DNA of 64,000 nt from Anaerolineales bacterium (lineage in GTDB: Bacteria; Chloroflexota; Anaerolineae; Anaerolineales; Villigracilaceae): the NCBI GenBank assembly GCA_016789025.1, contig JAEURC010000013.1, positions 94 through 64,093 of the forward strand, written 5' to 3'. Position 1 is the first letter of the stretch. Each line of letters begins with the position of its first letter. The position numbers and the translations under genes are program-made. The notes beneath the pieces are model-generated. The model saw only the letters and a list, made by a program, of their open reading frames with translations. It was not told the DNA's origin and did not search any database. Below, one piece after another: positions 1 to 64,000 of this stretch.

Positions 1-625
1 GGTTGTCGGCGGAGCGCCCCATGGCAAACAGCGCGGAGGTCTGCCAGGCGGGGTCTTCGCGCTTGAACGATGACTCGATCAACGCGATCACCTCAGGGCG
101 GGAGGAAAACCCCAGCGCCTCCAGCGCGCGCCGACGGACTCGCGCATCGTCGTTTCCATTCGCGGCAGACAGCAGTTCATCTTCCACCTGTTGCTTTATC
201 GCAGGAGGGATTTCTTCGAGTTCGCCGAGGGCAACGAACATGCCGAGGTTGGCGGCGGCTTCGGCGCGCGCTTGCGCATCCGTATCCGAATTGAGCAGGT
301 TGATGTACAGTGGAACCAGGCGGGTATCATCCGATTCGCGCAGGAGGCGCAAAGCGCGCCCGCGCACGGCGGCATCCGCGTCGTTGAGAATCGATTTTGC
401 AAAATCGTCGAATGAGACAAGGGTATTCTCTTCGGCGAGCGCTTCCAGTTGTTCAAGCACATTTAATTTGCGTTTGACGCTGACGTGCGACCAAATGTCG
501 CCGAGGGTTTTGAGTTCAAGAGCGCCCATATCGGAGAAATGATGCAAGAATTTGGGGGAAAATTCCTTTTTCTCGTTGAGGAGCGCATCGAGCACAAGTT
601 GAAACGGATTAGGATTTGGGTTCAT
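1..625 (-). CDS. HEAT-like repeat protein, C-terminus beyond window edge (absent from supplied ORF track)
   Basis: Reverse strand from ATG at 623-625 reads MNPNPNPFQLVLDALLNEKKEF...AVRGRALRLLRESDDTRLVPLYINLL...ARVRRRALEALGFSS with no stop down to position 1. The recurring VRxxALxaLg helices are HEAT-like. The + ORF 3..542 is its shadow. Confidence 0.6.
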   Translation of the reverse strand, partial: MNPNPNPFQLVLDALLNEKKEFSPKFLHHFSDMGALELKTLGDIWSHVSVKRKLNVLEQLEALAEENTLVSFDDFAKSILNDADAAVRGRALRLLRESDDTRLVPLYINLLNSDTDAQARAEAAANLGMFVALGELEEIPPAIKQQVEDELLSAANGNDDARVRRRALEALGFSSRPEVIALIESSFKREDPAWQTSALFAMGRSADN

Positions 626-628
626 GGG

Positions 629-1747
629 TTATGGCACAACAATGCCGATCGGGTTGACAAAGTCCATTACGTTGACGTAGATCATGAATAACAACAGCAC
701 GGTCATGCCCAGTCCGTGCACGAGGTTTTCCACGTTGGGAGGAACGCGGCGGCGGAAGATCAATTCCGGCAGGAGGAAGATGATGCGCCCGCCATCCAGC
801 GCGGGGAATGGGAACAGGTTGAAGATGCCGAGACTGATCGAAAGCCCGGCGATGAGTTCAAGCGTGCGTACCGGCTGGTCGGCGGGATCGGCTGTGGCGG
901 CGTTACCAACGTTTGTGTTGGCTGTCGCTTCCATATCGTGACTCACAGTTTGCCCGATGATGTCGTAAATTCCTTTCAAGCCAATCACGCGGCTTTGCTC
1001 GGGGGTGAGGGTGCCGCGAATCATTTGCGCGGGGAGCGAGATCAAATTACGGATGTTGAAATAGGTGTACCTTGCGCCGAGACTGAGCGTTTCCAAGGGC
1101 GAATCAGATCGGACGAAGGGCACACCCAGCCCCACCCCGATCATGACGCGGTTTTGTTCCTCGTCAAATTGCGGCTGGGCAATTAACTCCACTTCCTCTC
1201 CGTTGCGGCTCACGAGGAAGGTCACAGGTTGGTCTTGGCCGGCGTCCACGATCACGCGCAGTTCATCGTAACTGCGGATGGGTTGCCCGTCTCCGCTGAT
1301 GAAAATATCGCCGGCTTGAAAGCCTGCCGTCTGAGCGGGACTTCCATCGACTACCGATGACACCAGCACGCGCGTGGTATCGGGGGCGCCGACACGGTAG
1401 AAAATGAAACTATAGATGAGGACTGCCGTAATCAAGTTCATCAACGGACCGGCAACGAGCACGGCGAAGCGCTTCCACGGGGTTGCCGCCGCCAACCCGC
1501 CCGGCACCGTCGGGTCATTCTCGCCTTTGGGTCTGACGAAGCCTCCGAGCGGGAGCCAGTTCAGCGTGAAGCGCGTTCCCTTCCAGGTGAAGAGGGTGAT
1601 CGCGCCCGGGGTGGGCAAGCCTAGCCCGAATTCTTCCACGTCGATTTTGCACCAACGCGCAACGATGTAGTGCCCGAATTCGTGGATGATGACCATGCCG
1701 CTAAAGGCAAGGATAAAGACAATGGGTGTGAGAATGGTTTCGTTCAT
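629..1747 (-). CDS. rseP: RseP-type site-2 protease (peptidase M50) with PDZ-like segment
   Basis: HEFGHYIVARW zinc motif near the N-terminus, and NLFPFPALDGGRI motif near the C-terminus. Start moved to ATG 1745-1747 (MNETILTPIV, AGGA upstream) from track ORF 629..1933. Confidence 0.85.
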   Translation of the reverse strand: MNETILTPIVFILAFSGMVIIHEFGHYIVARWCKIDVEEFGLGLPTPGAITLFTWKGTRFTLNWLPLGGFVRPKGENDPTVPGGLAAATPWKRFAVLVAGPLMNLITAVLIYSFIFYRVGAPDTTRVLVSSVVDGSPAQTAGFQAGDIFISGDGQPIRSYDELRVIVDAGQDQPVTFLVSRNGEEVELIAQPQFDEEQNRVMIGVGLGVPFVRSDSPLETLSLGARYTYFNIRNLISLPAQMIRGTLTPEQSRVIGLKGIYDIIGQTVSHDMEATANTNVGNAATADPADQPVRTLELIAGLSISLGIFNLFPFPALDGGRIIFLLPELIFRRRVPPNVENLVHGLGMTVLLLFMIYVNVMDFVNPIGIVVP

Positions 1748-2017
1748 GGTTTTCCTTCGTGCGAGGATTATATCGCCAATTGACAAGACGCTCTGAGGCG
1801 CAAAGAAGTTTCTAATACTTTTCATAGGCTGGGGTAGAATTATTTCGTTGCGCGACTCGATCCGAAATAAAACAGGTTGTTGATTCGCTGATGTTACGCA
1901 GTTGAAGCCAGCCTGGTCTCTGTAACGCGACATTCATGTCGCTCTTGCGCAAGAAGTATCGTAACGCGAAATAAATTTCGCGTTACAAAGTTTACTGCAC
2001 TTGAAAGGCAAACTCTC

Positions 2018-2368
2018 ATGACCGATAATAGCTGTCTTTTCTGCAAGATCATTTCAGGCGAAATCCCCGGAACCATCGTGTACCGCGATGAGCAGACAAC
2101 CGCTTTCCGCGACATTAATCCAGTCGCGCCAACGCACATTCTGATCGTGCCGAACCGTCACATCGAGTCGGTTGCCACGCTCGAGGAAGCGGACGAGTCG
2201 TTGATGGGTCATCTTTTCACTGTAGCGCGCGGATTGGCGGAGAAAGAGGGGATTAATAAATCAGGCTATCGTCTGATTGCGAACACCGGTTCAGACGGCG
2301 GGCAGACAGTTTTTCATTTACACGTACATTTGATCGGCGGGCAGAGGATGAAGAATCCGATGGGGTAA
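2018..2368 (+). CDS. HIT (histidine triad) family protein
   Basis: C-terminal HLHVHLIGG histidine triad. Size is typical (116 aa). Confidence 0.9.
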   Translation: MTDNSCLFCKIISGEIPGTIVYRDEQTTAFRDINPVAPTHILIVPNRHIESVATLEEADESLMGHLFTVARGLAEKEGINKSGYRLIANTGSDGGQTVFHLHVHLIGGQRMKNPMG

Positions 2369-2415
2369 ATGAAAAGGATGAAGAATGAAGGATAAAATCT
2401 TTCTTCTTTCATCTT

Positions 2416-2546
2416 TAGACTTTATCCGTAATAAACCCAGAGTCTTCTTTGGGGACGCAGATGAACGCTGATTTCGCTGATTCAGGAAGAAAAATCTGCG
2501 TTTGTCAGCGTGAATCAGCGTCCCGAAGTATTTTTGGATAATGTCT
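2416..2546. repeat. Family-A palindromic MITE-like element, copy A1 (131 bp)
   Basis: TAGACTTTATCCGTAA...TTGGATAATGTCT termini are inverted repeats. Internal GACGCAGATGAACGCTGAT / ATCAGCGT arms. Two mismatches to copy at 3680..3810 by manual alignment. Confidence 0.85.
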
Positions 2547-2555
2547 TTTCATTGT

Positions 2556-2645
2556 CAGTAGATCACGAAAACGCCGCGTAATTTGCGCTCTCCAGCGCAA
2601 ATACGGCGATAGAGACCGCCAAATACGCGCTTTCGTGAAGCACTG
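2556..2645. repeat. Family-C palindromic element, copy C1
   Basis: Terminal inverted repeats CAGTAGATCACGAAA ... TTTCGTGAAGCACTG. The same termini occur at 58369..58434, where they abut a family-A copy. Confidence 0.7.
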
Positions 2646-2688
2646 ATTATCAACTTGAGAAAAGAAGAAGGAGGAAAGACAAACAGGT

Positions 2689-3534
2689 TTACCGCTTATC
2701 CAGCGGGCTCCCCTTCAATTTGCTTTGGGGTTGACCGGCGCGCCATGAATAATAACCAAGCCCGGCGCCAGCGAGCAACAGCAGAATACCGAAAATACCC
2801 AGGATCGAGGACCTACCGCCGCCTTCGCTGTCGGAGGGTTCGCTGATCGTCACCGTTTTGGGTTGCGCGCCAAAATCAACGGAAGCGCGGTCGCCTGCCC
2901 TCACAGTGAAGTTATAACTCATCACCATGGTCGGGTTATAACTATCGGGCACCGCCATGCTGACGTTGTAATCTCCCTGCGGCACATCCTCGAAGCATGA
3001 ACGGTCCGGCTCCAGCGTATCCGGGTCAAATGTGGAAACAGTATTCTTGGTCTCGGCATACGAGCCATTGATGTTCGTCAGGTTGACCGCGCCGCCGTCG
3101 ATGCCGAATTCCGTTTCCTGCCGCAACGCGTCGCCGTTGGCATCGTTGAAGAGCAGGACGCACACGATCGTCGTCCCATCGATCGGCGTGGAGGTGGGCG
3201 TCGGCGAAGGAAGGGTAGGCACAGGTCCGGCGGTAGGCTCAATAGAGATTACGCCGACAACCAGTTGTTGCCCAACTGTCAGAGTGCAATCCTGATCGAG
3301 ACGCGTATTCAACAGGCGAAGTTGCGCGACAGTGATCCCATGCAGGAGCGCCACCTGCCCACAGTTATCCCCAGCCACAACCGTATACAGGATGCGCCCA
3401 TCCGCTCCCGGTGTGGCGGTCACAAATCCCTGCCTGTGCGGCGCGGCGAAAACATGCGTGGAAGAAAAAGCGGCGCCCACAACAAGAATTGAAAGGAATA
3501 CGAAGCAGAAAATGAGTATGGCTCTGCGGTTCAT
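2689..3534 (-). CDS. LysM domain protein with N-terminal signal/anchor and C-terminal TM helix
   Basis: LysM-like block YTVVAGDNCGQVALLHGITVAQLRLLN...LTVGQQLVV. Hydrophobic N-terminus ILIFCFVFLSILVV, PT-rich linker, and C-terminal SILGIFGILLLLAGAGLGYY. Confidence 0.75.
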   Translation of the reverse strand: MNRRAILIFCFVFLSILVVGAAFSSTHVFAAPHRQGFVTATPGADGRILYTVVAGDNCGQVALLHGITVAQLRLLNTRLDQDCTLTVGQQLVVGVISIEPTAGPVPTLPSPTPTSTPIDGTTIVCVLLFNDANGDALRQETEFGIDGGAVNLTNINGSYAETKNTVSTFDPDTLEPDRSCFEDVPQGDYNVSMAVPDSYNPTMVMSYNFTVRAGDRASVDFGAQPKTVTISEPSDSEGGGRSSILGIFGILLLLAGAGLGYYSWRAGQPQSKLKGSPLDKR

Positions 3535-3679
3535 CGGCGGGATTATATCAGGGTTGGTTAGCGCCTCGCGCTCGGCAATTTGAATCGCGAAGCGCGCAAA
3601 GAGCGCAAAGGGAAATCTTTTTTATCTGCGTTCATTTGCGGCTAAAAAGGGATTTCAAAACACTCTCTGAGTAAGACAA

Positions 3680-3810
3680 TAGACTTTATCCGTAATAAGC
3701 CCAGAGTCTTCTTTGGGGACGCAGATGAACGCTGATTTCGCTGATTCAGGAAGAAAAATCTGCGTTTGTCAGCGTGAATCAGCGTCCCGAAGTATTTTCG
3801 GATAATGTCT
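3680..3810. repeat. Family-A palindromic MITE-like element, copy A2
   Basis: Same orientation as A1 and near-identical to it. Lies between the LysM gene start and the tdh-like stop. Confidence 0.85.
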
Positions 3811-3817
3811 AATCTAT

Positions 3818-4831
3818 CTAAGCGTTATATCGCTTCTTGATCTCCGGCAGAAAATAATCGTCGAAGAATCGATCCGCGTCGTATTCCGGTTGCCAGCCCC
3901 ATTCGGCGCGCGCCAACGAATCATCCACATCTTCGGGCCACGAGTCGACAATTCCCTGCCGGCGCGGGTTCGGCTCGAACGAGATCGTTGCGCCGGGGAA
4001 GGCTTTCAACGCGCGGTCGCGGAATTCGCCGGCGGTAAGCGCAAAGGCGGCAATGTTATACACTTGATGATTCAAATTCGCGCGCGGCGCGTCCATCAAC
4101 ATCAACAGCGAGCGGATCGCGTCGGGCATTGCCATGAACGAAATTTTTGCATCCTCGCGCACGAAGCAGGCATAGTGTTTTCCCTGCGCGGCGGCGTGGA
4201 GCATCTCCGGTCCGTAGTCGCTGGTGCCGGCGCTGGGCAGGGTGAAGGCTGAGATCAAGCCGGGGAACCGAATCGAGCGAAAGTCCAGAAAGTGAGGCGG
4301 GTTTTCATCCAAATGTTTTTGTCCGAAAAACTTGCCGTAGTAAATTCCCAGTTTTTCACAATATAACTTATTACATCCATACATCGTTTGCGGCGTGTTG
4401 TATTCATTTTCTTTCACGCGCCCCGCCGATTGTTTCATCGCAAGGTTCCCCATGCCGTATGCCGCGATCGAGCTCGGGAATAAAAACTTCACCGACTTTC
4501 GATATTTCTCCGAACGATATGCGGCGAGCATGAGCAATTGCATCGTGCCTTCCACATTGATGCGATGCGCCTCCTCGCTTGCCACCTCGGCTTTGGAAGA
4601 CAGCGACGCCGCGAGATGAAAGATCACATCGAAATCGTAATCGTAAAACGTTTTGATCTTATAGACCAGATCCCCCTGCACATGCTCCGCGGAAATTTTC
4701 TTGATGCTGTCGGGCAACGGCGCCAGGTCCGACGTGGTGATTTGATATCCTCCGCGCGTCGCCAATGCCTGCACAAGAGCCTGACCAATTTCTCCGCACG
4801 CGCCTGTTACCAACACGTTCTGTTCAGTCAT
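3818..4831 (-). CDS. tdh: NAD-dependent epimerase/dehydratase fold, probable SDR-type L-threonine 3-dehydrogenase
   Basis: N-terminal VLVTGACGEIGQAL Rossmann motif. Blocks FPSSIAAYG, YGCNKLYCEKLGIYY, FRSIRFPGLIS, GTSDYGPEM and DSWPEDVDDSLARAEWGW match the pattern I recall for short-chain TDHs. Confidence 0.65.
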   Translation of the reverse strand: MTEQNVLVTGACGEIGQALVQALATRGGYQITTSDLAPLPDSIKKISAEHVQGDLVYKIKTFYDYDFDVIFHLAASLSSKAEVASEEAHRINVEGTMQLLMLAAYRSEKYRKSVKFLFPSSIAAYGMGNLAMKQSAGRVKENEYNTPQTMYGCNKLYCEKLGIYYGKFFGQKHLDENPPHFLDFRSIRFPGLISAFTLPSAGTSDYGPEMLHAAAQGKHYACFVREDAKISFMAMPDAIRSLLMLMDAPRANLNHQVYNIAAFALTAGEFRDRALKAFPGATISFEPNPRRQGIVDSWPEDVDDSLARAEWGWQPEYDADRFFDDYFLPEIKKRYNA

Positions 4832-4899
4832 ACAATCTCCTTGTATGCTACGAAGTGCCGCATTACGCGGTAGAATGTCGAACGACGATATTGTACTTC

Positions 4900-5679
4900 A
4901 TGCGAACCATACTCATTCTTTTTTTGATCGGATTTCTCACATCATCCTGTTCGCCAGCGGATGCGATTCCCGCCGCCTCCACATTGCCGCCATCGGAGAC
5001 TCCGCTTCCAACGCCAAGTGTAGTCTGGTTCCCCCCGTCAGCGACTCCGACTCTTCAAACGATCTCTACCACGACCTCCACGCCAGAGATGAAACCCGGC
5101 ATCGGCGCGTTGATCCTCAACGACGATTTCTCCGATTTCGCCTCATGGGACACAGCCGTCTCCGATCAAGGGAGCGCCGCCATCAGCCGCAACCGCTTGA
5201 CCATCGTTGTGCAACCGGGTATTTATCTCGCCAGCATGAGGCACGATCTCGCAGTCGGCAACTTCTACGCCGAGATCACCGCGCGAACGAGCACCTGCCG
5301 CGGCGACGACAATTACGGGTTGATCATCCGCGCCGCGGGGAATTCGTTCTACCGCCTTGCTCTCGCCTGCAATGGTTTGGTCTTCGTGGAGCGGGTCAAA
5401 ACCGGGACGCGGTTAACCATCTTCGAGCCGGTCGCCAGCGGAGACGCTCCGCCGGGCGCGCCGGGCGAAGCGCGCATTGGAATTTGGGCGGTGAATGCCG
5501 AGATGCGGGTCTTTCTCAACGGTCGTTTTCAATTCAGCATCATCGATAAAAGTTTTCCCAACGGCGGTTTCGGCGTATACGCGCGTTCGGCGGGCGACAC
5601 CCCGGTTACGGTTACGTTTTCAGATTTAATTGTGTATGATGTGACTTATGAATTCCCGACGAGGACGCCCTCGCCTTAG
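4900..5679 (+). CDS. Hypothetical lipoprotein
   Basis: MRTILILFLIGFLTSSC lipobox at ATG 4900, within track ORF 4765..5679, followed by a PT/ST linker. No family recognised. Confidence 0.6.
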   Translation: MRTILILFLIGFLTSSCSPADAIPAASTLPPSETPLPTPSVVWFPPSATPTLQTISTTTSTPEMKPGIGALILNDDFSDFASWDTAVSDQGSAAISRNRLTIVVQPGIYLASMRHDLAVGNFYAEITARTSTCRGDDNYGLIIRAAGNSFYRLALACNGLVFVERVKTGTRLTIFEPVASGDAPPGAPGEARIGIWAVNAEMRVFLNGRFQFSIIDKSFPNGGFGVYARSAGDTPVTVTFSDLIVYDVTYEFPTRTPSP

Positions 5680-5680
5680 C

Positions 5681-5764
5681 CATGTCACCCTGAGGGAGCG
5701 TTTGTTGCGACCGAAGGGTCTCGTTTGTGGGATTGGAGATGCTTCGCTCCGCTCAGCATGACAT
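5681..5764. repeat. Family-B palindromic element, copy B1
   Basis: ATGTCACCCTGAGGGAGCG ... CGCTCCGCTCAGCATGACAT inverted termini. Related copies at 42421, 50742, 17814 and a half copy at 14521. Confidence 0.8.
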
Positions 5765-5767
5765 ATC

Positions 5768-6574
5768 ATGAAAAATAAATTAAACAACCTCACCAACAAA
5801 GAATGGTTGAAGTTCCAGAAGTCGTGGTTCATCCATAACCCTCCGCCGCGCAAGAAGGGCGTGTTGGTGCATCCCGCCAAATTCCCAGAGACGATGGCGC
5901 AGGAGTTCATCGAGTTCTTCACCAAAGAAGGCGAGACCGTCCTCGACCCCATGGCAGGGACAGGCTCGACCCTCGTCGCCGCATTGCGCGCAGGGCGGAA
6001 CAGTTACGGCATCGAGTTGAATCCCAAATACGCGAAGATCGCGGCGAAAATTATTGAGGATGAAAGAAAAGTGTTGGGAGAGAAGGTCGAAGGTCTAACG
6101 TCGAAGGTCATAAATGGGGATGCCGCAAACGCACTTGACCTTGGACTTGCGACCTTCGACTATGTTTTAACTTCCCCGCCCTACTGGAACATGCTCCGCG
6201 CAAAAGGTTCAGAGAACCAACAGAAACGCCGCGACTCGGCTGAGTTGGATGTCCACTATTCAGATGACCCGAACGATCTGGGAAATATAGAGGATTATGC
6301 AAAGTTCTTGGAGGGGCTGATCGAGATTTACAAACGACTGAAGTCGTTACTACGCGAGAAGGCGTATCTCACGATCATCGTCAAGAACGTGAAGAAGGGC
6401 GGGAAGATTTATCCGCTGGCGTGGGATATTGCGAGAGAGTTGGGAAAGACATACACATTGAAGGATGAAAAAATCTGGCTACAGGATAACCAGTCCCTCG
6501 CGCCGTTCGGGATGGGGTCCGCGTGGGTGAGCAATACGTTCCATCACTATTGTTTGCAGTTTAGGAATGAGTGA
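5768..6574 (+). CDS. SPPY-type amino (N4-C/N6-A) DNA methyltransferase, orphan, permuted motif order
   Basis: HPAKFPETMAQEF...VLDPMAGTGSTLVAALRAGRNSYGIELNP (AdoMet motif I region) precedes FDYVLTSPPYWNM (motif IV). No adjacent nuclease. Confidence 0.65.
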   Translation: MKNKLNNLTNKEWLKFQKSWFIHNPPPRKKGVLVHPAKFPETMAQEFIEFFTKEGETVLDPMAGTGSTLVAALRAGRNSYGIELNPKYAKIAAKIIEDERKVLGEKVEGLTSKVINGDAANALDLGLATFDYVLTSPPYWNMLRAKGSENQQKRRDSAELDVHYSDDPNDLGNIEDYAKFLEGLIEIYKRLKSLLREKAYLTIIVKNVKKGGKIYPLAWDIARELGKTYTLKDEKIWLQDNQSLAPFGMGSAWVSNTFHHYCLQFRNE

Positions 6575-6607
6575 GTGACGGGTTAGGAAAAATAAACGCT
6601 AGTTTAC

Positions 6608-7288
6608 TTACGGGGTAGCGGTTGACGCTTCTGTGGAAATGGGCGTTTCAGTGGGCGGCAAAAGAGTTTCAGTTGGGAAAGCCGGGGATTCTGTAGAAAC
6701 AGGCGTCTCACTTGAAAGCGATTTTTCGATATAGGCGATTAAGTCTTCGAGCAACCATTCATCATCGATTGATATTGCCTTACCGTCGATTATTTGATAT
6801 GGGGAGCTTGTTCCATAATATGCTCCCGGCACAACTTTGGCTGTTGGGCCTGTTTCTAAGAAAAGAAACAGAAGATAAGTCTTTCCAAATTCATAGGTTG
6901 GCGAGCCCGAAAATATCATTCGGTCCTCACCAACCTGTCCACCCATAGTGCGGACGAGCAATGCGTGTTTCTGCGAATTACCTTTTATATACTGACTTAC
7001 ACGAAAGCTAGAGTCTGTAAATATGCTTAGGCGTTGCCGAGAAACCGTCTCCAATGTCGAATTTTCCGGCAACATTCCATTCAATGTACTCCACCGACTA
7101 GGATAAGTTTCTATAAAATCACCAATAGCGATTACGTCTGCCATTGCAATTAGATCATTCGTACTTAATTCGGCTTCAGAGGCATAAACAGTTATCGTAA
7201 TTGGTTCTCGAGCGTGTTGTTTCTGAAAACCAATTCCCACTACGATAACGATTCCAATTATCGCATATAAAAGCACATTCTTTTTCAT
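6608..7288 (-). CDS. Hypothetical membrane-anchored protein (AT-richer islet)
   Basis: N-terminal TM LLYAIIGIVIVVGIGF and T/P/E-rich C-terminal tail. Sits 32 nt downstream of the protease gene on the same strand. Confidence 0.55.
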   Translation of the reverse strand: MKKNVLLYAIIGIVIVVGIGFQKQHAREPITITVYASEAELSTNDLIAMADVIAIGDFIETYPSRWSTLNGMLPENSTLETVSRQRLSIFTDSSFRVSQYIKGNSQKHALLVRTMGGQVGEDRMIFSGSPTYEFGKTYLLFLFLETGPTAKVVPGAYYGTSSPYQIIDGKAISIDDEWLLEDLIAYIEKSLSSETPVSTESPAFPTETLLPPTETPISTEASTATP

Positions 7289-7320
7289 CTCAACCTCTAT
7301 TTACTCATACTAATAATATA

Positions 7321-8577
7321 TTACGGATATTGCCAATTCGCTCCAGTTATGTCGGCAAGCTCAAGCGTGACCTTTTTAGTTTCACCATAAGAAATCCCGT
7401 GCCACATAGTAACATCTCCGCAACCGGTCTCGTAAATATCATCAAGCTTAAGCCAATGGCCAAATTCATGCGTCATAACATTTTGGACATGGTAACTATT
7501 GCTCGCAGGAGGTACGTCGAAATTATCATCCTCATCAAAAGTTGTTGTCACATTTGTAATCACGTTAGGGGAAGCATAAACTGATGTTAAGGCAATGTAC
7601 AAGGCTGATTTATCAATTGGACCTAAATCAATAAAACGTGGACTTTCTTGATCTTGTGACAAAGTAAATTGGCTTGGCGTAATATTAGTCCATGTTAATG
7701 CAGCATTCTGAATAGATGGTATCCAAGATTCTGGAATCGTAGCGCTGTCTATTGAATATTCGATGTCATTATATACAAGCCACGATGCTCCACTTATCCA
7801 GCAGGCCCCGCTTCCATTGTTTTGAGGCGTTCCGGGGACAGGAGTATATGTTATTGAGGTTGGCATACTTGTAGGTGTAAAAGTCTTTGTTGGCGTGAAA
7901 GTTGGTGTTGGAGTATTTGTCGGTGTTGCAACATTAGGATATGTAGCCAGCGTAAGATGCCACTTGTCAGTTCTAACGAGTATTTCAGGGGCAGTTGTAG
8001 TTCTCGAAAACACAACCGTGAAATCATTATACGGATAAGGTTGTCCGGGCACTGTCCAAGTGCCTGACGGATAATCCATGGATGCCAAATCGGAAACGCC
8101 TGAATAATAAATATCGATCTTTCGGTTCGGCATCACCTCGTTTGTAATAGGATACATATTCCACCAGATTGGCACACCCGAATAATAAACCCCGGTATTA
8201 AACTTGATCTTATAGGTGAAATTCGAGCCCATGTTGGTTCGATTATCCCCATATGTGTATGTGATGTCAAAGTCCCAGCGGTAAGGGTCGGTATGTGTTG
8301 TTACCACGGACGCAGAGCAGGTAATGTACGGACCTGATGTACATCCGTACGTTGTGCTTGCGAGTGTCAATCCAGTAAGCGGGGTCGGGGTAAAGGTCGG
8401 CGTGGCAGTATAAGTAGGCGTGAAGGTGAGTGTCGGCGAAGAGGTTGATGTTGGGGTTGAAGTCGGGGGATCCTGAGCAAGAAAAGCAGACGAGACTGTT
8501 CTTGTACGAGATAAAAATAGCAATAGAAACACCATCAACAGGCTTGTTGTTTTTATAACAGCGATCATTTGTTTCAT
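7321..8577 (-). CDS. Secreted zinc metalloprotease (zincin, HEFGHWLKLDD)
   Basis: Signal peptide, PT-rich linkers, and a C-terminal HEFGHWLKLDD motif followed by VTMW (possible Met-turn). Confidence 0.65.
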   Translation of the reverse strand: MKQMIAVIKTTSLLMVFLLLFLSRTRTVSSAFLAQDPPTSTPTSTSSPTLTFTPTYTATPTFTPTPLTGLTLASTTYGCTSGPYITCSASVVTTHTDPYRWDFDITYTYGDNRTNMGSNFTYKIKFNTGVYYSGVPIWWNMYPITNEVMPNRKIDIYYSGVSDLASMDYPSGTWTVPGQPYPYNDFTVVFSRTTTAPEILVRTDKWHLTLATYPNVATPTNTPTPTFTPTKTFTPTSMPTSITYTPVPGTPQNNGSGACWISGASWLVYNDIEYSIDSATIPESWIPSIQNAALTWTNITPSQFTLSQDQESPRFIDLGPIDKSALYIALTSVYASPNVITNVTTTFDEDDNFDVPPASNSYHVQNVMTHEFGHWLKLDDIYETGCGDVTMWHGISYGETKKVTLELADITGANWQYP

Positions 8578-8647
8578 CAGACCCTCTAATAAATCAATTG
8601 ATCCGAAAGCGCATTCATCATTATTCCCCGTGAGTGATGTCAGTTTA

Positions 8648-8657
8648 CCCCCCCCCC
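8648..8657. repeat. C10 (G10 on minus strand) homopolymer in divergent promoter region
   Basis: Ten consecutive C counted in ...GTTTACCCCCCCCCCATTTG..., about 70 nt upstream of the protease start at 8577. Confidence 0.9.
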
Positions 8658-8770
8658 ATTTGATTTTGTCAACCCTATTACGAGCAAACTTGTCAACAAT
8701 TCATTCATGGTAAGATTCTTTATCAAATACAAAGTTTCTACAAAGGCTTGATTTTCCGCAAAATGAATCT

Positions 8771-9754
8771 ATGATTACCTCCTCCAACCTCCTCCACCTC
8801 CCCTACACCCGCGACCTGACCGAGGCGGGGATTGCGTACGCGCTTCGTTCACTGCCAAACACTTTCAGCCGCGCAGGAAGTTCGTCGTATGACAAGTTGC
8901 GAAGGATCGTCGCAAGTGTGGCGGTGGAGTTGGCGTTTCGGCGGTATCTTTCAGAGCGGAACATTCCCTTCGATGTAAAAGGCGCGGCTCCGTTCACAAA
9001 TCCGAATCGGTACGATGTTTTGCTGGGCGGGCGAAGATGCGAAATTCAATCGTTCTTCATCTCGCGCCGCGAGCAAATTTCCGAGATGAAGCGCAACCCG
9101 CAGGTGATATTGAACGCGCCTGCGCTCGTCCCTTCTGACCAGAACGCGGCGGAGGGACATTCGAATAGCGACATTTATCTCTTCGCATTTTTGTCTGGGT
9201 TGGTCGCCGCATCGCAGGAGGATTTGAAGAAAGCCATCGGCGCGGGACAGCCTCATTATCTGGTTCATGTGATGCCTGATTCGTGGGCGCGTCCTACCAC
9301 ATGGAATCCGCTTGGAAAGTTGGTTGTCAAATCCGAGGCGGAGGATGAGACCAAACTCGAGTTGGGCGGGCAGGACGAAAGGCGAGAGACGCGTCTGCTT
9401 GAGGTGGAGATTCCGCCGCGCGGGCGAGTCGAGATCCCCAATGAATTCTGCTCGCTGGCGTATATCCGCAGTAAAACGCCGCCGAACGCGCGTATCGGGC
9501 TCCGAAAAATGAGCGGAAACGAAGCGCATGTGATCGGCGCGTTCGATTGGGGTAACATTTGGGTCTACGGCATGGACATTTTTCTGGCTGGCTATCTTTC
9601 GCGCGAAGAGTTTAACCGCCGCGCCACGCCCATCCCTGAGGGCGCGCGAGTGTTTCAGTATGAAAAGACGCGCGTCAAGAATCTCGCAGTGTCGGTGGTC
9701 GATCTGAAACCCGTCGCTGAATTATTTGAACGCATAAAGGAACATACAGTATGA
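8771..9754 (+). CDS. Hypothetical protein with PD-(D/E)xK-like motif (speculative)
   Basis: Long ORF with host-like composition whose stop overlaps the next start (ATGA). Motif ELAFRRYL...NRYDVLLGGRRCEIQSFF. No family recognised. Confidence 0.5.
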   Translation: MITSSNLLHLPYTRDLTEAGIAYALRSLPNTFSRAGSSSYDKLRRIVASVAVELAFRRYLSERNIPFDVKGAAPFTNPNRYDVLLGGRRCEIQSFFISRREQISEMKRNPQVILNAPALVPSDQNAAEGHSNSDIYLFAFLSGLVAASQEDLKKAIGAGQPHYLVHVMPDSWARPTTWNPLGKLVVKSEAEDETKLELGGQDERRETRLLEVEIPPRGRVEIPNEFCSLAYIRSKTPPNARIGLRKMSGNEAHVIGAFDWGNIWVYGMDIFLAGYLSREEFNRRATPIPEGARVFQYEKTRVKNLAVSVVDLKPVAELFERIKEHTV

Positions 9755-11142
9755 AATTAAGACGCATCGCTTTGGGGTTGCTTGTGTTATCCATGCTTTC
9801 GTGCAATTTCGTCACGCGGATGATCGTCCCCGCGACCGCCACGCCCGCGCCAACCGCGACGCCGATTGCAACCATCACCCCCTCGCCGAGCCCGCTGGCT
9901 CCATCGTATATTCCGCCGGAGTGTCAGGCCTCCGCGCCGTTCGCCACGATCCCGCCGGACCTTGCGTTGGCTCAGCCCACCATCACCTTCGAGCCAAACC
10001 CCGAAATTTCCAAAGATTTGCAAGTGGATGTGTTCGACGAACTCACTAAAAAAGTGGATGCGGTATACGTGTACCCCGATTTCAACGGCAAAGATTGGGC
10101 AGAGATCAAGTCGCGTTATCGCGCCAAGATCGAAGCGGGGTTGGATACCGAATCGTTCTACCTGGAAATGCAGGCGATGATCAACGAACTGGGCGATGAG
10201 CACTCGTTTTATCTTTCGCCTCTCGAAGTGGAAGCCTCCGAGGCGGAATTGCGCGGCGAGAACGACTATGTGGGCGTGGGTATTTTCTCCCTGCCCGACC
10301 CTGAGCGGCAGATCATCTCGATCATATCCACCTTCCCCAACTCGCCCGCTGAACACGCGGGAATTAAACCGCACGATAAAGTTATCGCTGTAGATGGCAT
10401 TCCCCTGCAATTCGATGTCGATGCCACGCGTCAAATTCGCGGACCAAAATGCTCGGCGGTGACGCTCACGGTGCAAACGCCGGGCGAGTCGCCGCGCGAT
10501 ATCATGTTGATCCGCGCGTCGATTCAGGGAAACCTGAACATCGTTTCGCGGCTTGTGCCCACCACCGACGGCTCGAAGATCGGCTACATTTTCATCCCCA
10601 CCTTTTTCGATGAAACGATTCCGCCGCAGATCAAAGACGCGCTGGAAGCGTTCGGCCCGCTGGATGGGTTGATCCTCGACGTGCGCTTGAACGGCGGCGG
10701 AAGCAGTTCGGTGGTAGACCCGATCTTTGAGCTGTTCGTAGACGGCGTGCTGGGGAAATTCGTCAGCCGCAACGATTCGCGCACGCTTCAGGTCAAAGCG
10801 GATCCGATCAACAACTCACAGACCGTGCCTATTGTCGTCATCGTGAGCGAGGATACGGTCAGCTATGGCGAGATCTTTACCGGGGTGTTGAAAGACCTCG
10901 GTCGCGCCAAAGTTGTCGGGCAGACCAGCCTCGGCAACGTGGAAGTGTTGCACGGCTATGATTTCGACGACAACTCACAGGTGTGGATCGCCTCTGAAAC
11001 GTTTTACTCCGCCACTTCTGAAACTAATTTCGAACAATCGGGAATCATCCCAGATGTGGAAGCCTTCGCCGAATGGGATTCGATCACCTTCGAAACCGAT
11101 CCCTCGGTGAAAGCGGCGGTTGAGTTGTTGGGACATAAGTAA
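9751..11142 (+). CDS. S41 family C-terminal processing peptidase, lipoprotein
   Basis: Lipobox LVLSMLSC, PDZ-like GIKPHDKVIAVDGIPL, and an S41 block LILDVRLNGGGSS. Confidence 0.8.
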   Translation: MKLRRIALGLLVLSMLSCNFVTRMIVPATATPAPTATPIATITPSPSPLAPSYIPPECQASAPFATIPPDLALAQPTITFEPNPEISKDLQVDVFDELTKKVDAVYVYPDFNGKDWAEIKSRYRAKIEAGLDTESFYLEMQAMINELGDEHSFYLSPLEVEASEAELRGENDYVGVGIFSLPDPERQIISIISTFPNSPAEHAGIKPHDKVIAVDGIPLQFDVDATRQIRGPKCSAVTLTVQTPGESPRDIMLIRASIQGNLNIVSRLVPTTDGSKIGYIFIPTFFDETIPPQIKDALEAFGPLDGLILDVRLNGGGSSSVVDPIFELFVDGVLGKFVSRNDSRTLQVKADPINNSQTVPIVVIVSEDTVSYGEIFTGVLKDLGRAKVVGQTSLGNVEVLHGYDFDDNSQVWIASETFYSATSETNFEQSGIIPDVEAFAEWDSITFETDPSVKAAVELLGHK

Positions 11143-11146
11143 AGGC

Positions 11147-11205
11147 ATCCGCAGATTTCACAGATTTCTTTCTTTCAATCAGCGTAATCTGTAAAATCTG
11201 CGGAT
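11147..11205. repeat. Palindromic element related to family-A core (possible terminator)
   Basis: ATCCGCAGATTT ... AAATCTGCGGAT 12-bp inverted repeat with nested ACAGATT/AATCTGT, starting 5 nt after the peptidase stop. Confidence 0.55.
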
Positions 11206-11242
11206 TAAATTCGACTCATCCGCCTCTGGTACACTTTTTCGC

Positions 11243-12493
11243 ATGACAAAAAGAAATATTATCTTGAGCGTTGCGGGGTTCATTATGCTCGCCATCTTGC
11301 TCTATCAGATCCCCGCGATCAACAGTCGTTTATCGTGGCGGTTTGAAGTTGCGCGAACCTACGTCAAAAACGTCATCAACCCCGTAGGTAATGTGCCAAC
11401 GGCGATTCCGCAACCGACAATGCCCGTCACACCGACAATTGCTATTCAATCAACAGTAACGACTGCAGTCGTTACTACAACAATCCCTACAACAATTCCT
11501 ACAACGATTCCGCCCACGCTTGCTCCGCCTCCCGCGCAGGCATTGCTCAATTCCCCTCCGTATGAAAAACAAACCGCCAACAATTGCGGTCCCGCCGCGC
11601 TTTCGATGATGCTTCACATGTTCGGCTGGAGCGGTTCGCAAAAAGATATTTCAGAAGTGATCAAACCCGTCAACGGAGATCGCAACGTCAACCCCGAAGA
11701 GATGGCGTTCTGGGTTCGCAATTACGCGGGCTGGCTCCGCATCGAATACCGCGTGGGCGGCGACCTCGAAACGCTCAAACGACTCCTCGCCGCGGCGTAT
11801 CCCGTCATCGTTGAATCGACCACCGCGCTCAACCGCGAAGACTCGGGCTGGGCAGACGACGATCTCTGGGCGGCGCACTATCTATTGCTCACCGGCTACG
11901 ACGATGCCACGCAAACCTTCACCGCGCAGGATACCTATCGCGGACCCGACAAAAAAATTTCCTATACCCAACTCGAATCGGAATGGAAGCCGTTCAATTA
12001 TTTATACATGATCGTTTACCTGCCAGAACAGGAAGAGGAGATCAAGACGATCCTCGGCTCCAACTGGGACCCAGACCTGAATCGCCAGCGGACGCTGGAA
12101 CTCGCCCAAGCCGCCACGGCCGCGGATCCCTCCGACGCGTTCGCGTGGTTCAACGTGGGAAGCAACCTCGTCTACTTCGAGAGCTACGATGACGCCAACG
12201 CCGCATACGACAAATCGCGCGAACTCGGCCTGCCCCAGCGGATGTTCCGCTATCAATTCGGTCCGTTCCTTGCCAACTTCCACGCGAATAGAAACAACGA
12301 CCTGCTCGCGCTGACGGAGTACGCGCTTCAACGCACCGAAATGTCTGAAGAGACCTGGCTATGGCGCGGTTGGGCGCTCTATCGCGATGGCGACCTCAAC
12401 GGCGCGATCAAAGCATGGCGCAAAGCGTTGTCGGTTCGCCCTGGTTACGAAGACGCGTTGTACGCGTTGAATTTCGTCGGCTCGACGCCGTAA
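11243..12493 (+). CDS. C39-like cysteine peptidase domain protein with C-terminal TPR-like region, membrane anchored
   Basis: N-terminal TM. NNCGPAALSMMLHMFGW (Cys) and AAHYLLLTGYDD (His) blocks. Helical repeats at the C-terminus. Confidence 0.65.
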   Translation: MTKRNIILSVAGFIMLAILLYQIPAINSRLSWRFEVARTYVKNVINPVGNVPTAIPQPTMPVTPTIAIQSTVTTAVVTTTIPTTIPTTIPPTLAPPPAQALLNSPPYEKQTANNCGPAALSMMLHMFGWSGSQKDISEVIKPVNGDRNVNPEEMAFWVRNYAGWLRIEYRVGGDLETLKRLLAAAYPVIVESTTALNREDSGWADDDLWAAHYLLLTGYDDATQTFTAQDTYRGPDKKISYTQLESEWKPFNYLYMIVYLPEQEEEIKTILGSNWDPDLNRQRTLELAQAATAADPSDAFAWFNVGSNLVYFESYDDANAAYDKSRELGLPQRMFRYQFGPFLANFHANRNNDLLALTEYALQRTEMSEETWLWRGWALYRDGDLNGAIKAWRKALSVRPGYEDALYALNFVGSTP

Positions 12494-12578
12494 TGCAAAC
12501 TTCAGTTTGTATGAATCATAAAACTACGCCTTGCGAAACTATGGCGCAAAATAAATTTTGCGTTACGGAAAGCGCCTC

Positions 12579-13523
12579 ATGAAAAAAATTTTCCCAATAC
12601 TCATTGTCCTCCTCGCCGCCTGCGCAAGCGCAACAGCGAGCCCTACCGTTGCGCAGACGCCGCTTCCATCAGCAACCACCGCGCCGACCTTCACTCCCGT
12701 CCCTGCGATAACGGCTGAGGCGACTGCGCCCAGCCCCACGTCCACGCTTGAAGCGCAGACTTTCCGCATCTCATCCATTGACGGGATGCCGCAAGTCTAC
12801 ATCCCCAACGGCGTCCTTCACATGGGCGGATACGATGTTCGCGCCGCGCCGGATGAATTCCCCGCGCACAATGTGACTCTCGACGCATATTGGATGGACC
12901 AGCTCGAAGTGACGAATGCGATGTATGCGTTGTGCGTGAGCGCGGGCGCGTGTGGCTTTCCGCAGAATCTCGGCACAGCGAGAATCGCCGACTATTTTGG
13001 CAATTCTGAATTCAAAGATTATCCTGTGGTCTACGTCACATGGGGACAGGCAAAAACGTATTGCGAATGGGCAAACCGCAGGCTACCCACCGAAGCCGAA
13101 TGGGAACGCGCCGCGCGCGGCGACGATCTGCGAACATTTCCATGGGGTGAAGACAAACCCGATTGGCGCTTCGCCAACTTCAACATGCTCGTGACGGATA
13201 CTTCGCGTGTGGGAAGTTACGCAATGGGAGCGAGCCCGTTTGGCGTGTTGGATATGGCGGGCAATGTCGCCGAGTGGACGAACGATTTTTACGATTTCGA
13301 TTATTACCTGACGTCGCCGTTGCAAAATCCATTCGGGCCCGAATCGAGCTCGAGTCTAAATCGCGTGGTGCGCGGCGGAAGTTTGGGCGACGCGGAGATC
13401 AACATCCGTTTATCGAAGCGTTCGTCGGTGAGAGGGTCGAATTTGAGCGCCGCGCCGGGGTCGGAATCCTATCTTGGCGATTTTTCCCCCCGCATTGGGT
13501 TTCGCTGTGCGGAAGATGAGTAG
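12579..13523 (+). CDS. Formylglycine-generating enzyme (SUMF1/FGE) family lipoprotein
   Basis: MKKIFPILIVLLAAC lipobox at ATG 12579 (track start 12558 is TTG). Blocks YPVVYVTWGQAKTYCEWANRRLPTEAEWERAARG, GNVAEWTNDFY and RVVRGGS. Confidence 0.8.
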   Translation: MKKIFPILIVLLAACASATASPTVAQTPLPSATTAPTFTPVPAITAEATAPSPTSTLEAQTFRISSIDGMPQVYIPNGVLHMGGYDVRAAPDEFPAHNVTLDAYWMDQLEVTNAMYALCVSAGACGFPQNLGTARIADYFGNSEFKDYPVVYVTWGQAKTYCEWANRRLPTEAEWERAARGDDLRTFPWGEDKPDWRFANFNMLVTDTSRVGSYAMGASPFGVLDMAGNVAEWTNDFYDFDYYLTSPLQNPFGPESSSSLNRVVRGGSLGDAEINIRLSKRSSVRGSNLSAAPGSESYLGDFSPRIGFRCAEDE

Positions 13524-13544
13524 CTGATGGTACGCAGTTTGTAT

Positions 13545-14237
13545 TTATCTTGTCTGCGGCGGTAATTTATTCCCCTCGCCCAACTTTGTCACTTCCACCC
13601 ATAACGCGCCCGCCAGTTCATACCCGATCAAATGATTGTTCGGCTTGATCTGCAAATTGAGCGGACCTTTGAACGGCGCGCAACTGAACAGATGAAAGGT
13701 CACGCTGGGCACCAGCCCCAAATCTGCAAAGTAGCGGAGTTTATCGCCATCGTGAGTGCGCACGCGGGAGATGACACAATCCGACCCGGAAGGAACCTCC
13801 AACAAATTGACATCTTTTACCAGCGGCATTACGCCGTCTTTCGACGGTATCGGTTCGCCATGCGGACAGCGCGTGGGATGTTCGGTAATTTCATCGATAC
13901 GATCCTCGACCTGGTCGTTGACTCCCAACGCGAACGAATCTGAAATCTCGTGCGCTTCGTCCCAGCCATATTTCATCACTTTCACAAGGAACACTTCCAC
14001 CAGCCGGTGACGACGCAAGGACGGCATGGCGATCTTTTCCCCTTTGGTTGTAAGCCGCACGCCGCGATATTTTTCGTGATCGAGATATTGCAACTTCTTC
14101 ATCCGCGCGACCATACGCGCTGTGGCTTGCGCGGAGGAATTTGCATGTTCTGAAAGTTCGGTCAACGCGACAAATTGCGCATCCTGCTGTAACCTATAAA
14201 TTTCTGCCGCGTATCTCTGCATTGCGGGTGTAGACAT
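13545..14237 (-). CDS. DtxR/MntR family metal-dependent transcriptional regulator with C-terminal FeoA-like domain
   Basis: N-terminal wHTH (YAAEIYRLQQD...TELSEHANSSAQATARMVARM), helical HRLVEVFL, metal-site CPHGEPIP. ATG 14237 has GGAG upstream, whereas the track start 14273 is TTG. Confidence 0.75.
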   Translation of the reverse strand: MSTPAMQRYAAEIYRLQQDAQFVALTELSEHANSSAQATARMVARMKKLQYLDHEKYRGVRLTTKGEKIAMPSLRRHRLVEVFLVKVMKYGWDEAHEISDSFALGVNDQVEDRIDEITEHPTRCPHGEPIPSKDGVMPLVKDVNLLEVPSGSDCVISRVRTHDGDKLRYFADLGLVPSVTFHLFSCAPFKGPLNLQIKPNNHLIGYELAGALWVEVTKLGEGNKLPPQTR

Positions 14238-14520
14238 CAAAACTTCTCCAAACAAACGAGGATTTATCTTCAAGAGACAAACTTCACCCTAGGTGAAACA
14301 GGATATCCCAGCGGGCAGATTATAACATCGGCATTCGGACAACTTAAATCGCATTTAGGAGATTCAAATCCAATGCTTTCCGCCTGTCTATTTTCCCTGT
14401 GCGCAGGATGTGAAGCCGCGGTTCTCTCCAAGGTGATGGCTGATTCGCCAGCGTAGACTCTTTTCCCACCTTGAAACAGGCTCTCCGTCGGAATGACGCG
14501 GAGCCTGTTTTGTTCTCGCA

Positions 14521-14555
14521 CATGTCATGCTGAGGAGCAACGAAGCATCTTCCCC
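14521..14555. repeat. Half copy of family-B element (B2)
   Basis: CATGTCATGCTGAGGAGCAACGAAGCATC matches one arm of the B elements. Confidence 0.5.
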
Positions 14556-14568
14556 ACATCTAAAGAAC

Positions 14569-14601
14569 GAACCTTGCGAAGGTTGAGAACCTTCGCAAGG
14601 T
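14569..14601. terminator. Perfect 15-bp stem hairpin abutting the DUF1501 stop
   Basis: AACCTTGCGAAGGTT GAG AACCTTCGCAAGGTT, with a T-run on the + side overlapping the stop codon. Confidence 0.5.
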
Positions 14602-14602
14602 T

Positions 14603-15829
14603 TTATTCTCTAAAAATCCCCATCTCACCCGTCGGCACATATCCAGGGAACACAGACGCGACATCCGCATTGCCCAAGCGGTGAGCAAGCATCTCGCTCA
14701 ACACCTGACGATAATCGGTTGTGATGGCGAGATCGGCGTGATCGTAGAGTTGGTCGTTGTGCAAGCCGGGCCACGCGCCGTAGACCTGCCCGCCGTTGAC
14801 TCCGCCGCCAAGCGCGAACATCACGTTGCCGTGACCGTGATCGGTGCCATAGGATTCGTTCTGCACGAGGCGGCGACCAAACTCGCTGATGACAACGACG
14901 GACAATTTGTTAGTGTAGCCCGAATCGAGATCGAGATAAAAGTTGGACAGTCCGCTGGCGAGGTTGCCGAGCAGTTCCGCGATGTAGCCGCCGTCGCCAT
15001 CGTTCTCGTATTCGTGCGTATCCCAGCCGCCATAATCCACGGTGGCGACGCGCAAACCCGTTTCAAGTTTGATCATGCGCGCAACGGTTTTGAGTTGTTG
15101 ACTCAATTCGTCATCGTTATACGATGCGCCGTTCGAGGGTTGATACTCGCCCTCCACAAGCGGGCTGACGATGCCGAGCGAATCGAGCGTGCGGATGCCC
15201 GCGCGGTGTAAAAGAGTCTCGCCGTTGTACATCTGCCGCAGGGCGGTCTGTTGCGACGCGGCGAGTCCGTTATCCCATTGCGAAAATTCGGAGGGGTCGT
15301 TGAGATTCACAGTGGGGACAAAATTCAACAGCGACGAAGGCGCGCCCGACGTGGACAGCGCGGGCAAAATAGACGACACGCCTTGCGTTTGCAAATGGCG
15401 CGTGATCCATCCCGATGTGGTGCTTTTCTGCCCAGGCGTACCAAGCTCGATATATTCCATCGCGTCGAAGTGACTGCGCGTGTCGTAGTTGAGTCCCACC
15501 GCATGGACGACCGCCATCTTGCCTTGCTGGTAGAGTCCGTGCAGTGGCGCGAGCGCGGGATGCAAACCGAACTGGTCGTTCAACGGCAGTAGGTTGGATA
15601 TTTTGATGTTAGGTCGCGCGAGTTCGTAATAGCCGCGATCGTCGCCAGCCATCGGCGGGACCACGTTGAGCGCGTCCCAGCCGCCGCGCAAAAAAACAAC
15701 GACGAGCGTGTCGGCTGAAGAATTATCCTGACGGAACGCGACGTTGGTTAATCTCGCGCCCGCCAGTTCGGCGATGGCGGCGGAACATCCTTGCAGGAAG
15801 TTTCGACGTGTAAATTTTTGTGTGGGCAT
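14603..15829 (-). CDS. DUF1501 domain protein with twin-arginine signal
   Basis: MPTQKFTRRNFLQGCSAAIA Tat-like signal at ATG 15829. YGGWDTHE and SEFGRR blocks. Confidence 0.8.
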   Translation of the reverse strand: MPTQKFTRRNFLQGCSAAIAELAGARLTNVAFRQDNSSADTLVVVFLRGGWDALNVVPPMAGDDRGYYELARPNIKISNLLPLNDQFGLHPALAPLHGLYQQGKMAVVHAVGLNYDTRSHFDAMEYIELGTPGQKSTTSGWITRHLQTQGVSSILPALSTSGAPSSLLNFVPTVNLNDPSEFSQWDNGLAASQQTALRQMYNGETLLHRAGIRTLDSLGIVSPLVEGEYQPSNGASYNDDELSQQLKTVARMIKLETGLRVATVDYGGWDTHEYENDGDGGYIAELLGNLASGLSNFYLDLDSGYTNKLSVVVISEFGRRLVQNESYGTDHGHGNVMFALGGGVNGGQVYGAWPGLHNDQLYDHADLAITTDYRQVLSEMLAHRLGNADVASVFPGYVPTGEMGIFRE

Positions 15830-15850
15830 AATTATCCTTATGTGTCCGTT

Positions 15851-15980
15851 GGTTGAGTAGGCGGCGCTCGTCCGCCGTATCGAAACCAACATGCAATTAA
15901 GATTACTTTTGCAATAAAATGTTTTTTGCTTACTGGTGGTTTCGATACGTCCCGCGAAGTGCACGCGGGACTACTCAACC
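15851..15980. repeat. Family-J structured palindromic element (130 bp)
   Basis: Nested inverted repeats GGTTGAGTAG/CTACTCAACC and GTATCGAAACC/GGTTTCGATAC, plus local hairpin TCCCGCG AAGTGCA CGCGGGA. Confidence 0.8.
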
Positions 15981-15990
15981 ACCATGTTAT

Positions 15991-17706
15991 TTATTTCCAT
16001 TGAAAATCGGGGCTCATCAGAATCACTTCGACCATGGCGGGTAAAACATAATCAATGTGATCCTGCGGAAGTTCTTCCTGCGTTCCATACTCCTGCGCCA
16101 TCACCGCGATGACTGCTTGACGATCTGAATCAGACATGGGGCGATTCAAAATGCGCGGGATCCAAAAGTCCGCGAGCGATTCGGCGGTGCGGAGTTCGGC
16201 TGGGGTCTGCGCGACGATGTCCGTGCGGATGATGCGTTGCTGTTCCTCGTCGTCCATCCAGTTTTCAGTGATACCGACCGCGAAATTCCAGCGATACAAC
16301 AGAGACATTGTGTTCGCCCACGCCTCTTTCACATCGGGGTAGCCGTCGGGCGGACGCCGCTCGAACATGGCTTGTCCCATCATCGAACACATCCATGGGA
16401 TTCCGCCGGGGAGCTTGGTGAAGTCCGTGTTGACGGCGCGCATCATCGAGATGGCGGCTTCGATGGGACGTTTGATCTTCGCTCCCCACGTCTGTTTGAA
16501 TTCAGGCGACAGCAGGATCGTCTCGACCACGCGCTTGAGTTGATCGGGCGCGGACGCGTTCGCCATAAAAATGGACGCGGCGGCTTCCACGATTGAATCA
16601 GGCGGATTGTCCGAGATGAAGCGGCGAGCGAGTTTACGCGAGATGAATCGCGCGGTGCCGGGATGATATGCGAGCAAGTCCAGCACATCGCGTCCGTCTT
16701 TCATATCTTCTTGATCGGCGGGGATATATTTTCCGAGGATCAATTTGTTGAAGCGGTCATGCCAGGGTTTGTAATACAGAAAGTGACCCGTCTTTTCGAC
16801 GCCGTCTTCGTACTCGTAGATGTCGTCGTCCACGCGCCAACCAGTGAGTGCGCGCGCAGATTCGTAGACATCGTTGTCCACGTACCCGATGGCGATGCCG
16901 TTCGCATCTTTTACAATGGAGTTCGGGTCTTGCACGCCAAAATAATTTTCCGCGCCGAGCGTGTGCAGTTCGAATAATTCGCGCGCAAAATTTTCGTTCG
17001 GTCCCGCGTCCGATGAATTATTTTGATTCAAGTAATACAACATCGAAGGATGCGTCGCCACCGCTTCAAGCATTTGCCTGAAATTGCCGAGCATGTGCGC
17101 GCGCAGCACATCGCGGTTGTACGAAGCGAGCATTGGCACGCCGTCGTCCTGCCAGAAATAGACGTTGAAATGATTGTGCCAAAAATCGGCGAGCACTTCA
17201 ACGAGTTGTTTCTTGCTATACACCGCGCGCAAAAAAGTCGCGTCCACCAATTCGTACGCGGGCTTGCTATACCATTCCCAATACGCGTCGTCGTTCGAGT
17301 TATATGGATTGCTGGCGATGTGATCGAAATACAACTCGTCCTGCGTTTTGTGCAGAGTCTCGAATCCCGCCGCCGCGTAACGAGTTTCGAAATCGCTGTC
17401 GTCAATCGAATCGGGATTCAATTGTTGCGCTACATAATTTCGTAAGCGCTCATCGTCCGTCGCGCCCAGCGCGTTGAATGCATCGAAGTCGTCGAGACGC
17501 GCTCCGTATGCCATGCGATTCAATGCGATGATTCCCAACGCGACAGGAGGCAGCGCAGGCTCAGGCGGCACGCCCGTCGGATTGATCGGCGGCTCGACCA
17601 CGCGCGTCGGGTCCGGACCTGGGATCTGCTCCGGCGCGCAAGCCGTCACCACCGCCGACGCTCCCGCGAAGGCGCCCATCAGTTTCAGAAAATCGCGGCG
17701 GTTCAT
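15991..17706 (-). CDS. DUF1800 domain protein with twin-arginine signal
   Basis: MNRRDFLKLMGAFAGASAVVTAC at ATG 17706, and a FWHNHFNV block. Confidence 0.8.
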   Translation of the reverse strand: MNRRDFLKLMGAFAGASAVVTACAPEQIPGPDPTRVVEPPINPTGVPPEPALPPVALGIIALNRMAYGARLDDFDAFNALGATDDERLRNYVAQQLNPDSIDDSDFETRYAAAGFETLHKTQDELYFDHIASNPYNSNDDAYWEWYSKPAYELVDATFLRAVYSKKQLVEVLADFWHNHFNVYFWQDDGVPMLASYNRDVLRAHMLGNFRQMLEAVATHPSMLYYLNQNNSSDAGPNENFARELFELHTLGAENYFGVQDPNSIVKDANGIAIGYVDNDVYESARALTGWRVDDDIYEYEDGVEKTGHFLYYKPWHDRFNKLILGKYIPADQEDMKDGRDVLDLLAYHPGTARFISRKLARRFISDNPPDSIVEAAASIFMANASAPDQLKRVVETILLSPEFKQTWGAKIKRPIEAAISMMRAVNTDFTKLPGGIPWMCSMMGQAMFERRPPDGYPDVKEAWANTMSLLYRWNFAVGITENWMDDEEQQRIIRTDIVAQTPAELRTAESLADFWIPRILNRPMSDSDRQAVIAVMAQEYGTQEELPQDHIDYVLPAMVEVILMSPDFQWK

Positions 17707-17813
17707 TTTAGATTTTTGTTGAAGCATGTACACATCTCCTGATTGAAATGATGCGGAAGTTTATCAAACCAATTTCCACCCTTGAAATCACCCGTTGGTT
17801 TAGAAAACCTCTT

Positions 17814-17905
17814 CGTCATTGCGAGGAGGGCTTCGCCCGACGAAGCAATCCCCATGAACGTGAGGGAGATTGCTTCGACCCCTTCGGGGTCTCGCAATGA
17901 CGGAG
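17814..17905. repeat. Family-B-like palindromic element (B3 subfamily)
   Basis: CGTCATTGCGAGG ... CTCGCAATGACGG inverted termini with internal CTTCGCCCGACGAAG-type arms. Confidence 0.7.
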
Positions 17906-17907
17906 GT

Positions 17908-18696
17908 TTATTCAAACACTTCCCGGAACGCTTTCACAATTTCCTCTTTCACGCGCTCCATCGAGGGCGGTTCGGGAAATAGATCGGCAAGCGACACGAT
18001 CGGTTCATCTTGCAAACCGCAGGCGATGATGCCGTCCCAATATTCCATGTTCGGATTCACATTTAGCGCAAAGCCGTGACGCGACACACCGCGCGCATCC
18101 ACCTTGACGCCGATCGCGGCGATCTTGGCTGGCTTCTTCCGATCCTCGGGCGAACAGCGCGGACAACGCGAATGTACGTCGGCTTGAATCCACACGCCGG
18201 TGAGGCCGGGGCGTTGTCCCGCTACGAGACCGAGTCGCGCTAGGGCAGTGATGATGACTTTTTCGAGGTTGCGGACGTAGCCGACGTAATCGGCTTGAGG
18301 GATTCTGGATCCAGACCTGTCAGGTCTCAGCAAGTCGAGAGTCGATTCTGACACAGGCGCAGATGCGGCGTCTAGATATTCACGGTTCTCCGAAGACCTG
18401 ACAGGTCTTAATGGAATTAACGGATACCCAACCAACTGACCCGGTCCGTGATAGGTTACGTCGCCGCCGCGATCTACCCAGTGGATGGCGATTCCCTTTT
18501 CTTTGAGTTGCGATTCGCCCCACAATAAATTTTCCTGCTTGCCGCGCCGCCCAAACGTGTACACGTGCGGATGCTCGAGAAGCAAGAGAGTGGGCGCGCG
18601 CTTCCCCTCGGCGATCTCTGCCGCGTATTGGTCTTGCAGTTTCCAGGCAGTTTCGTATTCGATCAAGCCGAGGTCTTCGACAATTAAGGCAGTCAT
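17908..18696 (-). CDS. lipB: Octanoyltransferase LipB carrying an in-frame insert
   Basis: LLLLEHPHVYTFGRRG, DRGGDVTYHGPGQLVGYP, KIAAIGVKV...HGFALNVN blocks. ATG at 18696 (MTALIVEDLG). Confidence 0.85.
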   Translation of the reverse strand: MTALIVEDLGLIEYETAWKLQDQYAAEIAEGKRAPTLLLLEHPHVYTFGRRGKQENLLWGESQLKEKGIAIHWVDRGGDVTYHGPGQLVGYPLIPLRPVRSSENREYLDAASAPVSESTLDLLRPDRSGSRIPQADYVGYVRNLEKVIITALARLGLVAGQRPGLTGVWIQADVHSRCPRCSPEDRKKPAKIAAIGVKVDARGVSRHGFALNVNPNMEYWDGIIACGLQDEPIVSLADLFPEPPSMERVKEEIVKAFREVFE

Positions 18697-18770
18697 AAAA
18701 ATAGAGGCGGGGGACAGCCGGTAAACATGTATAAAAGTAAACCGGTACACTCAAAAGCAGAAACTACGCC

Positions 18771-20177
18771 TTAAGAAAATATTCTCCGATACAGATCGGA
18801 TTCCAACAACCCGTTCGGGTCACACCGTTTCTTAAGCTTCTTGAGTTTCGCGATCGTTTCATCGCCTAAAAACTTGCGCGTGGACTCGGCATTGGTTTCG
18901 CTGTTCTTGGCGAAATAGAATCGCCCGCCCACATCCAGCACGATGCGGTCAAACTCTTGCAACATCGCGGACAATTTCGCGCGATTCGTATCGGTCACTT
19001 TGAAGTCTAGTGCAAGCGAGAAGCCGTTCAAGCTGTGAGTAAGCAAAAATTGATCTGGGCGATGGCGTTTGGTCACACCTAAAAAGGATGGCAGACCGAA
19101 ATGATGCGACAGCCGAATCATCTCGCGCCATGCATCCCCCGCCGTTTCCTCAGGCAAAAACGATTGATGCTGGATCAACCCGCCGCGCCCAAAGGACCGC
19201 TCCCAGTCAGGGACATAATCCAACAGAAAGTGGAACTCATCATACGATTGTCGGAAGGTATGCGCGCGCAACGCCAGTAAATACCTGCCGATGTTAACGA
19301 ACCGCATACCAACATTATTCATCATCGGCTTCATGAAATAGTGCAACACAGATTTCGGCACAACGCCAAAAAAGCGATCGGGTAAATGTTGATTTGCAAG
19401 GTCCTCGGTCTTTTTGGGGTTCGGGTCTTCGCCCTCGTTCAATTGCCGCGCGGCGTGGATCTGCCCGCGCCCCAAACTGTTTCCGCTTGCGAACGCGTCC
19501 AGCCAGCCGACGATGTAATCATGGCTCGGCGCGTGTTCGCGCAGATCGCTTAAGTGTCGGCTAAGGTTCGGCACGGGCCAGGCGTCCACAGCCACAAGTC
19601 CGGAAAAGATGCGTTTCATCTGTAACGTGATGGAGGTAAAGACTCCGAGCATCCCCAACCCGCCGATCATCGCGTAAAACAAATCCGCGTTTTTTTTCGG
19701 CGAGCAAATTATCAACGCGCCTGTGGGCAACATTGCCGTAAATTCGATCACATGTTCACCGATGGGGCCGACTTGAAAATTATTCTTGCCGTGAATATTC
19801 ACAGCGAGACATCCGCCCAATGTTGTTTTCATCGTGCCGGAGACGACGGGGGGCCACCAACCATCGGGCTCGACTCTCTGCCACAGCTGTTCGAGCGTGA
19901 CGCCCGGCTCGCATCTCACCACGCCTGTGGCTGGGTCCCATTCGGCGATCTGATTCATCCCCCGCATGTCCAGCACGATACCGCCGCCGTTGAGCGACAC
20001 ATCGTTGTAACTGATACCCGTGCCGCGCGCAGTCACTTTCAGCCCAAGTTTTTTTGCGAACTGAAACGCCCCATAAATATCTTCTGGCCGTTGGATTGGA
20101 ATTCGATACGATGGTGCTTGGAACGAATGACCGAAATTTTCGAGTTGGGTGAAGGTAGTGTTGAGATTAAGGGACAT
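18771..20177 (-). CDS. FAD-binding oxidase, DprE1-like
   Basis: FAD_binding_4-type N-terminal half (ARGTGISYND, GWWPPVVSGTMKTTLGGCLAVNIHGKN, LFYAMIGGLGMLGV) resembles decaprenylphosphoribose oxidase as I recall it. Confidence 0.65.
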   Translation of the reverse strand: MSLNLNTTFTQLENFGHSFQAPSYRIPIQRPEDIYGAFQFAKKLGLKVTARGTGISYNDVSLNGGGIVLDMRGMNQIAEWDPATGVVRCEPGVTLEQLWQRVEPDGWWPPVVSGTMKTTLGGCLAVNIHGKNNFQVGPIGEHVIEFTAMLPTGALIICSPKKNADLFYAMIGGLGMLGVFTSITLQMKRIFSGLVAVDAWPVPNLSRHLSDLREHAPSHDYIVGWLDAFASGNSLGRGQIHAARQLNEGEDPNPKKTEDLANQHLPDRFFGVVPKSVLHYFMKPMMNNVGMRFVNIGRYLLALRAHTFRQSYDEFHFLLDYVPDWERSFGRGGLIQHQSFLPEETAGDAWREMIRLSHHFGLPSFLGVTKRHRPDQFLLTHSLNGFSLALDFKVTDTNRAKLSAMLQEFDRIVLDVGGRFYFAKNSETNAESTRKFLGDETIAKLKKLKKRCDPNGLLESDLYRRIFS

Positions 20178-20224
20178 TGGAAAATAGGGATTGGAGACTA
20201 GAGATTACTCTCCAGTCTCTGCGC

Positions 20225-21046
20225 TTAGAATGACAATTTTCTAAAAACAAACGACGGCGTATGTTGAATCGCCAGCATGATCCAACGCCAGATGGGCGCG
20301 GCGTAGATGACCTGCTTGCGTTTCTTCATCGCTTTCAAAATATGATCCGCCGCCACTGACGGCTCGATGGCAAACGGAGTTGGTCCCGGTGCCGCTTTGA
20401 GCATTTCGGTTTTCATGAAACCCGGCTTCACCGTCAACACATTCACGCCGTGACGAGTGAGCCTGTTTCGTAACGCTTCAAGATAGGTAGTCAACCCCGC
20501 CTTGGAGGTGTTGTAACCGGGATTCCCGACACGCCCACGATCGCCAGCGACGGATGAAATGCCAACGATCTGTCCCGCCTTTGCAGATTGGAACATTTCA
20601 GCAATTGGCGTCAGCCATGCCATCGCGCCGATCAAATTGACTTCGACCATCTGGCGGTCGCTCGCGAAGTTGTATTTGTCGATTCCTCCCGGTGGTTGGT
20701 TGATACTGGCAACGTAGATCACTGTATCCAAGCCGCCGAGGTTGGCAACGATCTTGAGGAGCAGGCTTGGAACTTCATCGTAATCTGTCACGTTATGCTC
20801 GTATGAATGAGCATCTCCGCCATACGAATTGATTTCATAACAAAGCGCGTCCAGTTTCTCTTTACTTCGGGCGAGCAGGGCAAGAGCATATCCCTCGCGG
20901 GCAAGTTTGTGGGCAAGTTCCGCCCCCAAGCCGGTAGATGCGCCGATGATCAACCCGCGTCGGCGTGGGTTCAATGGGGTGGCTGGGGCAGGCTTCCCCT
21001 GGGTTGACCCGATGGGTGTAAATGATTCAGACACGGTATTCTCCAA
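20225..21046 (-). CDS. Short-chain dehydrogenase/reductase, DprE2-like partner
   Basis: GLIIGASTGLGAELA Rossmann motif and YNTSK catalytic motif. Lies 47 nt upstream of the FAD oxidase on the same strand. Confidence 0.7.
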   Translation of the reverse strand: MENTVSESFTPIGSTQGKPAPATPLNPRRRGLIIGASTGLGAELAHKLAREGYALALLARSKEKLDALCYEINSYGGDAHSYEHNVTDYDEVPSLLLKIVANLGGLDTVIYVASINQPPGGIDKYNFASDRQMVEVNLIGAMAWLTPIAEMFQSAKAGQIVGISSVAGDRGRVGNPGYNTSKAGLTTYLEALRNRLTRHGVNVLTVKPGFMKTEMLKAAPGPTPFAIEPSVAADHILKAMKKRKQVIYAAPIWRWIMLAIQHTPSFVFRKLSF

Positions 21047-21133
21047 GCAGTGTTATATCCATTGTAGCATATCAGCTTGGCCAAGGTTGTAATGGGTGTG
21101 TAATCTCGCCGTCGCACATGCTGGTTATAATTT

Positions 21134-22453
21134 ATGCCGTCATGGTCGAACAGGACAAATGAGTCAGCCCATTGTGCCGAGATCATGATTAAATATGAGT
21201 TCTTGTGTGAGTTTATGGACGATATCCGATCCAAAATTTTAGAAGACGCCTACCAGGCGCTGGAAACTCAGGGCGAATCCCCGATTGCGCGGGAATACCT
21301 GCTCAAACTATTGGACGTGCTTTCCACCGCCTTGGAAAAATATTCGCAAGGCAACCCGGAAGAATCCAAAAACCTGGCATTGCAGTTGATCGATCAGCGC
21401 GCCATGTTGATGATGCTCAAACAACAGACCGATGAGTTGGACGCGCTCAAGAAGTTAAGCATCAACCTGACTTCGAGTCTTGATTTACCCGATGTGCTCG
21501 ATGCCGTTGTAACCGAAGCCATACGCCTCGTGGTGAACGCGCGCGATGTCAATATTTTCCTGTATAAGAACCATAAACTTTCCTTTGGCGCGGCTCTGGA
21601 TTCAGACGGCACGCGCAACAAACCCTGGTCGAAACCCCGCTCGAACGGGTTGACGTATACCGTAGCACGCCACGGGCAAATGATCATCGTGGAAGATGTG
21701 CATTCGCATCCGTTGTTTCAAAATATTCCCCAGGATTGGGCAGGATCGATCATTGGCATCCCATTGAAAGTCGGCGATACGGTAGTAGGTGTAATGAACC
21801 TGGCGCGTTGGAAGACTGGTCGGTTCTCTCCAGCCGAGTTGCGGTTGTTGAGTCTGCTAGCCGATCAGGCGGCGGTTGCCATTTCGAATGCAAGCCTGCA
21901 TCAGATCATCAGTCGCCAGGCATTCAGCGATACCGTCACCGGGCTACCTAACCGCCGCGCGCTTGATGAACGGCTCGAAGATGAAGCATCTGCCGCGCAT
22001 AGAAACAAATACTCCTTCGCCGTCATCATGATGGACCTCGACGGGTTCAAGGAAGTTAACGATACCTATGGGCATGGTATCGGAGATGAGGTATTACGCT
22101 ATGTCTTTAATTTCATGGCGCGCGGCGTTCGCAACACCGATTTTCTGGCGCGCTATGGCGGCGACGAATTGACTCTGATTCTCACCCAATCAGACTTATC
22201 CTCCGCCCGCATCGTAGCTGAAAAGATCGTCGAAAGCATGCAAAAACTCAAGTTCAAATTGCCCGATGGAAAAAACCTCAAACTCGGGATCTCCGGCGGT
22301 ATCGCACTCTATCCTATACACGGACGCACCGGTTCGGACCTGTTACGCGCGGCGGATACAGCGCTCTATCAGGCGAAAAAATATGAACGCGGTTCATTTC
22401 AGATCGCACGCGGGGTTACCGCCCCACTCTCGAAGATCAAACTTCCCGAATAA
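21134..22453 (+). CDS. GAF domain diguanylate cyclase (GGDEL variant of GGDEF)
   Basis: GAF-like middle region. TGLPNRRAL, DLDGFKEVNDTYGH, RNTDFLARYGGDELTLIL (RxxD I-site plus GGDEL). The true start is probably internal (ATG 21185 or 21218), since a TATAAT lies at about 21124. Confidence 0.75.
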   Translation: MPSWSNRTNESAHCAEIMIKYEFLCEFMDDIRSKILEDAYQALETQGESPIAREYLLKLLDVLSTALEKYSQGNPEESKNLALQLIDQRAMLMMLKQQTDELDALKKLSINLTSSLDLPDVLDAVVTEAIRLVVNARDVNIFLYKNHKLSFGAALDSDGTRNKPWSKPRSNGLTYTVARHGQMIIVEDVHSHPLFQNIPQDWAGSIIGIPLKVGDTVVGVMNLARWKTGRFSPAELRLLSLLADQAAVAISNASLHQIISRQAFSDTVTGLPNRRALDERLEDEASAAHRNKYSFAVIMMDLDGFKEVNDTYGHGIGDEVLRYVFNFMARGVRNTDFLARYGGDELTLILTQSDLSSARIVAEKIVESMQKLKFKLPDGKNLKLGISGGIALYPIHGRTGSDLLRAADTALYQAKKYERGSFQIARGVTAPLSKIKLPE

Positions 22454-22521
22454 GCGCCTCTGCCACACAACGGGGGTTATAATCGTCAAATACACGTCAT
22501 TCCAATAACCGAGGAAACTCC

Positions 22522-23439
22522 ATGCCCCCAAAAATCAAAATCATCCTCAACCCCATGGCAGACATGGGAAATGCTTGGCGCGTGGCGCGCGATCTGCGAT
22601 CCATCACCGAACAACACGGCAACGTCACGTGGAGCGGAACCGTCTACCCAGGTCACGCCATCGAGTTGGCGCGTGAAGCATGCGAAGAAGGATATAACCG
22701 AATCATCGCAATGGGCGGAGACGGCACGGTCCATGAAGTGGTGAACGGAATCATGCAAGCCCCTGAAAACAAACGCCCCATTCTCGGCGTTGTGCCTGTC
22801 GGCTCGGGCAACGACTTTGCGCACGGCATCGGCGCGACGAAGCAATCAGACAAAGCCCTGCGCCGCGCACTCGACGGCGAAGCCTCCATGGTAGACCTCG
22901 CATTGATGACGGAGGGTAATGGACGAAAGGAATATTTCGATAACACACTCGGGGTCGGCTTCGGCGCCATGGTCACTATTCGTTCGCATCGCTTGCCCCT
23001 TTTGCGCGGCTTCCTTATGTACCTCGCCTCAGTAATTCAAACGATCGTTATCGATCATAACCCCATCGCCATGCAAATTGAAACCGACACAGAAAAATGG
23101 GAACAGAAAGTCATCTATCTCGTGCTGTGCAACGGTCCGCGCGAGGGCGGCGGCTTCCTCATCGCGCCCGAAGCAAAAATTGACGACGGCATCCTCCACT
23201 ACGCCATGATCACCGACGTGAGCCGCGCCATGATGTTCCGCATCCTGCCCGAGGTGATGAAAGGCACGCACGGAAAATTCAAAGAAGTCAAAATGGGCAC
23301 ATGCAAAAAATTCTCGCTCACCGCAGACCGCCCACTGTACATCCACGCCGACGGCGAAATCTTTTCAGGTCTCGGCACCGACGTTCGCAAAGTAAGTTTT
23401 GAAATTTTGCCCAACGCGTTGAAAGTTGTGCGCGGCTGA
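22522..23439 (+). CDS. Diacylglycerol/lipid kinase family protein (YegS/BmrU-like)
   Basis: IIAMGGDGTVHEVVNG and GSGNDFA motifs. Confidence 0.8.
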   Translation: MPPKIKIILNPMADMGNAWRVARDLRSITEQHGNVTWSGTVYPGHAIELAREACEEGYNRIIAMGGDGTVHEVVNGIMQAPENKRPILGVVPVGSGNDFAHGIGATKQSDKALRRALDGEASMVDLALMTEGNGRKEYFDNTLGVGFGAMVTIRSHRLPLLRGFLMYLASVIQTIVIDHNPIAMQIETDTEKWEQKVIYLVLCNGPREGGGFLIAPEAKIDDGILHYAMITDVSRAMMFRILPEVMKGTHGKFKEVKMGTCKKFSLTADRPLYIHADGEIFSGLGTDVRKVSFEILPNALKVVRG

Positions 23440-23490
23440 TCTACGCAATACGCAATACGCAGTACGCTATAATTCGTACTGCGTATTTTT

Positions 23491-25204
23491 ATGCCCGACC
23501 TCATCCACTCCCTCCTCGACCAAGACATTGGACACCTCCGCATCATCGCGGATCTATGGGGACTCGATTTGGATTCTACGGATTCAGATTCAGCGCGGGA
23601 TGAACTATCCGCTTCTCTCCTCGACTTCAACCTGCTCGCAGACCATCTAGCCTCTCTCCCCCCCGAAACGGACTCCGCTATCGCCGCCCTCATCGCCTCT
23701 AACGGGCGCATCGCGTGGGCGACGTTCACGCGTCAATTCGGCGACATCCGCGAAATGGGCGCAGGCAAACGCGACAGGGAACATCCGCATCGCAACCCGA
23801 TCTCAACCTCCGAGATTCTTTTTTATCGCGGATTATTGGCGCGCGCGTTTTTCGACACAGACAAAGGCTCGCAGGAGTTCGCGTATATTCCTGATGATTT
23901 GCTGGCATTGATTTCACGCCGTAGGGATGGGCAGCTGCCCATCCCTACTATACCGCCCACCTCTACAAAAAACGAATCAGTCGGTCGCCCCGCATCACCC
24001 GCCGAAAAGGGAACGGAGATTCTCGCGGACGATTCTATCCTCGACGATGCCACAACCCTGCTAGCCGCGTTAAGAATGGGCAAACCTCTGGAGTCCGACA
24101 GCTTGCTGTCGGCATTGCGGAAGCAAGCTTCCGCACTCCAGAGTCTGCTCGCCTCCGCAAATCTCATCAAGAAAAACGCAGTCCAAGCCGAAGCCACCAA
24201 AAACTTCCTCGAATCCCCACGCAAAGACGCGTTGAAGTTACTTTACGACTCATGGCTCGCAAGCGACTCGTTCAACGAACTCAAACTCATGCCAAGCATT
24301 ATCTGCGAAGGCGAGTGGAAGAATTCTCCGCTTGACACACGAAGGACGATACTTGGCTTTATCAATGCAATCCCCTCCAACAAATGGTGGAGCGTCGCAA
24401 GTTTCGTCCAAGCGATAAAACAAACACAACCCGACTTCCAACGTCCCGCAGGCGACTACGACTCGTGGTTCATCAAACGCGCCTCCGACGGACAATATCT
24501 GCGCGGATTTGATTCATGGAACGAAGTGGACGGCGCGTTGATTCGGTATTTCATAAACATTCTTCACTGGTTGGGGCGATTGGATTTAGCGGTGGCTGAA
24601 GGAGCGATGGAAGCGACGGCGTTTCGAATCGGGTCGAAGGTCGAAAGTCAAAAGTCTGACTTTCGACTTTCGACCTTCGACGAAAAAGGAAGAATTGGAG
24701 TCGCGTCAAACGGAAAAATTTCCATTCCGCGAGATGTGCCGCGCGTAATACGTTATCAAATTTCAAGATTTTGTGAATGGGATGAATTCGTTGGTCGAGT
24801 AGGGTCGAGTGTTAGCGAAACCCGTATCGAGACCAAAGTTGTCAATTATAAATATCACATCACCGCGCAATCGTTGAAACACGCCAAAGAGCAGGGACTG
24901 AAAGCCGAGCAACTGTTGTCACTGCTGGTGAAGCACACCGATAACAAAGTCCCGCCGCCGCTGGTGAAGGCGCTCAAACGCTGGGAGGCTAATGGTACAG
25001 AGGCTCGGGCTGAGACTCAAACCATCCTACGGGTAAGTCAGCCCGAAGTGTTGGAAGAGATGCGCAAGTCGAAAGCGGGAAAATTTTTGGGCGAGGTATT
25101 AAGTCCGACGGCGGTTGTCGTCAAAGGCGGAGCCATCCAAAAAGTGATGGAAGCGATGGTCGAGTTGGGTTTGTTTGCGGAAATAGAAAATCAAGGAGAA
25201 CATC

Positions 25205-25218
<14 letters not shown>
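23491..25218 (+). CDS. Hypothetical protein with XPB/Ssl2 N-terminal-like (helicase-associated) C-terminal domain
   Basis: C-terminal ...[48 protein letters not shown]... resembles the helicase-associated domain family. No helicase motifs. Two palindromic elements lie in frame. Confidence 0.45.
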
Positions 25219-26382
<1,164 letters not shown>

Positions 26383-26386
<4 letters not shown>

Positions 26387-26431
26387 TCAGTGTGGAAGTG
26401 ATCAGTGATTGGTAATCAGTAATCAGTGAAA
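26383..26431. repeat. Periodic heptamer array (CAGTGAN units)
   Basis: GTGATCA GTGTGGA AGTGATCA GTGATTG GTAATCA GTAATCA GTGAAAC. Overlaps the kbl stop. Confidence 0.75.
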
Positions 26432-26468
26432 CAAGACCTCCGAGCAAAAACTCGGAGGTCTTGTTTAC
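26431..26468. terminator. Hairpin between convergent kbl and FAD-oxidoreductase genes
   Basis: ACAAGACCTCCGAG CAAAAA CTCGGAGGTCTTGT followed by TT. Confidence 0.6.
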
Positions 26469-26480
26469 CCTACAACATGT

Positions 26481-26509
26481 CAACTGTTCACCGCTCACTG
26501 TTCACTTTC
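26481..26509. repeat. Periodic heptamer array, inverted orientation (NTCACTG units)
   Basis: CAACTGTTCACCGCTCACTGTTCACTTTC. Overlaps the last codons of the minus-strand gene. Confidence 0.6.
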
Positions 26510-28001
26510 TTCCTCTCCTCCTCTTCCTCCCCCTCATCATCATCGCTTCGATCCACGCGGCGAGCGGCTCGGGGGGCAGATAGGGTTGCACGTTGAACGA
26601 TTCTTTTCCGCACAACGACAACACGCGGTTCGCGGCTTCGAGTCCCGTCACACAGGCGCGTTCCAAAAAGAAGGATGGGTTTTGCAACCATACCCAATCG
26701 CCCGCGCAGAAAAAATTCTCCCACGGCGTTTCAACTCCAAGATGTGTGCCGCGCGCGCCCAACGCGGGCAATGTGTGAGTCGCGGCGTTGCGTTGCAGGT
26801 GCGGCTTGATGAGATGTCCCTTCAATTCGGGGAACGCGCGATAAAAATCTGTCAGCACATTTGTCAGCAAAACAGCATCGGTTTGCTTCAACACGTCTTC
26901 AGGTCCGTACACATGGACTTCGATACATGCGCCGCCCGCTTCGTCGCTCCACTTGCGATACTCATCATAAATTTTATCGAGCCAGAAAAAGTTGTGCATC
27001 ACAAAGTCGCCGCTGAAGATCCCTGCTTCGGGATGTTGGCGCGGTTGTTTGTTGAACCACAATCGAATCACCGCGTGCCCCAAACCTTTGGGGAAGAAAA
27101 AGCCGTCCACTTGAAAACTGTTGAGGATGATCGAACCAGCCGAAGGTGAGTCTGAAGCGAGGATGACGAAGCGGGATTGAATCGAAGAGGGACCTTCGTC
27201 CGACTCGTAGTGGGTAATCCAGTCATCATCCTTTTCAACACGCTTCACACGCGACTTGAACCTGAGCTCGCCTCCGAGTTGCATTATCTTCGCTGACAAT
27301 TTTTCGCACACGTCGCCGCCGCCGTTGGGAAGATATTCGAAGCGCCACGCGTCGCGCCGCATGACCGTATAAAAACGGAGGAAGGCGAGAAAGCCCGCGA
27401 GCGGAACATCGTCGGGGTTTGTGGACAAGCCGTTGCGCGTGAGACCGAAGAACAACGCGCGGAACGCGGGACCCCAACGCTTGAGCGATTTGCCGAACGT
27501 GAGACCTTCGAGCGGCTGATCTTCAACGAACGGATCAATGCCAATGGACATGAGGAGCGTGCCCCACACATGAAACAGCGACGCCCAATCGCTAGGGCTG
27601 AGCATCCACATAAATTTTGGATGGAACAATAACGTGATGTAATGAAGCGGCGCGGGCAGGATGCTATTACGGATCATCGAGCCGATGTTCGCGCGCCCGA
27701 TAAAGTTGTGATGACGATAGATCCATTGCTCGTCGGTTGCAGGGATGAGTTGATCAATGAGCCCGTGCTTTCGGAGCATGAACTTGAAATTCAAATACGA
27801 CGACCAGATGCCATGCACGCCGTGTTCGTTTGGGAATTTCCACCCGTTGATGTTGATCTCTTCTTTACCCGATAATCTTCCGCCCACGCGTTCGTCGGCT
27901 TCGAGGATCAGCGGCTTGAGTCCGCGTTCGGCAAGATGGAGCGCGGCGGTGAGTCCCGCCACTCCTCCACCGATGATGACTGCGTCGTAATGATCGTCCA
28001 T
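26502..28001 (-). CDS. FAD-dependent oxidoreductase (amine oxidase / phytoene desaturase-like)
   Basis: N-terminal YDAVIIGGGVAGLTAALHLAERGLKPLILEADERVGGR dinucleotide-binding motif. Confidence 0.7.
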   Translation of the reverse strand: MDDHYDAVIIGGGVAGLTAALHLAERGLKPLILEADERVGGRLSGKEEININGWKFPNEHGVHGIWSSYLNFKFMLRKHGLIDQLIPATDEQWIYRHHNFIGRANIGSMIRNSILPAPLHYITLLFHPKFMWMLSPSDWASLFHVWGTLLMSIGIDPFVEDQPLEGLTFGKSLKRWGPAFRALFFGLTRNGLSTNPDDVPLAGFLAFLRFYTVMRRDAWRFEYLPNGGGDVCEKLSAKIMQLGGELRFKSRVKRVEKDDDWITHYESDEGPSSIQSRFVILASDSPSAGSIILNSFQVDGFFFPKGLGHAVIRLWFNKQPRQHPEAGIFSGDFVMHNFFWLDKIYDEYRKWSDEAGGACIEVHVYGPEDVLKQTDAVLLTNVLTDFYRAFPELKGHLIKPHLQRNAATHTLPALGARGTHLGVETPWENFFCAGDWVWLQNPSFFLERACVTGLEAANRVLSLCGKESFNVQPYLPPEPLAAWIEAMMMRGRKRRRGRK

Positions 28002-28064
28002 TGCGGGGATTATATGTGATTTTCATCCATTGCAAACTTGTCGTGATGAAGTATCATTCTGTTT

Positions 28065-29003
28065 ATGCCCCACAAAAAAGCGGAACACAACGACGTGATG
28101 CAAAACCGTGCCTCGTTGACGCGCTTCGCATGGCTATCCATCGGCGCGGCGGTGGCGACCATCGCGCTGAAAACTGTCGCGTATTATCTAACGGGTTCGG
28201 TGGGCTTGCTCTCGGATGCGATGGAGTCGCTTGTGAATCTCGTCGGCGCGGGGATGGCGCTGGGCATGTTGATCATCGCCGCGCGCCCCGCAGACGAGAG
28301 TCACGTGTATGGTCACAGCAAAGCGGAATATTTCGCCAGCGCGACGGAGGGATTGCTCATCCTCGGCGCGGCGGCGGGAATCGTCAGCGCGGCGGTTCAG
28401 CGGTTGTTGAATCCACAGCCGTTGGAGCAATTGGGGCTGGGATTGGGCGTATCTGTTTTGGCGTCGGCGATCAACTTCCTAGTGGCGCGCAGGCTGACCG
28501 TCGAGGGGAAGCGGCGTAAGTCCATCACCCTTGAAGCCGACGCGCAACATCTGATGACCGACGTGTGGACGTCTGTGGGAATCATTAGCGCGGTCGCGAT
28601 TGTCGCGCTCACGGGTTGGACGATCCTCGATCCGTTGATCGCCATTGCGGTGGCGTTGAACATTATTTGGACGGGGTTCCACCTCGTCAGCCGTTCGGTT
28701 GCGGGGTTGATGGACGCGTCTCTGCCGCCCAAAGAATTAGCGTTGATCGAAGGCGTGATGACGAAGTATCGCGCGAAGCACGTGGATTTTCACGCGTTGC
28801 TCACGCGTCAAGCCGCGGCGCGGCAATTTGTTTCAGTACATATGCTTGTGCCCGGCGAGTGGACGGTCCACGACGCGCATCACATCGCGGAGGATTTTGA
28901 GTCGGATATTCGTAACGCGCTCGGCGGCGCGGTGACGGTCTTCACGCATCTCGAACCCGTGGAAGACGAACTCTCGATGGAAGATATGAATTTAGATCGT
29001 TGA
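28065..29003 (+). CDS. Cation diffusion facilitator (CDF) family metal efflux transporter
   Basis: Six TM segments, SVGLLSDAMESLVNLV and HLMTDVWTSVG motifs, and a C-terminal cytoplasmic domain. Confidence 0.85.
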   Translation: MPHKKAEHNDVMQNRASLTRFAWLSIGAAVATIALKTVAYYLTGSVGLLSDAMESLVNLVGAGMALGMLIIAARPADESHVYGHSKAEYFASATEGLLILGAAAGIVSAAVQRLLNPQPLEQLGLGLGVSVLASAINFLVARRLTVEGKRRKSITLEADAQHLMTDVWTSVGIISAVAIVALTGWTILDPLIAIAVALNIIWTGFHLVSRSVAGLMDASLPPKELALIEGVMTKYRAKHVDFHALLTRQAAARQFVSVHMLVPGEWTVHDAHHIAEDFESDIRNALGGAVTVFTHLEPVEDELSMEDMNLDR

Positions 29004-29180
29004 ACAATTTGGGCTCTACCATTTTTAACGTGACAACGCTTTTCAAACACAAAGGGCACGACGGTCACAAAGGAAAAGCCCGTGAAATCAAGGCTCTTTT
29101 CCCCCTTTGTGTACTTGGTGTCCTTTGTGTTAAGGCTCTTTCCCATTAATTACGGGAGAGCCCCAATTTGGAGGTATTCA

Positions 29181-29951
29181 TTGCCACAATTTATCACCGA
29201 TAGTTTGATCGCTGGAATACTCGCAAGTTTCGCCTGCGGGCTGGGCGCGTTGCCGCTTGCCATTAAGGGACTCGATGTTCAGAAACACACGGGCATCGCT
29301 TACGCCGGCGCGGGCGGGCTGATGTTCGCCGCGTCGGTATACAACCTCATCCTGCCGGGGCTGACGCTTCAATCCGCATCCCTTCCATTGAACGAAGCCG
29401 CAACGGTGGTCTTCGGGATTTTGCTCGGCGCGTTATTTTTATCGCAGGCTGATCGTTATTTATCGCCCGAAAGACTCAAACAGGCGAATTGGAAGAAGTT
29501 CGGAAACAAGGCGCAACTGTTGATCTTCATCGCAATGGCAGTTCACAGCATCCCCGAAGGAGTGGCGGTGGGGGTCGGATATTCTTCGGAGGCGGTATAT
29601 TCCAACAACCTTGGAAATTACATCGCGCTCGCCATCGGCATTCATAACATCCCCGAAGGACTCGCGGTCGCTGTGCCGATGCGCGCGGCAGGCGCGTCGA
29701 TCTGGAAGTGTTTTTGGGCGGCGTTCTTCACCAGTCTGCCCCAGCCAATCGCCGCGGTCCCTGCCGCGTATATCTCGTGGCTGTTCCAGCCCATCATGCC
29801 CATCCTGATGGGCTTCGCCGCGGGAGCGATGATCTTCCTCGTCACCCTTGAACTGATCCCCGAAGCGTTACATTCCTCCACGCCGATCAAAGTGGCTTGG
29901 GCGTTCATCATCGGGTTCTGCGTGATGATCCTGGTGCAAATTTTGCTCTAA
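29181..29951 (+). CDS. ZIP family (ZupT-like) metal transporter
   Basis: HSIPEGVAVGVGY and IGIHNIPEGLAVAVP motifs. Start proposed at in-frame TTG 29181, preceded by GGAGG. Track ORF starts at 29082 inside a palindromic element. Confidence 0.8.
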   Translation: MPQFITDSLIAGILASFACGLGALPLAIKGLDVQKHTGIAYAGAGGLMFAASVYNLILPGLTLQSASLPLNEAATVVFGILLGALFLSQADRYLSPERLKQANWKKFGNKAQLLIFIAMAVHSIPEGVAVGVGYSSEAVYSNNLGNYIALAIGIHNIPEGLAVAVPMRAAGASIWKCFWAAFFTSLPQPIAAVPAAYISWLFQPIMPILMGFAAGAMIFLVTLELIPEALHSSTPIKVAWAFIIGFCVMILVQILL

Positions 29952-29968
29952 CAAAAGACATAACCGCC

Positions 29969-31129
29969 TTGCTAACCAAAGACCGAATCTACTTCCCCAA
30001 CCTCAACGGCTTGCGCTTCATCGCCGCGCTGCTCGTCATTGTGCATCACATCGAGCAGATCAAAGACATTTATGGATTGCCGAACAATTTCTCCTCGTCA
30101 TTCATTCAGATCATCGGCGAACTCGGCGTCATCCTCTTCTTCGTCCTCAGCGGATTCCTCATCACGTATCTCTTGCTCGAAGAGGAAAGTAGAACGCAGA
30201 CCATCGCCGTTAAAAATTTTTATCTCCGAAGGATCCTGCGCATCTGGCCCCTCTACTTTTTCATCGTCTTCCTCGCGCTCGCCGTTCTACCGAACGTTCC
30301 GATGTTTGTTCTGCCCGACTACGGCAAGGCGGAAATTTACAAAGACCTCTCTGCAAAAATATTTTTATACGTTTTCTTTCTGCCCAATCTCGTCTCGCCG
30401 CTTCTCGGCGTCGTGCCGTACGCATCGCTGACGTGGTCCATCGGCACGGAGGAACAGTTTTATCTCCTCTGGGCTCCCCTGCTGAAATTCGTCAAACGCT
30501 ACCGAATCGCGTTGATGTTCGTCATCGTGTTCGGATATTTGCTCTTCGCCCGCGCCCTGTTCTCAGACCGCACGAATTTTCTCGTCTATAAATATGAAAT
30601 CAACGCTTTCTGGCAATCGTTCAACATCCCCAGCATGGCGATCGGCGGATTCTTCGCGCTCCTGCTCCATTCCAATCATCGCGCGCTGAAAATTTTTCTC
30701 AACAACTATCTTTTCTATTTCGCGCTCGTCTTCACATCCATCATGTTGTATCGCGGCGTGTACTTTCCGCACATCACGGTCAACGATCTTCCGTTCCCGT
30801 ATCTCTACAAGGAATTTTATTCGGTCTGGTTCGGCATCCTCATTTTGAATTTCGCCGCGAATAAAAATATTTTTCTTTCTTTGGAAGGAAGACCGATTCG
30901 CTATCTTGGCAAAATTTCATACGGACTCTACATGTACCATCCCATCGCCATCGTCCTCGCGCTTCAGACGACGGGTTGGCTTGGTTCGCCTTCGGACGCC
31001 TTTCTCTATCCCCTCACCTTCGCATTGACGATTCTCCTCGCGGGCGTGTCGTACAAATATTACGAGTCGTACTTCCTCAATTTCAAAACGAACTACACCA
31101 GCATCAAAAGCGGAGACGTGAACACGTAG
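29969..31129 (+). CDS. Acyltransferase family 3 (membrane O-acyltransferase)
   Basis: FPNLNGLRFIAALLVIVHHI and multiple TM segments. Track ORF starts at 29897 and overlaps the ZIP gene, so in-frame TTG 29969 is more plausible. Confidence 0.75.
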   Translation: MLTKDRIYFPNLNGLRFIAALLVIVHHIEQIKDIYGLPNNFSSSFIQIIGELGVILFFVLSGFLITYLLLEEESRTQTIAVKNFYLRRILRIWPLYFFIVFLALAVLPNVPMFVLPDYGKAEIYKDLSAKIFLYVFFLPNLVSPLLGVVPYASLTWSIGTEEQFYLLWAPLLKFVKRYRIALMFVIVFGYLLFARALFSDRTNFLVYKYEINAFWQSFNIPSMAIGGFFALLLHSNHRALKIFLNNYLFYFALVFTSIMLYRGVYFPHITVNDLPFPYLYKEFYSVWFGILILNFAANKNIFLSLEGRPIRYLGKISYGLYMYHPIAIVLALQTTGWLGSPSDAFLYPLTFALTILLAGVSYKYYESYFLNFKTNYTSIKSGDVNT

Positions 31130-31324
31130 GGACGTACCTCTGTGTCCGCCCTGATAGCGATGATCGTCAACACGACGAGGGAGATGAACGTTGCAGGTTG
31201 GAGGGAATGCGAATCTGGTCGTGTTGAATCAGCCGAATGTGCTCGAAGCCCTGCGCGAACATTCCGCGCCGAGGGTTGTGGTGAGTCATGGAAAGGTAGT
31301 TGACCAAACCAAAATGGAGTCAAT

Positions 31325-31663
31325 GTGGAAACAATAACCTGGGACGAATTCGCCAAAGTCGAACTGCGCGTGGGACGGGTGATCTCTGCCAAACCTTTCT
31401 CCGAAGCGCGGAAGCCTGCCTACATCCTTGAAGTGGATTTTGGCGAGGAACTCGGCATCAAGAAATCGAGCGCGCAACTGACGGCGTTGTACAAACCCGA
31501 AGAACTCGTTGGGAAACTCGTTGTCGCGGTGGTGAATTTCCCCAAGAAGCAGATCGGTCCGATCATGTCGGAGTGTTTGGTGACAGGTTTCGCCAACGAA
31601 AACGGCGAAGTCGCGCTGTGCGTACCTGATAAGTCCGTGCCGTTGGGGAGTAAGTTGTTTTGA
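31325..31663 (+). CDS. csaA: tRNA-binding domain protein (CsaA/Trbp111-like)
   Basis: WDEFAKVELRVGRVISAKPFSEARKPAYILEVDFGEE...VVAVVNFPKKQIG. GTG start with GGAG upstream. Confidence 0.8.
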   Translation: METITWDEFAKVELRVGRVISAKPFSEARKPAYILEVDFGEELGIKKSSAQLTALYKPEELVGKLVVAVVNFPKKQIGPIMSECLVTGFANENGEVALCVPDKSVPLGSKLF

Positions 31664-31821
31664 GGCAAGAAGCGGGATTATAATTTCAGCAGTCACTATA
31701 ATATATGGCGGTATACATAGTCCCCTTCAGGGGAACGTCCCAAACGAGTTAGGATGTTATGCCGTCGCCGTATAACTCCTAGTTCGGCGGCAAAAACCAT
31801 AGAGACAAACCTCAGCAGTAT

Positions 31822-32403
31822 ATGATGAAAATCTCGTTTGGATGTTTTTGGCTGGCAGGGTTATTACTTCTAACTGGGTGCGCATCTACGTTTTTCACAC
31901 CCGCACCTACAGTATTTGTTACAACAGCCACGCCAGAAAAACTTCAGTTAGTAAATGGCAGACTAAATGCCTGCTTGTTGCTCACCACTTCAGAAATCGA
32001 AAGTGCTTTAACGACGAAAACAACTCCTGACCCATTCGCCTTTGATGGAGGCACAGGCTGCCGATACGATTTCAGCGCTGAGGAATCTCCTGCCGTTGTC
32101 GTGTTTGTTTACAATGAAATTACGGTGGAATCATTGGGCTTACAATGGACAGTGGATGATTGGTTTGAGATAGAAAAGAAAAAGAATTTAGAATTTGCCA
32201 CCCAAGTAAGTCAAGTTAAGGTCGAAGATGTCTCTGGGCTGGGTGACAAAGCCTACTATAGAGATGGACGTCATGTAAACCTATATATTTTAGAAAATGG
32301 GATTGAGTATGTATTCACTACTACAACGCCAGAGTATGGAGGGAAAGGATCCCTTCCAGCAATAATTTCTCTGGCTAAGATAGCATTGCAGAGAATGCCA
32401 TAA
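31822..32403 (+). CDS. Hypothetical lipoprotein (AT-richer islet)
   Basis: MMKISFGCFWLAGLLLLTGC lipobox. No family recognised. Confidence 0.6.
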   Translation: MMKISFGCFWLAGLLLLTGCASTFFTPAPTVFVTTATPEKLQLVNGRLNACLLLTTSEIESALTTKTTPDPFAFDGGTGCRYDFSAEESPAVVVFVYNEITVESLGLQWTVDDWFEIEKKKNLEFATQVSQVKVEDVSGLGDKAYYRDGRHVNLYILENGIEYVFTTTTPEYGGKGSLPAIISLAKIALQRMP

Positions 32404-32544
32404 TTATGTCTTTTGAGAAACTTGTACCGAAGCAAAGTCTATCTCATTGCCGCCGAACAAAGCGTACTAAGAAACAAAAACACGGGTGGTTTTTAAGCCA
32501 AATTCAAACTCCCCATAACCTAAAAAAGGCGTCAAGACGGTTTG

Positions 32545-32587
32545 CAAAAAAACGACGCCGAGAAAGACCCCTCGGTCTTATTCGGCA
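32545..32587 (-). terminator. Rho-independent terminator of the nucleoside-kinase gene
   Basis: On the minus strand: GCCGAATAAGACC GAGG GGTCTTTCTCGGC followed by GTCGTTTTTTTG. Confidence 0.65.
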
Positions 32588-32606
32588 TGAACGACATGAC
32601 AAACTG

Positions 32607-34307
32607 CTATTTATTCTTCCACACCGTAAAATCTTTCAAGATCGAACCGCCAAGAAATTCACGCAAAATCGAAGTCTCTGGCACGAGATTCGGGTCAAGC
32701 GGCACGAACCATTCGAGGAACGCGAGCAGGCGTTTGGCTTCGATGAATTCGGGCGTGCCGAATTGCACCTGGCGGAGCAGAGGCTCGGCGAGCGATTTCA
32801 ACGCCGCCATTTCATACACCAACGCAGAGTTGAACATCACATCCGCATTTTCTTGATTCGGGAAGATATATTTCGCTTCGCCGCGCCGCACCGACTCCCA
32901 GCGCGAGATAGTCTGCGAGGCGGTGTAGCCGCGTTCACGCGCGTCGCGCACGGTGCGCCTCAGCAGGCGCGTGTCGGTGGTAGAGACTCGATTATGGCGA
33001 TCCAGATTCAATTGCGTCAGAGCCGAGATGTAGATGCGGAACGCCTCGCCGCTGAGACTAGGCGGTATGAGTCGCGGGTCGAGTCCGTGAATCCCTTCGA
33101 GGATGATCGGCTGTCCGCGCGCGAGGCGGATGATCTCCCCCGCCTCCCGCAACCCGGTCTTGAAGTTATAACGCGGCAGTTGGACTTCATCGCCATGAAT
33201 CAATTTTTGCAAATGATCGGCAAGCAACGCAAGGTCAAGCGCTTCAAGCGCCTCGAAATCGGGTTGGCCGTCTTCGCCGAGCGGGGTATGGTTGCGCGAC
33301 AGAAAATAATTATCGAGTTCCAGCGGAAACGGTGAAATCCCCAGCGCGAGCAATTGCACGGTAAGGCGCCGCGAAAATGTAGTTTTCCCCGCGGACGATG
33401 GACCTGCAACCAGAATCACATGCGCGCGATCGATTCGATCCGCAACCTGACCCGCAATCTGTGAAAGCCGCTGTTCGTGAAACGCCTCCGAAACCATCAC
33501 GATCTCATCGCCATGACCCGATTCGATGGCATGGTTCAACGAGCCGACATTCGAAATGCCAAGTTTCTCGAGCCAGCCGCCGTATTGCAAAAAGGTCGCC
33601 AGCAGTTTCGGGTATTCGAAGGTCGGCGAAAGTTCATTGGGGTTCCGCCGACTCGGATACAACAAGGTAAAGCCATCGCCAGCGGGGACGAGATCGAACC
33701 AGCGCAAATACCCCGTAGACGGAACCATGTAGCCGTGATGATAATCCATGCGTTCGTTGAGACTGTACAGTGTGAGATAAGCCTTCTTGCGATATTTCAA
33801 CAACTGCACTTTGTCTTCCTCGCCGCGCGCCAAAAAATAATCCATCGCCTCTTTCAACGGAACTTCTTTTCGCGCGAAGGGCAGGTCGTCTTTGACAAAC
33901 TTTTGCATCAGGACCTTTAACACACCCAGTTCAGAGATCGACAACGGCTCGCGCCCTTTCACCTCGCAATAAAACCCGCCGGTGGCAACGGAATGGTCGA
34001 TGAACAACGTTGCCAGCGGATACATATCCGCGAACACCATCTCCAGCAAAAATGTGAGGGAGCGCCGGTAGATGCGCGTGCCGTCCGGCGTAGACATGGT
34101 GACTGGGATAACGCGCGAATCCATTTCGACGGGGAAAGTTAATTCACGCAGGTTGCCATTGACCACCGCCCCAACAAGTTGCGAATCATGGTCGATCACA
34201 GATAGAAAATCCCCCACCATGCTCCCGCGCGGGCCAGCGATCACGCGCCCATCGGGGAGGTGGATTTCGACTTCATGTCTAGGGGAGACAAGATTGAATT
34301 CTTTCAT
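32607..34307 (-). CDS. Uridine/nucleoside kinase family ATPase with N-terminal TGS/ThrRS-like extension
   Basis: Walker A VAGPSSAGKTTFSRRL in the C-terminal half. Long N-terminal domain as in fused ThrRS-like/uridine kinase proteins. Confidence 0.65.
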   Translation of the reverse strand: MKEFNLVSPRHEVEIHLPDGRVIAGPRGSMVGDFLSVIDHDSQLVGAVVNGNLRELTFPVEMDSRVIPVTMSTPDGTRIYRRSLTFLLEMVFADMYPLATLFIDHSVATGGFYCEVKGREPLSISELGVLKVLMQKFVKDDLPFARKEVPLKEAMDYFLARGEEDKVQLLKYRKKAYLTLYSLNERMDYHHGYMVPSTGYLRWFDLVPAGDGFTLLYPSRRNPNELSPTFEYPKLLATFLQYGGWLEKLGISNVGSLNHAIESGHGDEIVMVSEAFHEQRLSQIAGQVADRIDRAHVILVAGPSSAGKTTFSRRLTVQLLALGISPFPLELDNYFLSRNHTPLGEDGQPDFEALEALDLALLADHLQKLIHGDEVQLPRYNFKTGLREAGEIIRLARGQPIILEGIHGLDPRLIPPSLSGEAFRIYISALTQLNLDRHNRVSTTDTRLLRRTVRDARERGYTASQTISRWESVRRGEAKYIFPNQENADVMFNSALVYEMAALKSLAEPLLRQVQFGTPEFIEAKRLLAFLEWFVPLDPNLVPETSILREFLGGSILKDFTVWKNK

Positions 34308-34345
34308 CTTTATTCTTTAATTTCCGTCAAAGGTCAACCTGACTT

Positions 34346-35398
34346 TCAACCTTCGGCTTTCGACCAGAATTTCTCAGGCTTCTTTGCAAACTCATCCAGC
34401 GGAATCTCTTTGCGGACCAGCGCGAGCAGGGTTTCGGTGAGCATTTTATTCACAGGCGTTGGCGCGTTGAATTTTAAACCAGCACGGACAACCTCGCCAT
34501 GCAGATACTCCACTTCGCTTTTGCCGCGACCGGAGTGCAAGTCGATGTGAAAGGATGGCATTTTGTTGCCGCGTCCCGCTCCTGCCGCGCGGCTGAGGAA
34601 CGGTTTCGAGAGCCACAACGGAAGCCGCGTTGCAAACGCCAACGCGCGCACCGGCGTGCCGGGCAGGTCAACCACTTCGATGCCCTGCGCTTCCATCACG
34701 GCGAGACATTCGCGCAACATCTCAACTTCCAATTGATACAATCTGCGATTCGACAGAACTTCGGCAGCGCTCATATCCAGAATCGCTGAACTCGGGTTGG
34801 CGATCAGGTTAGTCAACAGTTTCGACCATTTCATCGAAGCCGCATCATCGAACAAACGCGGGTTGAGCAGGGCATTTTCAAAAGCCACAAGCAAACCCGG
34901 AACAAAGGAATGTCCTTTTGCAATGCCGATGCCGCGCAGCTTCTCAAGAACAATATCGCCCGGTCCGCGTTTGCCGACGGCGGTGGTCACTGTGCCGTAG
35001 ATCACTTTCTCTTGGCCGACAACTTCCGCAATCGCTTGTTCATTTGAAATACCGTTGGACAAACATAAGATTGGCGGCATTTTATCCGCGTAGGGCTTGA
35101 TGGTTTCGAGCGCGGCAGAGGTGTCGTACGATTTCAAGGCAAAGAGGACCAGGTCGAAGGGTCCGTAGCGAAGCGCGTCTTCCATGGAAGAAACAAAGAC
35201 CGCCGAAGAAGAATCCACGCGAAAGGCGTCTTTCGTCTTTCGCCTTTCATCCAGCGTAAGATCGAGTCGCAATCCGCGCTCGCGCAGTTCGTTGATTTTG
35301 GCGGCGCGTTCGAGAAAAACCAGCTGGCTCCCTGCTAATGCGAGGCTGCCGCCAACGTACGCGCCGATAGCGCCCGCGCCAAACACCAGGACTTTCAT
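34346..35398 (-). CDS. Ketopantoate reductase (ApbA/PanE) family oxidoreductase
   Basis: MKVLVFGAGAIGAYVGG at ATG 35398. The family-typical C-terminal helical domain is present. Confidence 0.7.
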   Translation of the reverse strand: MKVLVFGAGAIGAYVGGSLALAGSQLVFLERAAKINELRERGLRLDLTLDERRKTKDAFRVDSSSAVFVSSMEDALRYGPFDLVLFALKSYDTSAALETIKPYADKMPPILCLSNGISNEQAIAEVVGQEKVIYGTVTTAVGKRGPGDIVLEKLRGIGIAKGHSFVPGLLVAFENALLNPRLFDDAASMKWSKLLTNLIANPSSAILDMSAAEVLSNRRLYQLEVEMLRECLAVMEAQGIEVVDLPGTPVRALAFATRLPLWLSKPFLSRAAGAGRGNKMPSFHIDLHSGRGKSEVEYLHGEVVRAGLKFNAPTPVNKMLTETLLALVRKEIPLDEFAKKPEKFWSKAEG

Positions 35399-35446
35399 AC
35401 GCGCGTTGATGTGAATTGCAGTGTCGGGAGTAGCCAAAGAGATTTC

Positions 35447-36088
35447 CTATTTCAAATTCTGCGTGTGCGCGCGGTCGTTGAGCGCATCGATCACCCAACG
35501 ATGCAAATGAGGTTGATAGATCACGCGCGCGAAGGCTGTGTTTTCGAAGCGGAAGCGCACGCCCGAGGGGTCGGCATGATGCGCCACGCCGACGATGGCG
35601 TGCATGAGTTGATTCAACAGACCGCCATGCGATACGATGAGATAACTGCCAGCGGGGCGCTTCAACAAATTATGCAACGCCTGCCCCGCTCGTAAAAATA
35701 ATTCCCAATCGCCTTCGCCGTCGCCGCCGATCGAATCGTACGGGGTAACGTAAGATGGTCTTGGTCGTTGTTGGACTTCGGCAGGCGTTAACCCCTCCAT
35801 CTCGCCAATATCGCGCTCGAGCCAGATCTCGTCCAGTTCAAGTTTGACATCCAACGCGGAGGCGACAATCTCAGCGGTTTCTTTTGCGCGTTGCAACGTG
35901 CTCGAAATGGCGAGGTCGAATCTCGCGCCTTCCGACTTCCAACGACGCGCCAACGCAACTGCCTGCGCCTTTCCGCGTTCGGTCAGCGGATAATCAGACT
36001 GCCCCTGCCAACGCGACTCGGCATTGCCGGTCGATTCGCCGTGACGCAAGAATACAAATTGATAGACTGGTTTCAATGTTGCGCTCAA
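35447..36088 (-). CDS. Histidine phosphatase (phosphoglycerate mutase-like) family protein
   Basis: FVFLRHGESTGN catalytic RHG motif, with a later SHGG. Confidence 0.8.
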   Translation of the reverse strand: MSATLKPVYQFVFLRHGESTGNAESRWQGQSDYPLTERGKAQAVALARRWKSEGARFDLAISSTLQRAKETAEIVASALDVKLELDEIWLERDIGEMEGLTPAEVQQRPRPSYVTPYDSIGGDGEGDWELFLRAGQALHNLLKRPAGSYLIVSHGGLLNQLMHAIVGVAHHADPSGVRFRFENTAFARVIYQPHLHRWVIDALNDRAHTQNLK

Positions 36089-36089
36089 T

Positions 36090-37064
36090 CTACTCCTCTT
36101 TCTTCAATAAATAGACGGGTCTGCGTTTCACTTCCTGAAAAATATACCCGACATAAACGCCAATAAAGCCTAACAAGATCATGATGATTCCGCTGGCGAT
36201 GAGCAGGACCGCCATCAACGAACTCCACCCGGGGGCAATCACCTGCTCGGTATTCTTTGTGACAGACAGCCAAATCACCCAACTCAACTGCACAGCCGCC
36301 AGAGCAAAGAACACCAGCCCCGAACTCAACCCAATATATAACGGGATCAACGAAAAGGAAAAGATCGCATCCGATGCGAGGCGAAACATTTTGCCCAATG
36401 AATATTTCGAGCGCCCTGCCACGCGCGGCGGCTGGTGATACGGCAGGATGACGCTCCGAAACCCCATCCATGTGATCATGCCGCGCAGAAAACGGTGGAA
36501 CTCGGGCATGGCTTTGAGCGCGTCCACTGCCCGACGCGTCATTGCGCGAAAGTCCGCCGCGCCGGCGATCATTTGCGTTCCACTGATAGTGTTGAGGAAG
36601 CGGTAGAACGTGTCCGATGACCACTTTTTGAAGAACGTTGGCTGTGCCTCCGCGCCGCGTTGTCCCTGCACAATATCGTAACCATGCCCCACCAATTCGA
36701 TCATTTCGGGAATCAACTCCGGCGGATGCTGACCGTCGCCATCCATGCTGATGACAATGTCGCCGCTGGAGTGATCCAGCCCCGCGGTGAGCGCCGCCTG
36801 GTGACCGAAATTGCGACTCAACGTGAACACGCTCACGCGCCGGTCAGTCTGCTTCAACGACTGGAGCGACTCCGCCGTCCCGTCATCCGAGCCGTCGTCC
36901 ACGTAGAGGAAGCGAAACTCGTGCGGCAGCGTATCCACCACCCCGCGAATCTGCACGTGGATTTTCTCGATCACTCCCGCCTCATTGAAGACCGGAATGA
37001 CAAGGTCAACTTTGTATTTACGTTTTTTCGTAGGCATCAGGACGATTCTACCCCATGAAATCAA
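36090..37064 (-). CDS. GT2 polyprenyl-phosphate glycosyltransferase (GtrB/ArnC/DPM1-like)
   Basis: VIPVFNE, YVDDGSDDGT, DGDGQHPPE, and two C-terminal TM helices. Alternative start at ATG 37037. Confidence 0.8.
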   Translation of the reverse strand: MISWGRIVLMPTKKRKYKVDLVIPVFNEAGVIEKIHVQIRGVVDTLPHEFRFLYVDDGSDDGTAESLQSLKQTDRRVSVFTLSRNFGHQAALTAGLDHSSGDIVISMDGDGQHPPELIPEMIELVGHGYDIVQGQRGAEAQPTFFKKWSSDTFYRFLNTISGTQMIAGAADFRAMTRRAVDALKAMPEFHRFLRGMITWMGFRSVILPYHQPPRVAGRSKYSLGKMFRLASDAIFSFSLIPLYIGLSSGLVFFALAAVQLSWVIWLSVTKNTEQVIAPGWSSLMAVLLIASGIIMILLGFIGVYVGYIFQEVKRRPVYLLKKEE

Positions 37065-39088
37065 TCATGCTTGCACAGAGATTCTGCCAGCAGATCGCGA
37101 TCATATTCGGCAGGAGTCCCGACAAGCGGTTTTAGCTCCTGGCAGATGCTTTGATATGTCTTTTTATCCACGCGGATGAGGAGCGCGATGCGTTTTGCCA
37201 TTTTCTGATCGCCAACATGGATGTAGGCTTCAAGGGCGGGCAACCATTCCGACACCTCATAAGGCTGATAGCCAAGAGTAATCGCCTCATCCGCAAATTT
37301 TGCCGCGCTCTCCCAATCCTTGCGTTGGCGGGCGAGGTCCATTTGTTGGTAGAAATAACACCAATCGTGGCTGGGCTCATCCCCAAAAATTTCACTCGGG
37401 GGAACAGCCTGCGCCCCGGAGGGGTCGATCAAGTTCGCGTCCGAAAATGAAGCGAGGCGTTGCACATCCAGCCGCTCTTGGGCGGTCAGTTCCGCGCGCG
37501 CGCCATCGATCACATGCAGGCAGGAAAATGCCGAAGGCTGTGTCACCAACAAAAGTTTGGCGTAATCGCGCTTCACGGTTACGGTTCCACGCACGAGCCG
37601 CTCCTCCTGCGCGCCGAGAACCGCCTCAAGCCACAGATCATCGTACATCACCTGTCCCGCGATTTTCAATTCCTGGCGCGGGTGATACACAAGGTTGATC
37701 GGACTCCACACTTCGTACTCCTCCGCGAGCGCGTAATTGCCCGGCAAGACCAGCACAACTGTTGTTCCATCTTCGATCTGCGGCGCGCGCCACGCAAGTT
37801 GCCACATAGCGTCGGTTTCCACCCGCCAAAACCTTCGATAATAATTTGCCGAGAATAATTGAGTGAGCACGCCGCTCATCAACAGCAGGCATAGCGCCGC
37901 CCAACGTAAACGTCCCTTCAACCCATAAAAAATAATTCCGCCCATGAACAACGCCACACCCGCCGCCGATTGATAGGTATAACGATCCCATTGGATGTCA
38001 AAAATCACATTCCGTCCCGCGAGGACGATCGGCAATGTGGTGACGAAGATGATCGCCGCGCCGAGCCACAGCCAGTCGCGGCTTGCTTGCGGATTTTCAC
38101 CCGCTTCGCCCGACGGGGAAGCCTGCCCTTGCATGAGCAAGAGGTATGCCCCTGCGAGCATCAACACGATCAACGCGAGCCCAGTTGCCATCGCGGTGAT
38201 GCGCGCATCTCCCACGCTCGTGGAAAACTGATAGAAAGGGACACCCCATGCCAGCAGGCTGGTCTCGATCAAATCGAGGATCATTTCCACGGCGAGGTGA
38301 AGCGCGCTGGTCAACGAAAGCGGACCGAAGTTGCTCAGCACCACATCCACATTCGTGGCGCGACGCGTGCTTTCGAACAGGAACAAACGCCAGAATAAGA
38401 ATGCCGCGGCAAACATGAGGTAGGGGATTGCGGCAACGACCGTCTTGCGCAGAGACTCCCGGATGGTCAACTTTCCATCACGTTTCAGCGCGTACCAGAT
38501 CAAAATAAGCCGCGCGGCTTCGATGCCGATCAATGCTTCGTAGATGAAAATGCTGAGGGCAGCGAGCAAGATCGAGGCAATAATGAGAATCGCTGTACGG
38601 AAGACAGACGCGCCTTTCAGCGCCAGCACCGCGCACGCCAACGACGCCATTGCCGCGCCGTACGCCAGCAACAAATTCTTGAAGGTAGCCGCATTCGGTT
38701 GTTGATAAAAGCCCGGATACACCACAAACAGCAACGCGATCAGGGTGGTCTCGATCTTCCGTTCTTTCCAAACCGTTCGCAATAACCAGAGGAAAGCCAG
38801 CGCGCTGAACACTTTGATGATTAGCGCGTACACGTGCCAGTTCAATGGAGAATTGCCCAGCAGGTTGTAATCCAGCGCGTAGAGCCACCCAATGAACGGA
38901 CGATCTCCCTGAAAGAGGCTCATGATTCCCTGCGCCCCGCGCGCCTGCGCCGTCCAGATCAAGTACCAATCGTCACGATAAAAACCGAGCGAAGGGATGA
39001 GTGGACCGTACGTTAGCAGGGTAACGATCACCACAAGAGCGGCTGAAAGCCAGCCCTCCAGGCGGGGGGGAATCCTCGGGAACTTCAT
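37061..39088 (-). CDS. Polytopic membrane protein, putative GT-C fold glycosyltransferase (ArnT/PMT-like) with C-terminal TPR-like domain
   Basis: About 12 or more hydrophobic segments, an acidic first-loop motif GFYRDDWY, and a soluble helical C-terminus. Confidence 0.5.
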   Translation of the reverse strand: MKFPRIPPRLEGWLSAALVVIVTLLTYGPLIPSLGFYRDDWYLIWTAQARGAQGIMSLFQGDRPFIGWLYALDYNLLGNSPLNWHVYALIIKVFSALAFLWLLRTVWKERKIETTLIALLFVVYPGFYQQPNAATFKNLLLAYGAAMASLACAVLALKGASVFRTAILIIASILLAALSIFIYEALIGIEAARLILIWYALKRDGKLTIRESLRKTVVAAIPYLMFAAAFLFWRLFLFESTRRATNVDVVLSNFGPLSLTSALHLAVEMILDLIETSLLAWGVPFYQFSTSVGDARITAMATGLALIVLMLAGAYLLLMQGQASPSGEAGENPQASRDWLWLGAAIIFVTTLPIVLAGRNVIFDIQWDRYTYQSAAGVALFMGGIIFYGLKGRLRWAALCLLLMSGVLTQLFSANYYRRFWRVETDAMWQLAWRAPQIEDGTTVVLVLPGNYALAEEYEVWSPINLVYHPRQELKIAGQVMYDDLWLEAVLGAQEERLVRGTVTVKRDYAKLLLVTQPSAFSCLHVIDGARAELTAQERLDVQRLASFSDANLIDPSGAQAVPPSEIFGDEPSHDWCYFYQQMDLARQRKDWESAAKFADEAITLGYQPYEVSEWLPALEAYIHVGDQKMAKRIALLIRVDKKTYQSICQELKPLVGTPAEYDRDLLAESLCKHD

Positions 39089-39107
39089 TTCTATCTATTC
39101 TCCTCGA

Positions 39108-40049
39108 TCAAGCCAGAAATTTCAAAATCAAGCTGGTCAATCTCTCTGCCCTATCATAGTCAAAATGATGGTCGTTGAACAGATTGACAACCTCCCCCGC
39201 CAAAGCCTCCGCCACCGGCGCGCGCCCACCGGACATGATGCCCGCCAGCGAGGCGTAATGCGAACTGGCGAACAACCCGTCTGCAAAAATCTCATCCATG
39301 AGCCGCTTTTTATTCTTCACGCGGATGTTGAACCGCCACGTTTGATATGGTCCCTGTAATTGTATCTCCATTGGCAGACGGGCTAAATACACCGCATTCA
39401 TTCTTCTTTTTTGCAGCAACGACAATTCCAACGCGATCTCGACCATACGGCGATAGTCCTTCCAGTCGGGCAGGTCTCCTTCCGTCTGCAACCAATCGCT
39501 ATAGTGATAGTCAAATCGGGCGCGGCGTTGAATGGCGGCTTTGTAGTCTCTTTCGAGTTCCTCGTGATGCGCGGGATCGAATTTCAACCGCGTGAGTTCG
39601 CACTTCACGTCATCTTTCATGAACGCATACCCGCCAAGATGCAGATCAACGGTCTTGGCATAACCCGTGCTGAACAAGGTCAAATCGGCGGAAGATTTCG
39701 CATCGAAAGAGGGGATGCACAAACAACGGTCATCCACGATCAACATTTCGGGGTTCAGCGACTTCGCCCGCGCGAAAAAATCGTCAGGCGTGGACTCTTC
39801 CCCGTAGGTGTGCGCGTACAACAAGCCGCCGACATCCTGCTTCTTTATCCGCTCTTCCGCTTGTTCCAAATCCATGTGCAGGGACTCTGGCGAAATGTCC
39901 ACAAACTCGAATGGGACGCGCGCCTTCATGAACGTGATCGGCACGATGGGGCAAATATTCGCTGGCAACAGCCATGACTTTTCCTGTTTCTGGCTCGCCA
40001 GCAAATGATAGAGGATCGCAGAAGCGCGCGGGGCGAGGATGGTTTTCAT
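39108..40049 (-). CDS. DegT/DnrJ/EryC1-like PLP-dependent enzyme (short form), putative sugar aminotransferase
   Basis: LLPANICPIVPITFMKARVPFEFVDI...LIVDDRCLCIP...FSTGYAKTVD follows the layout of sugar aminotransferases, including a candidate PLP lysine. Confidence 0.45.
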   Translation of the reverse strand: MKTILAPRASAILYHLLASQKQEKSWLLPANICPIVPITFMKARVPFEFVDISPESLHMDLEQAEERIKKQDVGGLLYAHTYGEESTPDDFFARAKSLNPEMLIVDDRCLCIPSFDAKSSADLTLFSTGYAKTVDLHLGGYAFMKDDVKCELTRLKFDPAHHEELERDYKAAIQRRARFDYHYSDWLQTEGDLPDWKDYRRMVEIALELSLLQKRRMNAVYLARLPMEIQLQGPYQTWRFNIRVKNKKRLMDEIFADGLFASSHYASLAGIMSGGRAPVAEALAGEVVNLFNDHHFDYDRAERLTSLILKFLA

Positions 40050-40058
40050 GGAAACTCA

Positions 40059-40144
40059 CCACAGATAAACTCAGATAAACACCATACATTGATGAGTAGA
40101 GGAAGGTTTATCAACCCATTCAGTTCATTCGTGTTTATCTGTGG
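40059..40144. repeat. Palindromic element inside the glycan operon spacer
   Basis: CCACAGATAAAC(TCAGATAAACAC) ... GTGTTTATCTGTGG inverted termini fill the 95-nt gap between two genes. Confidence 0.7.
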
Positions 40145-40780
40145 TTAAATATTTTTTCGCACAAGAATCGTGAAATCGTACAACCCGTAATCGTGGAGCA
40201 ATGCCACGTTACGCGAAAAATTGCGTTTACAAAAATCGAAGAAAAATAATGGGTCGGCATAAAAGAGGTCTGGACGCTGCGCCATGCGGTCGGCGTCGGA
40301 ATATTTCGTGAGCATGTTGAAGGCGAATCCCTTCGAGCAGAGCGCGTTCATGCGCCCGAGGGTCGCGCAGGCAAAGTTCTGCCAGTTGTCATACGATTCT
40401 TCCAATTTGATATTGAAGATCGCGCCCGCCAGCAAATAATCCACCATCGGAACCTCGCTCTCGTTCGTGGTGAAATGCGCGTTGGGAAAATCCTTGTGCG
40501 CATCACGCCCAGCGACAACCATCTTTTCGAGCAGGTCAATGCCGTAGTAGTCGAACGTCCAACCTTTACTCCGCAAGAAATCGAACATTCCTCCATAGCC
40601 GCTTCCATAATCGATGACAGAAAATGGTTGCGAGGCATCGACAACCTTCACGAGTTGTTCGAAGCGAAGCGCCTGCGATTCGGGCCCGTTGTAATCCACG
40701 CCTTTGGGCGTCGCGCCGAACTCTTCGAGTTTCTCGACAAAGTATTCGCCTAGTTTTTTCTGGGTTTCATCCATGCTCAT
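40145..40780 (-). CDS. Class I SAM-dependent methyltransferase
   Basis: VIDYGSGYGGMFDFL motif I. ATG 40780 has AAGGAA upstream, whereas the track start 40804 is TTG. Confidence 0.75.
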   Translation of the reverse strand: MSMDETQKKLGEYFVEKLEEFGATPKGVDYNGPESQALRFEQLVKVVDASQPFSVIDYGSGYGGMFDFLRSKGWTFDYYGIDLLEKMVVAGRDAHKDFPNAHFTTNESEVPMVDYLLAGAIFNIKLEESYDNWQNFACATLGRMNALCSKGFAFNMLTKYSDADRMAQRPDLFYADPLFFFDFCKRNFSRNVALLHDYGLYDFTILVRKNI

Positions 40781-41483
40781 ATTCTTGTTCCTTTTGCTTC
40801 TCAAAAAAATCGCCCGCTTTACTTCCTGTCATGAACAACAAATCCAGAATGGAAACATACGGGTCATAGGGCGGATGCATCTGCGGGTATTCGGGGTAGG
40901 TATAGTCCATGTATTCGAATGTGATCCCCGCCGCGTCGAATTTTTCAGGCTCCATGTAGGAACTCGCCGAGGGACCGCAGAGGTAATGCGTCGCGCCAAC
41001 CCGTTTCAGCACGTTGATCACGCGATCGGTCTTTTGTCCCTCGATATTCGATAACTCAGAGGAGCGCATGAACCTTGTAGAGGCGAATCCCAGTTCACGC
41101 GCGAGGCGGATCGAAGCCTCAATCGTGAAATCGGCGAGGAATTCGTCGCGGCGTTGGTATAGCTCTTCCAGCAGGGGCAGGTATTCCTTGAAGTGAGGCG
41201 ATTTGGAGTAGGAAATCGTCAGGGTCTTGAGATGACTCTTTGACCAGGGCTTGGACCAGTCGATGCGAACGTCTTTGATCGGCACGCCTTGTGTAACGCC
41301 TTTTGAATTTACAGGGATCGTTAGCCATTGTTTGCCCTGATGCGTTTTGATCTGGTTGCGGTTGCGCCAGCCGTGTTTATCGTATTGAATATCATCGTAA
41401 AAGATGAACAAGTCTGCGCGGCGGATCTGGTCGAAGTAGCCGCGCCACGGGATGTATGAAGGTTGTAATATGACTACGTTCAT
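40767..41483 (-). CDS. WbqC family protein
   Basis: MNVVILQPSYIPWRGYFDQIRRADLFIFYDDIQYDKHGWRNRNQIKT matches the WbqC-like N-terminal signature. Confidence 0.8.
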   Translation of the reverse strand: MNVVILQPSYIPWRGYFDQIRRADLFIFYDDIQYDKHGWRNRNQIKTHQGKQWLTIPVNSKGVTQGVPIKDVRIDWSKPWSKSHLKTLTISYSKSPHFKEYLPLLEELYQRRDEFLADFTIEASIRLARELGFASTRFMRSSELSNIEGQKTDRVINVLKRVGATHYLCGPSASSYMEPEKFDAAGITFEYMDYTYPEYPQMHPPYDPYVSILDLLFMTGSKAGDFFEKQKEQEYEHG

Positions 41484-42394
41484 TTGCCCGCCAGTTCAGA
41501 AACAATGTACGTGGGACGATCCATACTGCGGTCGAACATGCGCGCGAGATATTCGCCAAAGATCCCCAGCGCGAACAGTTGCGCGCCGCTGAACAACGCG
41601 ATGATTGACGCAAGAAATGGGAAGCCCGGGATGCCGCCCTCCATAAACGAAATGACGATCACATAAATAAACACGCCCAACCCGAATACGGTCATCACAA
41701 AACCGATCCAGCTTGCAAGTCGCAATGGAGTGGTGCTGTAGCCCGTGAGGATCAACAGCGCGGCTTTCACCAACGCGGAAAAATTATAGTTCGAGCGCTC
41801 TTCGGGTCTTTCGATCTCAACGAGAACCGATGTGAAGCGCGACGTGCCCCACGAGAGCAATACGTCAATGATCAACGTGGGACTTTGAAAATTGGTGAAA
41901 GCGTTGCGCAACTCGGTGCGGAAAGCGCGAAACGCGGAAATATGTTTCACCGACGAGATACCCATCACGCGCGCGAGAATGTTTTTGATGTTCGCGGTCA
42001 TCGCGTTACGCACAAATCCCTGCGGTAATTTTTTCGGCGCGCCGTAGACCACGTCGAATCCGTTTTCGAGTTGTTTCAACAAAACGGGAATCTCCTCGGG
42101 CGGATGTTGCAGGTCTTGATCCATCGTGATCGTGATCTCGTATTGCGCGGCGCGGACTCCGCACAGCGTGGCGTTGTGCTGACCATAATTCCGCATCAGG
42201 CGGATACCCCTCACCCACTTGTATTTACGCGCCAACTTTTGGATCACATCCCAACTATTATCGGGACTGCCGTCATTGACAAGCAAGACTTCGTATTTTT
42301 TTGAAAACGTGGGGAGAGATTTCGCCAACCGTTCGACAAGCGGTTCGATCAACGCTTCGCCGCGATAGACAGGGACAACAATGGAAATATTCAT
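41480..42394 (-). CDS. GT2 polyprenyl-phosphate glycosyltransferase (ArnC-like)
   Basis: SIVVPVYRGE, LVNDGSPDNS, MDQDLQHPPEE, and two C-terminal TM helices. Confidence 0.8.
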   Translation of the reverse strand: MNISIVVPVYRGEALIEPLVERLAKSLPTFSKKYEVLLVNDGSPDNSWDVIQKLARKYKWVRGIRLMRNYGQHNATLCGVRAAQYEITITMDQDLQHPPEEIPVLLKQLENGFDVVYGAPKKLPQGFVRNAMTANIKNILARVMGISSVKHISAFRAFRTELRNAFTNFQSPTLIIDVLLSWGTSRFTSVLVEIERPEERSNYNFSALVKAALLILTGYSTTPLRLASWIGFVMTVFGLGVFIYVIVISFMEGGIPGFPFLASIIALFSGAQLFALGIFGEYLARMFDRSMDRPTYIVSELAGK

Positions 42395-42420
42395 CGGGAC
42401 GCTATTCTACCCCAACAGAT

Positions 42421-42505
42421 ATGTCACTCTGAAGGAGCGTTTTTCAGCGACTGAAGAGTCTCGTTTGTCGGGACAGAGACCCTTCGCTATCGCTCAGGGT
42501 GACAT
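42421..42505. repeat. Family-B palindromic element, copy B4
   Basis: ATGTCACTCTGAAGGAGCG ... CGCTCAGGGTGACAT. It is roughly the reverse complement of the copy at 50742. Confidence 0.8.
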
Positions 42506-42539
42506 ACCTTGAGGGAATTGAATTATTCTACCATCCGCT

Positions 42540-44231
42540 TCACAATCGGACCCCGTGCCTGTCTGTCAAAATGGACAGCGCGCGCGCCGCCTCGGCTTTT
42601 TTCTGCTCCCCATCCCAGCTGAGGATGTCGCCTAGCGTGTGCGTAAGCTCGAGGATTCTCTCGCGGGTTAATTGTCCCAGCATGGCAAGCATGGATCGCC
42701 TCAAGAGAAAATCATCGAGGTGAATGATCTTTTCGTGTTGCACAAGATAGGCAATTTCGCGGAAGGAATAATCGGGCAACGACTTGAGCGTAGCATCTGT
42801 GCCGCTGTTGATGTAGGTGGCGATGGCTTCGGCGCGGGTGCCGTAGCGTTCAAATAAGATTTTCAGTCGTTCCTGAGAAACACCCGTCCACGCGAAGAGG
42901 CTTCCCATTTGTCGATTCGGCTGCTCGATATCGCGCACATAGCCGCGTCCACCGCCGATGGGCAGGGAGCGCGTGTCGCGTTTACGCGTGAGGCCAAGAT
43001 GAGCAAGCGCTTTGTCCGTCGCTTGTTCTGAGAATGCGCGGAAGGATGTCCACTTGCCGCCGACGAGGGAGTAGACCGGGAAGGTGAGGTTGGTCCAATC
43101 GCCGCTTAGCACTTCGATAGTGTGATCGCGCGTCACGGCGCTGACGTTTTTGCCGGTGGAGCGCGGGAGCGGACGAACACCCGAGAAGTGGAACACGATG
43201 TGGTCGCGGGTCAGGTTGAGGTCCGGAAAGACCCGGCGAGTCAACGAGAGGAAGTAATCGATCTCTTCGTCGGTACAGCGCATATCGTCCACTTCACTCA
43301 CCAGAATATCCGTTGTGCCGATGAGCACTTTATCAAAAAGTGGAAAGAGCAATACAATGCGACCGTCTTCATTCTCGAAGAAAAATTCATGGTTGCCGAT
43401 CGCCGCGCGAAGTTCAGGATGATCCACCACGATGTGCGAACCTTTCGAGCCTCCGATGAAATGAGACGATACGCCCAGTTTCTTGTTCGCCGAATCGATC
43501 CACGCGCCTGCCGCATTGATGACCAATTTCGGGCGCACATCATATGATTCATCCGTGAGTTCATCGCGCAGGATGATAGTATCCTCCGCGCCACCCACCA
43601 TGCTAAGGTAATTGAGGGCGCGCGCGTTCGGATTTTCAGATTCGGCATCGAGAATCAGTTCAATGCCGAGGCGTTCGGGGTTTGTGATCGCGCCATCGTA
43701 ATACACGGCCGTGTTGACGATGGCCGGGTTGAGGTTTCCCCACATGGACAGTGATTTGGAGCGCGAGAAAAATTTATGGCGCGGCACAGTCTTTTGCGCG
43801 CCTGTGTATGCGTCGTACATCATCAACCCAAGTTTGATGATGAGCGAGCCGCGCTCGCCAGGTTTATCCATCACGCCAAAGAATTTCAGGGGCGCGTTGA
43901 GCAGACCCGAAAACCGTTTGAAAATAGGAATGACTGTGGGAAGCGGTTTGACGATGTGCGGCGCGTTCTGCAATATGAGGTTGCGCTCGCGCACGGCTTC
44001 GCGCACTAGACGAAATTCCCCATTCTCGAGATAACGAATCCCACCGTGAGCCATGTGCGACGAGGCGGACGATGCGCCCGAACAAAAATCGCCGCGCTCC
44101 ACGAGCAGAACATCCACGCCGTTGATGGCGAGGTCGCGGAATGTGCCAATGCCATTGATCCCTCCGCCGATGATGAGGACGGAGGGGTTGGGATTTTTTT
44201 TGAGGGCGGAGAGAGTTTCGGAGCGATTCAT
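42540..44231 (-). CDS. glpD: FAD-dependent glycerol-3-phosphate dehydrogenase
   Basis: VLIIGGGINGIGTFRDLA...GASSASSHMAHGGIRYLE. Operon context with glpK and glpF. Confidence 0.85.
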   Translation of the reverse strand: MNRSETLSALKKNPNPSVLIIGGGINGIGTFRDLAINGVDVLLVERGDFCSGASSASSHMAHGGIRYLENGEFRLVREAVRERNLILQNAPHIVKPLPTVIPIFKRFSGLLNAPLKFFGVMDKPGERGSLIIKLGLMMYDAYTGAQKTVPRHKFFSRSKSLSMWGNLNPAIVNTAVYYDGAITNPERLGIELILDAESENPNARALNYLSMVGGAEDTIILRDELTDESYDVRPKLVINAAGAWIDSANKKLGVSSHFIGGSKGSHIVVDHPELRAAIGNHEFFFENEDGRIVLLFPLFDKVLIGTTDILVSEVDDMRCTDEEIDYFLSLTRRVFPDLNLTRDHIVFHFSGVRPLPRSTGKNVSAVTRDHTIEVLSGDWTNLTFPVYSLVGGKWTSFRAFSEQATDKALAHLGLTRKRDTRSLPIGGGRGYVRDIEQPNRQMGSLFAWTGVSQERLKILFERYGTRAEAIATYINSGTDATLKSLPDYSFREIAYLVQHEKIIHLDDFLLRRSMLAMLGQLTRERILELTHTLGDILSWDGEQKKAEAARALSILTDRHGVRL

Positions 44232-44296
44232 ATTATTGTATAGTTGGCGTTCTCTAACGCCGACAGATGCGCTAGAGAGCGCATCCTACACCAATT

Positions 44297-45805
44297 TTAT
44301 TCAACCCAATCAAACGCGCGCGTGACTGCTTTCTTCCAACCTGAGTATAACTTCTTTCGCACTTTTGAGTCCATTGTGGGATTCCATTGTTTGTCGCGCC
44401 CCCAGTTGTTTTTCAATTCGTTGAAATCCTTCCAAAAGCCGACGGCGAGTCCCGCCGCGTATGCCGCGCCGAGCGACGTGGTCTCAGCCACTTTCGGTCG
44501 CACCACAGGGACGTTCAATATGTCCGATTGAAATTGCATGAGCAGTTCATTGAACACCATGCCGCCGTCCACTTTGAGCGACGTTAATTTCACGCCCGAA
44601 TCTTTTTCCATGGCGTCCAACACTTCGCGCGTTTGATACGCGGTCGCTTCGAGCGCGGCGCGGGCGATGTGTCCCTTGTTGACGTAGCGCGTCATCCCGA
44701 CGATCACGCCGCGCGCGTCGGATTTCCAATATGGCGCGTAGAGTCCACTGAACGCGGGGACGAAATAGATTCCGCCGTTATCTGCAACGGATTTCGCCAA
44801 CGCCTCCACCTCCGCCGAAGATTGGATCAATCCCAAATTGTCCCTCAGCCATTGAACCAACGCGCCCGCGATCGCTATCGAACCCTCCAACGCGTAGACG
44901 GCTTTGCGATTCCCGATTTTGTATCCCAGCGTGGTGAGCAATCCCGCTTTGCTTTGCACGGGCTTCGCGCCTGTGGTCACCAACATGAAACAACCCGTGC
45001 CGTACGTGTTCTTCGCTTCGCCCGCCTTGAAACAGGTCTGCCCGAACAACGCGGCTTGTTGATCGCCGAGGTCGCCGGCGACGGGAATGCTCTTGCCGCC
45101 GTCCTCGGCGGCGAGGACGCCGCCTCGAGCATTAATATACCCATAAATTTCCGACGATGATTTAATTGTCGGCAACATCGCGCGTGGGATGCCAAGCGCC
45201 TTGAGAATCTCCTCATCCCAATCCAGCGATTTGAGATCCATCAACATCGTGCGCGAGGCGTTCGTCACATCGGTGACGTGCTCGCCCGTGAGATTCCAGA
45301 TCAACCATGAGTCAATTGTCCCGAACAACAAGTCCCCTTTTTTGGCTTTCTCTTTTGTGCCTTGCACGTTATCAAGAATCCATTTTATTTTTGGACCAGA
45401 AAAATATGTGGCAAGCGGCAAGCCCGTTTTCTTGCGAAAGCGATTCTGTCCTCCTGATTTGGCAAGCTTCGCGCAGATGACATCTGTCCGCGTGTCTTGC
45501 CAGACGATGGCGTTGTAGACTGGTTTGCCCGTATTCTTATCCCACGCAACAGTCGTCTCGCGTTGATTTGTGATTCCGATCGCGGCAATGTCTGCGGACT
45601 GAAGGTGTGCGGACTTAAGTCCGCGCTCCGTAACCTCAAGCGTATTTTCCCAAATCTCCAACGGATCATGTTCCACCCATCCGGGCTTTGGATAAATTTG
45701 TTTGTGTTCCTTTTGAGCAACGGCGATTACATTCCCGCCATGATCGAAAATAATGAAACGCGTACTGGTTGTCCCTTGATCAATCGCCGCGACGTATTTT
45801 GCCAT
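44297..45805 (-). CDS. glpK: Glycerol kinase
   Basis: [18 protein letters not shown]...PGWVEHDP and conserved FGGY-kinase blocks throughout. Confidence 0.95.
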
Positions 45806-45882
45806 GAGAAACCTCTACCCCATTGTAAAACAAAAGTCCCCGCGAAGAACAGCGAGGACTCTTTTCTTTCCTCTTTCGTCTT

Positions 45883-46602
45883 TCATTTCTTCTTTGGCGG
45901 CGTCTTTACGGCTTCCACGTCGCCGCTGTTCAAAAACTTGAACACGCTCACCGCCAACGCCGACCCCAGCAATGGACCAACGAAGTACACCACATAAAAG
46001 ATCCAATTTGCAAGATCGGGATTCTCCAGATCGATGGACGTTGCAAAGATCGCGGGACCGAACGAACGCGCCGGGTTGAGCGAAGCGCCGCTCATCGGTC
46101 CACCGGCGAGGATGGCAAACGTCACGGTGAGACCGATCGCCAGACCGGCAAACGCGCCAGCCCTGCCCGCCACCATGCCATGCAACACCATGTTGACGAG
46201 GAAGAAGGTCAACACCGCTTCAACCGCCATGGCAATGAACGGTGAAGGGCTGGTCAGCAAGCCGATCGTCGCGCCTTCTTGAATGCCGTTCACGCCGATG
46301 TTCCCCACAAAAAGATTCAGCGACAATGCCGCGATCGCCGCGCCGAGAAATTGCGCCGCCCAGTAATACGCCGCGTCGCCCCACTTGACCGTGCCGTTAA
46401 GCGCCAGGCCGAACGTCACCGCGGGATTGAAATGCGCGCCCGAGATATGCCCATACGCATACACAAACGTCGCGATCACCAAACCGTGCGCCAGCGCAAC
46501 CCCAACCAAACCGCCAAAACCAGAGACCGCCGCGCCCGCGCCGATGAACACCAGCGCAAACGTGCCGATCCATTCAGCCACAAACACTTTTGCATTGAAC
46601 AT
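45883..46602 (-). CDS. glpF: MIP family channel (glycerol facilitator/aquaporin)
   Basis: Two NPA motifs (HFNPAVT, SLNPARS). ATG 46602 is preceded by GGAGGAAG. The longer track ORF would overlap fmt. Confidence 0.9.
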   Translation of the reverse strand: MFNAKVFVAEWIGTFALVFIGAGAAVSGFGGLVGVALAHGLVIATFVYAYGHISGAHFNPAVTFGLALNGTVKWGDAAYYWAAQFLGAAIAALSLNLFVGNIGVNGIQEGATIGLLTSPSPFIAMAVEAVLTFFLVNMVLHGMVAGRAGAFAGLAIGLTVTFAILAGGPMSGASLNPARSFGPAIFATSIDLENPDLANWIFYVVYFVGPLLGSALAVSVFKFLNSGDVEAVKTPPKKK

Positions 46603-46652
46603 GCTTCCTCCAGAAATTGATTTGAACATAAAACCCCTCGCAGGATAAGGAG

Positions 46653-47567
46653 TCACGCCCAATGACGCGCGCCCGCAAGAAAGGATTTTCCGCTCATGGA
46701 TTTTTTCCCAGCCGGTTGAACTTCATCCAGGATGAGAACCCCGCCTCTCGCGCCGACGGCGGGCTGATTCGCCTGCGTCAGCTTCTGCCCCGCTTCGTAG
46801 GACAAATTGACAATTTGTCCCATGCGCGCGCGATGGATTTTGAGAGTCGCCCCATTGAACTCCATGAACGCGCCGGGCCACGGGTTCAACGCGCGGACTT
46901 GTCTTTCCAGTTCGTTCACATCGCGCGTGAAGTCGAGTCGCCCATCCTCTTTTTTCATCATAGGCGCGTAGGTTGACAGCGAATCATCTTGCGGAGTTGG
47001 TTGAATCTCGCCGGCGAACCAACGCGGAAGTGTCTCGATCAACAAGTCGGCTCCGAGGTGAGATAACGCGTCGGTGACTGAACCAGCTGTCCCGTCGGGA
47101 GGGAGGCGCATGGATTTCTTCGCCAGCATCGCGCCGGTGTCGAGTCCCGCGTCCATTTGCATGATGGTCACGCCCGTCTCTTCATCCCCGTGCAAAATCG
47201 CGGCATTGATGGGAGCCGCGCCGCGCCATCGCGGAAGCAGGGACGCATGCACGTTGAGGCATCCAAAGCGCGGCAGGTCCAGCACATCCTGTTTGAGGAT
47301 CTGCCCGAACGCCGCAACGACGATGAGATCGGGTTGCCATGCGCGTAATTGCTCCATCGCTTCAGGCGCGCGGAGTTTTTCGGGTTGCATGACCGGGATG
47401 CCCAACTCGAGCGCGAGCGTTTTCACCGGCGGCATCTTCACCTCGCGCCCACGCCCCGACGCGCGATCGGGCTGTGTGACCACGCCCACAACATCGTGCA
47501 CACCAGCCAGCGTGCGCAGACTCGGCAATGCAAATTCGGGAGATCCCATGAAGACGATTCGTGTCAT
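46653..47567 (-). CDS. fmt: Methionyl-tRNA formyltransferase
   Basis: MTRIVFMGSPEFALPSL, HASLLPRWRGAAPI, and the C-terminal domain. Confidence 0.9.
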   Translation of the reverse strand: MTRIVFMGSPEFALPSLRTLAGVHDVVGVVTQPDRASGRGREVKMPPVKTLALELGIPVMQPEKLRAPEAMEQLRAWQPDLIVVAAFGQILKQDVLDLPRFGCLNVHASLLPRWRGAAPINAAILHGDEETGVTIMQMDAGLDTGAMLAKKSMRLPPDGTAGSVTDALSHLGADLLIETLPRWFAGEIQPTPQDDSLSTYAPMMKKEDGRLDFTRDVNELERQVRALNPWPGAFMEFNGATLKIHRARMGQIVNLSYEAGQKLTQANQPAVGARGGVLILDEVQPAGKKSMSGKSFLAGARHWA

Positions 47568-47675
47568 TATGTGATTCTAGCATAGTAACATTTTTGCAAG
47601 AAAAGCCAGTTGCGCTTTGCCTGTAAAGGTTGTACAATTGTGGAAATTCAACCTAGTTTCACCTCGGAGGCTTAA

Positions 47676-47984
47676 ATGGAATCTTTTGGGCAGGGACCTT
47701 CTCAATCAATGGATGCTTCAAGCGATGACAAACTTTGGGCGGCACTGGCTTATGTGTTCTCGCCTCTTGTTCCGATCATTATCATGCTGATGGCAGACAA
47801 GAAAGATCGCCCGTTCATCAAAGCACACAACACGCAAGCTTTGGTGCTCGGAATCGTCACAATCGTAACTTCTACGTTTTGTGTCGGTATCCTCATCTGG
47901 TTCTACCAGTTGTACTGCGGGTATCAGGCCTATCAAGGAAAGTTGGTTGAGATACCATTAATCTCTGGAATGTTTAAGGGATAA
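47676..47984 (+). CDS. DUF4870-like small membrane protein
   Basis: KLWAALAYVFSPLVPIIIMLMADKKDRPFIKAHNTQALVLGI, with GGAGG upstream. Confidence 0.7.
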   Translation: MESFGQGPSQSMDASSDDKLWAALAYVFSPLVPIIIMLMADKKDRPFIKAHNTQALVLGIVTIVTSTFCVGILIWFYQLYCGYQAYQGKLVEIPLISGMFKG

Positions 47985-48002
47985 CCAACCTCTCAATGAA
48001 TT

Positions 48003-48040
48003 AAAAACTCACTTGGATAAAAATTTCCAAGTGAGTTTTT
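48003..48040. terminator. Bidirectional terminator hairpin
   Basis: AAAAACTCACTTGGA TAAAAATT TCCAAGTGAGTTTTT between convergent genes. Confidence 0.75.
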
Positions 48041-48087
48041 ATTGTTAACGAAGGTTCGAAGCAACAAACTCAAGATGAATCGATGAA

Positions 48088-49212
48088 TTACTTGAGATTT
48101 AAGAACTCAACTATTGCGTCAGCAAATTCTTGATATTCCGGTGTGTTGAACTGCGACTGAATACTTTTCTTAAGCGCATCAGAGTACGACGAGCCGCTTG
48201 ATATATAACCTAAGCCAGGAAAATATTTGGCAACCTGATCTCGATTTTCTTCATAAGCAATCGACAGCAATCTATCCTCAACGTTATCCTCAATTCCTCT
48301 AACATCAACACCTGTCTTGTAACTAACAATACCAGTTTCTGTACTAAAACACATACATCCCATGTCGGTTAGCTCTAAATTCACAAATTGATTATAAAGT
48401 AAAACTTGAAGGTGAAATTTGGATGGAATTTTCACTGATGCAAGGGTCTCAAAGGTAACTCGACTAAATTGGCTTACTAGGATCGAACAAGTTAATGAAG
48501 TCGCCTTATCTATCCAAGTAAATCCTTTCGATTCATCTAATTCAACAAAATCGATATCTTTATTGGTTAGGAATCTAGATACCGCCCCCAATAAAGATGC
48601 TCGTTGTTCAGATGACGGTTTTTTAGGTAGCACGCTCTTTCCCCCCATGTTTTGTAACGCCTCGTCCACAGACGATCCTTTCTGAAGTACTTGGATTCCA
48701 TGTGGAAGATAATTCATCGAATCAAGACCGTTTTCTAACATATTCTCGAGTAAAGCTTTTCCAGGTCTAAGATTTTCCCCGTATCGCATTTGTATTTTAT
48801 ATACAAAACTCCAATAAAGTTCATCATTAATATCTATTGGCCGAACCTCAATGCATCCCACTTGTAGCATTGAATTTATCTTCGACCCTAATTCAAAAGC
48901 TTGAGATCCACGGGAACGATCCAATTTTTCCATTGGCGTGAATAAAAGACTCACTCCTGTGCCAGAATTAATATTTGCTATACAACCAAAATCCTTAAAT
49001 GTTAGTCCACGTAATTGCTTTCTACTAACAAGCGTTAATTTCTCTGGAACTTTAATTGTCTCCAACCCTTTAGAATTAAAAAGGAGCAAAAGGTTATTAA
49101 AAACAGGCGCATCATTCGGATATTCTTTCAGTGTCTTATGAATATCCGCGGCTTCTGCGAACCCACCTAGTAATTCTCCACCAATTTGAAGCATATCAAA
49201 CAGACCTGGCAT
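48088..49212 (-). CDS. Hypothetical protein on a strongly AT-rich islet (possibly tandem YbjN-like domains)
   Basis: Uninterrupted 374-codon ORF in DNA visibly far AT-richer than its flanks. No motif recognised. The second half loosely resembles YbjN-type domains. Confidence 0.5.
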   Translation of the reverse strand: MPGLFDMLQIGGELLGGFAEAADIHKTLKEYPNDAPVFNNLLLLFNSKGLETIKVPEKLTLVSRKQLRGLTFKDFGCIANINSGTGVSLLFTPMEKLDRSRGSQAFELGSKINSMLQVGCIEVRPIDINDELYWSFVYKIQMRYGENLRPGKALLENMLENGLDSMNYLPHGIQVLQKGSSVDEALQNMGGKSVLPKKPSSEQRASLLGAVSRFLTNKDIDFVELDESKGFTWIDKATSLTCSILVSQFSRVTFETLASVKIPSKFHLQVLLYNQFVNLELTDMGCMCFSTETGIVSYKTGVDVRGIEDNVEDRLLSIAYEENRDQVAKYFPGLGYISSGSSYSDALKKSIQSQFNTPEYQEFADAIVEFLNLK

Positions 49213-49346
49213 AAAATCCTCCTGTGATGTTAGAATTTTTCCACACAGTTTTAATATTATAATACCGATCTAATTTAGACAACAACAGATTTTGACAGTC
49301 TAGTGAGATTGAAAATCAATCCCATTTCAACAAATCGGAGGAACGT

Positions 49347-50078
49347 GTGAACATTGGCAAGGCATTTTCATTCGTTTTTGAAGACAAGCAGTGGATCAGC
49401 AAACTCGGCTTGGGCGCGTTGATCACCTTCATCCCCATCCTGAATTTCGCATGGACGGGTTACATGGTCGGCATCATCCGCAACGTGATGAATAATTCGC
49501 CCGAACCCCTGCCCACCTGGGACGATTTCGGCAAAAAACTGACAGACGGTTTACTGTTGACGGTGGCAAGCCTTGTGTATTCCCTGCCGATCATCGTCGT
49601 GTTCTGTCTGCCTATGAGCTTTATGATCGTGCCAGCCATCCTTTCAGGGAACGCAGACATGCAAGGGCTGGCGGAAGCAGTCGCGGGTCTGGGAACCGCG
49701 TTGTTTTTCTGCCTGCTGTGTGTGTTCGTGGTCTACACATTGGCTCTTTCGGTGATCTTTCCCGCCATCCTCGTGATCTTTGCGCGCGAAGGGACGCTCG
49801 CCTCGTGCTTCAAATTCCGCGAGGTGTTCGAACTCGTGAGCAAAAACCTAACTCCCTTCCTCACCGCGTGGGGTGTGAGCATCGGCGCGAGCATTGGCGT
49901 GAGTCTCATCGTCAGCGCCGCGCAATTTGTGCTGAACTTCATTCCCTGCATTGGGCAGATCGCCGCGTTCATCATCACATTTGGAATCGTTGTGTACACC
50001 ACTGCCATCTACGGTCATTTGTTCGGACAGTTCGGCAACATCGCCGCTGGGCAGAATCAAGCAATGATGCAAAGTTGA
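49347..50078 (+). CDS. DUF4013-like membrane protein
   Basis: FSFVFEDKQWISKLGLGALITFIPILNFAWTGYMVGIIRNV. GTG start after GGAGG. Confidence 0.7.
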   Translation: MNIGKAFSFVFEDKQWISKLGLGALITFIPILNFAWTGYMVGIIRNVMNNSPEPLPTWDDFGKKLTDGLLLTVASLVYSLPIIVVFCLPMSFMIVPAILSGNADMQGLAEAVAGLGTALFFCLLCVFVVYTLALSVIFPAILVIFAREGTLASCFKFREVFELVSKNLTPFLTAWGVSIGASIGVSLIVSAAQFVLNFIPCIGQIAAFIITFGIVVYTTAIYGHLFGQFGNIAAGQNQAMMQS

Positions 50079-50225
50079 TTTGGACGTTGAGAACACAGAA
50101 AACGCTGATTTTAAATTTTTTATCGGCGTATATCAGCGTTCATCTGCGTCCAGAAATGTTTATATTTTGCAACCAATCTCCTGAACTCTCGTATAAGCCA
50201 TAGAAAATCATTTCAGGAGAACGAT

Positions 50226-50723
50226 ATGAACACAACCAAACCCACCCTTGTCCACGTCATTGCATGGACCACCCTTGCCAGCGGCATCGTCAACATCGTC
50301 TGGGGGTTCGCTGCATCGGGCACCGCCATCAGCACCTTGATTGGCGCCATCTGCGTGCCGCTCACCATCCTCCCCACGCTCCTCGGCGTGTTCGAGTTGA
50401 TCTACGCCGCCAAGCTCTTCAGCAACCCGCCGCAAGCCATCCAGCCATCCACCAATATCGCTGTTTTTGAAGTCGCCTGCGCCCTGCTTGGCAACGCCTT
50501 CTCGATGGCAGTCGGCATCCTTTCGCTCGTTTTCTACAACGATTCCGTGGTCAAGGATTACTTCGCCCGCCTGAACGGAACTCCCACTCCCTCACCTGTG
50601 ACTCCCGTTCCGCCCGCGTCACTTCCTCCGCTTGAACCTGCCCCAGCCACCGAAGAATTGTCCGCCCCTGTTGAGGAGGCACCCTCCAAACCGAAACGCG
50701 CTCCACGCAAAATGGCGAAGTAA
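50226..50723 (+). CDS. Hypothetical membrane protein with Pro-rich C-terminal tail
   Basis: Four hydrophobic segments and AGGAG upstream. No family recognised. Confidence 0.55.
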   Translation: MNTTKPTLVHVIAWTTLASGIVNIVWGFAASGTAISTLIGAICVPLTILPTLLGVFELIYAAKLFSNPPQAIQPSTNIAVFEVACALLGNAFSMAVGILSLVFYNDSVVKDYFARLNGTPTPSPVTPVPPASLPPLEPAPATEELSAPVEEAPSKPKRAPRKMAK

Positions 50724-50741
50724 CTAGAAGTCATCTCAAAA

Positions 50742-50826
50742 ATGTCACCCTGAGCGTCAGCGAAGGGTCTCTACTGCCCAAATAAGAGACTCTTCGGTCG
50801 CAAACCCCGCTCCCTCAGAGTGACAC
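50742..50826. repeat. Family-B palindromic element, copy B5
   Basis: ATGTCACCCTGAGCGTCAGCGAAGGGTCTC ... CGCTCCCTCAGAGTGACAC. Confidence 0.8.
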
Positions 50827-50851
50827 GGTGTTTTTGAGACAAGTTCTAATG

Positions 50852-50895
50852 AGACCTCACAGGTATTGTAAAACGGTGAGGTCTTCTTTATTTCT
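50852..50895 (+). terminator. Rho-independent terminator
   Basis: AGACCTCAC (15 nt) GTGAGGTCT followed by a TCTTTATTTCT tail. Confidence 0.6.
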
Positions 50896-50899
50896 CCTC

Positions 50900-50928
50900 T
50901 TGACTCTCACCTCCCTCAACCGTAAAAT
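50900..50928 (+). promoter_or_regulatory. Sigma-70-type promoter of the glycine-cleavage leader
   Basis: TTGACT, 17 nt spacer, TAAAAT. Located immediately upstream of the riboswitch. Confidence 0.5.
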
Positions 50929-50935
50929 CAAATCA

Positions 50936-51297
50936 CAATTGAACGGGCAACAGGGAAGAGACTCAAACGTAGTGACGATTTCAATCGTCAGCAAATAACG
51001 ACTAAAATCGCTACTACGAAATGGGCGCCGAAGGTGCAAATCTGGAGACTGGCGAAACCAGATGAATCTCTCAGGCAAAAGGACCCTGCTCCCGAATCCA
51101 CTCTGGAAAGTTTGATTGTTGCGCAGTTGAACTGCGCGACAACAACACCGACGGTGTAAAGTTAGTTTAGTAGTTGGTTAGTTCAATAGTTGGATAGTTG
51201 AAAAACTATGAAACTATAAAACTAAGAAACTATCAAACTAAACTAATCTCTCAGGTCACATTACAGAGGCGCGCGAAGAATATTCGTGCGCCTTTTT
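50936..51297 (+). promoter_or_regulatory. Tandem-aptamer glycine riboswitch with terminator expression platform
   Basis: Aptamer 1: GGGAAGAG...GCGCCGAAGGTGCAA...CTCTCAGGCAAAAGGAC. Aptamer 2: CTCTGGAAAG...CACCGACGGTGTAAA...CTCTCAGGTCACATTACAGAG. Then a hairpin plus T5. Lies upstream of gcvH. Confidence 0.8.
51268..51297 (+). terminator. Riboswitch-controlled intrinsic terminator
   Basis: GGCGCGCGA AGAATAT TCGTGCGCC followed by TTTTT. Confidence 0.65.
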
Positions 51298-51382
51298 GAT
51301 TCGCCAAAACCCAGTACGGCAAGATTTATCTTGCGCTCTCGCAAAATGAATTTTGCGGCACAACTTCACAAGGAGAATACAC

Positions 51383-51760
51383 ATGAACACCCCCTCCAAT
51401 TTGAAATATGCAAAGTCAGATGAATGGTTCGACCCCGCGAGCGGAAAAGTGGGCATCACCGATTATGCCCAGAATCAACTCTCCGACATTGTCTTCGTCG
51501 AAATTTTCGTCGAAGCGGGAGAGGAGATCGCGGCAGGCAAGGCGATTGCTTCCGTTGAGTCGGTGAAAGCGTCGTCAGAGATTTATGCGCCCGCGGGCGG
51601 AAAAGTCGCGGCGGTGAATAAAGATTTGCCGAACAAGCCTGAGACCATCAACACCGATCCGTTCGGCGCGGGATGGATGATTCAACTCGAAGGCGGATCC
51701 GCTGGCGATATGATGGACGCGGCGGCGTATGAGAAACATTGCGAGGAACGAAGTCATTAG
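51383..51760 (+). CDS. gcvH: Glycine cleavage system protein H
   Basis: LKYAKSDEW..., lipoyl-lysine block VESVKASSEIYAP. ATG 51383 follows AAGGAG. Confidence 0.9.
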   Translation: MNTPSNLKYAKSDEWFDPASGKVGITDYAQNQLSDIVFVEIFVEAGEEIAAGKAIASVESVKASSEIYAPAGGKVAAVNKDLPNKPETINTDPFGAGWMIQLEGGSAGDMMDAAAYEKHCEERSH

Positions 51761-51823
51761 TTATCAGTGAACAGTGGACAGTGATCAGTACTGATAACTG
51801 ATTACTGATCACTCCGTCACTGG
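51761..51823. repeat. Periodic CAGTGAN-type array forming an imperfect hairpin
   Basis: TTATCAGTGAACAGTGGACAGTGATCAGT ACTGATAACTGATTACTGATCACTCCGTCACTG between gcvH and gcvPA. Confidence 0.7.
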
Positions 51824-51836
51824 TCTTGGAGTCACC

Positions 51837-53189
51837 ATGACATATATCCCAATAAGTCCCCACGAACGCGATGAGATGCTCGCAACGGTCGGCGTTAAAT
51901 CGCTGGATGATCTGTTCGACGCCGTGCCAGCCAAACATCGCTTCCCCAAACTGGACCTGCCTCCCGCGTGGACAGAAATGGAAGCGTTGGAAGAATTGTC
52001 CAACATCGCAAGCGCCAACGAACATGTGCGCGGCGATCTGATCTCCTTCCTCGGCGCGGGCATGTATCATCACTACATCCCGTCTGTGATTGACCACATG
52101 CTGAGGCGCGGAGAATTTTATACCGCGTACACGCCATACCAGCCCGAAATTTCACAAGGCACATTGCAAGCCATCTTCGAATATCAATCGTTGATGGCGG
52201 CGCTGACCGGCATGGACGTGTCGAACGCGTCTCATTACGACGGGGCGACCGCCACAGCCGAAGCGGTGAACTTGGCGAACGCCCAATTCCGCGGTAAACG
52301 CAAGAAGGTGGTCATCTCCCCCACTGTGCATCCGCAATACCGCGCGGTGATCCGCACGTACACGCAAGGCATGGATTTGCAACTTGTCGGCGATGAAGCG
52401 AACGCCGAACTCGATACCGACCCCAGTGATCTACTCGCGCATGTCGGCGAAGATACGTGTCTCGTCATCGTGCAGTATCCCGATTTCTTCGGGCGCGTGT
52501 ACGATTACAAAAAATTCATTGACGATGTCCATGCCAAAGGCGCGTTGGTCTGCGTGGTTGCGAACCCGACCGCGCTGGCGATGTTCAAAACGCCTGGCGA
52601 AATGGGCGCGGATATCGTTGTCGGCGACGGACAGCCGCTGGGAATCCCAATGTGGTTCGGCGGACCAAGCGTCGGATTTTTCACGACGCGCAAGCAATAC
52701 GTCCACAAGATGGCGGGACGGTTGATCGGCGAAACGGTGGACAACAAAGGTCAACGCGCGTATGTGCTAACCCTCACCGCGCGCGAACAACACATCAAAC
52801 GCGAACGCGCCACGAGCAACATCTGCACCAATCAAGGTTTGCTCGCGCTTGCCTCCGCAATTTATTTGAGCGTGTTGGGCAAAAACGGATTGAAGCAGGT
52901 TGCGAATCTTTGTTATCAAAAAGCGCATTACGCCGCGCGCGAATTGAGCAAGATCAAAGGCTACAAAGTTTCATCTGAAACTTTCTTCCATGAGTTTGTG
53001 TTGGAATGTCCTCAGCCCGCGAGCGACGTCAACGCGCACTTGCTTGAACACGGCATCCTCGGCGGGTACGATCTGGGTCAGGATTATCCGTCGCACAAAA
53101 ATCATTTGCTGGTCGCCGTAACCGAGATGAATTCAAAAGAAGAAATTGACACGCTTGTTGAGGTGTTGTCGGAGGTGAAACATGGTTAG
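51837..53189 (+). CDS. gcvPA: Glycine dehydrogenase (decarboxylating) subunit 1
   Basis: Typical N-terminus MTYIPISPHERDEMLATVG, FLGAGMYHHYIP, YTPYQPEISQG. Confidence 0.95.
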   Translation: MTYIPISPHERDEMLATVGVKSLDDLFDAVPAKHRFPKLDLPPAWTEMEALEELSNIASANEHVRGDLISFLGAGMYHHYIPSVIDHMLRRGEFYTAYTPYQPEISQGTLQAIFEYQSLMAALTGMDVSNASHYDGATATAEAVNLANAQFRGKRKKVVISPTVHPQYRAVIRTYTQGMDLQLVGDEANAELDTDPSDLLAHVGEDTCLVIVQYPDFFGRVYDYKKFIDDVHAKGALVCVVANPTALAMFKTPGEMGADIVVGDGQPLGIPMWFGGPSVGFFTTRKQYVHKMAGRLIGETVDNKGQRAYVLTLTAREQHIKRERATSNICTNQGLLALASAIYLSVLGKNGLKQVANLCYQKAHYAARELSKIKGYKVSSETFFHEFVLECPQPASDVNAHLLEHGILGGYDLGQDYPSHKNHLLVAVTEMNSKEEIDTLVEVLSEVKHG

Positions 53190-54693
53190 CACATTGGATG
53201 CAACGACTCCGAAAATTGTGGAACCGACGATCTTTGATCTTTCCTCGCCCGGACGAGTCGGCGTACGGATGCCCGAGTCAGACGTCCCTGCGGCTGACTC
53301 GCCTCCTCCGCATTTGCTGCGCTCCGAGTTGCCGCTTCCCGAACTCGCCGAAGTGGACGTTGTCCGCCATTACGTCCGACTCTCAAAATTTAATTACAGC
53401 GTGGACGGCGGGTTTTATCCGCTTGGCTCATGCACGATGAAATACAACCCGAAGATCAACGAAGACACGTGCCGATTGCCGGGCTTTTTGTTCACGCATC
53501 CGTTGCAACCTGTTGAGACCGTGCAGGGCAATCTCGCGTTGATGTATCAATTGCAAGAGTGGTTGAAAGAGATCGCGGGATTCGCGGGCGTGACGCTGCA
53601 ACCCGCCGCGGGCGCGCACGGAGAATTTACGGGCGTGTTGATGATGCGCGCGTATCATAAATCGCGCGGCGACGAGAAACGCGTGAAGATGCTCATCCCC
53701 GACGCGGCGCATGGGACGAACCCCGCGTCGGTGGGTATGATGGGAATGACGGTTGTGACGATTCCCTCTGATGATCGCGGCAATGTTGATCTGAAAAAAT
53801 TGGAAGAGGCGTGCGACGATACCGTCGTCGGCATGATGCTCACCAACCCGAACACGCTCGGCATGTTCGATGAAAATGTCGAGAAGGTGATCTCGCTCGT
53901 GCATGGATGCGGCGGCTTGATGTATGGCGACGGCGCGAATCTGAATCCGTTACTCGGCATCGTCCGCCCTGGTGATTTGGGCTTTGACGTGATGCACTTC
54001 AACTTGCACAAAACATTTGCCGTTCCGCACGGCGGCGGCGGACCTGGAGTTGGTCCCGTTGGAGTCGGTCCCAAACTCGTGGACTTTTTGCCTGAGCCGC
54101 TTGTGGGAATCATTGAAGAGGGCGAAGAGGATATGCCTCCGCTGTATGGCTTTGTCAAACCTGCGAAGACGATCGGTCGCATGAAAGCCTTCCACGGACA
54201 TTTCGGCGGCGGCTTCGTCCGTTCGTTCACCTACATCGCCATGCACGGACCTGACGGACTCAAAGACATCGCGCAATACGCGGTGTTGAATGCCAACTAT
54301 CTGCAAGCGAGACTGCGCGATCATTATCACATTCCGTTTGATCGCATCTGCATGCACGAGTTTGTGATGGAAGGTCAGTTTGAAGGAAGCGATGTTAGAG
54401 CGTTGGACATTTCCAAGCGCCTGATGGACTACAACTTCCATCCGCCTACAAATTATTTCCCGCTCATCGTCCACGAAGCGTTGATGATCGAGCCGACCGA
54501 GACCGAAAATAAAGACACGCTCGATGCTTTCGCCGACGCGCTGATTCAGATCGCGAAGGAGGCGAAGTCTACGCCTGAGATCGTCAAGTCCGCGCCGAAC
54601 GATACGCTGTTCGGAAGGATGGACGAGGTCAAGGCGGCGAGGGAGTTGGTGTTGTGCTGTTGGCTGCCTGAGGGGTATGATTTGAACGCGTAA
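53182..54693 (+). CDS. gcvPB: Glycine dehydrogenase (decarboxylating) subunit 2
   Basis: GSCTMKYNP, and PLP site HFNLHKTFAVPHGGGGPG. Overlaps the gcvPA stop. Confidence 0.95.
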   Translation: MVSTLDATTPKIVEPTIFDLSSPGRVGVRMPESDVPAADSPPPHLLRSELPLPELAEVDVVRHYVRLSKFNYSVDGGFYPLGSCTMKYNPKINEDTCRLPGFLFTHPLQPVETVQGNLALMYQLQEWLKEIAGFAGVTLQPAAGAHGEFTGVLMMRAYHKSRGDEKRVKMLIPDAAHGTNPASVGMMGMTVVTIPSDDRGNVDLKKLEEACDDTVVGMMLTNPNTLGMFDENVEKVISLVHGCGGLMYGDGANLNPLLGIVRPGDLGFDVMHFNLHKTFAVPHGGGGPGVGPVGVGPKLVDFLPEPLVGIIEEGEEDMPPLYGFVKPAKTIGRMKAFHGHFGGGFVRSFTYIAMHGPDGLKDIAQYAVLNANYLQARLRDHYHIPFDRICMHEFVMEGQFEGSDVRALDISKRLMDYNFHPPTNYFPLIVHEALMIEPTETENKDTLDAFADALIQIAKEAKSTPEIVKSAPNDTLFGRMDEVKAARELVLCCWLPEGYDLNA

Positions 54694-54708
54694 GGTAAAT
54701 CAAATTAC

Positions 54709-54748
54709 CAAGAGACCAAGTTGAAAAGCTTGGTCTCTTGCATTTTTA
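54709..54748 (+). terminator. Rho-independent terminator after gcvPB
   Basis: CAAGAGACCAAG TTGAAAAG CTTGGTCTCTTG then CATTTTT. Confidence 0.7.
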
Positions 54749-54768
54749 AAAAAGGGTAAAATAATAAC

Positions 54769-55101
54769 ATGAACGAGAAAGCGCCTGCGCAGATTAGAAA
54801 GCTAATGAAGGAATTGAAAGAAGGTCTCCAAGGTATCTATGGGGATCAATTGAAAGCCGTCTATCTATACGGCTCCTATGCGCGCGGGGATTACCGCCCA
54901 GGCTCGGATGTAGATGTGATGGTCCTGCTAAAAGACTATAGAGATTATTGGAAAGAATACATGCGTTCCAGCGATTACGTCAGTGATATTTCGCTCAAAT
55001 ATGATGTGACGATAAGTTACATACTCATTAAGGAGCTTCAATGGAAAGAAGCAGATAAACCCGTTCTTCGCAATATCCGCAGAGACGGTATGCCTGCATG
55101 A
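54769..55101 (+). CDS. MNT-type nucleotidyltransferase (antitoxin of HEPN/MNT module)
   Basis: YLYGSYARGDYRPGSDVDVMVLL = GSxxRGxxxxxSDxD signature. Has a 4-nt overlap with the HEPN gene. Confidence 0.85.
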   Translation: MNEKAPAQIRKLMKELKEGLQGIYGDQLKAVYLYGSYARGDYRPGSDVDVMVLLKDYRDYWKEYMRSSDYVSDISLKYDVTISYILIKELQWKEADKPVLRNIRRDGMPA

Positions 55102-55484
55102 AAGAGCATTCAAGAAAGTTGCTCGATAAAGCCCTGGATTCCATCGAGGTCGCTGAGGGAATCCTTGATATGGACAAACCAGATATGGCCGCGGGACGCG
55201 CCTACTACGCAATGTTCTATGTAGCTGAAGCAATGTTGTATGAAAAAGGGTTGGAATTTAACTCTCATGGTCAGGTGATCGGCGCGTATGGGAAAGAATT
55301 TGCAAAAACAGAGGAACTCGACCAAAAATTCCATCGCTGGCTGAGGGCGGGATTCGATGCGCGCATTTCTGGCGATTATGATGTTGACACGAACCTCACC
55401 AATCAGTTTGTTGCGGACATGATCAATCAAGCCCGCGAGTTTCTCGAAGCCGCGCAAAGCTATTTGAAAAAGCAAAAAACATAA
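55098..55484 (+). CDS. HEPN domain protein (toxin of HEPN/MNT module)
   Basis: Helical 128-aa protein: AGRAYYAMFYVAEAML...FDARISGDYD, arranged as in HEPN partners of MNT. Confidence 0.75.
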   Translation: MKEHSRKLLDKALDSIEVAEGILDMDKPDMAAGRAYYAMFYVAEAMLYEKGLEFNSHGQVIGAYGKEFAKTEELDQKFHRWLRAGFDARISGDYDVDTNLTNQFVADMINQAREFLEAAQSYLKKQKT

Positions 55485-55497
55485 CGTGCAGTTTGAC

Positions 55498-55596
55498 AGG
55501 GTGGATGAAGTCAAAGCGGCGAGGGAGTTGGTGCTGTGTTCGTTTCGACACGCTCAACGCAAGGCTGGTTGCCTGAGGGGTATGATGAGCGCGTAA
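55498..55596 (+). pseudogene. Degenerate duplicate of the gcvPB 3' end
   Basis: AGGGTGGATGAAGTCAAAGCGGCGAGGGAGTTGGTGCTGTG...CTGGTTGCCTGAGGGGTATGATGAGCGCGTAA aligns with 54616..54693, with a few substitutions and an insert of about 25 nt. Confidence 0.75.
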
Positions 55597-55804
55597 CAAA
55601 TTTTATGTGGGGGCGGACGGCTGTCCGCCCCTACGGTTTATAATGGGGATCACTATGAACGACAGTATCAGCAATAATCTCTACAACCTCCTCAAAGGCA
55701 CATGGTCAGGCGCAGGGCGCGGGCGGAATAAATGAACAGTTTTACATGAGAGGATGAGTAGATTTGTTCGTTCAATGCCAATCATGGCACGTAAGGAGAT
55801 AGAG

Positions 55805-56215
55805 ATGGAAAAACTATTATCAACGAACTCCTTCAGCACGCCAATTTATGTGGGAATGTTTTTGATCCTCACGGCGATCATTGGGCTGGTTGCAAACCTC
55901 GCTGGCATTTGGATTCCAGCCATATATATAGACTTTCAAGCAAATGCAAATAATAGTGAAACGAATGTGATAGCCGGCGCCGACGCCACTCTGGTTGCAA
56001 TGTTCATTTGCTCCCCCATCGCTCTGGTTACGGGACCAATATCTGGGATTGTCGGCGGAGTCGTCAGCACATACCTCGCAATGCGCTACAAGAGCGATTC
56101 CACCCTGTTGCATTGGGTAAGTGGAAGTATCGGCGCAGGGTTGACCGGATTCGTTGTCGGCGTCCTTCCATTCGCCGCGATCTATCTCTACGATGCTATC
56201 TTTGCATCAATCTGA
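55805..56215 (+). CDS. Hypothetical membrane protein (AT-richer islet)
   Basis: ATG 55805 follows AAGGAG. Four hydrophobic segments. No family recognised. Confidence 0.5.
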   Translation: MEKLLSTNSFSTPIYVGMFLILTAIIGLVANLAGIWIPAIYIDFQANANNSETNVIAGADATLVAMFICSPIALVTGPISGIVGGVVSTYLAMRYKSDSTLLHWVSGSIGAGLTGFVVGVLPFAAIYLYDAIFASI

Positions 56216-56486
56216 ATGAAAACATTCCAGCAAAACCTGCCAGCGCGTCGGCTCCTGAAGTTTCCCCCACAGTAAGAATATTTTTCATTGTTCTTTGAAT
56301 TTCAATTTCATCCTCCGACACAAGTGCGTTGAAAACATTGGCTAATTCGGACGGATGAATGATCCACGGAACACCTCGGGGTTCCCGAAGAACTCCGAGG
56401 TCTTTTCAAATTCCCTGTTACGATTCAAGCATCTAGTGGCACTACCTACTGTGCGCACAACACAGCAGGAGTCGCCTCACGCATTT

Positions 56487-57053
56487 ATGACCAGCCCTCA
56501 CTACCCGTCTATGGACGACGCAAGCCTCGCGCAACAAGCCCGCGCCGAGCCTGAGGCGTTCGCCGAGTTGTATCGTCGTCACGTTGCGAGCGTGTATCGT
56601 TATCACATGGCGCACACGGGCAACGCGCACGACGCGGAAGACCTCACTTCGCAGACGTTCATGGCGGCGTTGGAGGGGATTCGATCCTATCGCGGCGCGG
56701 CTCCGTATATTGCGTGGCTGATGGGAATCGCTTCCAGACTGCGACTCCGCTTCTTTACGGCGACCAAGCCTGAGGTCCCGTTGGAGGCGGCGCTTCACAT
56801 CCCGACCCCCAGCCTGCCTACCGATAAGTCGGCTTTTCAACGCCTCGAGCGGACTCAGATCATCAACGCGCTCAAACAGCTCAGCAGTGACCGCGCCGAA
56901 GCGTTGATCCTGTGTTTTTTTAGCGAACTCAGTTTCGCCGAAGCGGCTTCTGTGATGGGCAAAAGTGAAGCGGCTGTCAAAATGCTCGTCTCGCGCGGAC
57001 TGCAAGACCTGCGCGCGCGTTCTTCCATTGCATTGGAGATGGACCATGAATAA
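56487..57053 (+). CDS. ECF-type RNA polymerase sigma-70 factor
   Basis: Region 2: FAELYRRHVASVYRYHMAHTGNAHDAEDLTSQTF. Region 4: LSFAEAASVMGKSEAAVKMLVSRGLQDLR. Confidence 0.85.
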   Translation: MTSPHYPSMDDASLAQQARAEPEAFAELYRRHVASVYRYHMAHTGNAHDAEDLTSQTFMAALEGIRSYRGAAPYIAWLMGIASRLRLRFFTATKPEVPLEAALHIPTPSLPTDKSAFQRLERTQIINALKQLSSDRAEALILCFFSELSFAEAASVMGKSEAAVKMLVSRGLQDLRARSSIALEMDHE

Positions 57054-58341
57054 AGAAATCTTCGACCAACTCCCCGCCGACGAACAACCCGTCGCCGCGA
57101 AATTAAATTCAGCGGCGAACAACATGAAAGTTCCGCAAGACTTTCAATGGACATTGGAGACTCAATTAATGGACGCATATCAAAACAGATCACAGCCTGC
57201 AAAAGGCTGGTTTGCAAAACTCGTCGTGCCTGCGGCATGGACGTTTGCCGCCGTGCTCGGATTCTTTTTGTTCAACTGGGCGATCCGCTCGATCATTCTA
57301 TCTGAACAAGCGCCTGGCTCATCGAACACTGAAATTCCTTCGTCGGACACTTTTGAATCGAATGTGAGACAGGGAAATATTTGCGAAGGTCCGCTCGCGC
57401 TTGCGCACGGATTTTCGGTGTATGTGACGAATCAAAATAAGACTGGCTTCATCGAACTGGACGATCAACGCGCCATCGGTGAGTTACGTTCTTTCGCGTG
57501 GTCGGAGGATGGTCAATTGGCGGTGGTTGGGAATACAACGGGCACGGGCATCATTTACCTGTGGAATCCAACAGACAATTCGCTTTCGCCAGTCCTATCC
57601 AACTCGGAGTTAGGCTACCTCATGGATGTTGCGTGGTCGCGCGATGGGAAACAGCTCTTGACATGGTCAAGTCAAAATCAAAGCGTATATTTGATTAATG
57701 TGGACGGAACAGGTTTGATCGAGAGAAATTTTCAACTTCAGTTGTTTGCAACTCCTCAATTCGCACCCGACGGCAACAGTATGTATTTTTATGGAGCCGC
57801 CGCAGGATTCACATCAGGTTTATTCGAATTCAAATTCGATGATCGGGAGATGATCCTTGTCAGTTCGCTCGTGGAGGACGATACCGCATTTGCATGGTCG
57901 CCTGATGGTTCGCTCCTCGCCTACTTCGAAATGGATCGAAGCATGGGCGAGGCGCGTTTGATCAAGATAGGCAGCAGTCCATCTGTACAAGTGATTGCTA
58001 CGTTGCCCATTCCAAAAGGTTCAGGCTCGTCCATCCCCGATGTTGCCAACCTGAGTTGGTCAAACGACGGAACAAAACTCGTTTTTGAATTTGGCAGAAG
58101 CGCATCAGACCGCGTGATCTATCTGGCATACGCAGATGGCTCAGGATTGATCAAATTAGTTGAGTCGGCTCATGCGCCAACAATTTCATCGGATGGAAAT
58201 TGTCTGGCATACATCAGTGATAAACAAGTCTTCCTGCTGGATTTGAATTCCGATGTACCCGTGCCGATCGTGTTGGCAGAGTTGCCAACTGGGCGATCCA
58301 TCCCTGATTTTCGGTTGGATAAATTGCAATGGAAGCCATAA
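57046..58341 (+). CDS. Putative anti-sigma factor with TM helix and TolB-like beta-propeller ectodomain
   Basis: ATG overlaps the sigma stop (ATGAATAA). TM AAWTFAAVLGFFLFNWAI. Repeated W-S-x-D-G blades (FAWSEDGQ, VAWSRDGK, FAPDGNS, FAWSPDGS, LSWSNDGT, ISSDGNC). Confidence 0.7.
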   Translation: MNKEIFDQLPADEQPVAAKLNSAANNMKVPQDFQWTLETQLMDAYQNRSQPAKGWFAKLVVPAAWTFAAVLGFFLFNWAIRSIILSEQAPGSSNTEIPSSDTFESNVRQGNICEGPLALAHGFSVYVTNQNKTGFIELDDQRAIGELRSFAWSEDGQLAVVGNTTGTGIIYLWNPTDNSLSPVLSNSELGYLMDVAWSRDGKQLLTWSSQNQSVYLINVDGTGLIERNFQLQLFATPQFAPDGNSMYFYGAAAGFTSGLFEFKFDDREMILVSSLVEDDTAFAWSPDGSLLAYFEMDRSMGEARLIKIGSSPSVQVIATLPIPKGSGSSIPDVANLSWSNDGTKLVFEFGRSASDRVIYLAYADGSGLIKLVESAHAPTISSDGNCLAYISDKQVFLLDLNSDVPVPIVLAELPTGRSIPDFRLDKLQWKP

Positions 58342-58368
58342 CCGGCGCTTATCTTTGGAAGACATAAT

Positions 58369-58434
58369 CAGTAGATCACGAAAGTTCAGGTGACACAGCA
58401 CAACTACGTCAAGAACCGTTTTCGTGAAGTACTG
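58369..58434. repeat. Family-C palindromic element, copy C2
   Basis: CAGTAGATCACGAAA ... TTTCGTGAAGTACTG termini. The interior differs from C1. Confidence 0.65.
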
Positions 58435-58438
58435 ATAA

Positions 58439-58569
58439 TAGACTTTATCGGTAATAAGCAAAAAATCCGTTTTGGACGCTGATGAACGCAGAAAAACGCA
58501 GATTTTTTCTTTTGAATCAGCGTGAGTCAGTGTTTATCTGCGTCCTAATTTTATTTCCGATAGAGTCTA
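58439..58569. repeat. Family-A element, diverged copy A3 (inverted relative to A1/A2)
   Basis: TAGACTTTATCGGTAATAAG...TTCCGATAGAGTCTA. The interior matches the reverse complement of A1 at most positions by eye. Confidence 0.75.
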
Positions 58570-58643
58570 ATATAAACTTAGCCAAAAAAACTGCGCGCGT
58601 CTCGTCCCCACATCAGCCTCAGCAATTAATCTCACCCCTACAC

Positions 58644-58690
58644 TCTCAATTCTCTATTCTCTAATTCTCTATTCTCTATTCCCTAAATCT
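58644..58690. repeat. Tandem ATTCTCT-type heptamer/octamer array
   Basis: CAATTCTCT ATTCTCT AATTCTCT ATTCTCT ATTCCCT AAATCTC, ending at the der stop codon. Confidence 0.75.
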
Positions 58691-60063
58691 CACTCCCTCC
58701 TCCCCTTCGTCACGATTCGAATCGGCGTTCCCAAAAACCCATACTCCTCGCGGATCTGATTTTCCAAATATCTCACGTAGGTAAAGTGCATCAACTTCGG
58801 ATCGTTGACATAGATCATGAATGTCGGCGGGTCGGAACGGACCTGCGTGCCGTAGAACATTTTCAGCGCGCGCCCCGCGTGCGTAGGATGCGGATGCGCA
58901 TCCTGCGCTTTGTGAATCACCGCGTTGATCTTCGAGGTGGTCAAACGCGCGAGGCGCTCCTCCTGCACGCGCAACGCCATCGGCAAGACGGTATCCACGC
59001 GCTGGCCAGTTTTCGCCGAGATGAACAACAACGGAACATAATCCATAAAGTTCAAATCGGAGCGAATCTTGCGCGTGTATTCGTCCATGGTGAAGGAGTC
59101 TTTTTCCACCGCGTCCCACTTGTTGACGACCACCACGCACGACTTCCATTGCTCGAGAATGAACCCCGCAATATGCGCGTCCTGCGCAGTGATGCCTGTG
59201 GTGGCGTCGATCATCAGCAGGGCAACATCGGCGCGTTCGATGGCTTTGAACGAACGCAACACGCTGAACTGTTCCACGCCGCGCTCGATCTTGCCGCGTT
59301 TGCGGATGCCGGCCGTGTCGATGAGCGTAACCTGCAACCCTTCCATTTCAATGAGCGTATCGGTCGCATCGCGCGTGGTGCCGGGGATCGGGCTGACGAT
59401 GGCGCGTTCCTCGCCCACGAGTTTATTGAGCAGGCTGGACTTGCCCGCGTTTGGCTTGCCGACGATCGCGATCTTGATGCTCTCATCCTCTGCAGCCGCT
59501 TCCTCCGCAGGGAAGTTTGCCACAACCACGTCGAGCAGGTCGCCGGTGTCGCTTCCGTGCACGGCAGAGACCGGGTGAGGCTCGCCCAGCCCCAACTCGT
59601 AGAATTGACTCGCCGCATCCCGCGTTTCGCGCGCTTCGCATTTGTTCGCCACCACAAGGATCGGGGGGAAGAACGAACCATCGGGCAACTTCTTTTGCGA
59701 GCGGCGCAAGATGTCTGCCACCTCGAGATCCGCGCCGGTCACGCCGGTTTGCCCATCGTTGACGAACAGGACCACATCCGCCTCGTCGATCGCGGCTTGA
59801 GCCTGCGCGCGGATATCCTCGATAAAATCCGCCGAGCCGACCGAGAGTGGCGCCTTGGCGCCACCGCCGTGAGTCGGGTCGATGCCGCCGGTGTCGATCA
59901 CATGGAAGGCGCGCCCATTCCATTCCGCTTCGCCGAACAGGCGGTCGCGTGTGGTGCCGGGCGTATCGTCCACGATCGCCATGCGTTCACCGACGAGGCG
60001 GTTGAATAAAGTTGATTTTCCAACATTGGGTCTACCCACAAGGGCGACAATAGGTTTAGGCAT
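58690..60063 (-). CDS. der: Ribosome biogenesis GTPase Der (EngA)
   Basis: Two G domains (GRPNVGKSTLFNRL and GKPNAGKSSLLNKL) plus a KH-like C-terminus. ATG 60063 (MPKPIVALVG). Confidence 0.95.
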   Translation of the reverse strand: MPKPIVALVGRPNVGKSTLFNRLVGERMAIVDDTPGTTRDRLFGEAEWNGRAFHVIDTGGIDPTHGGGAKAPLSVGSADFIEDIRAQAQAAIDEADVVLFVNDGQTGVTGADLEVADILRRSQKKLPDGSFFPPILVVANKCEARETRDAASQFYELGLGEPHPVSAVHGSDTGDLLDVVVANFPAEEAAAEDESIKIAIVGKPNAGKSSLLNKLVGEERAIVSPIPGTTRDATDTLIEMEGLQVTLIDTAGIRKRGKIERGVEQFSVLRSFKAIERADVALLMIDATTGITAQDAHIAGFILEQWKSCVVVVNKWDAVEKDSFTMDEYTRKIRSDLNFMDYVPLLFISAKTGQRVDTVLPMALRVQEERLARLTTSKINAVIHKAQDAHPHPTHAGRALKMFYGTQVRSDPPTFMIYVNDPKLMHFTYVRYLENQIREEYGFLGTPIRIVTKGRRE

Positions 60064-60124
60064 ATATGATTTCCGATTTACGATTTCTGATTGACGAATT
60101 TCGATGTGCGATTGATGATCCGCG

Positions 60125-60172
60125 CTGTTCACTGATCACTGTTTACTGTTCACTGTCCACTGTCCACTTTCC
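60125..60172. repeat. Tandem heptamer array (YCACTGT x about 6; GACAGTG on the gene strand)
   Basis: CTGTTCACTGATCACTGTTTACTGTTCACTGTCCACTGTCCACTTTCC between the cdaR stop and the der start. Confidence 0.8.
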
Positions 60173-60175
60173 AAT

Positions 60176-61417
60176 CTACGGTTTCGGCGTTGGGGTTGGC
60201 GTGCCGGGGATAGATAGTACCACTTCAACGGCGCCGGGCAAAATGGATTCGACCAGCACATTCTCGACAAGGATTTCGATGGTGGGCGTGAGTTGATATG
60301 TGCCTGCGCCCAGCCCGGTCACATCGATATTGACGATGATATCCTGCGGGGTCAGCGCGTCGAGCACAGGCAACGGACCCGAGATGATCACATCCACAGA
60401 TTGCGGCGAGACCTGCGCGGCAAGCCCGTCACTCAAGCCAATCACGTTGATGGGTTGATTCAACAACGTTACGCTGGTTTGAATCGGTGAAACCTCAACC
60501 GTCACCTGCACGGTTTGAGCGCCAACAATGCTGATGTTTTCCGGCAATAACAGCGCCAGCCGCGTAGAGATGGTTTCCTTCGCGTCCTGTAGATCGAGTG
60601 TTTCGGTTTCGATCACGCCGGGCAACGCGTTCACCAGTTGCGGGTCGGAGGCGAATACGGTGATTACCGGCGGAAACACCGAAATATTTTCAAGCCGATA
60701 CCCTGCCGTCACCTGCCCGCTAACGACAACCTTCACCGCCACATCGCGGAAACCGCCTTGCTGGCTAACCGGAATGGTGACATGAATCGACGAAGGATTA
60801 ACCGACACGCCATCCACGACCGCGTTTTGCGCATCGAGCGCCAGCACCGGCAAAGCTTGATCGATACTCTCGCGCGTGCCGGAGAAACTCAACAGGATGC
60901 GCGCCCGTTGCACCTTCTCGACCAGCGATTCGGGACCGGAGATCACCACCTCGGTCACATCGGTTTGCGGGTCTCCGGCTTGATAGCCCACCGCCGGCTG
61001 TCCGCTCAGCGAGAGGTCGATGGGCAGGGCGCGGGTGGCGCGTCGTTCAAGGGTCACTGAAACAGAAACAGGGTCCGAAAGAACGAGTTGCATCGGTCGC
61101 GCCGCGATCTGAATCTGGATATCCTTTTTGTGTTCGCCCGCGCTCAAGTTGGAAATATCCAGGATAGCGCGGATGGAATTTTCCTGCGCTGAGATTCGTT
61201 CCCAGACCGAGCGCGGCGCGCGCAAGGTGACAGCAACTGTGGATGGGATTTCACTGGTGATGATAAGCGACGGCTCCTGCCCGACGATTTCAAGCGGCAC
61301 TGCAATCGGCGAGCGGATCTCATCCGGGTCGGCGGCGGTGACGGCGGAAATCCATACCGCAACGGCGAGGATGAACGCGAGGAGAATTGTGCGTATGTTC
61401 GTCGCAAGCCAGCGCAT
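60176..61417 (-). CDS. cdaR: YbbR-domain protein (CdaR, regulator of diadenylate cyclase)
   Basis: N-terminal TM, then repeated YbbR-like beta modules, and a PT tail. The ATG 61417 follows the cdaA stop directly. Confidence 0.8.
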   Translation of the reverse strand: MRWLATNIRTILLAFILAVAVWISAVTAADPDEIRSPIAVPLEIVGQEPSLIITSEIPSTVAVTLRAPRSVWERISAQENSIRAILDISNLSAGEHKKDIQIQIAARPMQLVLSDPVSVSVTLERRATRALPIDLSLSGQPAVGYQAGDPQTDVTEVVISGPESLVEKVQRARILLSFSGTRESIDQALPVLALDAQNAVVDGVSVNPSSIHVTIPVSQQGGFRDVAVKVVVSGQVTAGYRLENISVFPPVITVFASDPQLVNALPGVIETETLDLQDAKETISTRLALLLPENISIVGAQTVQVTVEVSPIQTSVTLLNQPINVIGLSDGLAAQVSPQSVDVIISGPLPVLDALTPQDIIVNIDVTGLGAGTYQLTPTIEILVENVLVESILPGAVEVVLSIPGTPTPTPKP

Positions 61418-61418
61418 A

Positions 61419-62273
61419 TTATTTATCCCTGCGAAAGAATCGTTGGAACCAGACTTTGCGCGGCGTGGAAACATCGGTCTGATAAAACGCAACGAGGATA
61501 TTTTCGAGCCGCTCCGGATCGATGCGGCGAATCATGCGCCCGGCATGCGCGATGGAGATCGAACCGCTCTGCTCAGAAACGACCACCGAGACCGCATCAC
61601 TCACTTCGGAGGAGCCGAGCGCGGCGCGATGGCGTAATCCCATCTGTCGTTCGGGGTTGCGAGTGAGGATGCCGCTTGATGAGAGCGGCATTACGCACGC
61701 CGCCGCGATCACCTTCCCATCGGCGATGATTACTCCGCCATCGTGCAGGGGCGTATCTGGGTAAAAGATCTGCAAGAGCAATTCGGGCGTCACTTGCGCG
61801 TGCATTTGAACGCCGGTCTCAGCGTATTGCGCAAGGCTGTCGGTGCGCTGCATGACGATCAACGCGCCATGTTGCCGCGCTGAGAGGCGGCGCGAGGCCT
61901 CGACTACCGCATGGATCACTTTCACGATATCGGCTTGTTGCGGCTGTCCGCTTCCGGTGACGAAGTTGCCAGCTCGTCCCAGCCGTTCGAGCGCGCGGCG
62001 TATCTCCGGGGCAAATATAACCGGGATGGCGAGGAGCAGGGCGGGCAGGGTGCTTTGCACCAACCACGAGAACGCCGGCAGTTCAAAAAGCGAGGTGAGC
62101 AAGATCAAGGCAATGATGAGAAAAATCGCGCCGCGCAACAACACCATTGCTTGCGTATCGCGCAAGGTATAAAGCAATGCAAAAAAGATCAACGTGACCA
62201 GAGCAATATCAAGAACGCTGAGCCAGTTGAGACGCTCGAAAATGAAGAAAATGTTATCGAAAAAGTTCGCCAT
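61419..62273 (-). CDS. cdaA: Membrane diadenylate cyclase CdaA
   Basis: Three N-terminal TMs. DAC domain blocks HGALIVMQR, DGGVIIADGKVIAAACVMPLS, GLRHRAALGSSEVSDAVSVVVSEQSGSIS. Confidence 0.9.
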   Translation of the reverse strand: MANFFDNIFFIFERLNWLSVLDIALVTLIFFALLYTLRDTQAMVLLRGAIFLIIALILLTSLFELPAFSWLVQSTLPALLLAIPVIFAPEIRRALERLGRAGNFVTGSGQPQQADIVKVIHAVVEASRRLSARQHGALIVMQRTDSLAQYAETGVQMHAQVTPELLLQIFYPDTPLHDGGVIIADGKVIAAACVMPLSSSGILTRNPERQMGLRHRAALGSSEVSDAVSVVVSEQSGSISIAHAGRMIRRIDPERLENILVAFYQTDVSTPRKVWFQRFFRRDK

Positions 62274-62693
62274 CGGGTGGAAGTGTAATTCGTAATTGGG
62301 GATTGGTAAATGGGTTGGGAACACCCGCACATGGCTTTCTCAAAGTCCGAAACTCTTTCACGCGAAAGGCGCGAAAAGAGCAAAAGACGCGAATTTTCAA
62401 ATCCTTTCGCGAAATTCGCCTGATTTGCGTAATTCGCGTTGAGACTGCGCCGCATGATCTGGAAACCGTCAAGCTTTCCTGAGAAAATCATAAATACCCA
62501 CACAGAGCTTTGGCAAAGCCTGGGAATGACTCTTTTACGCGCGGAAGTATTCCTACTTTCACAGGGAGGTCCGTATGTCCGCCCGCAACACGAGATGTTT
62601 GTCAGACGATCATGCAAAAGCCTGAAATATCGGCAAACTTCGCGTTCAGGCGCGGGCGAGGCGCTTGATCCCCCCTTCTTTGCAACTTACCCT

Positions 62694-63827
62694 TTAGATC
62701 GGTCGCAGAACGCGGTCGGCGCGCAGTTGTTTGAAGAACAACGCCGCGCCGCGCGGCATCGATTCGCTGGCGGCTTCCATCCAAGCCTGTGAGCCCAGGG
62801 TTTCCGGCGCGCGACGTGAATAGCCGAGTCGTTTCCACACTGTGTCAAAACCCACCAGGTCCATCGGCGGGAAAACCAGCGAGGCTTCGCACTGGAGGGC
62901 ATTTGAGGCTTCCTCCACCTCATTGAGCATAAGCGGCAGTGATTTCTCTGCCGATATTTTTGGGTCGATGAAGAGATCGTCGGTGCGCGCCACCAGGTTT
63001 TCCACTTGCCAGCCTGCCACGCCCACCAGCTCGCTACCGCTAAAGAGCATGAGGAATGCTTTCTCGCCGAAGGCTTCCATCACATCGTCGGCATGCATGG
63101 CGCGCCGTCCCTTGCTCTGGCGCGAGATGAATTCGGCGATCCTTTGCGCGTCGCGGGGACGACCACGCAGGAGTAAATACGTTCCGGGCTGAGTGTCGGA
63201 TGAGGGCAGTGGACCAGTTTCCGGCTTCGGCGCGAAGCGTTTCCACTCCGCGGTCACTTGTTTCCACAGTTCGTCGTACGAACCGGTGTTTCGGATGATG
63301 ACTGTCGCCGCGGCGAGTTTGTCGCTTTGCGGAGCCTGCGCGCGGATTCGCTGTAATGCATCTTCACGGGTAAGGTTACGCTTGCGCATCAGCCGTTCGA
63401 TCTGGACTTCCTGCGGCGCGTCGGTCACCCAGATGGAATCGCATTGCTCGCGCATACCGGATTCGATCAACTTGATCGCCTCAACCACCACCACGCGCTG
63501 GTTCGCCCTGCGGATGAGTAAGTCCACCGCTTGCAACACGTACGGGTGCACGATCTCTTCGAGTTGGGCGAGCGCTTCGGCATCCGAGAATACAAGTTTG
63601 GCCAATTTGGCGCGGTCGACATTCCCTTCTTTATCCAACAGCCATTTGCCGAACCGGTCAATCGTAGGCTGGTAGCCCGGCGCGCCCTTCGAGATGACGC
63701 GATGCGCCAGCGCATCCGCATCGATGGTGTAGGCGCCGAGGTGTTCCATCATGCGTCGCACAACGCTTTTGCCGGTGGCAATGTTCCCGGTCAAGCCGAT
63801 GATCGTTTTGCCAGTTCTTTTGCTCAC
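62694..63827 (-). CDS. coaE: Dephospho-CoA kinase fused to a C-terminal extension of about 170 aa (GNAT-like?)
   Basis: IIGLTGNIATGKSVV P-loop and a CoaE-like first ~200 aa. The extra C-terminal domain has a LVGVAGWQVENLVARTDDLFIDP-type strand pattern. Confidence 0.8.
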   Translation of the reverse strand: MSKRTGKTIIGLTGNIATGKSVVRRMMEHLGAYTIDADALAHRVISKGAPGYQPTIDRFGKWLLDKEGNVDRAKLAKLVFSDAEALAQLEEIVHPYVLQAVDLLIRRANQRVVVVEAIKLIESGMREQCDSIWVTDAPQEVQIERLMRKRNLTREDALQRIRAQAPQSDKLAAATVIIRNTGSYDELWKQVTAEWKRFAPKPETGPLPSSDTQPGTYLLLRGRPRDAQRIAEFISRQSKGRRAMHADDVMEAFGEKAFLMLFSGSELVGVAGWQVENLVARTDDLFIDPKISAEKSLPLMLNEVEEASNALQCEASLVFPPMDLVGFDTVWKRLGYSRRAPETLGSQAWMEAASESMPRGAALFFKQLRADRVLRPI

Positions 63828-63932
63828 AAGGACTCCTCAAGGAAACAGTATACAACTCCTATTTTAATGTCTTTTGAAAAATAATCCAGTGAAGTTGTTC
63901 GCGTTTTCAAATTTGTCAGTTTTGTTCCCATG

Positions 63933-63961
63933 TTGACGCTCGCCTGTCTTGCGTGTATGAT
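63933..63961 (+). promoter_or_regulatory. Near-consensus sigma-70 promoter at window edge
   Basis: TTGACG, 17 nt spacer, TATGAT. The downstream product lies outside the window. Confidence 0.35.
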
Positions 63962-64000
63962 GACCTTGCCTCAGGTTGGTTGGGCGATCGCGGTGGCGCG

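Follow-up and report, generated by a model that had tools for sequence, protein, structure and literature searches.

The gcvPB end and the unit behind it

The window, the whole stretch of 64,000 nt that was analysed, comes from an uncultured Anaerolineales bacterium (Villigracilaceae; GCA_016789025.1, contig JAEURC010000013.1, positions 94-64,093) and is set here against related loci and contigs, which are designated by L-numbers (L100, L148, etc.). Its gcvH-gcvPA-gcvPB operon is placed under a glycine riboswitch (50943-51096), with gcvPB as the last gene. In agreement with the preliminary description of this DNA, the gcvPB reading frame, with its Pfam GDC-P and GcvP2_C domains, ends at 54693 and is followed by a terminator, composed of a hairpin (54709-54740) and a T-run, and by an overlapping pair of genes at 54769-55484, encoding a minimal nucleotidyltransferase (MNT) and a HEPN-domain protein (Table 1). 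The segment 54500-55800 is present with 100% identity in contigs of 11 independent ENA/JGI assemblies, and an assembly artefact is therefore rejected; the structure of the related locus L104 likewise recurs in an independent Logan contig, L105. The insert is found in every contig of the same species, no presence/absence polymorphism within the species being seen in the 11 samples.

Table 1. Features at the end of gcvPB, and the related repeat elsewhere in the window
Feature	Position	Strand	Basis
Inverted doublet of the REP-like repeat: ggtgGTTTCGATACG, variable GC hairpin, CTACTCAACCacc	15851-15980	.	motif search
gcvPB (glycine dehydrogenase subunit 2)	53182-54693	+	ORF; Pfam GDC-P + GcvP2_C
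Tail copy 1, functional gcvPB 3' end, left direct repeat	54606-54693	+	alignment with 55488-55596
Cassette-linked replacement end AACGCGTAA (...N-A-stop)	54685-54693	+	9/9 MNT/HEPN-adjoining tails
Hairpin and T-run terminator travelling with the MNT/HEPN unit, consensus AAAGACCAGGTTGAGAAGCCTGGTCTTTTG	54709-54748	+	terminator scan
Conserved GGGTAAAATAA box, ending 6 nt before the MNT ATG	54754-54768	+	cross-context conservation
MNT minimal nucleotidyltransferase, putative antitoxin	54769-55101	+	Pfam NTP_transf_2/Polbeta
HEPN-domain protein, UPF0332/PF05168 type, putative toxin	55098-55484	+	Pfam HEPN
CGTGCA, last remnant of the ORF106/ORF90 5' region, at a ~281-nt deletion junction	55485-55490	+	L103 comparison
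Tail copy 2, displaced non-coding gcvPB 3' end, right direct repeat	55488-55596	+	alignment, repeat search
Insert in tail 2 (net +23 nt), hairpin-less dispersed REP-like repeat (GTTTCGAYACG...CTCAAC)	55540-55564	+	motif search
GC-rich terminator-like hairpin past tail 2, then a TATAAT-like box	55606-55635	+	terminator scan
Truncated nitrobindin-like (THAP4_heme-bd) gene, 5' remnant of 26 codons	55655-55735	+	L151 comparison

The unit behind gcvPB consists of new last codons for that gene, a hairpin, a putative promoter, and the two genes. The sequence AACGCGTAA/G ends every tail adjoining MNT/HEPN (9/9 gcvPB-linked loci); gcvPB of the cassette-free L145, L146, L148, L150, and L151 ends in ...AGTAA or ...AGTGA, and the divergence of the window from its nearest relative, L145, begins at 54685. 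On this evidence, the MNT/HEPN unit carries its own last codons of gcvPB. The terminator hairpin is kept upstream of MNT in L100, L103, L104, L110-L116, L117, and L134, and most copies of the cassette, in nearly all of the genomic contexts read, have G/A-GTAAAATA 5-6 nt ahead of the ATG; the box to which it corresponds in the window may be the -10 element of a promoter giving rise to a leaderless transcript.

MNT contains the GSYARGDYRPGSDVD motif at residues 35-49, with the catalytic pattern GSxxRG...SDxD, and has a dN/dS of about 0.05, in line with purifying selection, while HEPN has a dN of 0.06 with saturated dS. The two proteins, whose genes overlap by 4 nt, match the entries 9xbd_E (E=1.5e-15) and 9xbd_A (E=1.3e-23) of the PDB, respectively, 9xbd being a solved MNT-HEPN complex homologue. 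Like the HepT/MntA type VII toxin-antitoxin (TA) systems, the pair combines a minimal nucleotidyltransferase gene overlapping a HEPN gene with the GS-x-RG...SD-x-D motif (PMC7641770). It differs from these in that its HEPN protein is of the UPF0332/PF05168 type, in which the Rx4-6H RNase motif was not found and RISGDY is present, and in that its score with the NCBIfam MntA model is 38.3, under the cut-off of 60, with no match to HepT; the pair is best termed toxin-antitoxin-like, with putative TA function and putative roles of its two members.

Between the window and L100/L104, dS amounts to 1.06-1.36 for MNT, above 1.7 for HEPN, and 1.1-1.3 for gcvPB. Because the cassette dS between lineages is 1.1-1.4 or higher, the insertion event is old rather than recent, and no recent horizontal transfer of the cassette, which would be visible as low dS, was seen. 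Given a cassette dS as large as that of gcvPB, much of the pattern described below could reflect vertical descent with losses.

A displaced second copy of the gene end

The local alignment of 54580-54720 with 55485-55640 has a score of 77, to be compared with 16.7 ± 2.5 (maximum 27) in 500 shuffles, which bears out the second copy of the gcvPB tail noticed in the preliminary description and rules out a chance similarity of the two tails. In a repeat search, 54606-54656 corresponds to 55488-55538 (82%) and 54661-54681 to 55566-55586 (95%). Two details of the earlier account have to be amended, namely the 13-nt gap between the HEPN stop and the copy, as the homology begins 3-4 nt past that stop, and the length of ~80 nt, as the repeat extends over about 88 nt. 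Compared with tail 1, tail 2 has the insert listed in Table 1 and a 2-nt deletion ahead of the TAA. Tail 2 is itself a mosaic, in that its 5' part is common to the tail 2 of L103 and L148 and its 3' end has the ...CGCGTAA form linked to the cassette.

The proposed likeness of the insert to an arm of the palindromic element at 15851-15980 holds as well, since the pattern GTTTCGAYAC-N(0-30)-CTCAAC has three copies in the window, located in the two arms and in the insert, and none in shuffles. The same insert occurs, with one mismatch, in tail 2 of L103 and L148. The arrangement ggtgGTTTCGATACG-hairpin-CTACTCAACCacc is found in the window, L100, L111, L120 (as a doublet), and L131, with a perfectly paired hairpin that differs from copy to copy and is preceded by GTAG on the opposite strand. 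These repeats thus have the makeup of REP/REPIN elements (a short GTAG motif beside a variable palindromic hairpin, dispersed and intergenic, with inverted doublets), and they populate the hot spot at the gcvPB end. A 131-nt repeat at 2416 and 3680, considered as a second case of tail duplication, is a palindromic, MITE-like dispersed element, of which there is a third copy, and contains no gene tail.

Tail 2 had been described as decaying. Its identity across three lineages (the window, L103, and L148) is however 92-94% including the insert, above the 87% of the functional tail 1, and the synonymous sites of the same three lineages are far more diverged, so that tail 2 is to be regarded as conserved. 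This conservation is explained neither by neutral decay nor by conversion from tail 1; it hints at a constrained site, e.g., one that is recognised by a recombinase, and to that extent counts against a reading based on homologous recombination. The same applies to the indels of the pseudo-tails, which in two groups affect the same Cys-Cys codons and could be the mark of a cleavage site. Other functions of tail 2 were considered and rejected. As a structured RNA, it has z = -1.9 on the + strand and z = -4.4 on the - strand, the latter value being due to the terminator hairpin and to a pairing that is specific to the window and not found in L103 and L148, and no Rfam family matches at tail 2. 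The 36-aa ORF that covers it (55486-55596) is not a gene, because its reading frame is unconserved in L103 and L148.

On the left side of tail 2, ORF106/ORF90 follows HEPN in L103 and L116. CGTGCA continues in L103 into ACCCATT..., which is homologous to the ORF106 5' region of L148, and leads in the window directly into the flank of the tail, the microhomology at this deletion being limited to the 2-nt CA. On the right side, the GC-rich hairpin reported earlier is present, although it need not be the original terminator, as the tails of relatives are followed by a different hairpin family. The nitrobindin-like remnant beyond it marks the ancestral downstream neighbour, because this gene follows gcvPB in the cassette-free L151.

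Distribution among relatives, junctions, and other gene ends

MNT/HEPN is linked to gcvPB at nine loci (the window, L100, L103, L104, L110, L111, L113, L114, and L116), and all nine have the same left junction, which is made up of the AACGCGTAA/G end, a spacer of 15-130 nt, the conserved hairpin, and the GGTAAAATAA box. The pair is absent at the site from L145, L150, L146, and L149 (95-96% gcvPB identity), L148 (92%), and L151 (90%), and present in the more distant L100, L104, and L116 (86-87%). In L148, which is without MNT/HEPN, the small gene ORF106 is flanked by the same tail 2, 23-nt insert included, and L149, also without the pair, has a truncated tail 2. As the cassette-less L148 carries the same tail 2 with its insert, this tail is not the footprint of MNT/HEPN insertion that the preliminary description took it to be. 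What is retained from the proposal of an element entering the gene 3' end with its own replacement tail is the insertion and the older tail downstream; the comparisons support the view that DNA was inserted at the very end of gcvPB and that the older tail now lies downstream, beside the ancestral neighbours.

The right junctions are of five types. In L103 and L116, HEPN is followed by ORF90 and then by a short tail; L110, L111, and L114 have a 41-nt stub of ORF106 and a tail that starts at residue 435; L104 has a short stub of another kind; the stub of the window is 6 nt long; and L100 has no tail. Tail 2 begins at residue 435, 451, or about 474-487 of gcvPB, and the repeats, whose left ends differ, have extents from 15 to about 315 nt. 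Because the longer tail is not derivable from the shorter ones by deletion, the duplication occurred more than once. Some contigs have arrays of up to three tails, these multi-tail contigs being in part short-read metagenome contigs of 1.4-2.7 kb that could be misjoined. The tails are mosaic, those of L104 (tails 1 and 2) having 100% identity over 60 nt and diverged flanks, and in a second strain type (L082, L095) the identity with the window switches from ~84-90% to 100% at two different points inside gcvPB. Mosaic tails and switches look like signs of continuing recombination, the switches being suggestive of a donor-derived tract, or else of assembly chimerism, as L082 and L095 could be chimeras. 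Terminal inverted repeats bounding the cassette, a possibility prompted by a palindrome in L149, were not supported, as no matching right end was present past HEPN at any locus.

A search for this cassette next to duplicated ends of other genes, as proposed in the preliminary description, was positive in L121, in which it follows recN and the recN end is duplicated over about 164 nt with 92% identity. The same design is seen behind other gene ends in L125 and L129, and in a Chloroflexia genome (L048) a methyltransferase gene is located between gcvPB tails. Among control gcvPB loci of other bacteria, any tail duplication is present in only 1-2 of 76. The cargo between tails includes the TA pair, small ORFs, and a lipoprotein-like gene.

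Routes of insertion and their implications

The features described above are best accommodated by a one-sided homologous recombination (insertion-duplication or homology-facilitated illegitimate recombination, HFIR) anchored in gcvPB, to which we assign a probability of roughly 45%, with the gcvPB 3' end of this Anaerolineales clade being a long-standing and repeatedly reshuffled recombination hot spot. The left junction is homologous and constant (9 loci), the right junctions are illegitimate and variable (5 types), and the duplication of the anchor varies in length (from residue 435, 451, or ~474-487 in gcvPB; 164 nt in recN). In the model proposed here, DNA from a relative would pair with the recipient via conserved gcvPB sequence, the presumed homology anchor of the insertions, creating the constant left junction, following which the other end would join illegitimately, or the fragment would circularise and enter by a single crossover, either of which would result in a gene-end duplication of variable length. 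The tail copies would then go on recombining, producing mosaics, conversion tracts, and arrays, and the addictive MNT/HEPN pair would possibly oppose its own loss by recombination between the flanking tails. Excised circles and pop-out alleles, as intermediates of such recombination, were not encountered. For the window, an old event may have put ORF106 behind gcvPB with duplication of gene end, terminator, and promoter, giving rise to tail 2, in which the REP-like repeat landed afterwards. Subsequently, the native terminator and promoter, together with the first ~13 codons of ORF106, would have given way to the MNT/HEPN unit, and finally the window lineage would have deleted the remainder of ORF106, leaving tail 2 at 3 nt from the HEPN stop.

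The preliminary description had likened the locus to the integration of islands at tRNA genes, while remarking that the cassette has no integrase or recombinase. The latter remark is borne out in every context read, as the genes called within 5-6 kb, both in the window and in about 15 related contexts, some of whose contigs end sooner, include no member of a recombinase Pfam family (about 1 Mb of neighbourhoods in total). Neither was a fixed crossover core of constant extent found, and no similarity beyond that of shuffles links the repeats at gcvPB, recN, L129, and L109. A phage attP or viral carrier is not supported, since neither the 26-nt tail core nor a relative of HEPN occurs in any viral contig, and a plasmid origin finds no DNA match, the pairs borne by plasmids (cyanobacterial and other) being less than 45% identical. 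With no nearby recombinase, no common core, variable repeats and right junctions, and no phage or plasmid counterpart, an integrase mechanism of the tRNA-island type is not indicated. These same observations make it unlikely that a recombinase acts in trans, a model in which the tails are attL/attR-type sites of integrative elements targeting the gcvPB 3' end, and in which an integrase encoded elsewhere mobilises or accretes MNT/HEPN and ORF106, themselves CIME-like remnants or satellites without an integrase. That model would nevertheless account for the direct repeats (54606-54693 and 55488-55596) bracketing the inserts, with the AACGCGTAA end linked to the unit as a supplied replacement end, and for the arrays of up to three tails. 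It would also explain a tail 2 conserved above both the neutral expectation and tail 1, the recurrence of indels at the same pseudo-tail codons, and the exact 60-nt core with diverged flanks in the L104 tails.

A different model supposes that ORF106 and MNT/HEPN entered only once, as an ancient one-off accident that was followed by vertical descent, deletion, conversion, and repeated loss, with nothing mobile today. The cassette dS, which is about equal to or above that of gcvPB between lineages, the identical left junction everywhere, the derivation of the window form from an L103-like form by a single 281-nt deletion, and the uniformity of the 11 samples are all in line with it. We nonetheless consider it doubtful, as it requires several independent losses (L145, L146, L148, L149, L150, L151), and L148 would additionally need a restored native-type gene end, terminator, promoter, and full-length ORF106. 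Moreover, the long tail of L110, L111, and L114 cannot come from a short one by deletion, the same architecture arose independently behind recN and in the Chloroflexia genome, and the conservation of tail 2 is left unexplained. Far less probable is replication template switching, in which a fork stalled at terminator or REP-like hairpins would let the nascent strand copy the cassette elsewhere and re-prime upstream, leaving a flanking duplication of variable length. It draws on the gene-end terminator hairpin within or abutting every repeat, on the REP-like hairpin repeats of the hot spot, and on the variable duplication lengths, yet it explains neither the constant left junction in the last codons of gcvPB across lineages nor the mosaic tails, and no microhomology pattern emerged beyond the 2-nt CA at the window deletion. 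We know of no bacterial precedent for the capture of cassettes by template switching.

Islands, ICEs, IMEs, and CIMEs insert at the 3' ends of tRNA and protein genes, bring a replacement end, are flanked by direct repeats, and accrete in tandem, all of which is paralleled here. The present loci differ from these in having no cis integrase and no fixed att core, in the variability of the repeats, in the small size of the units (0.5-1.1 kb), and in the unrelated genes and repeats involved. With integron cassettes and CALIN arrays they share small, promoter-poor or single-operon cassettes, often TA, with repeats in between; here, however, the separators are copies of housekeeping gene ends, without RYYYAAC...GTTRRRY and without IntI nearby. 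An integron attC reading of the hairpins and the insert was rejected because of their unfit polarity and consensus, and no attC-like consensus was seen by eye at the cassette boundaries (gene-tail copies, terminator hairpins). Neisserial minimal mobile elements, which likewise consist of cassettes without mobility genes that depend on homologous recombination of conserved flanks, are exchanged via two different conserved flanking genes and without duplication, whereas here the right flank derives from the left-hand gene by duplication of a piece of it.

The closest mechanistic parallel is insertion-duplication or HFIR, with one homologous anchor, one non-homologous end, a variable duplication of the anchor-gene end, and no dedicated recombinase. 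In E. coli conjugation, DNA with one homologous segment gave mostly single-crossover products, with gene-end duplications of 109-950 bp (PMC3240628), and HFIR is known in Acinetobacter, Streptococcus, and Pseudomonas according to work cited in PMC5361080. Those events were obtained in the laboratory with engineered DNA, whereas the footprints described here are natural, old, nested, and recurrent at one housekeeping gene in many lineages, with arrays, and would have arisen by the same kind of pathway. HFIR has also been proposed as the mechanism for Rhs, CdiA-CT/CdiI orphan, and T6SS effector-immunity arrays (PMC5361080). In such polymorphic toxin arrays, as here, the 5' body is constant and incoming modules displace the old 3' ends, resulting in orphan fragments with a conserved stretch usable for recombination (PMC5361080). 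The displaced ends in those arrays are variable toxin domains and immunity genes under obvious selection for diversity, whereas the anchor here is a metabolic enzyme, the tail of which is regenerated, and the cargo is unrelated to the anchor gene.

A broader proposal, which is possible though on the doubtful side, is that Chloroflexota cassettes move without a recombinase of their own, using a housekeeping 3' end (gcvPB, recN) as a portable homology arm by which host homologous recombination inserts them behind that gene in any relative, irrespective of the downstream sequence. Recurrent insertions would then build integron-like arrays of tail-cassette units, selection or turnover acting on the mobile unit would underlie the above-neutral conservation of tail 2, and MNT/HEPN would be over-represented as cargo since it blocks pop-out between the flanking tails.

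TA pairs are commonly called mobile, and the relocation of bare two-gene cassettes is rarely documented. The nine gcvPB-linked loci, the recN case, and the Chloroflexia case together form a series of naturally occurring footprints, each with small cassettes between copies of a housekeeping gene end and with no recombinase gene in the vicinity. They also caution against inferring an integrase-driven island solely from duplicated gene tails beside a TA pair. Should the homology-anchored route prove right, it would represent a general, recombinase-free spread of accessory genes among related uncultured bacteria, would explain why gene ends are hot spots, and would connect ordinary metabolic genes with the "orphan 3'-end array" phenomenon known from toxin loci.

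The gcvPB locus and its gene pair

The gcvH-gcvPA-gcvPB operon of the window is driven by a glycine riboswitch (region 50943-51760); neither this operon nor the ~1.2 kb examined on the 5' side of the riboswitch contains gcvT. The anatomy set out in the preliminary description, in which gcvPB is followed by a hairpin, overlapping MNT and HEPN genes, a second gcvPB tail and a GC hairpin, is confirmed (see table). Alignment of the functional gene end (tail 1, 54606-54693) with the displaced non-coding copy (tail 2) scores 77, as against 16.7±2.5 with a maximum of 27 in 500 shuffles, so that the second copy is real; it differs by a net insert of 23 nt (55540-55564) and a 2-nt deletion ahead of the TAA. 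Assembly error as the source of this structure is excluded by the 100% identity of 54500-55800 across contigs of 11 separate ENA/JGI assemblies. On its far side tail 2 adjoins ancestral neighbors, beginning with a nitrobindin-like remnant, the intact form of which is the next gene after gcvPB in two related loci, L151 (cassette-free) and L152; L151 and the window also have sigma/anti-sigma genes in common.

Features of the gcvPB locus and copies of the REP-like repeat (bare coordinates refer to the window; L-numbers are related loci or contigs)
Feature	Location	Strand	Remarks
Glycine riboswitch	50943-51096		ahead of gcvH-gcvPA-gcvPB operon
gcvPB	53182-54693	+	ORF and Pfam; last gene of operon
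Hairpin and T-run	54709-54748		3' of gcvPB
MNT nucleotidyltransferase gene	54769-55101	+	
HEPN gene	55098-55484	+	4-nt overlap with MNT gene
Tail copy 2	55488-55596	+	almost immediately 3' of HEPN gene
GC hairpin	55606-55635		3' of tail copy 2
Nitrobindin-like (THAP4_heme-bd) 5' remnant	55655-55735		26 codons, truncated, MNDSISNNLYNLLKGTWSGAGRGRNK*
REP-like repeat	15851-15980		inverted doublet
REP-like repeat	L100:1139-1176; L111:2352-2388; L120:3119-3236; L131:3697-3739		

The MNT protein carries a GSYARGDYRPGSDVD motif, and the HEPN protein, of the UPF0332/PF05168 type, has RISGDY in place of the Rx4-6H RNase motif. Among solved structures, their closest matches form the two halves of a single complex, 9xbd (one chain each), and the score against the NCBIfam MntA model (38) lies below its cut-off of 60. 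The pair probably acts like an MNT/HEPN toxin-antitoxin, with HEPN as the putative toxin; in that it would work like the type VII HepT/MntA system (PMC7641770), of which it is, however, not an equivalog.

Junctions, origin and age of the second tail

The nearest species representatives, Anaerolineales MAGs (Chloroflexota) whose gcvPB is 79-85% identical, have a terminator behind the gene and neither cassette nor second tail; closer relatives and many cassette homologues came from searching larger collections. MNT/HEPN stands directly behind gcvPB at nine loci (the window, L100, L103, L104, L110, L111, L113, L114 and L116), all of which share the gene end ...AACGCGTAA/G (N-A-stop), the hairpin AAAGACCAGGTTGAGAAGCCTGGTCTTTTG, separated from it by a spacer that varies from 15 to 130 nt, and a GGTAAAATAA box that precedes the MNT ATG by 5-6 nt. 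The gcvPB of cassette-free relatives ends in ...AGTAA/AGTGA and is followed by a different terminator family (AAGCCTCG...CGAGGCTT). The window diverges from its nearest relative, L145 (gcvPB 96%), from 54685 onward, and the unit therefore supplies a replacement gcvPB end of the last 2-3 codons only. Between gcvPB and the membrane-protein/sigma-factor genes known from the window, the close relatives L146 (6626-10756) and L148 (6617-11346) have a variable stretch carrying other TA pairs (different MNT/HEPN, MazE/PemK, HepT/MNT) and unannotated ORFs.

The second tail predates the MNT/HEPN unit, being part of a different insert. L148 (gcvPB 92%) is without MNT/HEPN and shows, in order, a native-type gcvPB end, a terminator with a GCTATAAT promoter, a small gene (ORF106, with no match in Pfam or NCBIfam), a tail 2 bearing the same 23-nt insert as that of the window, and a second terminator and promoter, the tail, terminator and promoter together forming a direct repeat of ~200 nt. 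L149 (gcvPB 95%) is likewise without MNT/HEPN; in its place a palindromic element of 95 nt lies between a gcvPB end of the cassette type (N-A-stop) and a tail 2 that is truncated (region L149:5177-5330). The element has 16-nt inverted repeats, AAACCTGACATGTCTC ... GAGACATGTCAGGTTT, the left arm being similar to what stands 3' of tail 1 in L110-L114. The preliminary description had attributed the duplicate tail to integration of the TA cassette, which is refuted on its own terms, since tail 2 is present in these cassette-less relatives; its broader idea, that inserts push the old gene end downstream, stands, as tail 2 adjoins the ancestral neighbors.

The remaining loci, like L149, fit as derivatives of the L148-type arrangement. 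In both L116 and L103, ORF106 has lost its first ~13 codons, together with its promoter and the native terminator, to the MNT/HEPN unit that now stands there; what is left of the gene (ORF90) precedes tail 2. In L110, L111 and L114 the HEPN stop is followed by a 41-nt ORF106 stub and then by a tail that is much longer, beginning at gcvPB residue 435. In the window just CGTGCA (55485-55490) is left of ORF106 before the tail flank, and its form is the L103-like arrangement minus about 281 nt. Five types of right junction occur among the cassette loci, and the long tail is not derivable from the short one by deletion; duplication therefore occurred more than once.

Between the window and L100/L104, dS is 1.1-1.3 for gcvPB, 1.06-1.36 for MNT and above 2.5 for HEPN, with dN of 0.05-0.10 for both cassette genes; the cassette is thus old at this locus, and purifying selection acts on it. 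Contrary to what had been thought, tail 2 is not decaying: the window, L103 and L148 agree in it at 92-94% over 90 nt with the insert counted in, as compared with 87% for functional tail 1 and 85-89% for adjacent gcvPB (dS 0.45-0.62 in this subclade), and the sequence beyond it is unalignable. Conversion from tail 1 was rejected as the cause, given that tail 2 outdoes its template in conservation and retains the foreign insert. This conservation remains the least explained fact.

Parallel cases and dispersed repeats

A search for MNT/HEPN beside duplicated tails of other genes, as had been suggested, yielded a case in L121, where a related pair lies behind recN and the cassette is followed by a second copy, 92% identical, of the final 126 nt of recN and about 38 nt beyond; this copy is in frame and has its own terminator behind it. 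In L125 and L129 the repeat comprises the stop codon and terminator hairpin. The Chloroflexia MAG L048 is an independent case from another class: a SAM-methyltransferase-like gene (7530-8426) lies between gcvPB tails (region 7380-8580), the second being degenerate (8508-8580). Apart from L048, the 76 control gcvPB loci gave one weak case of tail duplication. Similarity among repeats at different genes did not rise above shuffles.

Some contigs have three tails with different cargo between them, L111 and L113 showing the order tail, MNT/HEPN, tail, lipoprotein-like gene, tail. The tails are mosaics: in both the window and L104 the 3' end of tail 2 is of the cassette type, and tails 1 and 2 of L104 are identical over 60 nt. 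Other MNT/HEPN cassettes form part of arrays in L128:1-2508 (an exact repeat of 126 nt and two repeat families, of 46 and 40 nt) and L125:877-2332 (a terminator-hairpin segment in three copies), the array units being set apart by repeated hairpin-containing segments.

The tail-2 insert belongs to a dispersed family of REP-like repeats and lacks the hairpin of the full form, which is composed of ggtgGTTTCGATACG, a variable GC hairpin and CTACTCAACCacc; the insert's suspected likeness to the palindromic element of the window was correct, the motif being common to both. The hairpin differs in sequence from copy to copy with pairing always kept, inverted doublets are frequent, and no Rfam family matches. 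Copies with or without the hairpin also directly follow HEPN in L134 (hairpin-less) and L118, where they may be intergenic clutter. A separate 131-nt direct repeat, 98% identical (2416-2546 and 3680-3810, with a third copy at about 58417-58545 on the minus strand), is a MITE-like palindromic element dispersed in the window, with end inverted repeats AGACTTTATCCG/CGGATAATGTCT; the pair flanks a minus-strand LysM-like gene (2689-3534).

Proposed recombination anchored in gcvPB

The reading we tentatively prefer, at a probability of roughly 0.45, is that homologous recombination anchored in gcvPB installs and reshuffles the units. It is favored because the junctions fit two known processes, homology-facilitated illegitimate recombination and entry of a circularized fragment by single crossover, which give one junction that is homologous and constant, another that is illegitimate and variable, and gene-end duplications of variable length. 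E. coli experiments using DNA with a single segment of homology gave mostly single-crossover products with gene-end duplications of 109-950 bp (PMC3240628), and similar reasoning has been put forward for the arrays of orphan 3' ends found at T6SS and Rhs loci (PMC5361080). Compared over window 49.3-62.2 kb, another strain type (L082/L091 and L095) is about 84-90% identical to the window upstream and through gcvPA and then matches it at 100% over a stretch exceeding 8 kb, which starts at about 53.6 kb in L082/L091 and about 54.2 kb in L095; both switch points lie inside gcvPB, reflecting either recent recombination with gcvPB crossovers or chimeric contigs.

A recombinase acting in trans is a rival for which the conserved tail 2 and pseudo-tail indels at the same Cys-Cys codons speak. 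In every context read, the genes called within 5-6 kb (less where contigs end sooner) were free of recombinase families, viral contigs had neither the tail core nor a HEPN relative, and plasmids had distant MNT/HEPN pairs only. Together with the varied junctions, the tail arrays, the mosaic tails, the second strain type and the parallel cases at other genes and in another class, whose repeats are unrelated from gene to gene, these results are signs that the process is a general one and needs no recombinase. The other rivals are purely vertical descent accompanied by losses, and replication template switching at hairpins. Under anchored recombination, crossing over of the flanking tails would delete the insert, and an addictive MNT/HEPN pair would counter-select that loss, which would explain a TA pair as the persisting cargo.

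Insertions at gene ends that displace the old tail are already known, as are displacement arrays; what is new is the metabolic gene as the site, the tiny cassettes without a nearby recombinase gene and the recurrence across lineages. The finding would gain interest if the tails do act as portable homology arms.
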